From the NCBI GenBank assembly GCA_036507155.1, contig DASXQN010000005.1, positions 1-26,518 on the forward strand: a stretch of 26,518 nucleotides of DNA, given 5' to 3'. The position numbers and the translations under genes are program-made. The stretch's first letter is position 1. Every line of letters starts with the position of its first letter. Source of the stretch: Anaerolineales bacterium (GTDB lineage: Bacteria; Chloroflexota; Anaerolineae; Anaerolineales; Villigracilaceae). This document shows, one piece after another, positions 1-26,518 of this stretch. Below the pieces are notes generated by a model. The model did not search any database, was not told the DNA's origin, and saw nothing but the letters and a program-made list of their open reading frames with translations.

Positions 1-1
1 T

Positions 2-310
2 GCCGGCAGCAGCGCCGGCGCCATGGTCTTATGCGAGCACTATTACGATCCGTACGAGCAGAAACTCCTGCAGGGCTTGAATATGATCTCCAAAGCGTGC
101 GTGCTGCCGCATCATGATCAATATGGTCGCGAGTGGGCCGCGCAATTAACGAAACGGCTGCCGGACTCCGTGCTGATCGGCATCGACGAGCAGACCGGCA
201 TGTTGTCGAATGCGGACGGCAGCTGGTCGGTATCCGGCGCGGGGGCGGTGACGCTCTATCGCGGCGGGCGGACCGTTCGTCACGCGCGCGGCGATTCGTT
301 CGGTTTATGA
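2..310 (+). CDS. Peptidase S51 / cyanophycinase-like protein (type 1 glutamine amidotransferase-like fold), 5'-truncated
   Basis: Frame open from the window edge reads AGSSAGAMVLC (GxSAG nucleophile elbow), then LPHHD and IGIDEQTG, typical of the S51 family. Confidence 0.72.
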   Translation, partial: AGSSAGAMVLCEHYYDPYEQKLLQGLNMISKACVLPHHDQYGREWAAQLTKRLPDSVLIGIDEQTGMLSNADGSWSVSGAGAVTLYRGGRTVRHARGDSFGL

Positions 311-362
311 ATGTGCGACGTCCCGCGCAGCGCGGGACGTCTCACATGGCTCGGAGGCAAGC

Positions 363-737
363 ATGGAAACCGATCTCAAGATCACCGTTGAACAGGTCCA
401 GGCCGGCGTGCCGGTGACGATCTTTCGTCTGCGCGGCTGGCTGGACGCGCAAAGCGAGGACCTGCTCCTGCAGGCGGCCCGCCAGAGTTACGAGCAGGGC
501 GCGCGCTTCCTGTTGCTGGACCTTAAAGGGGTGGATACGCTGACCAGCGCGGGCATGCGCAGCATCCAAAAGATCTACAAGATGTACACCCCCGAGCAGG
601 AGCACTATAAGGTGATGCATCTCAAGGTATGCGAGTCGCCGCCGCAGATCTATCACGTGCTGGGCATCACCGGCTTCCTGCACAACATCCCGAACTATGA
701 AAGCGCACAGGCCGCGCTCGACTCGTTCAAAGCCTGA
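363..737 (+). CDS. STAS domain protein (anti-sigma factor antagonist-like)
   Basis: LRGWLDAQS, LLLDLKGVDTLTSAGMRSI (conserved phosphorylatable Ser), VLGITGF; GGAGG RBS upstream. Confidence 0.85.
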   Translation: METDLKITVEQVQAGVPVTIFRLRGWLDAQSEDLLLQAARQSYEQGARFLLLDLKGVDTLTSAGMRSIQKIYKMYTPEQEHYKVMHLKVCESPPQIYHVLGITGFLHNIPNYESAQAALDSFKA

Positions 738-740
738 CGG

Positions 741-765
741 CCTCCCCCGGTGCGGGGGAGGTTTT
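741..765 (+). terminator. Rho-independent terminator
   Basis: CCTCCCCCG-GTG-CGGGGGAGG stem followed by TTTT just after the STAS stop. Confidence 0.6.
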
Positions 766-775
766 CATTCCAACT

Positions 776-819
776 GTAAGACTCTGGTAATCACACGGCG
801 GGATGGCCTGGGCTATGAT
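776..819 (+). promoter_or_regulatory. Putative promoter with OmpR-type direct repeat
   Basis: GTAAG (776) and GTAAT (787) at an 11-bp period; TATGAT -10-like hexamer at 814-819, 9 nt before ATG 829. Confidence 0.45.
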
Positions 820-828
820 TGGGCGCTG

Positions 829-1536
829 ATGAGCAACGCAACGTCCCCGCAGGGGGAAACAATCCTGGTAGTCGAGGATGAACCCAGCATTTCAGAAGTG
901 GTCAGCCTGTATCTCAAACGCGCCGGCTTCCAGGTGCAGACGGCCGCGGACGGCAGGCAGGCGCTGAACCTGCTCGAAGAGAAGATCCCGGACTTTGTGA
1001 TCCTGGACCTGATGCTGCCCGAAGTGGACGGTCTGTCCCTCACCCGCTGGCTGCGTGACCGTTCCGACGTGCCGATCATCATGCTGACGGCGCGCCGCGA
1101 GGAGATCGACCGCATCGCCGGACTGGAGTTGGGCGCGGATGATTACATCGTCAAGCCCTTCAGCCCGCAGGAACTGGTCAGCCGGGTGCGCGCCGTGCTG
1201 CGCCGCGCCGGACGCGAGGCGGAGTCCGGGACCGGACGGCCGCTGCTATTCGACGGGCTGACGCTCGATGCGCGCAGCCGCGTCCTGACAGTGAATGACG
1301 CGCCGGTGGAGCTGACGGCGAAGGAATTCGACATGCTGCACCTGCTGGCGCGCCATCCCCGCCAGGTCTTCACCCGCGAGCAACTGCTCGAACGCGTGTG
1401 GGGCAGCGCCGAATACATCGACCCCGGCACGGTCACCGTGCACGTGCGGCGGCTGCGCGAGAAGATCGAGACGGATCCCTCCAGCCCGCGACGCCTGCTG
1501 ACGGTTTGGGGCGTGGGGTATAAGTTTGAACCGTGA
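829..1536 (+). CDS. OmpR/PhoB-family response regulator
   Basis: ILVVEDE, ILDLMLP (phospho-Asp), MLTAR, GADDYIVKPF, C-terminal wHTH LTAKEFD...TVWGVGYKF; start taken at MSNATS. Confidence 0.95.
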   Translation: MSNATSPQGETILVVEDEPSISEVVSLYLKRAGFQVQTAADGRQALNLLEEKIPDFVILDLMLPEVDGLSLTRWLRDRSDVPIIMLTARREEIDRIAGLELGADDYIVKPFSPQELVSRVRAVLRRAGREAESGTGRPLLFDGLTLDARSRVLTVNDAPVELTAKEFDMLHLLARHPRQVFTREQLLERVWGSAEYIDPGTVTVHVRRLREKIETDPSSPRRLLTVWGVGYKFEP

Positions 1537-1542
1537 CCTACA

Positions 1543-1798
1543 TGTCATTGCGAGCGGAGGTCGAGTAGGGGCGCCAAAAGCGCCACGTACACTTGCACCT
1601 GCACTTGTAACGTGCACGCAGTGCAAGTGCAAGTACGGGTGTCGAGACCAAGCGAAGCAATCTCCTCCTTCACGATGAGATTGCCAAGTCGCCGGTGCGA
1701 GACGGCAGCGCGCGGCTCCTCCCACTGCTCCGCTGCGGGATACCCTATCCCCTTCGGGGACCTTCGGCGGGCACACGTGCTTCGCGATCGCAATGACA
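1543..1798. repeat. Composite REP/MITE-like palindromic element, copy A
   Basis: Termini TGTCATTGCGA...TCGCAATGACA, internal GCAATCTC/GAGATTGC pair; the right arm is the reverse complement of 3664-3725. Confidence 0.85.
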
Positions 1799-1806
1799 AA
1801 TAAAAA

Positions 1807-3042
1807 ATGAAATCCTCCCTCGCCCGCCTGCCCATGCTCGCCCGCTTTGGACTCGGCATCCTGCTGATCCTGGTCCTGTCGCTGGGCGTATTCAAAATGC
1901 TCATGGCCCCGCCGATGAACGAGCTGGGGCTGATGGCGCTCTTCCTGGCGATCACTGCGCTCGTTTCGGCGCTGGCCGGCTACGCCGCGTACCGCCTCGG
2001 CTGGATGAACATCTCACCCAGGCTGCGCTGGTCTCTGCTCGGCGGATATGCCCTGTCGAGCGTGCTGACCTTCTTTAACGTGTGGTTCTCGGCGCAGATG
2101 ATGTTCGCCAGCCAGCATGACTTGCTGTTGGCCATCGTGCTGCTGGTCTTCGCCGGCGGCATGGCCATGGCGCTGGGCTATTTCCTGTCCAGCACGGTGA
2201 CCGAGCGCATCCATCTGCTTAAGGAGGCGGCGGACCGGCTGGCGCGCGGCGAGCTCGGGACGCGCGTGCCCGTGGTCGGCCGCGATGAAGTCGCCGCGTT
2301 GGCCTCAGCCTTCAACCAGATGGCCGCCCAACTGCAGGCCGCGGACCAGCAGCAGCGCGAGCTCGAGGTCCTGCGTCGCGACCTGATCGCCTGGGTCGGT
2401 CACGACCTGCAAACCCCGCTGGCTTCCATCCGCGCCATCCTGGAGGCGCTGGCCGACGGCATGGTGGATGAAGCCGAAACGGTGCAACGCTATTTGGCCA
2501 CCGCGCAGCGCGACGTGCGCTCGCTCTCCGCGTTGATCGACGACCTCTTTCAAATGGCACAACTGGATGCCGGCGGGCTGCCGCTCGATCGCGCCGACAA
2601 TTCGCTGGCCGATCTGATCTCGGACACGCTCGAGTCGTTCTCCGCGCTGGCCGCGCGTCAAGGCACGCAACTGGAGGGCAGGGCCGCGCCGGATGTGGAT
2701 CCCGTGTATATGGACACGCAGCGCATCGGCCGCGTGCTGAACAACCTCGTGGCGAACGCGCTGCGGCACACGCCGGCCGGCGGACGCGTCGAGGTGGCCG
2801 CGCGGCGAACAGCCTCCGGCGTGGAGCTGACCGTCAGCGATACCGGCGAAGGTATTCATCCGGACGACCTGCCGCACGTCTTTGAGCGCTTCTACCGCGG
2901 CGAAAAGTCTCGCAGCCGCGCCCGCGGCGGATCGGGTTTGGGCCTGGCCATTGCGCGCGGCATCGTGCGCGCGCACGGCGGCGAGATCCGGGTGGACAGC
3001 CCGCCCGGGCAGGGCACGCGCTTCACGCTCGATCTTCCTTAA
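1807..3042 (+). CDS. Membrane sensor histidine kinase (TM-HAMP-HisKA-HATPase)
   Basis: Several N-terminal TM segments, HAMP (GRDEVAALASAFNQM), H-box VGHDLQTPL, N-box NLVANALRH, G-boxes DTGEGI and GSGLGLAI. Confidence 0.95.
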   Translation: MKSSLARLPMLARFGLGILLILVLSLGVFKMLMAPPMNELGLMALFLAITALVSALAGYAAYRLGWMNISPRLRWSLLGGYALSSVLTFFNVWFSAQMMFASQHDLLLAIVLLVFAGGMAMALGYFLSSTVTERIHLLKEAADRLARGELGTRVPVVGRDEVAALASAFNQMAAQLQAADQQQRELEVLRRDLIAWVGHDLQTPLASIRAILEALADGMVDEAETVQRYLATAQRDVRSLSALIDDLFQMAQLDAGGLPLDRADNSLADLISDTLESFSALAARQGTQLEGRAAPDVDPVYMDTQRIGRVLNNLVANALRHTPAGGRVEVAARRTASGVELTVSDTGEGIHPDDLPHVFERFYRGEKSRSRARGGSGLGLAIARGIVRAHGGEIRVDSPPGQGTRFTLDLP

Positions 3043-3048
3043 CACATC

Positions 3049-3092
3049 TCTCAGTCTGCTGTAAGCCTTTCGTAAGGAAGATTACTTACAAT
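3049..3092 (+). promoter_or_regulatory. Putative promoter with OmpR-type direct repeats upstream of the redox cluster
   Basis: TCTCAG (3049), TGTAAG (3060), CGTAAG (3071) at an 11-bp period; TACAAT at 3087-3092. Confidence 0.45.
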
Positions 3093-3108
3093 GGGGCCAT
3101 CCAGGCTC

Positions 3109-3660
3109 ATGAGCATGAAATCCCGGTTGACCGCCCTGCTGCTGATCTTCACCGCCGGATGCGCGGCTTTCGCACCTAATACTGGATCCACCTTGCCCAA
3201 CAACGTTTCGCTCCCGGACCTCGGGCCGGCCCCCGAGTTAAGCAACGACGTCTGGCTGAATGTGGACGCGCCCCTGCGCCTCGCCGATCTGCGCGGCAAG
3301 GTGGTGGCGCTCGAGATGTGGACGTTCGGTTGCATCAACTGCCAGCACGTCATGCCGTGGCTGAAGGAATGGCACGCCAAATACAAGGACCAGGGCTTCG
3401 TCTTGATCGGAAATCATTATCCCGAGTTCGATTATGAAGCGGACCTGGAACATCTGAAGACCGCCATCGCCGAAAACGACATTCAATACGCGGTCGCGCA
3501 GGACAACGCCGGCGGCACCTGGCGGGCGTACAATAATCACTACTGGCCGGTCATCTATCTGATCGACAAACGCGGCCATTTGCGCTACGTTCACATCGGC
3601 GAAGGGTCCTATGCCGAAACCGAGGCCGCCATCCAGGCGTTGTTGGCGGAGCCCTATTAA
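3109..3660 (+). CDS. Thioredoxin-like redoxin lipoprotein (TlpA/DipZ C-terminal type)
   Basis: Lipobox FTAGC, GKVVALEMWTFGCINC, NHYPEF, YWPVIYLIDKRG, GEGSY; start could be 3091, 3109 or 3115. Confidence 0.85.
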   Translation: MSMKSRLTALLLIFTAGCAAFAPNTGSTLPNNVSLPDLGPAPELSNDVWLNVDAPLRLADLRGKVVALEMWTFGCINCQHVMPWLKEWHAKYKDQGFVLIGNHYPEFDYEADLEHLKTAIAENDIQYAVAQDNAGGTWRAYNNHYWPVIYLIDKRGHLRYVHIGEGSYAETEAAIQALLAEPY

Positions 3661-3663
3661 CTA

Positions 3664-3807
3664 TGTCATTGCGATCGCGAAGCACGTGTGCCCGCCGAAG
3701 GTCCCCGAAGGGGATAGGGTATCCCGTAGGGAAGCAATCTCCTCTTTCGCGATCAGATTAATTCGTCGCAGTCGCTCCGCTCAGCGCGATAGCTCATGGC
3801 AATGACA
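3664..3807. repeat. Composite REP-like element, copy B
   Basis: TGTCATTGCGATCGCGAAGC...GAAGCAATCTCC...GCAATGACA. Confidence 0.85.
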
Positions 3808-3827
3808 CAAATATATCGAGGTAAATC

Positions 3828-4781
3828 ATGCACAATAAATTCAAATCCGTCCCCGTACTGTCGTCCGAGATCACACCGCAGCACCAGTACCTCTCGCGGC
3901 GCGATTTCCTGAAAGCCGCCGGCATCGCGACCGGCGGCGCGCTGCTGGCCGCGTGCGCGCCCAAAGCAGCCGCCACCCCGTCTGCTGAGCAGGCCGATTA
4001 CAGCGGCGGGCAAACCGACGAATTGGGCAATCCGCTCAACACCTTCGACGACATCACCAATTACAACAACTACTACGAGTTCACCGTGGACAAGCAGGGC
4101 GTCGCTCCTATGTCGCTGGATTTCACCACGCATCCGTGGACTGTGGAGGTCGGCGGCCTGGTCAACAACCCCAAGACATACAACGTCGAAGACCTGCTTA
4201 AGAACTTTCCGCAGGAGGAGCGCATCTACCGCCTACGCTGCGTGGAAGCCTGGAGCATGGTCATCCCGTGGCTCGGGTTTCCGTTAGCCAGCCTGTTGAA
4301 GGAAGTCGAGCCCACCTCGGACGCCAAGTACGTGCGCTTCGAATCCGTCTACCGCCCGGAGGAGATGCCGGGACAGAGCAGCCCGTTCTATCCGTGGCCG
4401 TATCAGGAGGGCCTGCGCATCGACGAAGCCATGAACGACCTCGCCATCCTTGGCACCGGCATGTACGGTCAGGGACTGCCGAAACAGGACGGCGCCCCGA
4501 TCCGGCTGGTGGTGCCCTGGAAGTACGGCTTCAAATCCATCAAGGCCATCGTCAAGATCGAATTGGTAAGCGAGCAGCCCGCCACGCTGTGGTCGAGCGT
4601 CGGACCGAACGAATACGGTTTCTACTCCAACGTGAATCCGGACCGGCCGCACCCGCGCTGGTCGCAGTCCTCCGAGCGGCGCATCGGCGAATTGGGCCGC
4701 CGCCCGACCCTGCCGTTCAACGGCTATGCCGAACAAGTGGCTTACTTGTATGAAGGCATGGACCTGATTCAGAATTACTAA
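3828..4781 (+). CDS. msrP: Protein-methionine-sulfoxide reductase catalytic subunit MsrP (YedY)
   Basis: SEITP, Tat motif SRRDFLK, YNNYYEF, RLRCVEAWSMVIPW (Mo-ligand Cys), GAPIRLVVPWKYGFKSIK, HPRWSQ, FNGY. Confidence 0.96.
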   Translation: MHNKFKSVPVLSSEITPQHQYLSRRDFLKAAGIATGGALLAACAPKAAATPSAEQADYSGGQTDELGNPLNTFDDITNYNNYYEFTVDKQGVAPMSLDFTTHPWTVEVGGLVNNPKTYNVEDLLKNFPQEERIYRLRCVEAWSMVIPWLGFPLASLLKEVEPTSDAKYVRFESVYRPEEMPGQSSPFYPWPYQEGLRIDEAMNDLAILGTGMYGQGLPKQDGAPIRLVVPWKYGFKSIKAIVKIELVSEQPATLWSSVGPNEYGFYSNVNPDRPHPRWSQSSERRIGELGRRPTLPFNGYAEQVAYLYEGMDLIQNY

Positions 4782-4799
4782 TTATTGTAAGGGCGCAGC

Positions 4800-5507
4800 A
4801 TGCTGCGCCCCTACTGGTCGATGCAAAACCTCTTCAAGCGCTACACCCCTCTGCAAGTCCTCGTGCACCTCGGCGCGTGGTTCCCTTTGGCGCGCCTGGC
4901 CTTCGACTATTACGCCGGCAACCTATCCGCCAACCCGATCCAGGACATGCAGCAGCGCATGGGCCGCGCCGCCATCACCTTATTGGTGCTGTCGCTCGCC
5001 TGCACGCCGCTCAGCTCGATCTTCGGCTGGCGCGAGGCGCCCAAGCGCAGCCGGGCGCTCGGCTTGTACGCCGTTATGTACGTCACGATCCACCTGCTGA
5101 TCTTCATCGACCTCGACTATGGCTTCGCCTGGAGCATGATCCTGCAGACCATTGTCCAGAAGCCGTATATCCTGGTTGGCCTGACGACGTTCCTGTTGTT
5201 GCTGCCGCTGGCCCTGACCTCCTTCGATGTATGGAAGGCGCGCCTGGGAAAGAACTGGAAGCGGCTGCACCAGCTCATTTACTGGATCGCGCCGCTGGCC
5301 GTCCTGCATTATGCCTGGGCCAAGAAGGGCGATCTCTTCAAATTAAGCGGGGACATCACGCGGCCGTTGTTGTACGGGCTGGTGGTGGCCATCCTGCTGA
5401 TCCTACGCCTTCCGGCGGTCCGTAAATTCTTCGGCTCGATCCGGGACCGCATCCGGCTCCGCAGACGGCAGCCCGCACCCGTGGATGAAAATGCCTTAAA
5501 CGCGTGA
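4800..5507 (+). CDS. msrQ: MsrQ (YedZ) heme-binding membrane subunit
   Basis: LSLACTP, RALGLYA, YVTIHL, ALTS, WKRLHQLIY, VLHYAW; directly follows msrP; alternative start 4821. Confidence 0.93.
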   Translation: MLRPYWSMQNLFKRYTPLQVLVHLGAWFPLARLAFDYYAGNLSANPIQDMQQRMGRAAITLLVLSLACTPLSSIFGWREAPKRSRALGLYAVMYVTIHLLIFIDLDYGFAWSMILQTIVQKPYILVGLTTFLLLLPLALTSFDVWKARLGKNWKRLHQLIYWIAPLAVLHYAWAKKGDLFKLSGDITRPLLYGLVVAILLILRLPAVRKFFGSIRDRIRLRRRQPAPVDENALNA

Positions 5508-5541
5508 ACGATGGAAGGCTGCAACAGCAAGTTCGGTTTCT

Positions 5542-5599
5542 TAGTTGCGTAGTTGATTAGTTGATTAGTTGTGTAGTTGATTAGTTGATTAGTGGTTAG
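5542..5599. repeat. 8-bp tandem array (TAGTTGAT)n
   Basis: tagttgcg tagttgat tagttgat tagttgtg tagttgat tagttgat tagtggt tag. Confidence 0.9.
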
Positions 5600-5620
5600 A
5601 AGCTTGGCTTTTCGAACCTT

Positions 5621-5678
5621 CTCCGTTCATCCCCGTCCATCTCCGGTCATCTCCGTTTATCTCCGTTCATCTCCGGTC
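5621..5678. repeat. 10-bp tandem array (CTCCGTTCAT)n
   Basis: Six degenerate units: ctccgttcat ccccgtccat ctccggtcat ctccgtttat ctccgttcat ctccggtc. Confidence 0.9.
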
Positions 5679-5726
5679 CGGTCCGGCACAGTACAAAAGT
5701 AGCATTCAGGCGTTCGAAAAGGCCCG

Positions 5727-5735
5727 TGATATAAT
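5727..5735 (+). promoter_or_regulatory. Extended -10 promoter, probably leaderless mRNA
   Basis: TGaTATAAT ending 8 nt before ATG 5744; no SD sequence. Confidence 0.6.
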
Positions 5736-5743
5736 CCCGCCCT

Positions 5744-6493
5744 ATGAACGATAATATGAACACTCCTCAAACAGATACCATCACATTCAAGCGCACGCAC
5801 TTTTACTCGGCGCTGGTGGTGCTCGCGTTCGCAGCCGGCGTCCTGGTCGGATATATGGCTTGGGGACGCGGCGCTGTCGCGGCTGCCCCGGCCGTCGTAC
5901 AGAATCCCACGGCGCAGGGTCCGGTGGCGGAAGTGCCGATCACGCCGGAGGCACCGCAGTATGTACGCTACGATATCCCCACCGAAGGCTCGCCCAGCCT
6001 GGGTCCGGACGAGGCGCCGATCACGATCGTCGAATTCAGCGACTTCCAGTGCCCGTTCTGCCGCCGCTTCCATCAGGAAACCTATCAATCTTTGCTCGAT
6101 GCCTATCCCGGACAGATCCGCTTTGTATATCGCCAGCTGCCCCTGACCTCGATCCATCCCGAGGCCTTCCCGGCCGCGGTGGCCGCCCTGTGCGCCAATG
6201 AACAAAATGCGTTCTGGCCCTATCACGACAAGCTCTTCAGCAGCGAACAGCTCGGGCGCGATGTGTATGTCCAGTACGCCACCGATCTTGAATTGGACAC
6301 GGATGCCTTCCAGGCCTGCCTCGACAGCGGCCGCAACGATCCGATCATCCAGGCCGACTCCGATTTCGCGATCAACCTGGGCGTCAACTCCACGCCGACC
6401 TTCTTCGTCAACGGCCTGGCCATCATCGGCGCGCAGCCCCTGGAAGCTTTCAAGCAGATCATCGACAAAGAGATCGCCGGCGAGATCCCGTAA
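5744..6493 (+). CDS. DsbA/BdbD-family membrane-anchored thiol-disulfide oxidoreductase
   Basis: N-terminal TM helix; GPDEAPITIVEFSDFQCPFC; LPLTSIHP; GVNSTPTFFVNG. Confidence 0.92.
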   Translation: MNDNMNTPQTDTITFKRTHFYSALVVLAFAAGVLVGYMAWGRGAVAAAPAVVQNPTAQGPVAEVPITPEAPQYVRYDIPTEGSPSLGPDEAPITIVEFSDFQCPFCRRFHQETYQSLLDAYPGQIRFVYRQLPLTSIHPEAFPAAVAALCANEQNAFWPYHDKLFSSEQLGRDVYVQYATDLELDTDAFQACLDSGRNDPIIQADSDFAINLGVNSTPTFFVNGLAIIGAQPLEAFKQIIDKEIAGEIP

Positions 6494-6527
6494 CCGATCC
6501 CGTTCTGGCAGCCGTTTCAACTGCTGC

Positions 6528-6556
6528 TTGCATTAATCGCACAATCTGGCTACACT
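6528..6556 (+). promoter_or_regulatory. Sigma70-type promoter of the dck-like gene
   Basis: TTGCAT-17 nt-TACACT. Confidence 0.55.
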
Positions 6557-6667
6557 AGATATCAGGCACGCAACGAATATCCGCTGGCTTGTCTCTCGCA
6601 CTGACACCTCAACTTAATCGTTCCGTTTTGCTGGATCCTGCAAGAACTTTCGGAGGGATGCTTCGCG

Positions 6668-7333
6668 ATGCGAAAATTTGTAGCTGTGGCCGGCAATATC
6701 GGCGTGGGCAAGTCCACCCTCGTAAATATGTTGTGCGAAATCATGGGCTGGCAGCCGTTCTTCGAACCGGTGAATGAGAACCCATACCTGGCCGATTTTT
6801 ACAGCAACATGGATGCCTGGGCTTTCCATTCCCAGGTGTTTTTCCTGACCAATCGTCTGCGCTCCCATTTCCAGCTTTCCCTGCACTCCGGTTCGGTCAT
6901 CCAGGACCGCAGCCTGTATGAGGACGCGGAGATCTTTGCCCGCAACCTGTATATGCAGGGACACATGCAGATGCGCGATTATCAGACCTATCGTGACCTG
7001 TACGAGACCGCTACGCAGTTTCTCCCGCCACCGGATTTGGTCGTCTACCTGCGGGCCTCGGTGCCCACGCTGATGACGCGCATCTCCAGCCGCGGGCGCG
7101 ACTACGAGCGCACCATCTCCTTCGATTACCTGCAAAGCCTGAACGACCTGTACGAGGAATGGATCGATAACTTCACCGTCTGCCCGATGCTGGCCGTCCC
7201 GGCCGATGACCTGGATTATGTGGCCCACCCCGGTCACCTGAAGTTGATCGTGGCCAAGGTGGAGGAGAAGCTGACGGGGAAGGAAGAAGTGGTTTTCGAT
7301 CCGGAGGAAGTGGCCCGCGCCGCGGTGGATTGA
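6668..7333 (+). CDS. dck: Deoxynucleoside kinase, dAK/dCK (Dck-like) type
   Basis: P-loop AGNIGVGKST, ENPYLADFY, QVFFL, QDRSLYEDAEIFA, lid RISSRGRDYE. Confidence 0.9.
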   Translation: MRKFVAVAGNIGVGKSTLVNMLCEIMGWQPFFEPVNENPYLADFYSNMDAWAFHSQVFFLTNRLRSHFQLSLHSGSVIQDRSLYEDAEIFARNLYMQGHMQMRDYQTYRDLYETATQFLPPPDLVVYLRASVPTLMTRISSRGRDYERTISFDYLQSLNDLYEEWIDNFTVCPMLAVPADDLDYVAHPGHLKLIVAKVEEKLTGKEEVVFDPEEVARAAVD

Positions 7334-7344
7334 AATCTGGATTC

Positions 7345-7402
7345 TTAACGCAAAGCCGCATGGGTTTTGAATCTGCTTTCCGACTTTGCGGCGCTGCGTT
7401 AA
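7345..7402. repeat. TTAAC-terminated REP-like palindrome (AACGCAAAG type)
   Basis: ttaacgcaaagccgca ... ctttgcggcgctgcgttaa imperfect inverted repeat. Confidence 0.6.
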
Positions 7403-7457
7403 AGCCTTTGGCATAAATTGCTTCGTTCCCGGCGGGCTAAGCCCGCCGTTGAGCAGG

Positions 7458-7491
7458 AAAAAAAGACGATCCGAACGGATCGTCTTTTTTT
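7458..7491. terminator. Bidirectional Rho-independent terminator
   Basis: A7-GACGATCCG-AA-CGGATCGTC-T7 between convergent genes. Confidence 0.9.
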
Positions 7492-7497
7492 GGATCA

Positions 7498-7595
7498 TAT
7501 CATTGCGATCGCGAAGCACGTGTGCCCGCAAGGGTATCCCGTAGCGAAGCGTAGCGAGGAGGTACGAGCAAAGCGAGGACCGACGTGGCAATCTC
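7498..7595. repeat. REP-like element, copy C (single arm)
   Basis: tatcattgcgatcgcgaagc-acgtgtgcccgcaagggt-atcccgtag...gcaatctc. Confidence 0.8.
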
Positions 7596-7614
7596 GGGTC
7601 GAAAAGATGTTTGG

Positions 7615-9576
7615 TTATTCCACGAAGATCTCCCACTTGCTCCCGTTTTGGGGGACGCGCTGATCTCCTTGCCAGCCCGGGATATCCCAATACCTTGCCC
7701 GCCACATATCCGCGCCGAACCCGTCGCACTCGGCGGCCTTGAAGTCAACCGGCAGGGTGTCCGGCAGGAGACAAAGCGGCTCCTCCAGCCCCGTCCCGGG
7801 CAGTGAGGCCGGGACCTCGCCGCTGCGTGCATTGACCATGCCCGGCGTGGGATGGCAATCTTGGAACCACGAGCCGCGCACATCCGGCAGGCGGCACCAG
7901 CTCTGGTTGGAGACCTTGACCACGGTATAGGAGCGCGCGTCCAGGATCGTGCCGGCGGGGTTGAGCAGCCGCACCGTATCGCCTCCATCGCTGAGCAGGA
8001 TGTTGGTCTGCAGGCCGTAGAAGAGCGCGTGCTCTCCGGGGCGCAGCGTGATGTTCGGCAGCGTGTAGGGGCTGGAGCCGGCGTTCGCCTCGTCGTCCAG
8101 CATCCAGCCGGTCAGCGTCCCGTTGACCGGGCCGAGGTTGGCGACCTCGATGAACTCGTCGAAGACATCCACCTTTCCGTCTTGATTCCAATCGAAGCCG
8201 GCGCGCGGCAGGAATTCGTTGATCACGAAGCGCGCCACTGGTGGGGGAGGGCGTGTCGGCGCCTTGGTGGCCGGCGCGGGCGAGGGCGTGATCGTGACCG
8301 TGATGGCCCAGTTCGACTTTTTCGGCGTGCCGTTGATGGGGTTGCCGTTCGCGTCCAGGCCATTACGCACGACACCGGTGTTCGTGACCCAGGCGGTGGA
8401 GTTGTCCAGGATCGCGCCGCGCCGCTCCATGCTGCGGAAATTTGTGGTACTGCCGGCCGGCCACGCGCCGCCGTCGATGTTGGCCGAGTCGATCTGCACG
8501 CCGGTCGGATTGAACAGCCGCAATTTTTCGCCGGTGTTCGAGAGATCTCCCGAGTAGAGTTGATCGGCGGTGATGTCCGAGACGGTGTTCTCGTCGGTGC
8601 GCTCGAGCAAGTAGAAGCCCCCGGCAGGAATAGTGCCGGTTAGGTCGATACTTGGCTCGCCATCATCCGCCCTGAGCTGCCAGCCGGCCAGGCTGACGGC
8701 CGCCGAACTTGGGTTGTAGAGCTCGATCCACTCGTCGCTGGTGGAAGCCGCTGTCCCGGCCCAGGCCAGCTCGTTGATGATGATCGACAGGGCCGCCGAT
8801 GCGGGGGTAGACGTGTGCGTGGGCGTGCTCGTGATCGTCCCGGTGGGGGTAGCAGAGCCTGTGGGCGTTGGAGTAAAAGTTTCAGTCGGAGTAGCAGTCG
8901 CGGTCGACGTAAAGGTGGGCGTGAATGTCGGTATGATCACGCCGCATAGACTCCAGGCGTCAGACATATTCTGCGGACCGCTTGGGTTCGTTATAGCAAA
9001 GTCTGATAAATTGTCGCCGGTATCCACGCAGCTATCCGACGCACCGCCCAGTTTACGTTCATAGCTTTGATTGGCCGTCCCACTCAAAGGAGATAACACG
9101 GAGCCTTCTTTGTAGGCTGAGTCAACATCCATACCTACTTGATCTATAGGGGCAAGCGGATTATTTGGATCTATTAGAGCAATTCCACCATCATCCGTGA
9201 TTCCTGTAGAGTAGGTTGTATCCGCAATACCAAAATAACTACTACCCGAGAGCGCAATTAAGTAGTGTTGACCTGGTTGAAGAATCGCGCCAAGGGGTAT
9301 TGTCTTACGGTTGCTGGTGCTAGGAGGATTATTTCCATTTGATCCCCATAACTGCCATCCGCTAATATCGACTGGTGCTATTGTTGGATTATACAATTCG
9401 ATAAATTCATCGCTACCACCTAATTGCCCCCTGGTCCGAAATTCGCTGATGACCACCGTGGTCGCAGCCTGCATCTGCGGGGCGGCGCGCACGGGCATCA
9501 ACGCCGGCCCGCCCATAAAGCCGGCCAGCAGGCAAAGCAAGAGCAGCCCGCGTGTCAGACGATTCCAATTCCACAT
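7615..9576 (-). CDS. Secreted protein with three lamin-tail domains and P/T-rich linkers
   Basis: Signal peptide; LTD starts VVISEF...DEFIELYNP, IIINELAW...EWIELYNP, FVINEFLP...EFIEVAN; PT linkers; ORF open to 9588. Confidence 0.88.
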   Translation of the reverse strand: MWNWNRLTRGLLLLCLLAGFMGGPALMPVRAAPQMQAATTVVISEFRTRGQLGGSDEFIELYNPTIAPVDISGWQLWGSNGNNPPSTSNRKTIPLGAILQPGQHYLIALSGSSYFGIADTTYSTGITDDGGIALIDPNNPLAPIDQVGMDVDSAYKEGSVLSPLSGTANQSYERKLGGASDSCVDTGDNLSDFAITNPSGPQNMSDAWSLCGVIIPTFTPTFTSTATATPTETFTPTPTGSATPTGTITSTPTHTSTPASAALSIIINELAWAGTAASTSDEWIELYNPSSAAVSLAGWQLRADDGEPSIDLTGTIPAGGFYLLERTDENTVSDITADQLYSGDLSNTGEKLRLFNPTGVQIDSANIDGGAWPAGSTTNFRSMERRGAILDNSTAWVTNTGVVRNGLDANGNPINGTPKKSNWAITVTITPSPAPATKAPTRPPPPVARFVINEFLPRAGFDWNQDGKVDVFDEFIEVANLGPVNGTLTGWMLDDEANAGSSPYTLPNITLRPGEHALFYGLQTNILLSDGGDTVRLLNPAGTILDARSYTVVKVSNQSWCRLPDVRGSWFQDCHPTPGMVNARSGEVPASLPGTGLEEPLCLLPDTLPVDFKAAECDGFGADMWRARYWDIPGWQGDQRVPQNGSKWEIFVE

Positions 9577-9699
9577 GGATTGTGTCAAAAGCGTAGATTC
9601 CCAACCTGGTGCACGGCTGCCGCAGGGTCCCGAGCGCAGCCAGGCTGGCAGAGATTATATACCACCCTTTATTCAGTTTTCCGGTGGGGCCGGCCGCGC

Positions 9700-9960
9700 T
9701 CAGCGCGGCTCAACCACCAATTTGATCGCCGTACGGACCTTGTCCTCGATCTCCACGTCCACAAACTGCGGCACACACACCACGTCGATGCCGTCGCTCT
9801 TCAGGTAGCCGGTGGCCAGCACCAGAGCCTTGACCGCTTGATTGACCGCTCCGGCGCCGATGGCTTGCACTTCAGCGTGTTTGTGTTCGCGCATCACACC
9901 TGCTATCGCCCCCGCGACCGCGGCAGTGCGGGAGCTGGCAGAGACCTTGATCATATCCAT
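9700..9960 (-). CDS. spoVS: Stage V sporulation protein S family protein
   Basis: IKVSASS...AVAGAIAG...QAIGAGAVNQAVKA; GGGAGG RBS before ATG 9960. Confidence 0.93.
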   Translation of the reverse strand: MDMIKVSASSRTAAVAGAIAGVMREHKHAEVQAIGAGAVNQAVKALVLATGYLKSDGIDVVCVPQFVDVEIEDKVRTAIKLVVEPR

Positions 9961-9974
9961 GATGAGCCTCCCAC

Positions 9975-10430
9975 TATTCAATGAAGGGGCGCTTATTGAA
10001 ATTGTACAGGATTCAATTGTGGCTTTCAAGCAGTATCTTTATGGGATATGTATGGATGTAGTAATCTTAGTAGGGCCTGTGGATACTGTGGAGAACGCTC
10101 GCCGGCCCCAAGGGATGGGATCGGATCGAAGGCCGCCCCCATACCTTCCGCTGGTTGCCGTTTGTCGGACAGCCTTTGTTTGTGGAGAAACTCCTGTAAC
10201 TTTCGATCGGTGATCCGAGATTCTCGCACCCCTCCATATTTCGGCAAACTAAAAACGCGACGCCCATATGTGGGGGTGGAGGCTCAGGACTCCCGGGTCC
10301 GATCCGCCCTTGAAAAGCCATATTGTCCACAAACTGCGGTGGTTATCCACAGATAACCGCATGTTATCCACAATCGGAGTCGCCCGGCCGGCGCTTTGTC
10401 TGGACAAGGACCCCTATATGTGGGGTTCCG
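9975..10430. other. Candidate chromosomal replication origin (oriC) / DnaA-box cluster
   Basis: DnaA boxes at 10078-86, 10087-95, 10181-89 (minus; one mismatch each) and 10323-31 (TTGTCCACA), 10343-51 and 10364-72 (perfect TTATCCACA); the minus strand reads TTCTCCACA GTATCCACA GGCC CTA CTA AGA TTA CTA; adjacent DNA about 40% GC by hand count of two 60-nt lines. Confidence 0.75.
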
Positions 10431-10434
10431 AAGT

Positions 10435-10465
10435 GCAGATTTTGGATTTCTGATTGCTGATTGTG
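10435..10465. repeat. Degenerate heptamer array downstream of the four-helix-bundle gene
   Basis: gcagatt ttggatt tctgatt gctgatt gtg. Confidence 0.55.
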
Positions 10466-10472
10466 CCAGATT

Positions 10473-10832
10473 TCACTGCTTCAGGTGATTTCGGGCAGTT
10501 TTCACCGACGCAGTCAAGATCGCCACAAGCTCATTCGCTTCCTTGGTTAGCCCGTTGAGGCTTTCTGCAGACACAATTCCAGCTTCAATGAGCAATTCCA
10601 TCCAATATTGTGATTCGTCTGCTTCCTCCAGGGCAATGCTTGCTTTTGAGATGAAATCGGGCTTTGAACGGGCCCGGCAGGCGGAGCGATAGTTAGCTCC
10701 CACGGAGGTGCCCGAGCGGAGAAGCTGATTCCCGATCACATTGGCCGTCTTTGAGGCCGGCAGCGCCTCCACCACGCGGATAGCTCGCAATCCAAATTGT
10801 TTTGTCCGGGCTTTGAGTTCTTCTGCATTCAT
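10473..10832 (-). CDS. Four helix bundle protein (23S rRNA IVS protein / bAvd-like family)
   Basis: QLLRSGTSVGANYRSACRARSKPDFISKASIALEEADESQYWMELL; GGGAGG RBS before MNAEEL. Confidence 0.92.
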   Translation of the reverse strand: MNAEELKARTKQFGLRAIRVVEALPASKTANVIGNQLLRSGTSVGANYRSACRARSKPDFISKASIALEEADESQYWMELLIEAGIVSAESLNGLTKEANELVAILTASVKTARNHLKQ

Positions 10833-10850
10833 AATATTCCTCCCTGGTTC

Positions 10851-10908
10851 CAATCATAAATCCCGAAGGTGCTGGTGTTCTTCCAGCTAAAATCACAAAT
10901 CAACAATT
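10851..10908. repeat. Degenerate heptamer array upstream of the four-helix-bundle gene (opposite orientation)
   Basis: caatcataaatcc ... aaaatcacaaatcaacaatt. Confidence 0.5.
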
Positions 10909-11912
10909 CCATTGGCCGCGGCGACCTCGTCCAGAAGGATCTCGATCTCATCCAGATACTGATCCAGCCCCTGCAAACGGTCCTCGAAACCTGTCCCGAA
11001 CAGACCGAGCGCCTGGAACGCGGCCTGCCAGGCTCTGGCCTGCTCGCCCTGCAGGACGGCCGCAGCCAGGGTCCACGTGTAGACCAACGGCCAGATCGCG
11101 GTGCTCGCGTTCCCGCTCTCGAGCATGGCCCGGATGGCCTTTTCATAATAGTTCAAGCGCGCTGGATGGATGCGCACGTCGACGCGCGCGTCGCTGCCGG
11201 CCGCCGCGAACGCCATCTTCCAATCCGAGAGCCACTCTTCTATGCTGGCCGGCTCCAACGAGGAGGCGCCCAGCAGCCCGATCAGACCCGCTTGCAACCC
11301 CGGACGTTCGAGCGCTTCGGCTCGCGCGGGAAATTCGAGCAGCAGCCGGCGCTCCGCGATCGGCGGTCCGCTCAGCTCCGCCACGGCATTGGCCGCCAGG
11401 TAGAGCGCCTGCAGGTATTGAATCACTTCGCCTGCGCCGACCGGCGCGCCCGCGTTCAGCATCAGTGGGGTCCAGTGCTTGCGCGCCTGGGTGTACAGGG
11501 TACGGCAGCGCTGCAGGGTCAGCGGTGCCTGTTCAAATTCGAAGCCGGCCCGCAGGCTGGCCTGCACAAAATCGAAGAATCTTTCGCGCTCGTACAGGAG
11601 CAGCGGATCGTACATCTCGTAGCCAAGCCACGGGTCGCCGCGCAGCTCACGCGGCGACTTGAACTCGTCCTTCGAGCGGCGCATGAGATCGACATGGATA
11701 TCCGGGCTGAGTATGATGAAAGAGCGGGGTTGCGCGGGTGGCCGTTTGTACACGAAGACCAGGTCGATGTCCGCTGTGCCGCCCAGCAGCGGATCGCGGT
11801 CCGTGAGCAGCGAACCCGTCAGGTAGGCCGCGATGATGTCTTTGTCGTTGTAGGCCCGCTCCTGGGCCGTCTCTTTGGCGATGCGGATGAGCGACTCGCG
11901 TGTCACGCGCAT
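10893..11912 (-). CDS. Hypothetical protein with a Pol-beta-like nucleotidyltransferase N-terminal domain and a helical C-terminal domain
   Basis: AYLTGSLL...ADIDLVF and a later HVDL fit the G[S]...DxD...D signature; C-terminal half looks helical. Confidence 0.65.
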   Translation of the reverse strand: MRVTRESLIRIAKETAQERAYNDKDIIAAYLTGSLLTDRDPLLGGTADIDLVFVYKRPPAQPRSFIILSPDIHVDLMRRSKDEFKSPRELRGDPWLGYEMYDPLLLYERERFFDFVQASLRAGFEFEQAPLTLQRCRTLYTQARKHWTPLMLNAGAPVGAGEVIQYLQALYLAANAVAELSGPPIAERRLLLEFPARAEALERPGLQAGLIGLLGASSLEPASIEEWLSDWKMAFAAAGSDARVDVRIHPARLNYYEKAIRAMLESGNASTAIWPLVYTWTLAAAVLQGEQARAWQAAFQALGLFGTGFEDRLQGLDQYLDEIEILLDEVAAANGIVDL

Positions 11913-11923
11913 GCGGACCCCGC

Positions 11924-12565
11924 TCAGGCCTCAGCCAGGGGGAGGCTCGGTTGAAACGGACTCAGGCCCAGGGCCTCGCGGATGCGGTTTTCCACCAGGT
12001 CGAGATGTTCCTCGTTGTCGACGAAGTTCAGGCGGTTGGTGTCGATCGTCAGGACCGGCGTGTGGTCGAATGGCAGCGCAAAGAACTCCTCGTAGGCCCG
12101 GTTGAGATCGGCAATGTAATTCCGTTCCATCTGCCGCTCGTACGGGCGGTCGCGCAGCGTTATACGCTGCATGAGCGCATCCGTTTCCGCGCGCAGGAAG
12201 ACGATCAGGTCAGGCTTCGGGATCTTCTCTCCGAGGGCCTCATGGACCCGGTCGTACATGGCGAGTTCTTCGCCTTTCAAATTGATGCGGGCGAACAGGG
12301 AGTCCTTGGCGAACGTGTAATCGGCCAGCACGTTCTTGCCGGCCGCCAGCATGTCCGGCACGGTCTTGTTCTGCTGGCGGTAACGGCTGAGCAGAAAGAA
12401 GATCTGTGTTTGGAAAGCATAACGTTCGCGGTCGGAATAAAAGTCCGACAGGAACGGATTCTCTTCAAAGATTTCCAACAGGAGATCGGCCGCAAAGCGA
12501 GGCTGCATGAGGCGAGCCAGCGTCGTCTTGCCTGCGCCGATCACTCCTTCGATCGCAACATACAT
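11924..12565 (-). CDS. dgk: Deoxynucleoside kinase, dGK (Dgk-like) type
   Basis: YVAIEGVIGAGKTTL, ENPFLSDFY, QIFFL, ADYTFAKDSLFA (DY in place of DRS), RITLRDRPYE; GGAG RBS before ATG 12565. Confidence 0.85.
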   Translation of the reverse strand: MYVAIEGVIGAGKTTLARLMQPRFAADLLLEIFEENPFLSDFYSDRERYAFQTQIFFLLSRYRQQNKTVPDMLAAGKNVLADYTFAKDSLFARINLKGEELAMYDRVHEALGEKIPKPDLIVFLRAETDALMQRITLRDRPYERQMERNYIADLNRAYEEFFALPFDHTPVLTIDTNRLNFVDNEEHLDLVENRIREALGLSPFQPSLPLAEA

Positions 12566-12610
12566 CGTTGTCTCCAGGTTGGGCTGCGCCAAGGATACCA
12601 TAATTACGTT

Positions 12611-12745
12611 TGTCATTGCGATCGCGAAGCACGTGTGCCCGCAAGGGTATCCCGGAGCGATCCCTTCGTCTTCGCTCAGGGCAGGCTCCGGGAGCGAAGT
12701 CGAAGCGGCGGCGATCGCGAAGCATCCCGTAGGGAAGCAATCTCC
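12611..12745. repeat. Composite REP-like element, copy D
   Basis: TGTCATTGCGATCGCGAAGC start, internal duplication of gcgatcgcgaagc...atcccg, ends gaagcaatctcc. Confidence 0.85.
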
Positions 12746-12928
12746 TCCTAACAATCGGAATGCTGCGCATCCGCGACCTTGCGTTAATTCCTTGGCCGAG
12801 TGCGATTCTTGTACACGGACAACGCGGATGATACTGACCTTCACGGAAGAAACAAAAAGGGATCCGTGCCTTTCCGTATCGATCCGATTATTCCGTGTAC
12901 AGAGAATCCGCTCTGACCTCAAACCCGC

Positions 12929-12934
12929 TATAAT
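12929..12934 (+). promoter_or_regulatory. -10 element, probably leaderless mRNA
   Basis: TATAAT 6 nt before ATG 12941; no SD sequence. Confidence 0.55.
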
Positions 12935-12940
12935 CCGCCC

Positions 12941-13951
12941 ATGCCTCGCATTTGCATCGTGCCGCGCGTGGACGGATCGGGCGGCATGGCCTCCTTCCGC
13001 CTCAAGTTTGAAGACGGTCTGCACACGCGCGGGGTGGACGTCACCTATGATCCCGCGCATAATCCGGACGCGCTGTTGCTGATCGCCGGCACCCGCAACC
13101 TGCTCTCGTTGTGGAAAGCGCGGCGCCGCGGCACGCGCATCGTCCAGCGCCTGGACGGCATCAACTGGGTGCAGCGCGCGCGCTGGACCGGGCCGCGTTA
13201 TCATGTGCGCGCCGAATACGGCAACGCGCTGCTGGCTTTCATCCGTGCGCGGCTGGCGGACCGCGTGGTCTATCAGAGTCAGTTCATCCGGCGCTGGTGG
13301 GAGGACTGGTACGGGCCGGCCGCCGTTCCGGCGCGCGTAATCTTAAACGGCGTGGATTTGCATCGTTATGCGCCGGCAGGTTCCTCCAACCTGCCGGCCG
13401 ATCGTTTTCGTCTGCTGGTGGTGGAGGGCAGCCTGGCGGGCGGCCTGGATACGGGTCTGCGCGCCGCGGCCCGGCTGGCCGACCTGCTGTCGGAGAAATT
13501 CCCGATCGAATTGGTCGTCGCCGGACGCGTGGACGCCAGGCTGCAGTCCGACCTGGGTCGCCGCAGCCGCGCCCCTATCCGCTTCCTGGGTTTCGTGCCG
13601 CGTGAGCAGATCCCTGAGCTGGACCGCTCCGCGCACCTGTTGTTTTCGGCGGAGATCAACCCGCCCTGTCCCAACTCGGTCATCGAGGCGCTGGCGTGCG
13701 GCCTGCCGGTGCTCGGCTTCGACACAGGTGCGCTCGCCGAGCTGGTTGCGGACGATGCGGGCCGGTTGGTTCCGTACGGCAGCGATCGATGGAAGCTTGA
13801 ACCGCCGGACGTGCCGGCATTGGTACAGCCGGCCATCGAGATCCTGCAGGACCAGCCGCGCTTCCGCCGTGCCGCGCGGGCGCGCGCCGAGGCCGCACTC
13901 GGACTGGACCCGATGGTGGACGCGTACCTTAAGACTCTTCTAGAGAATTAA
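12941..13951 (+). CDS. Glycosyltransferase family 4 (GT-B)
   Basis: VQRLDG, VVYQSQF, ILNGVDL, FLGFVP, PPCPNSVIEALACGLPVLGFDTGALAELV (EX7E motif). Confidence 0.9.
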   Translation: MPRICIVPRVDGSGGMASFRLKFEDGLHTRGVDVTYDPAHNPDALLLIAGTRNLLSLWKARRRGTRIVQRLDGINWVQRARWTGPRYHVRAEYGNALLAFIRARLADRVVYQSQFIRRWWEDWYGPAAVPARVILNGVDLHRYAPAGSSNLPADRFRLLVVEGSLAGGLDTGLRAAARLADLLSEKFPIELVVAGRVDARLQSDLGRRSRAPIRFLGFVPREQIPELDRSAHLLFSAEINPPCPNSVIEALACGLPVLGFDTGALAELVADDAGRLVPYGSDRWKLEPPDVPALVQPAIEILQDQPRFRRAARARAEAALGLDPMVDAYLKTLLEN

Positions 13952-14040
13952 CCACGAAGACACGAAGTCACGAAGGCACCAAATCATTAAAATGCATCTA
14001 CATAATCCAACCCTCCCCAACTTTGTGTCTTCGTGGTAAA
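13949..14040. repeat. TTAAC-type REP-like palindrome (CACGAAG type)
   Basis: accacgaagacacgaagtcacgaag ... ctttgtgtcttcgtggt inverted repeat overlapping the GT4 stop codon. Confidence 0.7.
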
Positions 14041-14042
14041 CC

Positions 14043-15509
14043 ATGAACAGCCGACCTAATTCAGCCTCGCGCAGCTATGACTTTCTCTGGCTGTGTCTGG
14101 CATTGCTGCCTCTCTTACTCATCGCGTTTTTGCTTCCCTTAACGCCTCACGATTACTGGTGGTACCTGCGGCTGGGCCAGGACGTCCTGCGATCCGGCAG
14201 CGTTCCTTCCGTAGATACCTACAGCTATACCTTCGCGGGCGAGCCGGTCATCAACCAGCCGTGGCTGGCCGCCATCCTCTTCTGGCAGCTATTCACACAT
14301 GGCGGTCTGACTCTTACGTTCCTGGCGCGCGGGCTGATGATCGCAGCGGCCTATGGAATGCTGTGGAAATGGCTGCGCCTGCTGGACGCGGGGCCGCGCC
14401 TGGCCACATGCCTGACCGTGCTGGCCGGATTGGCCGGCAGCAGCAACTGGTCCGTGCGGCCGCAGATCTTTGCGTATCCGCTGTTCATGCTGACCTTGCT
14501 CATCCTATGGAATTGGGACAGGTCGCGTAAGAAAGGGTTGTGGCTGCTGCCGTTGATCGGCTTGCTGTGGGTCAATCTGCATGCATCCTTTCTGTTCATC
14601 TTCGTCCTCGCGGGCGCGGCCCTGGTCTTCGGACGCGGCGATCGCCGCGCTCTGCTGATCGCGACCGGCGCGACATTGCTGGCCACACAGATCAATCCAT
14701 ATGGCATCCAGATTTGGGTTTCGGTGGCCGATTCGTTCATCCATCCGCTCAGCCGCGGTTTCAGCGCGGAATGGGCGCCGCCGGTGAACGAGGGCTGGCA
14801 GATGAATATCTTCTTCGGCTGGCTGCTGCTAAGTATCCCACTGGCCGTGTGGTCGCGGCGACGGCCATCGCGGCTGGAGTGGGCGTGGTTTCTCGGCCTG
14901 TTGTGGATGTCGCTTTCGGGACAGCGCTATGTGATCTGGGGACTCTTCATGCTGGCCGCATTCAGCGCCACGCTGCTTGCCGAGTGGGATGCGGCCCGGC
15001 TGGACGGCCCCGTCGTGGTCCGTGCTCCCGCGTTGAATTACGCCATCGGTATCCTGATGCTGGCGCTGTCGCTGACCGCGCTGCCGGGAATGCGGCCGGG
15101 TGGCGACCTGAAATTTTCGCCGGTGCTCAGCGAAGTGGATACGCCGGTCGACGCCACCGCCTGGATGTCGCATCACGCCGATCTGAGCGGACCGCTTTGG
15201 AGCGACCTGGTCTTCTCCAGTTATCTGATCTATGCGCTGCCCGCACGGCCGGTCTGGATCGACACGCGTTTCGAGGTGCTCTATCCGGCCTCGCAGTTCG
15301 ATCGCTACAACCGGATCGCGCGCGCCGCGCCGGATTGGGAGTCGCTGCTCGCCGCGGATGACGTGCAGTTGCTGATGCTCTCGCCCGCCCGAGAGCCGGC
15401 CCTGCTCGCAGCGGCAGAATTAACCGAGCATTGGTGTGAGCTGTATCGCGATCCGTACGCGGTCATCTTGGGCCGCCTCGGCTCCGGCCTGATCTGCGGA
15501 CTGCAATGA
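14043..15509 (+). CDS. Polytopic membrane protein, probable GT-C-fold glycosyltransferase
   Basis: HDYWWYLRLG in the first loop, WLAAILF, VRPQIF, LWVNLHASF, NPYG, SAEW, many TM helices, C-terminal soluble domain with WIDTR. Confidence 0.65.
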   Translation: MNSRPNSASRSYDFLWLCLALLPLLLIAFLLPLTPHDYWWYLRLGQDVLRSGSVPSVDTYSYTFAGEPVINQPWLAAILFWQLFTHGGLTLTFLARGLMIAAAYGMLWKWLRLLDAGPRLATCLTVLAGLAGSSNWSVRPQIFAYPLFMLTLLILWNWDRSRKKGLWLLPLIGLLWVNLHASFLFIFVLAGAALVFGRGDRRALLIATGATLLATQINPYGIQIWVSVADSFIHPLSRGFSAEWAPPVNEGWQMNIFFGWLLLSIPLAVWSRRRPSRLEWAWFLGLLWMSLSGQRYVIWGLFMLAAFSATLLAEWDAARLDGPVVVRAPALNYAIGILMLALSLTALPGMRPGGDLKFSPVLSEVDTPVDATAWMSHHADLSGPLWSDLVFSSYLIYALPARPVWIDTRFEVLYPASQFDRYNRIARAAPDWESLLAADDVQLLMLSPAREPALLAAAELTEHWCELYRDPYAVILGRLGSGLICGLQ

Positions 15510-15851
15510 ACATTTCATCACGCTGGAAAAAAGAATGGACGCCGATCCTCGGCTTGGTCATCCTGCTGCGCGTGATCTACGCCGCGCCGGGCTGGTCGGT
15601 GGCTTCCGGGCCACCGCCTCGACCCGGCGCTGTCGCTTTACAATTGGTCCTATCTTGGATTTCTGATGACACGCGGCACACAGCCTCACCTGCTGGATAG
15701 TTACAGCGGCTACCTGCTGCTGCTCTTCCCGATGTTTCTCTTGTTCGGGCGCGACGCGCGTTCCCCGGTTCGCGTTTTCACCTGGGTGCTCGCGTTGACG
15801 CTGCAGCTCAGCCTCGCCTGGGGTTTCCTGGAATGGAAATGGATCGCCTGA
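15506..15851 (+). pseudogene. Internally deleted, frameshifted mannosyltransferase-family (PIG-V-like GT-C) gene
   Basis: N-terminus MNISSRWKKEWTPILGLVILLRVIYA in one frame; C-terminal part RLDPALSLYNWSYLGFLM...SYSGYLLLLFPMF...FLEWKWIA* in another; junction near 15585-15600. Confidence 0.6.
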
Positions 15852-16939
15852 CGCTTCCGGGCCGGCTCGGCCTGCAGCAGCGCGTGCTGCCGAATTACCG
15901 CGCGCCGTTCTATGATCTGCTCGCGCAATTCTGCGAAGGCGGGTTGAGCGTGCGCAGCGGTCTGCCGCGGCCCGAGGAACATATCGCAACGGGCGAGCTG
16001 ACGATCGCGCAGTACAGCCCGGCCCATAATATCCATCTCCTGCGCGGCGCGTGGTATGCCTGTTATCAAACCGGCCTGACGGACTGGCTGCAGGCGTGGG
16101 ACCCGCGCGCGCTGATCGTGGAGGCCAACGCGCGCTACCTGGCGACGCCTGCAGCCGTGCACTGGATGCACGCGCGCGGCCGTCCGGTCCTCGGCTGGGG
16201 ACTCGGCTCTCCGCCTCTCTCCGGACCTTTAGCTGGTCTGCGCCAAACGCGCCGGCTCGCGTTCCTGCGCCGCTTCGACGCGCTGATCGCCTACAGCCGC
16301 CGCGGCGCGGACGAGTACGCCGCACTCGGCTTTCCATCTGAAAAGATCTTTACGGCCCACAATGCGGTTTCACCGCGCCCCACTTGGCCGCTTCCGACTC
16401 GTCCATCCTCGATTGTCCATCGTCCACCAACGATCCTTTTCGTCGGCCGCCTGCAAGCCCGCAAGCACGTCGATCGGCTGCTGTACGCGTGTGCGCAGCT
16501 ATCTGTAAAACCACGTCTCGTCATCGCCGGCGATGGTCCTGAGCGCGCGGCCCTCGAACGGCTCGCGCGCCAGATCTATCCGACAACTGAATTTATCGGG
16601 GAGCGGCGCGGGGAGGCGCTCAAGCCCTATTTCATGGAAGCAGACCTGTTCGTCCTGCCCGGGACCGGGGGCCTGGCCGTCCAGGAGGCGATGAGCTACG
16701 GACTGCCCGTGGTGGTAGCGCGCGGCGACGGCACCCAGGACGATCTGGTCCGGGAGGGGAACGGCTGGCAGATCCCTGCGGACGATCCGGCTGCGTTGAC
16801 CGCCGCGCTGACCGCGGCGCTCTCGGATGTGGGCCGCCTGCGCCGGATGGGCGCGGAGTCCTACCGCATCGTGGCCGAAGAGATCAATATCGAGAAAATG
16901 GCGGAGACGTTCGTGCGAGCGGTGAGGGCCGTGAGCTAG
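15833..16939 (+). CDS. Glycosyltransferase family 4 (GT-B)
   Basis: ILFVGRLQARKHVD, LVIAGDGPER, ADLFVLPGTGGLAVQEAMSYGLPVV; start codon uncertain because it overlaps the pseudogene end. Confidence 0.9.
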   Translation: MEMDRLTLPGRLGLQQRVLPNYRAPFYDLLAQFCEGGLSVRSGLPRPEEHIATGELTIAQYSPAHNIHLLRGAWYACYQTGLTDWLQAWDPRALIVEANARYLATPAAVHWMHARGRPVLGWGLGSPPLSGPLAGLRQTRRLAFLRRFDALIAYSRRGADEYAALGFPSEKIFTAHNAVSPRPTWPLPTRPSSIVHRPPTILFVGRLQARKHVDRLLYACAQLSVKPRLVIAGDGPERAALERLARQIYPTTEFIGERRGEALKPYFMEADLFVLPGTGGLAVQEAMSYGLPVVVARGDGTQDDLVREGNGWQIPADDPAALTAALTAALSDVGRLRRMGAESYRIVAEEINIEKMAETFVRAVRAVS

Positions 16940-17643
16940 CGGATCCAGCGATCGTGTTGGACCGAGCCCGCCGGCAGATGCTCGAGGAATGCCGGGATGT
17001 CGGTGGGGGTGAGCAGAACAGGCCCGAACTCGCGCGAGAAGCCGGCCATCCGCTTCGGCTGAAGCAGCACGCCCTCGTTGGCGCGGCGGTTGGGGCTCAG
17101 CACCGCACAATTTTCAGGGAGCTTGTCCTGGGGGCCCACGCGGACGATCTGGTCGATCTCATCGTACTTCATGAACATCCGGTAGTCCACGTGCGCGGGG
17201 ATATAGCGCACGGCGATGCCGCGCGGCGTCACCAGGTAGACAGCGGAGGCGCCGAAGAGCAGCGTGTCCTTGTACAGCACCATCAGGCCCGCGGCGAGCG
17301 CGAACCACTGCCACCCTTGTAGTCCCAGCCGGCCGCCGAACAGCAGGCCGAGTACCGCGCTGCCCGCCAGGACGAGCGCGAGATTGCGAAGTTGCAGGCC
17401 AATCGGCAGGCGCGGATGATCCCTGTAAGGCTCGCCTTCCTTCTGGAACTCGCGCGTGATCTTCAGCTCCCAGAAATATTTCTGCGCCCTCATCAACAAC
17501 AGTCCCAGCAGGATGAGGCCCACGAAAATGCCGGACGCCACCGGCGGCCAGGCCCACAGCGCCACAGCCGCGATCCAGGCGTAGGGGATCTTCTTCAGGA
17601 AGAGATATGGAATATCAAGGACGATGCGTTCGATTATTCTCAT
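16936..17643 (-). CDS. Hypothetical membrane protein (about four TM helices plus a PH-like C-terminal domain)
   Basis: Two TM hairpins, then YLVTPRGIAVR...YDEIDQI; start taken at MRIIER. Confidence 0.7.
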   Translation of the reverse strand: MRIIERIVLDIPYLFLKKIPYAWIAAVALWAWPPVASGIFVGLILLGLLLMRAQKYFWELKITREFQKEGEPYRDHPRLPIGLQLRNLALVLAGSAVLGLLFGGRLGLQGWQWFALAAGLMVLYKDTLLFGASAVYLVTPRGIAVRYIPAHVDYRMFMKYDEIDQIVRVGPQDKLPENCAVLSPNRRANEGVLLQPKRMAGFSREFGPVLLTPTDIPAFLEHLPAGSVQHDRWIR

Positions 17644-17693
17644 CGGATCTCTTATATTGTCATGAAAGGACTTATCGCGCTGCTGCCTCTCAA

Positions 17694-17896
17694 TATCGCG
17701 CTGAGCGGCGCGATGGCGCCAGAGGCGCAAGAGCGCAGCCGAAGCGTACCGGAGCGAGGAGCCGCCCTCAGCCTGTCGAAGGGACCAAGTCGCGGTGATG
17801 TGCGGTTCGACAGGCTCACCGCGGCGGTCTTTGCGAGGCCGCTATGATATTATCGCGCTGAGCGGAGCGCCGGCCTGAGCCGTCGAAGCGGCGACG
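17694..17896. repeat. Composite REP-like region
   Basis: Two copies of tatcgcgctgagcgg (17694, 17851; reverse complement of the module in copies B and E) flanking a gcctgtcgaa/ttcgacaggc inverted repeat. Confidence 0.7.
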
Positions 17897-17945
17897 TCTA
17901 TCTGTGCCACGAATTGGCAGGTATCTCGCTTATTCCTCCAACTCC

Positions 17946-19334
17946 TTATACTGCCTTCTCCACCCGACGATTGAGATTTCTAAAAAACGACGTCTCCCCC
18001 GGCCGCTGTGCGACGCGCCACAACAGCCACAGCACCACCAAGGGCGCCAGCATGCGCGCGTACGACCATGGAAACAGATCGATCGTCGGCACCAGGAATT
18101 CAGTAAAATACGCGATCCCAAACCAGGTCCATTCGGCGGACGTCTCCAGGCCGCGCAGCAGGACCATGCACGCGATCACCAGGAACAACGCGTGGTGTTC
18201 CCACACAAGCGGCGAAGCCATGTTCATCAGGATCATCAGCGGCGGGAGCGCATTCAACAAACTCGCCGATCGACCGGTTGCGAAGGCTTTGGCGCGCACG
18301 GCTTTGAGCATTACGGCGAACGCGGCCGCCGCCAGCGCGGCCTTCGAAGCGTAGATCGCAATGCGTGCGACGATGCCGTCCAGTTTCAACAACTCGGCGA
18401 CGGACCAGAAGAACGAATCAAAGGAGGTCTCGCGGAAGATCGGCACGCGTGGCAGGTTCAACTGGCTCAGGTTGTGCAAATAATCCAGGTAAGGCCGGAA
18501 GCCGTCCGAGAGCACGGTCAGCGCAAAGACCGCCAGCGTGAAGAAGGCCAGCCACGCCAGCCAGCGCCAGTCCCGCTCGAGCACGAACGCCAGCGCCAGG
18601 ACGAGCGGCGAGACCTTCAGGTGGATCGCCAGGCTGAGCGCCAGCGCCGATAACCAGCGCGAGCGCGGGTACAACAGCAAGCTGATAAAGATCAAATTCA
18701 GCACGTGCAGATTGATCTGCATGTAGTAGAGCGTGCGCAGCAGCGCCACGTTCACCAGCATGAACAGCGTCACCGCCACGGCGGCCAGGCGGGTGGAAAA
18801 ATCATAGCGCCGCAATACGTTGTGCAGCAGAAAATAGAACGCCATCATCATCAAGACGTTCAGATTCCATGTCGCGTACAGGAATACATTCTCGCCGTAC
18901 GGCACCAGCGGTTTGAGCAGCATGGCCCAGAACGGCGGATAGATGTACAGGCTGTCGAGCGGCTCGCCTCGATACAGGTTGGATGCGCCGAGGAAGTAGG
19001 CATGCAGATCGCCGTAGTCCAGGCGCTCGCGCAACAAGTTGATATAGAGAAATGATACGAGGAAGAATCCCGCCCAGGTGAACGCGTTGTCCCGATCGAT
19101 GCGACCGGATTTAAGCAGCCACAATAACAGCCCGCCCAGCAGCCAGGTGTGCGTGGCAGCAAAGATCGTCAGCCAGAACTTCGAGAATGGGCCGGTCAGC
19201 GCGATGGCATCCAGCCCGTGCGCGCCTTTCCAGGCGTAGGTCGCGATCACGCTGGCCGCGATCAAACCCGACGCGACGATCCATCCGATCCATGCGGTGT
19301 TAAGCGGCGCCAGGCTGGATTTTTTCGTCATCAA
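17946..19334 (-). CDS. Glycosyltransferase family 87 / DUF2029 (PimE-like GT-C)
   Basis: GDLHAYF, YIYPPFWAMLL, QINL, IHLKVSP, SPLVWEHH; multiple TM helices. Confidence 0.85.
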   Translation of the reverse strand: MMTKKSSLAPLNTAWIGWIVASGLIAASVIATYAWKGAHGLDAIALTGPFSKFWLTIFAATHTWLLGGLLLWLLKSGRIDRDNAFTWAGFFLVSFLYINLLRERLDYGDLHAYFLGASNLYRGEPLDSLYIYPPFWAMLLKPLVPYGENVFLYATWNLNVLMMMAFYFLLHNVLRRYDFSTRLAAVAVTLFMLVNVALLRTLYYMQINLHVLNLIFISLLLYPRSRWLSALALSLAIHLKVSPLVLALAFVLERDWRWLAWLAFFTLAVFALTVLSDGFRPYLDYLHNLSQLNLPRVPIFRETSFDSFFWSVAELLKLDGIVARIAIYASKAALAAAAFAVMLKAVRAKAFATGRSASLLNALPPLMILMNMASPLVWEHHALFLVIACMVLLRGLETSAEWTWFGIAYFTEFLVPTIDLFPWSYARMLAPLVVLWLLWRVAQRPGETSFFRNLNRRVEKAV

Positions 19335-19348
19335 TTACCCTTAACAGC

Positions 19349-19427
19349 TGTCATTGCGACCGCTGGCATGCTTCGACTTCGCTCCCGTTGGTCGCTCCGC
19401 TCAGCGCGATAGCTCCTCGCAATGACA
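19349..19427. repeat. REP-like element, copy E
   Basis: TGTCATTGCGA...TCGCAATGACA termini; shares gtcgctccgctcagcgcgatagctc with copy B. Confidence 0.85.
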
Positions 19428-19433
19428 TGAATA

Positions 19434-20585
19434 TCAAACCAGCTCCACGAACTCCCCGATGACATAGCCGCGCCGGCCCTTCGGATCGCGCACGTACACC
19501 CATTGGGTGGTGCCGATCTTCGCTTTCGCGGCCTGGGCGGGCTCGAGCACCGTCAGGCGCGTGCCGGCTTTCTCAACCGCCAGCAGCGCGCCCGCCAGCG
19601 ACGGGACTTTGCGCAATCGCAGGCCATTCGCGCCGACGGTCAGCCTGACGCTCAGGGTCAGTTTCGTGGACGCCGGCGGTGTCGCGGGCGGCGGCGTGAC
19701 TGGGGGTACGGGAGCCGGCGCGTGGGGCGCGGGACTGGGAGCGGGTCCCGTTGGAGGGGCGGGCGGCAACGCTGCGGCCGGTTCGACGAACCAGGCGGCG
19801 ACGCAGCCTTCGAGGCCCTGCTCGTCACGGACGTGCAGCCATTGGTTGGCTTTGCCAATGTTGGCCTGGTCGCCCGCCTGGATGATTTCCAGTCGCGTCA
19901 GGGGCGGCTCGATCGCCAGTGTTGCCGATTCGGTGGTGGGCTGGCTGCGCAGGCGCAGGCCAGCCGGCGCGTCGGCCAGCACCTGAACGAAGACGCCCGT
20001 CGACACCGGAACAGGCCCAGGCGGAGTCGGAATCGTCACGCCGCCGGAGGTCAGGCATTCATACATCACGACGGCCGTGATGGCTTGCTTAAGACTTTTG
20101 CCATGTCCATAGCGCGGCAGCAGCAGCACGCTCTGGCCGCTTTCCGTCGGATGGGGCCATGGGTCGAGCATCAGATAATCGTCGCCCTGTTTCTCATAGA
20201 GTACCACCCAGTGCGTTTGCAGCCCGGCGGCGGGACCCTGGTCGAGTTGCACGATCACCGGCTGGCCGGCCGCGATGGCCGCGTCGATCTGGGCCAGCGG
20301 CGCGTCGGTGTCCGCGCACAAGATGAGCGGCTTGCTCTTGATGGGCGGATAAATACTGCTGAGCGTACCCCACACGACAGCCGCATGGACGAAACCGTTG
20401 CGGCTTCTTATTTTTTGATTCATGCTCCTGGGAGTATCTGGAAAACCGTGCCCGCTCGACACCATCGCCACGCAGGTCAGCGCGCATCCGACGAAGCCGA
20501 TCGTTTCGCTGGCGCCGCCGAAGCCGAGCCGATCGTTCTTCCATTGCGGGTCCTGCTGGGAATAATGGACGAGCTGAAAGGGCAT
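19434..20585 (-). CDS. C39-like cysteine peptidase with two SH3-like domains
   Basis: YSQQDPQW, GCALTCVAM (Cys), THWVV (His), MLDPW (Asp); two GLRLR..P repeats with W..VRD..G..G.V separated by a Pro-rich linker; TATAAT and AGGAG upstream. Confidence 0.85.
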   Translation of the reverse strand: MPFQLVHYSQQDPQWKNDRLGFGGASETIGFVGCALTCVAMVSSGHGFPDTPRSMNQKIRSRNGFVHAAVVWGTLSSIYPPIKSKPLILCADTDAPLAQIDAAIAAGQPVIVQLDQGPAAGLQTHWVVLYEKQGDDYLMLDPWPHPTESGQSVLLLPRYGHGKSLKQAITAVVMYECLTSGGVTIPTPPGPVPVSTGVFVQVLADAPAGLRLRSQPTTESATLAIEPPLTRLEIIQAGDQANIGKANQWLHVRDEQGLEGCVAAWFVEPAAALPPAPPTGPAPSPAPHAPAPVPPVTPPPATPPASTKLTLSVRLTVGANGLRLRKVPSLAGALLAVEKAGTRLTVLEPAQAAKAKIGTTQWVYVRDPKGRRGYVIGEFVELV

Positions 20586-20647
20586 GCGATTCTCCTGCGC
20601 GACCGAATGCGGGGATTATACACTTGCGTGCAGATCAGGCGGAAAAT

Positions 20648-20678
20648 AAAAAGACCGAGGAGATTCTCCTCGGTCTTT
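20648..20678 (-). terminator. Rho-independent terminator
   Basis: AAAAA-GACCGAGGAG-ATT-CTCCTCGGTC-TTT. Confidence 0.8.
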
Positions 20679-20692
20679 CAGCCAAGTTCGGC

Positions 20693-20860
20693 TTATTTGC
20701 TGACCAGCACAAACGTGCCGGTCAAGTCCGTGCTGGCCTCGAAATGTCCGTCGCCGGTGTCGCGGCCGCCGCTCACTTCCACCCAGGCGCTGCCCATGAT
20801 GCTTGCGCCGGAAAATGATCCGCCGGCCCTCGCACAGGGGCGTCCCCCTCGACGGCGCAT
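20693..20860 (-). pseudogene. 55-aa ORF, probably a C-terminal gene remnant
   Basis: Hand translation MRRRGGRPCARAGGSFSGASIMGSAWVEVSGGRDTGDGHFEASTDLTGTFVLVSK*; starts 1 nt after the upstream stop, followed by a terminator; the 3' half has GC-rich third positions. Confidence 0.4.
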
Positions 20861-20861
20861 A

Positions 20862-21644
20862 TTATTGTTGCGGCGTGGATGTCACGACCGGCAGAGAAAG
20901 AAGGTTGCCGCTGGAAAATTGAACCAGGGTGGAATATACCCAGCCATTTTGAACAGGCGGGCCCGGAAGCTGGATCAGGATCCACTCCCCGTTTTCAGAT
21001 TTCCCCAGGGCCATGGCCGATTGACCGACTTCCAGTAAGCCCACTTTGGCTGAGGTCAGGGAGGCGGAGACGTGCATGTTGAGTGGGCTGGGGCCGGGAT
21101 TGACGAGCGTGAAACTCAGCGGCGTGGCTGTTTGGCTGATCGACGGCGCCTGTGCGCCGGCCGTTCCAGTAGGGGGGGCTACGAGGGTGATGCCCAGAAG
21201 CCGCGCCAGTTCGAGTGTGTAGGCGTCGTGCTGCTGCCGCGAGAGTGCAATACCTTGGTTGAGCGTCTCCTGGTCTGTGCCACTCAAGAAGGCCACCAGC
21301 GTGGCGATGACCGTATCCATATGCGTCAGCTGCAGCCTTTTTAGCTGGACCAGGCATGCCGGGACGCGCTGGTCTTCGGCGCGGCGGCGGATGCTCTGCA
21401 GGCTGGCGATGGCGGGACTCAATTGATTGAGCTGCGTGTTGGCGGCCAGCAGGGAAGCATCGTCGAATTCACGCATCAGCGCGTGGACTTTATTCACCTC
21501 GGGCGCGATATTCTCCGGGGCGCAAGGATCAGGCGTGGGAGTAACCGTAATCGTCGCCGTTGCTTCCGCGGCTTGATTCCCGCAGGCAGTTGCCAGCAGC
21601 GCGGTCAACACGAGACCCAGGATCATGGAACGGGAAGCTTTCAT
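20862..21644 (-). CDS. Lipoprotein with a helical domain and a C-terminal SH3-like domain
   Basis: Lipobox LLATAC; C-terminal LNMHVSASLTSAKVGLL...GEWILI...GWVYSTLV. Confidence 0.75.
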   Translation of the reverse strand: MKASRSMILGLVLTALLATACGNQAAEATATITVTPTPDPCAPENIAPEVNKVHALMREFDDASLLAANTQLNQLSPAIASLQSIRRRAEDQRVPACLVQLKRLQLTHMDTVIATLVAFLSGTDQETLNQGIALSRQQHDAYTLELARLLGITLVAPPTGTAGAQAPSISQTATPLSFTLVNPGPSPLNMHVSASLTSAKVGLLEVGQSAMALGKSENGEWILIQLPGPPVQNGWVYSTLVQFSSGNLLSLPVVTSTPQQ

Positions 21645-21666
21645 TGATTCTCTCTTTAGATAAGAC

Positions 21667-21695
21667 TTTAGGGATGGCAGAACGCCATCCCTAAA
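21667..21695. terminator. Perfect 12-bp hairpin, possible terminator or attenuator
   Basis: TTTAGGGATGGC-AGAAC-GCCATCCCTAAA. Confidence 0.5.
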
Positions 21696-21749
21696 ATTCT
21701 AACAGATATTGTCAAGCGGCCGAATCCCGCGATTACGGGCCCGGTCATC

Positions 21750-23057
21750 TCATGTCCACTCGCCGGTGCGCGCCACGGACAGCATGCGCTCGCGGTCCAC
21801 CAGCTTGCCGGCGCTGACCACATGCAGAGGCGCAGCGTGTTCGCGCAGCGCCTCCACGACGCTCGCGGCCGACAGCACGACGAGATCGGCAGCCGCTCCG
21901 ACCTCCAATGTGTGGTCCGCGACGTTCATCGCCCGCGCCGCATGCACCGTGATCATATCGTAGAGCGTCTCGAGCTCGCGGTTGGTCGTCATCCATAACA
22001 GGTGCGCGGCCAGGAAGGCCACCTCCAACATATTATTGCGGCCGAACGGATAATAGCCGTCAGAGATGTCGTCCTGCCCGAGGCAGACGGTCACGCCCTC
22101 CTCGAGGAGCTCGCGCACGCGCGCGTGCAGCGGTCCCGTATGCGGATCGCTGACCACCGCCATCTTCGCCTGTTTGAGCAAGGCAGCCACTTTCTGGAAA
22201 TACGGTTGAGGATAGAGCGCCATGGCGCGCGCGTGATGCGCGAGCGCGCGTCCCTGCCAGCCGCGCCGGATCGCCTGCACGGCCATGGCCTCGAGCGAGC
22301 GCAGGCCGGCATCGCCGGCGTCGTCCACCAGCATGGAGACGTCCTTGTCGAAGCGCTGCGCCAGGTCGAAGATTTCGTTGATATGTGCGTGAATATCGGC
22401 CTCTGTGTATTCGATCCAGGGAATCCCGCCCACCACGTCCGCGCCGAGTTCCATCGCCTGCTGCATGAGCGCGCTTGCGCCGGACTCGCGCCTCAGCCCG
22501 TCCTGCGCGAACGCACAGACCTGCACCTCGACCACGCCCGCGAACTCTGTGCGGGCACGGAGCAGGGCCTTCACGCCTTCGAGGCGGGCCTTCGAATCCA
22601 CATCCGCGAAGGCCCGGATGTGCGTATTGCCGTGCAGCGCCGCCTGTGCCAGGGCGCGCCGCGCGTTCTTGATGATCCAGGATTCTTCGTATTTTTCCTT
22701 GACCCGCGCAGCCAGTTCTATGGTCGTCATGGCTTTGCCCATGCCCTCGGCGTGATAGCCGGTGAGCGCCTCGTCATCCATCATCTGACGCGTATACACC
22801 TTGCACAGATGCAGGTGCGGATTGATGAAGGATTCAGTTACAAGATTCTCCTGCGCGTCTATCGTCAAATCGGCCGCCCCTGCGACGCGTTCGGCGACGG
22901 CCGCGATCCGCCCGGCCGCAATTCCAATTTCGGCTGTTTTTCCGGACTGGTCTCGCAGCGCGGCGCGGCGGATCAGGATGTCGAAGTGTTGAGCGTTGTC
23001 GTGCGAAGTCCCCGAAGGGGGAGCCTGCCTGTGCCCCGAAGGGGCGCGAAGGGCCAT
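21750..23057 (-). CDS. Amidohydrolase family protein (cytosine/creatinine deaminase-like)
   Basis: PHLHL (HxH), HIRAFADV, GADVVGGIP, HHARAM, LGQDDISD, GAAADLVVL; GGAG RBS before ATG 23057. Confidence 0.88.
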   Translation of the reverse strand: MALRAPSGHRQAPPSGTSHDNAQHFDILIRRAALRDQSGKTAEIGIAAGRIAAVAERVAGAADLTIDAQENLVTESFINPHLHLCKVYTRQMMDDEALTGYHAEGMGKAMTTIELAARVKEKYEESWIIKNARRALAQAALHGNTHIRAFADVDSKARLEGVKALLRARTEFAGVVEVQVCAFAQDGLRRESGASALMQQAMELGADVVGGIPWIEYTEADIHAHINEIFDLAQRFDKDVSMLVDDAGDAGLRSLEAMAVQAIRRGWQGRALAHHARAMALYPQPYFQKVAALLKQAKMAVVSDPHTGPLHARVRELLEEGVTVCLGQDDISDGYYPFGRNNMLEVAFLAAHLLWMTTNRELETLYDMITVHAARAMNVADHTLEVGAAADLVVLSAASVVEALREHAAPLHVVSAGKLVDRERMLSVARTGEWT

Positions 23058-23157
23058 CTCACAAATCTCCCGAAATAATAGGCCGCGTCGGCAAGACGCG
23101 GCTAATCTGCTTTCCAATCCGACTTGTTGGTCCGAATGCCACAAAAATATCCAGAAC

Positions 23158-23182
23158 CTGCATACAATATATTGTATAGCAG
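23158..23182. promoter_or_regulatory. Palindromic operator in a divergent promoter region
   Basis: CTGC-ATACAATATATTGTAT-A-GCAG with a perfect 16-bp core. Confidence 0.65.
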
Positions 23183-23187
23183 CTCAC

Positions 23188-24129
23188 TTGAAATTCGGCC
23201 TCCGCAATACTTCCTTTGTCTACCCTGATGGGACCGGCGATCTGTGGGCGGATACGCGCGCCCGCATCCGGCGCGCCGAAGAAGACGGCTTTGATTCCTT
23301 TTGGGTGATGGACCATTTCTACCAGCTTCCGATGCACGGCCCGGTCAAGGAGCCGTTCCTGGATGCCTGGACGGTGTTGCCCGCGCTGGCCGCGGTCACC
23401 AGCCGCATCCGGATCGGCGCGATGGTGAGCCCGGTCGGATATCGCAACCCGGCCCTGCTGGCGCGCATGGGGGCCAGCCTCGACCATATCAGCGGCGGCC
23501 GCATGAACTTCGGTTTTGGCGCCGGCGGCTTTCGGCCGGAATATGAGTCGTACGGTTATGAATTCAGCGAAAAGGCTTCGATCCGCCTCGATCAGATGAA
23601 AGAAGCCTTGCAGTTGATCCTGGGTCTGTGGGAGCACACGCCGTTTACATTTCACGGACAATACTTCCACGTGGAGGCTGCCATTCTCGAACCCAAGCCG
23701 CTTCAGACGCCGCATCCGCCCATCCTGATCGGCGGGGTGGGACCGCAGCTCACATTGCGGATTATCGCCGAGATGGGGGATGCATGCAACCTGTGGGGAC
23801 CGCCGGCGGAATTCGCCCGGGAGAGGGAAACGCTCAAACGTCACTGTGACGAAGTGGGGCGGGACGAAACCAGCATCGAAAAGACCACCTACGATCTGGT
23901 GTTGTGTGCTCCGACGCAAGTTGCACTGAAAACAAAGATCGACCGGCTGCTGCCAAAGGGCATCGAGCCGTGGATGGCGCTCGTGGGCACGCCCTCACAA
24001 CTGATGGATGTCGTGGGCGAGTATGGGCGGGTCGGCGCGGATCATCTATGCATGGATTTTGCGCAGAATGACTCCGAGTCGTATGCGTTGTTTGTGGACG
24101 AGGTGATGAAGAAGTTTCAGGGCGCTTAA
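23188..24129 (+). CDS. LLM-class flavin (possibly F420)-dependent oxidoreductase
   Basis: TTG start MKFGL; GFDSFWVMDHF, ALAAVTSRIRIG, YRNPALLA, LDHISGGR, PKPLQTPHPPILIGG. Confidence 0.9.
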   Translation: MKFGLRNTSFVYPDGTGDLWADTRARIRRAEEDGFDSFWVMDHFYQLPMHGPVKEPFLDAWTVLPALAAVTSRIRIGAMVSPVGYRNPALLARMGASLDHISGGRMNFGFGAGGFRPEYESYGYEFSEKASIRLDQMKEALQLILGLWEHTPFTFHGQYFHVEAAILEPKPLQTPHPPILIGGVGPQLTLRIIAEMGDACNLWGPPAEFARERETLKRHCDEVGRDETSIEKTTYDLVLCAPTQVALKTKIDRLLPKGIEPWMALVGTPSQLMDVVGEYGRVGADHLCMDFAQNDSESYALFVDEVMKKFQGA

Positions 24130-24161
24130 CGGTTTGCGTCAGGGTAGGACCCCGAGCTACG

Positions 24162-24197
24162 AAAAAAGCCTGCCTCATCGAGGCAGGCTTCTTGTTT
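24162..24197. terminator. Bidirectional terminator
   Basis: A6-GCCTGCCTC-ATC-GAGGCAGGC-TTCTTGTTT between convergent genes. Confidence 0.85.
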
Positions 24198-24213
24198 GGG
24201 AAGCGGCTACGTT

Positions 24214-24546
24214 TTAGTCCAGGACCGAAGCAGGGATCTTCCCGCCGTTTTCAGCGATCTTCTTGAACAGGGCTTTTCGCAGGGACTCGTTCTTCTCGGG
24301 GCTGCCGCTCTTGAAGCTGGGGTCAACACCCAGCTCTGTGGCCAGCGCGTCCCGATTTTCCCGGCTGCTGTCCGCGCCGATCAGCTTCAAAAAGTCAACC
24401 ACAGACGTTTTCCATTCGAGGCCCGTGCCCTTCGCCATCTTATCGAGTTCGGCGGTAAGGTCGACATCGGATAAGGTGTGGGCGCCGGGCACCACACTTT
24501 TGATCTTGCCCATGATCTTGTTGAAGATATCGGTAAATATGCTCAT
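24214..24546 (-). CDS. DUF3597 family protein
   Basis: LEWKTSVVDFLKLIGADSSRENRDALATELG...KIAENGGKIPASVLD; AAGGAG RBS. Confidence 0.85.
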   Translation of the reverse strand: MSIFTDIFNKIMGKIKSVVPGAHTLSDVDLTAELDKMAKGTGLEWKTSVVDFLKLIGADSSRENRDALATELGVDPSFKSGSPEKNESLRKALFKKIAENGGKIPASVLD

Positions 24547-24616
24547 GTTACGCTCCTTTTAGGGTTTTTCGGCTCTAATATTGTTTAACGATAAACTCTC
24601 GATGATAATACGACAA

Positions 24617-24651
24617 ACCCTCCCCGGGTGCATCCATTGACCGGGGAGGGT
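24617..24651. other. GC-rich 11-bp hairpin
   Basis: ACCCTCCCCGG-13 nt-CCGGGGAGGGT. Confidence 0.55.
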
Positions 24652-24821
24652 CCTACTCCGCCACTTGGGGGAGACCGTCGCATGAGCGCTGGCGATCCCC
24701 CTCGCCCGTCCTGGCCGCTGTGCTGGGCGGCTCTCTGCTGCGTACAGGTAATTGGGGCCAACCGTGCATGAGTATCAGTTCTTGGTTCTGGCGAAGCATT
24801 CCTTAATTGACCGCGCCCCTC

Positions 24822-24827
24822 TATAAT
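24822..24827 (+). promoter_or_regulatory. -10 element, probably leaderless mRNA
   Basis: TATAAT 8 nt before ATG 24836; no SD sequence. Confidence 0.5.
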
Positions 24828-24835
24828 CGATCCGC

Positions 24836-26080
24836 ATGCTATCCATCGACATCCAAATCGCTCGACGCTTCATCCTCGGCAAGCAGGGCTTGTGGCCCGG
24901 CAGGCGTTGGCGCGGCATCAAGGGCACAGAGCAGGCCATGCGCGCGATGGAGTACTTGCAACTGGATCCGCTGCAAATTATCGCTCGCAGCCAGGACATC
25001 ATGCTGCACAGCCGCGTGCTCGATTACAAGCCTGACATGTGGGAGAACGTGACTTACAAGAAGCGCAAGTTCTTCGACTGGGGCGGATGGCTGGCCGCCC
25101 GGCCCATGGACGAGCTGCCGCATTGGCGCGTGGTCATGCGGCGCGAGCGAGACAGCGGCGCGCGAATTCGCGACATGGCCCGCGACCACGCGGATGCGAT
25201 CGTGGAATTGCGGGCAATTTTGCGCGAGCGTGGCACCGTGAGCAACCGCGACTTCGCCATGGCGAAGCGCACACGGACCCAAAGTTATCGCGGTCGCAAA
25301 GACAGCGCGCTGGCACTGTATTACTTATGGCGCACCGGCGAAGTAATGACTCACCACCGCGAGAACTTCGAGCGCGTGTACGCACTCACTGAAACGGTTG
25401 CGCCGGCGTCGCTTATTTATGAAAGTGACGAGGCCGAGGCCGACCGCTTCCTGATCAAGAAGGAAGTCGGCTTCTCCGGCCTGGTGCGCCTCCACCGCAC
25501 GGGCGACACGTTTCTGCCCAACGACGCACTTCACCAGATGAAAGTGACCCGCGAAACCCTGTTGGCGGACGGCGAACTGATCGAGGTACAGGTGGAGGGT
25601 TGGAAAGCGATGCAGGTCGCACTTGCCAGTGACGCAAAGCTGCTGCGCGATCTAAGCGCGGGGCGTATCCCGAAAGCGTGGACGCCGCTGGAGACGACCA
25701 CGACTGACGAAGTCGTTTTTCTCGCGCCGCTTGATCAAGTGAGCGCACGCGGGCGGGCCAAACTTTTGTTCGGATTCGACTACATTTGGGAAGTATACAA
25801 ACCCGCGCACCTGCGCAAATTCGGCTACTACACCTTGCCGATCTTGTGGGGCGACCGGCTGGTCGCGCGTTTCGACAGCAAACTCGACCGGGCGACCAAC
25901 ACGTTTGTCATCCTGGGCTTGTGGTTGGAGCACAAGGCCCTCGGGAAGGATGAGGCATTTGCTGAAGCAATGGCTCGCGGCTTCGCGCGCTTCGTCACGT
26001 TTCTTGGCGCGCGCAAGTTGTCTGCGAAGGCGATTCGCGAGCCGCTGCTGCGCCGAGCCGCAAGTTCCTGCATCCCTTAG
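24836..26080 (+). CDS. YcaQ/AlkZ-family (HTH_42) crosslink-repair DNA glycosylase
   Basis: LQLDPLQIIARSQD (QxD catalytic motif), FLAPLDQV, FGFDYIWEVYKP, FGYYTLPILWGDRLVARFD. Confidence 0.9.
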   Translation: MLSIDIQIARRFILGKQGLWPGRRWRGIKGTEQAMRAMEYLQLDPLQIIARSQDIMLHSRVLDYKPDMWENVTYKKRKFFDWGGWLAARPMDELPHWRVVMRRERDSGARIRDMARDHADAIVELRAILRERGTVSNRDFAMAKRTRTQSYRGRKDSALALYYLWRTGEVMTHHRENFERVYALTETVAPASLIYESDEAEADRFLIKKEVGFSGLVRLHRTGDTFLPNDALHQMKVTRETLLADGELIEVQVEGWKAMQVALASDAKLLRDLSAGRIPKAWTPLETTTTDEVVFLAPLDQVSARGRAKLLFGFDYIWEVYKPAHLRKFGYYTLPILWGDRLVARFDSKLDRATNTFVILGLWLEHKALGKDEAFAEAMARGFARFVTFLGARKLSAKAIREPLLRRAASSCIP

Positions 26081-26102
26081 AGAGTATTTTGATATTCGTT
26101 AT

Positions 26103-26212
26103 TAACCACAGATACCCTTGCGGGCACACGTGAACGCAGATAAACGGGATTTTTGGGGCGGCATGAGCAGGATTTTCATCAAACCATCAGTGTTTATCCG
26201 TGTTTATCTGCC
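26103..26212. repeat. TTAAC-type REP-like palindrome (CACAGAT type) carrying the 18-bp insert
   Basis: taaccacagat[acccttgcgggcacacgt]gaacgcagataaacgg ... atcagtgtttatccgtgtttatctgc. Confidence 0.75.
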
Positions 26213-26401
26213 GTCTCGCATGATTTGCTTAGCAAATCACGTGCCGCCGCTGTTCGCGGCACGAACGGTGTGGTGAATTTTGGCTTAAAAAACACTCTCT
26301 TAGGCTTGCGCGCTTCGGATCAGGCATTGCCTGGTTTCAGCTTGAATTGGACGGTTGGCGAAGGTATTGGCAACTTGCGTCGCGGCGCCCTGGTTCGAGC
26401 A

Positions 26402-26518
26402 CTATGAGATAACGTGCACACGCCCATATATCTCGTCAATTTTCTTCATCTGTTCGTTACTCAACAAGCCGAGTTCCATCGCCTGAATGTTTTCCTTCAC
26501 CTGGACAACAGTTTTGAA
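26402..26518 (-). CDS. Aldo/keto reductase, C-terminal fragment
   Basis: Hand translation FKTVVQVKENIQAMELGLLSNEQMKKIDEIYGRVHVIS*, resembling AKR C-termini (K...QV.EN..A...L). Confidence 0.65.
   Translation of the reverse strand, partial: FKTVVQVKENIQAMELGLLSNEQMKKIDEIYGRVHVIS

Follow-up and report, generated by a model that had tools for sequence, protein, structure and literature searches.

Where does chromosome replication begin in a bacterium that carries the parts of an origin-unwinding module on a contig lacking dnaA? The question is posed by an intergenic gap in the window, by which we mean the whole stretch of DNA analysed here, the 26,518-bp contig C5 of a 2.89-Mb draft genome (G000). 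This draft genome, a MAG, comprises 531 contigs at 60.7% GC and is 87.6% complete (12% unassembled), with 3.4% estimated contamination; those of its relatives that bear names are MAGs of the Anaerolineales (Chloroflexota), several of them labelled Villigracilis.

We consider it highly probable that the gap, at 9961-10475, is the chromosomal oriC of this Anaerolineales bacterium and that the segment 10059-10095 is its basal unwinding system (BUS). Four things taken together lead to this reading: the sequence elements themselves, their single-copy conservation across the order, their homology with origins that lie next to dnaA in other families, and the co-location of skew and parS sites with the module in complete relatives. 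What is unusual about the candidate is its location. Its kind of origin is familiar, and origins away from dnaA are known in other phyla; for the Anaerolineae, we found no description of replication origins in the searchable literature.

A predicted unwinding module between spoVS and a four-helix-bundle gene

The gap and its surroundings contain the following features, in window coordinates.

9700..9960, minus strand: spoVS (Pfam PF04232, E 3e-35), the first gene to the left of the candidate origin
9961-10475: intergenic gap of 515 bp between spoVS and the four-helix-bundle gene
10029-10001, minus strand: consensus-like spoVS promoter, with -35 TTGAAA at 10029-10024, a 17-bp spacer and -10 TACAAT at 10006-10001
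10001..10058, minus strand: AT-rich stretch, the predicted unwinding region, running into the spoVS promoter
10059..10073, minus strand: DnaA-trios CTA CTA AGA TTA CTA; predicted bound strand plus, 3'-GAT GAT TCT AAT GAT-5'
10074..10077, minus strand: GC cluster GGCC, identical to the B. subtilis spacer (CCGG when read 3' to 5')
10078..10095, minus strand: tandem DnaA boxes of the BUS, TTCTCCACA at 10095-10087 and GTATCCACA at 10086-10078
10181..10189, minus strand: middle DnaA box TTCTCCACA, 94 bp upstream of the tandem boxes and in the same orientation
10231..10276, read on the minus strand: tandem pair of NrdR-type boxes, CCCCCACATATGGGCG at 10261-10276 and TGCCGAAATATGGAGG at 10231-10246, with a 14-bp linker
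10323..10372, plus strand: distal array of three DnaA boxes, TTGTCCACA at 10323, TTATCCACA at 10343 and TTATCCACA at 10364
10411..10426, read on the minus strand: single 16-bp NrdR-type box ACCCCACATATAGGGG, matching six of six critical positions, distal to the DnaA-box array
10476-10853, minus strand: four-helix-bundle gene (23S rRNA IVS protein family), right of the candidate origin
10896-11912, minus strand: nucleotidyltransferase-like gene P0001, right of the candidate origin
11927-13204, minus strand: deoxynucleoside-kinase fusion, right of the candidate origin

Read on the minus strand from 10095 to 10059, the module is TTCTCCACA GTATCCACA GGCC CTA CTA AGA TTA CTA. The two boxes directly abut, each with one mismatch to the consensus TTATCCACA, and the second box (9 bp) together with GGCC sets the first box 13 bp from the first trio. 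Published criteria for a BUS call for a DnaA box no more than 16 bp from at least three 3'-NAN-5' trios, with spacers peaking at 10-13 bp (PMC8287927). The first-pass annotation had described a textbook BUS at this site. The two boxes, the GGCC and the trios are all present as described, and the departure from the textbook lies in the trios: four of the five fit 3'-NAN-5', and the third (AGA, 3'-TCT-5' on the predicted bound strand) interrupts the run, so that in the window genome the GC cluster is followed by just two canonical trios in a row. At this third position, relatives carry ATA, TTA, CTA, AGA or CGA (top strand).

The same annotation had compared the site with the B. subtilis module and judged the match to be very close. 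The published table gives that module, 3' to 5', as AATAGGTGT TTAGGTGT CCGG GATGATAATGAAGATGAT (PMC8287927 supplement), in exact agreement with the annotation, and the window module written in the same direction, AAGAGGTGT CATAGGTGT CCGG GATGATTCTAATGAT, is a near-exact match to it. The B. subtilis BUS consists of boxes 6 and 7, a GC cluster, trios and an AT-rich 27-mer (PMC6669920, PMC8287927); the window shares the tandem boxes, the GGCC spacer, the 13-bp distance from box to trio, the first two trios (3'-GAT GAT-5') and an AT-rich stretch directly after them.

This AT-rich DNA, which had been put at about 40% GC, has 33-40% GC over 10000-10069 compared with 60.7% for the genome, and the trios together with the DNA just after them (10034-10073) have the lowest stability of any 40-mer in the 26.5-kb window, as calculated from nearest-neighbour free energies. 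The spoVS promoter within it is the sole sigma-70-like site in 9600-10900, is conserved wherever spoVS adjoins the module, and is followed by a GGGAGG ribosome site and the spoVS start.

DnaA boxes are concentrated around the module. Six of the seven window boxes with at most one mismatch fall within 10078-10372, a span of 295 bp, compared with 2.3 expected in the whole window, and nowhere else in the 2.89-Mb assembly do its 353 such boxes lie so densely. The distal boxes are spaced 20 and 21 bp apart and face in the opposite orientation to those of the unwinding module.

The second-best DnaA-box cluster of the assembly (C148:1646-1763) has four boxes with at most one mismatch, all in one orientation and within 100 bp. 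They are at the end of an open reading frame of 312 aa, and the origin model described below has no match there. It is possibly a DnaA regulatory or titration site.

Conservation of the module across Anaerolineales

In a BLAST comparison of the intergenic region with 40 relatives, similarity was concentrated in the stretch with the tandem boxes and trios, and the distal box array came next. The BUS pattern occurs exactly once per genome in nine of nine genomes of the window's family, and a reversed control pattern gave no match in those nine. When 22 origin regions from several families are aligned, the same layout recurs almost base for base: three inverted phased boxes, a CCCCCATATATGGGGG palindrome, a CCAAAATATGGAA motif, the middle box, two further palindrome-like motifs, the tandem boxes with GC cluster and trios, AT-rich DNA and, where spoVS is adjacent, its promoter. 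The distal three-box array aligns in all 22 with its 20-21 bp spacing, and the TCCACA column of the middle box is conserved. Across 30 aligned origin regions, the TCCACA of the tandem boxes is invariant or nearly so, and the trio columns CTACTA..A.TAC.A are invariant or at least 90% conserved.

Some loci keep the module without an adjacent spoVS (L008/L041, L016/L040, L036, L037, L023-L025 and L247), and it likewise occurs where the nucleotidyltransferase gene is not adjacent; it is thus not there for the sake of either neighbour. The first-pass annotation had placed the origin beside spoVS, and had proposed, as a check, to look for conservation in that position among relatives. The conservation is indeed found, and what falls away is any obligatory tie: the module is kept where spoVS is not adjacent and lies beside other genes as well, and we rejected spoVS as an obligatory neighbour.

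For a wider survey, we used a sequence-only model of 74 positions, R1, built from 30 origin regions, all of them from genomes without dnaA nearby. R1 matches 112 of 151 Anaerolineales genomes and 96 of the 116 of high quality, nearly always with a single match; the window genome has one. Four genomes assembled as one contig (G066, G038, G037 and G099) each carry a single copy of the module, on their sole chromosome. The strict BUS pattern had been a poorer guide in G037 and G038, where it gave only chance matches in coding DNA; the sites were located by a triple-box pattern together with R1.

That the module could instead be the origin of a secondary replicon or integrated element, a reading to which its place on a separate 26.5-kb contig of a MAG with some estimated contamination might lend itself, is scarcely credible given its position on the one chromosome in these four genomes and the ordinary housekeeping or cell-envelope genes that flank it in the window.

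Position of the module relative to dnaA

Pfam scans of all long open reading frames found no dnaA, dnaN, gyrB or parAB in the window, in agreement with the first-pass annotation, and an Rfam scan found no RNA families there. rpmH had been listed as missing too; no L34-like N-terminus occurs anywhere in the incomplete assembly, so its absence from the window carries no information. This genome carries dnaA at about 539-1900 of the 13.9-kb contig C407, ahead of rpsB, tsf, pyrH and frr. Around the gene, for which only about 400 bp of upstream DNA is assembled, there is no cluster of boxes. The roughly 1.2 kb between the dnaA stop and rpsB (C407:1900-3150) holds only low-complexity open frames, with no box cluster and no R1 match. 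As had been suggested as a check, we looked for boxes and trios at the dnaA flanks, and there were none in the window genome, G066 or G038.

Crossing the R1 match positions with the dnaA positions in the same genomes gave the following picture by family.

Families f2, f4, f6, f10, f13, f14 and f17: R1 match 1-3 kb from the DnaA AAA+ domain, on the same contig and the same strand
Family f1 (the window's family): 1.84 Mb (G066) and 604 kb (G139) from dnaA; on different contigs in all others
Family f7: R1 match 115-219 kb from dnaA
Family f15: R1 match 166 kb from dnaA (G038)
Family f9: 22 kb from dnaA (G047); on different contigs in the others
Families f5, f8, f11, f12, f16 and f18: R1 match and dnaA on different contigs

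In the window's family and nine others, the module is thus away from dnaA, at 22 kb to 1.84 Mb or on another contig; in most MAGs, uncoupling is read solely from the placement of the two on separate contigs. In seven families, R1 lands beside dnaA. The model was built on uncoupled origins alone, and this result makes the window element homologous to origins in the classical position. A complete origin beside dnaA, which the first-pass annotation had named as a finding that would count against an origin in the window, occurs only in other families, and there it is the same homologous module. At five dnaA-linked loci that we inspected (G037 at 4,313,374; G102, G027, G056 and G029), the R1 match falls about 400 bp past the dnaA stop in the same box layout, with phased inverted boxes just behind dnaA and the same palindromes in several. 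As judged from these sequences, dnaA and the origin are separated in part of the Anaerolineales, and sister families keep a homologous origin directly downstream of dnaA.

The order thus offers a natural experiment bearing on why the linkage of dnaA and oriC is usually kept: some families have the module beside dnaA, and in others the distance between the same two elements reaches 1.8 Mb.

Skew and parS sites in complete relatives

Within the window, GC skew is too noisy to inform, and the genome's own skew is not readable from a MAG of 531 contigs. We examined skew and parS sites in two closed genomes of relatives.

First, the window's family has a closed genome of 4,403,799 bp, G066, with the module at 505,301 in a five-box cluster, spoVS beside it, and dnaA at 3,068,050. 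A two-replichore step fit to its keto skew, with 48% of the genome sampled, places the origin at 500 kb and the terminus at 2.34 Mb (R2 0.41); forcing the origin to dnaA lowers R2 to 0.008. Over a contiguous 1.2 Mb, cumulative keto skew traces a V whose lowest point, at 498,897, is about 6 kb from the module, and AT skew turns at 536,778. The skew switch, which had been proposed as a check on the candidate, therefore maps in keto and AT skew to the module and not to dnaA. GC skew alone is less decided: between 240 and 800 kb its curve stays level and dips almost equally at about 500 kb and at 779 kb, the latter being the lowest point, and a step fit on it favours 780 kb, skew being weak in this clade. 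Between about 450 and 650 kb, the orientation of long open reading frames changes from mostly minus to mostly plus. In the contiguous 1.2 Mb, there are only two parS sites, at 475,608 and 476,298 (475608-476313), 29 kb from the module. By contrast, the 400 kb around dnaA contains no parS site and no DnaA-box cluster, and cumulative GC skew falls monotonically through it.

Second, a different family is represented by G038, a closed genome of 2,574,431 bp deposited with dnaA at its start. Its first 4 kb contains no DnaA box. The module, in a cluster of nine boxes, occupies 166.4-166.8 kb, preceded by homologues of the kinase and the nucleotidyltransferase, and two perfect parS sites follow at 172.9-173.0 kb (172926-173044), 6 kb from the module. 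Skew in this genome, seen over the first 400 kb only, is weak, without a clear minimum at the module and lowest near 38 kb. Directly beside the origin region is a 50-kb island (G038 C1:100001-150000, L256-L258) with 42% GC compared with 52% for the genome; it is probably acquired DNA that disturbs the local skew.

The parS sites in both genomes are consensus sites (TGTTTCACGTGAAACA). The window MAG has two imperfect copies only, on C271 and C104, and no perfect one.

The proposal of a dnaA-uncoupled oriC that accompanied the first description of the site is therefore supported by the conservation of the module, by the skew switch at the module in G066 and by bare dnaA flanks. These results bear on practice as well. 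They locate the replication start in the large and mostly uncultured Anaerolineales, which include abundant filaments of wastewater plants such as Villigracilis-type MAGs. Anaerolineales genomes are routinely rotated to dnaA; G038 is one such case, starting at dnaA even though its box cluster, module and parS sites are at 166-173 kb. Coverage-based estimates of growth rate (peak-to-trough ratio) and skew-based checks of MAG assembly both require a correct origin. The companion claim, that neighbourhood-based origin callers would miss the site, holds in a qualified form, as callers that use skew and box density would probably find the module in complete genomes. The catalogued origin of Anaerolinea thermophila UNI-1 (NC_014960) may be misplaced, a neighbourhood-driven miscall if the species belongs to the uncoupled group. 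The BUS listed for it, at genome position 420-460, is weak, with one box that has two mismatches and a 16-bp spacer (PMC8287927 supplement).

Predicted mechanism and alternative explanations

By analogy, we infer that DnaA binding, unwinding and firing take place at the module. Following the B. subtilis BUS model (PMC6669920, PMC8287927), DnaA-ATP would bind at all six boxes, namely the phased distal three, the middle one and the tandem pair. A filament of DnaA growing out from the tandem pair would cross the GGCC spacer onto the plus-strand trios (3'-GAT GAT TCT AAT GAT-5') and melt the adjoining AT-rich stretch that overlaps the spoVS promoter, at which the replicative helicase would then be loaded.

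The position of that promoter invites another explanation. DnaA also acts as a transcription factor in other bacteria, and a strong, conserved sigma-70 promoter of spoVS follows directly after the trios in a cluster that is far from dnaA; the cluster could accordingly be a DnaA-controlled spoVS promoter or a DnaA titration locus in the manner of E. coli datA and the B. subtilis DnaA-box clusters (DBCs), with the true origin elsewhere. We judge this very unlikely. Loci where spoVS is not adjacent keep the module all the same, sister families carry it downstream of dnaA, skew and parS co-locate with it, and neither the window genome nor G066 contains another comparable cluster or R1 match. To our knowledge, trios with an AT-rich stretch are features of origins and do not occur at titration loci. 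datA and the DBCs resemble the window in being clusters of DnaA boxes away from dnaA, but they have neither trios nor an unwinding stretch beside them, do not coincide with a skew switch and occur in addition to a distinct oriC; in the window genome, no such distinct oriC was found.

A further alternative, with still less to recommend it, is that the module is a non-firing relic of a former origin and that replication starts at an unrecognised site. It could draw on the non-canonical third trio, on the two proximal NrdR-like boxes that are degenerate in the window genome and on the unassembled 12% of that genome. Conservation of boxes, spacer and trios at base level over 18 families argues instead for ongoing selection; moreover, the G066 skew switch is at the module, and no alternative box cluster was found. 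Chromosomal oriC remains our preferred reading of the gap.

Comparison with other origins

Read as an oriC, the gap differs from that of B. subtilis in several respects. It is not between dnaA and dnaN and lacks the bipartite arrangement around dnaA, its third trio is non-canonical, NrdR-type boxes lie between its box arrays, and its predicted unwinding region overlaps the spoVS promoter. Close counterparts are the dnaA-adjacent origins of the sister families, which have a homologous module that fits the same R1 model and, as in the window, inverted phased boxes and CCCCATATGGGG-type palindromes upstream. Those origins follow the dnaA stop codon at a distance of about 400 bp; in the window, the position that dnaA has there is taken by the pair of deoxynucleoside-kinase and nucleotidyltransferase genes and also by the four-helix-bundle gene.

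E. coli oriC lies between mnmG/gidA and mioC, about 42 kb from dnaA. The candidate is like it in being uncoupled from dnaA and in having flanking promoters that fire away from or through the origin. The lone R1 box of E. coli with its spacer of 10 bp, its unwinding repeats (13-mers), its control by GATC and SeqA and its IHF and Fis sites were not seen in the window. The published BUS table lists E. coli oriC as a DnaA box followed by trios (PMC8287927 supplement).

NrdR-type boxes within the candidate origin

Palindromes also lie in the gap, between the distal and proximal DnaA boxes. A CArG-like reading of them (CCW6GG) found no match in the origin region and was rejected; an NrdR reading fits. 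An NrdR operator consists of two 16-bp boxes with the critical positions C4, A6, A8, T9, T11 and G13 and a linker of 15-16 bp (or 26-27 bp), and 14-bp linkers have been noted only at the T. maritima nrdJ promoter (PMC13584703). Three boxes matching all six critical positions occur in the 515-bp gap, compared with 0.08 expected. The tandem pair (10261-10276 and 10231-10246) is the sole pair of such full matches at 30-32 bp from start to start in the 2.89-Mb assembly.

The pair is conserved at the same position, about -181 and -151 from the module, in 24 of 36 origin regions, with a 14-bp linker in the window and in 20 of the 24, and one of 15 bp (31 bp from start to start) in the other four. 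In the alignment of origin regions, the columns conserved to at least 80% are exactly the six NrdR-critical positions. Two proximal NrdR-like boxes are degenerate in the window genome. Compared with described NrdR operators (PMC13584703, PMC12051234), the window shares two partially palindromic 16-bp boxes, the six critical positions and a genome-encoded NrdR; it differs in its linker of 14 bp rather than 15-16 bp and in its place within a predicted origin rather than a reductase promoter.

The nrdR gene is at C303:2657-3091, directly upstream of a ribonucleotide reductase gene. Upstream of nrdR, at C303:2541-2626, a promoter (TTGAAT-17-TACAAT) is followed, right behind its -10 element, by two NrdR-type boxes that each match five of the six positions, with a 15-bp linker; this is presumed to be the genuine NrdR operator of the window genome. 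On the dnaA contig, a box matching six of six positions (TACCCATATATGGGGG, C407:199-214) lies about 340 bp upstream of the dnaA start, with no partner of at least five of six positions at 30-32 bp.

From their sequence and conservation, the boxes in the candidate origin are likely to be bound by NrdR, and a regulatory role for NrdR in initiation is possible. If NrdR binds there, it would be an undescribed link between nucleotide supply and initiation; among the listed titles and abstract openings of papers that name both NrdR and oriC, we found no description of NrdR boxes inside an origin. More tentatively, and on balance doubtfully, the origin might be wired to dNTP supply, with dATP-loaded NrdR tetramers binding and bending origin DNA and so gating DnaA assembly or unwinding. 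This checkpoint reading draws on the tandem NrdR-type operator between the distal and proximal DnaA-box arrays, on the extra single boxes in the origin region and on the one upstream of dnaA. If true, it would amount to a direct nucleotide-pool checkpoint on initiation, in a clade whose origin has been cut loose from dnaA.

Genes beside the candidate origin

The kinase and nucleotidyltransferase genes to the right of the gap form a conserved pair that adjoins the origin region in two families, including the other family represented by G038 and G080. The kinase fusion is a protein of 426 aa with its kinase domain at 217-410 and an N-terminal half without assignment; the nucleotidyltransferase-fold protein P0001 has 339 aa and no Pfam or NCBIfam match. 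We considered P0001 as an obligatory neighbour of the origin and rejected it, as the module adjoins the gene, on its downstream side, in only 12-13 of the 80 loci that hold it.

Among the relatives examined, the four-helix-bundle gene (10476-10853) is present only in the window's genus (L004 and L005). In other relatives, the origin region is directly behind the nucleotidyltransferase gene, with no four-helix-bundle gene between the two, and the gene looks like an insertion at the origin edge.

Follow-up and report, generated by a model that had tools for sequence, protein, structure and literature searches.

An 18-nucleotide hairpin unit nested in short repeats of a soil Chloroflexota genome and in a Mu-like prophage: a probable non-autonomous insertion module

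The window, i.e. the whole 26,518-nt stretch of DNA that was analysed, belongs to the assembly of a soil Chloroflexota MAG (2.89 Mb in 531 contigs, 60.7% G+C, 87.5% complete). An 18-nt unit, ACGTGTGCCCGCAAGGGT, was matched exactly at three places in the window, as against 0.01 matches expected from dinucleotide-preserving shuffles. Two copies lie on the + strand within hairpin repeats, at 7518-7535 (repeat C; loop GCAA) and at 12631-12648 (repeat D), and both are bordered by gcgatcgcgaagc on the left and atcccg on the right (gcgaagc^atcccg). The third copy, at 26114-26131 on the - strand, is located ahead of the last unit of a decamer tandem repeat of the ATCYSYGTTY type, with atctgcgttc as its left flank and atctgtggtt as its right flank (junction gcgttc^atctgtggtt). 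In addition, two 37-nt long forms of the unit, with a second hairpin of 19-20 nt in the loop, were found at 1742-1778 (copy A, - strand) and 3684-3720 (copy B, + strand). The host hairpin repeats of copies A, B, and C extend over 1677-1798 (-), 3664-3742 (+), and 7499-7596 (+), respectively. The region 12611-12745 (+) is a TGTC-tagged composite hairpin repeat, GTCATTGCGA...GCAATCTC, which hosts both copy D and an empty site; the latter is the unfilled target gcgatcgcgaagc^atcccgtagggaagcaatctcc at 12711-12745 (+), with its junction between 12723 and 12724. No target duplication is present at the copies of the unit in the window. The CCC-GCAA-GGG stem-loop is present in the unit, and its predicted folding energy is ordinary, being no better than that of shuffles. 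The heptamer GCGAAGC, the sequence of a GNA-loop DNA mini-hairpin of exceptional stability, stands directly 5' of the insertion point at 7511-7517, 12624-12630, and 12717-12723 (GCGNAGC genome-wide). A preliminary description of this DNA, made from the sequence alone, had reported the insert in copies C and D ahead of atcccg, its expanded form in A and B, the empty site, the interruption of a different repeat near 26113, and the hairpin; all of these were recovered, with a correction of 1-2 nt to the coordinates given there.

Further small repeats occur in the same window. An unfilled GTAG-tagged palindrome, GGCGCAGC^ATGCTGCGCC, is located at 4787-4814, and filled versions of it were found on contigs C1, C24, C204, C253, and C483. 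An unfilled decamer tandem array of the same type as the host of the 26114 copy (family D1) lies at 5620-5689 on the + strand. Adjacent tandem arrays, one with an 8-nt unit of the GTTGATTA type and the other with a 10-nt unit of the ATCTCCGTTC type, occupy a single intergenic region at 5536-5689. Between convergent genes and just ahead of host repeat C, a strong hairpin flanked by runs of A and of T on opposite sides spans 7457-7496; it is conserved in the sister genome and is likely a two-way terminator. Rfam searches at the gathering score identified no family in the window or in 12 loci, and a permissive Rfam scan around 7518 returned only noise at the neighbouring terminator. The second tiny hairpin of the long forms, CGAAGG-TCCCC-GAA-GGGGA-T, occupies the loop of the 18-mer in all of them (3696-3715 and 1747-1766 in the window; C457:3269-3329 and C370:5921 elsewhere in this genome, G000). 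It was also found a few times outside the 18-mer and may itself represent another nested insert of this sort.

A genome-wide search identified 11 exact copies of the 18-mer, 33 copies within two mismatches, and about 9 long forms, or about 40 copies in all, every one of which is intergenic and lies inside another repeat. Sixteen of the 18 positions are nearly invariant (about 1% substitutions), and the two middle bases of the loop are free and take at least seven values, so that the consensus of the unit reads ACGTGTGCCCG-NN-AGGGT. The stem comprises 3 bp, or 6 bp when two G-T pairs are counted, and compensatory changes preserve it in two variants (CCCC/GGGG and CCAC/GTGG). At C94:914-934 and C473:8027-8047 of this genome there is a 21-nt relative, with a 4-bp stem that differs by a compensatory change and an ACGTGT head able to pair with ACACG in the right flank. 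The loop variants CA, CC, TA, and TT each occur in several host families, and each host family contains several loop variants; several of these variants are C-to-T differences, which, we infer, might fit deamination of unpaired cytosines. A scan restricted to the core, GTGCCCGNNAGGG, located 34 copies in the genome. The four bases preceding the core are ACGT in 30-34 of the 34, the A at the first position being found in every copy, and T, A, and T come next on the 3' side in 30-31 of the 34 (31 and 30, respectively, for the AT that follows the unit). The 5' end of the unit is thus as sharply defined in this genome as the 3' end. The base just left of the unit depends on the host repeat, and the unit keeps one orientation with respect to both its host and the AT that follows.

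At least four types of host were distinguished in this genome, each of which also exists in an unfilled version that is often the more numerous. The first is the apical part of the composite hairpin repeats GTCATTGCGA...GCAATCTC, in which the unit stands directly 3' of GCGNAGC. The second is a related small hairpin, cagtgcaatcgcgaagc^atccccgtgggactgc; the third is the centre of GTAG-tagged palindromes, gtaggggcgaagc^atgcttcgcccctac; and the fourth is the junction ahead of the last unit in decamer tandem arrays, a position at which seven further genomic copies were found besides that at 26114. About 40 unfilled GCGAAGCATCCC sites were counted genome-wide. The preliminary description had proposed a site-specific mobile unit that resides in REPs. 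That the insert is discrete is borne out by the identical boundaries, the number of hosts, and their unfilled versions; its restriction to REPs did not hold. Mobility itself is argued from the comparison of filled and empty sites, no polymorphism having been seen, and the assembler contigs from public runs break at the repeats. A sister genome of the same genus holds repeats at the orthologous sites that are built differently (a simple GTCATTGC/GCAATGAC palindrome at the site corresponding to copy C), and because the orthologous repeats differ in composition it provided no clean filled/empty pair.

The distribution of the unit among relatives is patchy. Between 27 and 33 copies (27 exact) were counted here, versus 1 in a sister-species genome of the same genus. 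Eight of 36 genomes of the family contain the unit (G001, G004, G011, G018, G019, G022, G033, and G034) and 28 do not, and with at most one mismatch allowed it was present in 8 of 400 genomes drawn evenly from the class; the reversed-pattern control gave 0-1 matches across the 400 genomes. An exact-pattern scan of one genome per species recovered at least 95 stretches. Among the matches listed, most stretches belong to Anaerolineales, Caldilineaceae, and other Chloroflexota, and others to Desulfomicrobium and to one Syntrophaceae contig; this tabulation of flanks, for which the preliminary description had called, added more than 25 further host contexts in Anaerolineae, Caldilineaceae, and Desulfomicrobium to the four or more unrelated ones seen here. 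In the other genomes, again among the matches listed, the base to the left of the unit is free and AT follows. Of the earlier rule that every site is C^ATC without duplication, the absence of duplication stands and the strict C^ATC does not, the target being N^AT. Stems of at least 6 bp formed by the flanks enclose the unit at 19-22% of the sites among the matches listed, versus 1.5% at control AT sites. A conserved hairpin element that is dispersed and about 70 nt long hosts the unit in Desulfomicrobium and related MAGs, aaaatccagggccgaagcgt ... ggtctggatttt (loci L006, L008, L013, L043, L082, L085, L091, L017, and L080).

Chance similarity, or an artefact of assembly or of adapters, has a practically negligible probability as an explanation of these matches. 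By our own arithmetic, a 596-Gb collection should yield about 17 matches to 18 specified bases by chance, and isolated matches are for this reason probably fortuitous; one of them, in a GH1 gene shared by five species of Collinsella, is most simply attributed to chance. For the bulk of the copies this explanation is refuted by the excess over shuffles in the window, by the reversed-pattern control, and by the recovery of copies in many studies independent of one another and with various assemblers, long-read assemblies among them. Furthermore, run X1 contains 0.97 of the sampled words of window positions 11000-14000, within which the 12631 copy lies.

The host module GCGNAGCATCCC is rare in relatives and expanded only in this genome; host and insert have therefore expanded together in this lineage, and some or many of the copies may owe their spread to that of the host and not to insertions of their own. 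This joint expansion is one of several observations that agree with a shuffling of modules, according to which the 18-mer would be an interchangeable apical module copied between repeats by gene conversion or template switching at broken hairpin tips. The host repeats are highly modular and their inner modules differ at orthologous sites, the long form shows the 18-mer itself interrupted by another small hairpin, and hairpin tips are over-represented as sites. Such copying does not readily account for boundaries that are identical to the base in hosts having only 1 nt in common, for the fixed orientation relative to AT, or for the presence of the unit in decamer arrays and in unique phage coding DNA, where there is no hairpin host. 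We regard shuffling as an unlikely explanation, albeit one with some weight.

The copies in phage coding DNA were found in Syntrophaceae UBA6078, in which all 43 exact core matches of the genome fall within about 8.8-30 kb of a single contig. A Mu-like prophage at about 8.7-38 kb of this contig, DIXO01000028 (L014, L092, and L108), contains about 55 copies of the unit. The prophage encodes MuA, a MuB-like ATPase, Gam, the Mu portal, F, protease I, gpT, sheath, and tape measure proteins, its G+C content is about 65% versus 52-59% outside, and the same prophage sequence is contained in IMG/VR. In the first 40 kb of the contig, 51 of 55 copies are on the strand opposite to the genes. Many copies form head-to-tail arrays with an exact 18-nt period, and in the solitary copies the first base is variable and the 3' end sharp. 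A 1-nt target duplication in the prophage was seen at 9 of 29 arrays, which is the level expected by chance. The MuA protein of this prophage is 841 aa in length, versus about 690 aa in relatives, and contains copies of the unit in-frame in two different frames, one of which yields PGGHT-type blocks and the other TLTGTR. In an alignment with five homologues (49-61% identity), the hexapeptide blocks derived from the unit fall in gaps of all five. On a second viral contig, three of three copies are likewise antisense and in-frame. The in-frame prophage copies are absent from homologues, and the unit therefore also enters DNA that is not repetitive. It persists in coding DNA because an insert of 18 nt causes no frameshift and brings in no stop codon in any of its six frames. 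Other in-frame micro-repeats, of the KQGLPSLS and PRPPRP types, join the unit in composite cassettes in several prophage genes.

The head-to-tail arrays with their exact period, the sharp 3' end combined with a variable first base in solitary phage copies, and the strand bias of 51:4 are what would be expected if an RT-like polymerase used a short template to extend a 3' end exposed by a nick or break, in the manner of telomerase, the added DNA then being sealed in. Templated addition of this kind is nevertheless quite improbable: no RVT_1 domain was detected in this genome (87.5% complete) or in the scanned prophage ORFs, and the copies of this genome form no arrays and have a 5' end as sharp as the 3' end (34/34).

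Candidate genes for a mover were compared with the positions of both the unit and its main host. The genome encodes eight small GIY-YIG genes and two RAYT-like Y1 genes, and contains 132 host repeats of the form GTCATTGCGA...GCAATC. These main host repeats run GTCATT...AATC and are TGTC-tagged; the tag and the AT-starting stem fit the CGTC-tagged REP superfamily (PMC3733652), and the GTAG-tagged palindrome that serves as another host is a GTAG-tagged REP. Inverted GTCATTGCGAGG...CGACGAAGCAATC hairpin repeats flank small single-domain GIY-YIG genes (C142:10300-10900; C356:5270-5800 and 7290-7610). The host repeat borders the GIY-YIG genes of C142 and C356 on both sides, two further loci have it on one side, and the arrangement recurs in another, copy-rich Anaerolineales genome (L128 and L129). 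The same gene-flanking architecture characterizes the NTS/SRM hairpin repeats, which flank the genes of the Ssn GIY-YIG ssDNA nucleases (Chenal 2025, PMC11893778). Matches to the published SRM search pattern are no more frequent in the genome than in the reversed-genome control (17 versus 20), and the host repeats are for this reason called SRM-like.

For the 18-mer itself, the search for HUH/RAYT, GIY-YIG, or RT genes carrying it in their flanks, another suggestion of the preliminary description, identified none. It is absent from the flanks of the eight small GIY-YIG genes and from those in the second copy-rich genome, there is no copy on the contigs of the two RAYT-like genes, and neither RAYT nor GIY-YIG genes were found in the Mu-like prophage or, among the matches listed, within 8 kb of 95 copies. 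Close relatives of RAYT-1 occur in family genomes G008, G011, and G033, a set that differs from the eight genomes with the unit, and RAYT-1 is accordingly considered not to be associated with it. The hairpins neighbouring the RAYT genes are of a type other than the 18-mer and its main hosts. Two small hairpins, gcggacttcagtccgc and gccgactaaagtcggc, stand ahead of a RAYT-like Y1 transposase gene at L096:640-730 (C112 of this genome), and hairpins of this type recur beside 18-mer-bearing hairpins in other Anaerolineae (L011, L030, L064, L077, and L083).

These searches also bear on the view that the 18-mer is a selected functional site carried passively, e.g. a hairpin recognised by an Ssn-like ssDNA nuclease or by a protein that binds DNA or RNA. 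Selection would agree with 16 near-invariant positions and two free loop bases within and across phyla, and the layout of CGTG 5' tag, stem, 4-nt loop, and tail resembles a miniature CGTC-tagged REP or NTS (PMC3733652, PMC11893778) in a genome with eight small GIY-YIG genes. The 18-mer fails the published SRM pattern, however, as it has GTG where GTC is required, and it flanks no GIY-YIG gene and matches no Rfam family. A binding role would also leave the tandem arrays and the in-frame phage copies unexplained, and we judge a purely functional site to be distinctly unlikely.

What is established is that the unit has discrete and identical boundaries, that each host occurs in filled and empty versions, and that the distribution is patchy by lineage and extends to several phyla and to phage. 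From these observations we consider it probable, with some reservation, that the 18-nt unit is a very small non-autonomous insertion module, occupying many unrelated sites and mobilised in trans; it may be read as one of the smallest insertion elements seen. The module would always enter in the same orientation, so that a pre-existing AT adjoins its 3' end, and without target duplication, at places where DNA is likely to be single-stranded or extruded, namely hairpin apices, palindrome centres, and the last decamer junction; in other genomes it would land in unique coding DNA as well. The mover would be a trans-acting ssDNA enzyme, specific for both sequence and structure, that recognises the 16 fixed bases irrespective of the loop; an HUH Y1 transposase (RAYT/IS200 type) and an Ssn-like GIY-YIG nuclease are candidates. 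Such an enzyme is the most likely mover because the features listed are those of single-strand, hairpin-directed HUH transposition. The involvement of ssDNA and hairpins is only inferred, given that no transposase, GIY-YIG, or RT gene is linked to the unit, which agrees with the earlier statement that no mobilising enzyme could be assigned. It also counts against the module that its hairpin is thermodynamically weak and that a single hairpin of 3-6 bp is, to our knowledge, smaller than any characterised HUH transposase substrate (IS608, REP-RAYT). A more specific proposal, in which the unit is written strand-specifically into replicating DNA, including phage genomes, by an Ssn-like nuclease plus a ligase or by a wholly new enzyme, is conceivable but doubtful.

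Among described elements, the closest are the small dispersed repeats of Nostoc (SDR4-6), with which the unit was compared by description. The SDRs of the Nostocaceae, 21-27 nt in length, are said to have been reported by Elhai et al. in 2008 (Genome Res 18:1484). The unit shares with them a size in the tens of bases, dispersal, precise insertion at a fixed point within other short repeats without duplication, and many copies in some genomes combined with near absence from close relatives. SDRs also sit in tandem heptamers, and we know of no enzyme for them. According to PMC4390886, SDR5 inserts precisely between bases 3 and 4 of HIP1, and according to PMC5861425 none of these repeats were found outside Nostocaceae. 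The unit differs in being 18 nt long and in having a Chloroflexota rather than a Nostocaceae host, and also in that an identical unit occurs in several phyla and in phage, with in-frame coding copies and tandem arrays.

The REP/REPIN-RAYT systems and the CGTC REPs resemble the unit in their short tag and hairpin, their clusters of intergenic repeats, and the presence of RAYT-like genes, and in Thermomicrobium roseum, also of the Chloroflexota, GTAG-23 REPs are inserted inside small palindromes that exist unfilled as well (Di Nocera 2013, PMC3733652). The tag of the unit is ACGT/CGTG rather than GTAG/CGTC, its stem is 3-6 bp versus at least 8 bp, and it flanks no cognate RAYT gene (2 genes, 95 listed loci). 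In comparison with the SRM/NTS-Ssn systems, the 18-mer has a similar tag-stem-loop-tail layout, but neither strand of it, taken in context, fits the published SRM pattern, nor does the host repeat; inverted copies of the 18-mer flank no GIY-YIG gene, whereas the host repeat does so (C142, C356, and the second genome), and Ssn is known only for cutting ssDNA and not for inserting DNA. From MITEs the unit differs in lacking terminal inverted repeats and target-site duplications. The IS200/IS605 family shares with it the absence of duplication and of terminal inverted repeats, the single orientation beside a short fixed target (AT in 30-31 of 34), dependence on a hairpin, and a strand bias as expected for single-strand targets. 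Both members of that family and their miniature derivatives need a hairpin at each end and measure at least 100 nt, whereas the unit has one hairpin in 18 nt. The family and its miniature derivatives are discussed in PMC6006769 and PMC11893778; no IS200/IS605-type parent element bearing TnpA and these ends was found. Finally, the Mu-like prophage copies, though not those of this genome, are similar to the Rickettsia palindromic elements (RPEs) in being in-frame in functional genes and absent from homologues. In length, RPEs far exceed 18 nt. According to PMC3733652, two of the RPE families belong to the CGTC REPs.

How elements too small to encode, or properly bind, a transposase are able to spread has been an open question since the Nostoc SDRs were described in 2008. 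The present unit offers a sharply defined substrate, in which 16 bases are fixed, the loop is free, and the target is N^AT, and because filled and empty sites are abundant and candidate ssDNA enzymes in the genome are few, the question of the mover can be tested with oligonucleotides. Units of this kind cross phyla, ride in transposable phage, and add peptide loops to proteins. If strand-specific writing by a new enzyme were true, the unit would be the smallest self-defined mobile DNA, and the peppering of phage genomes with it would possibly reflect an interaction between host and phage.
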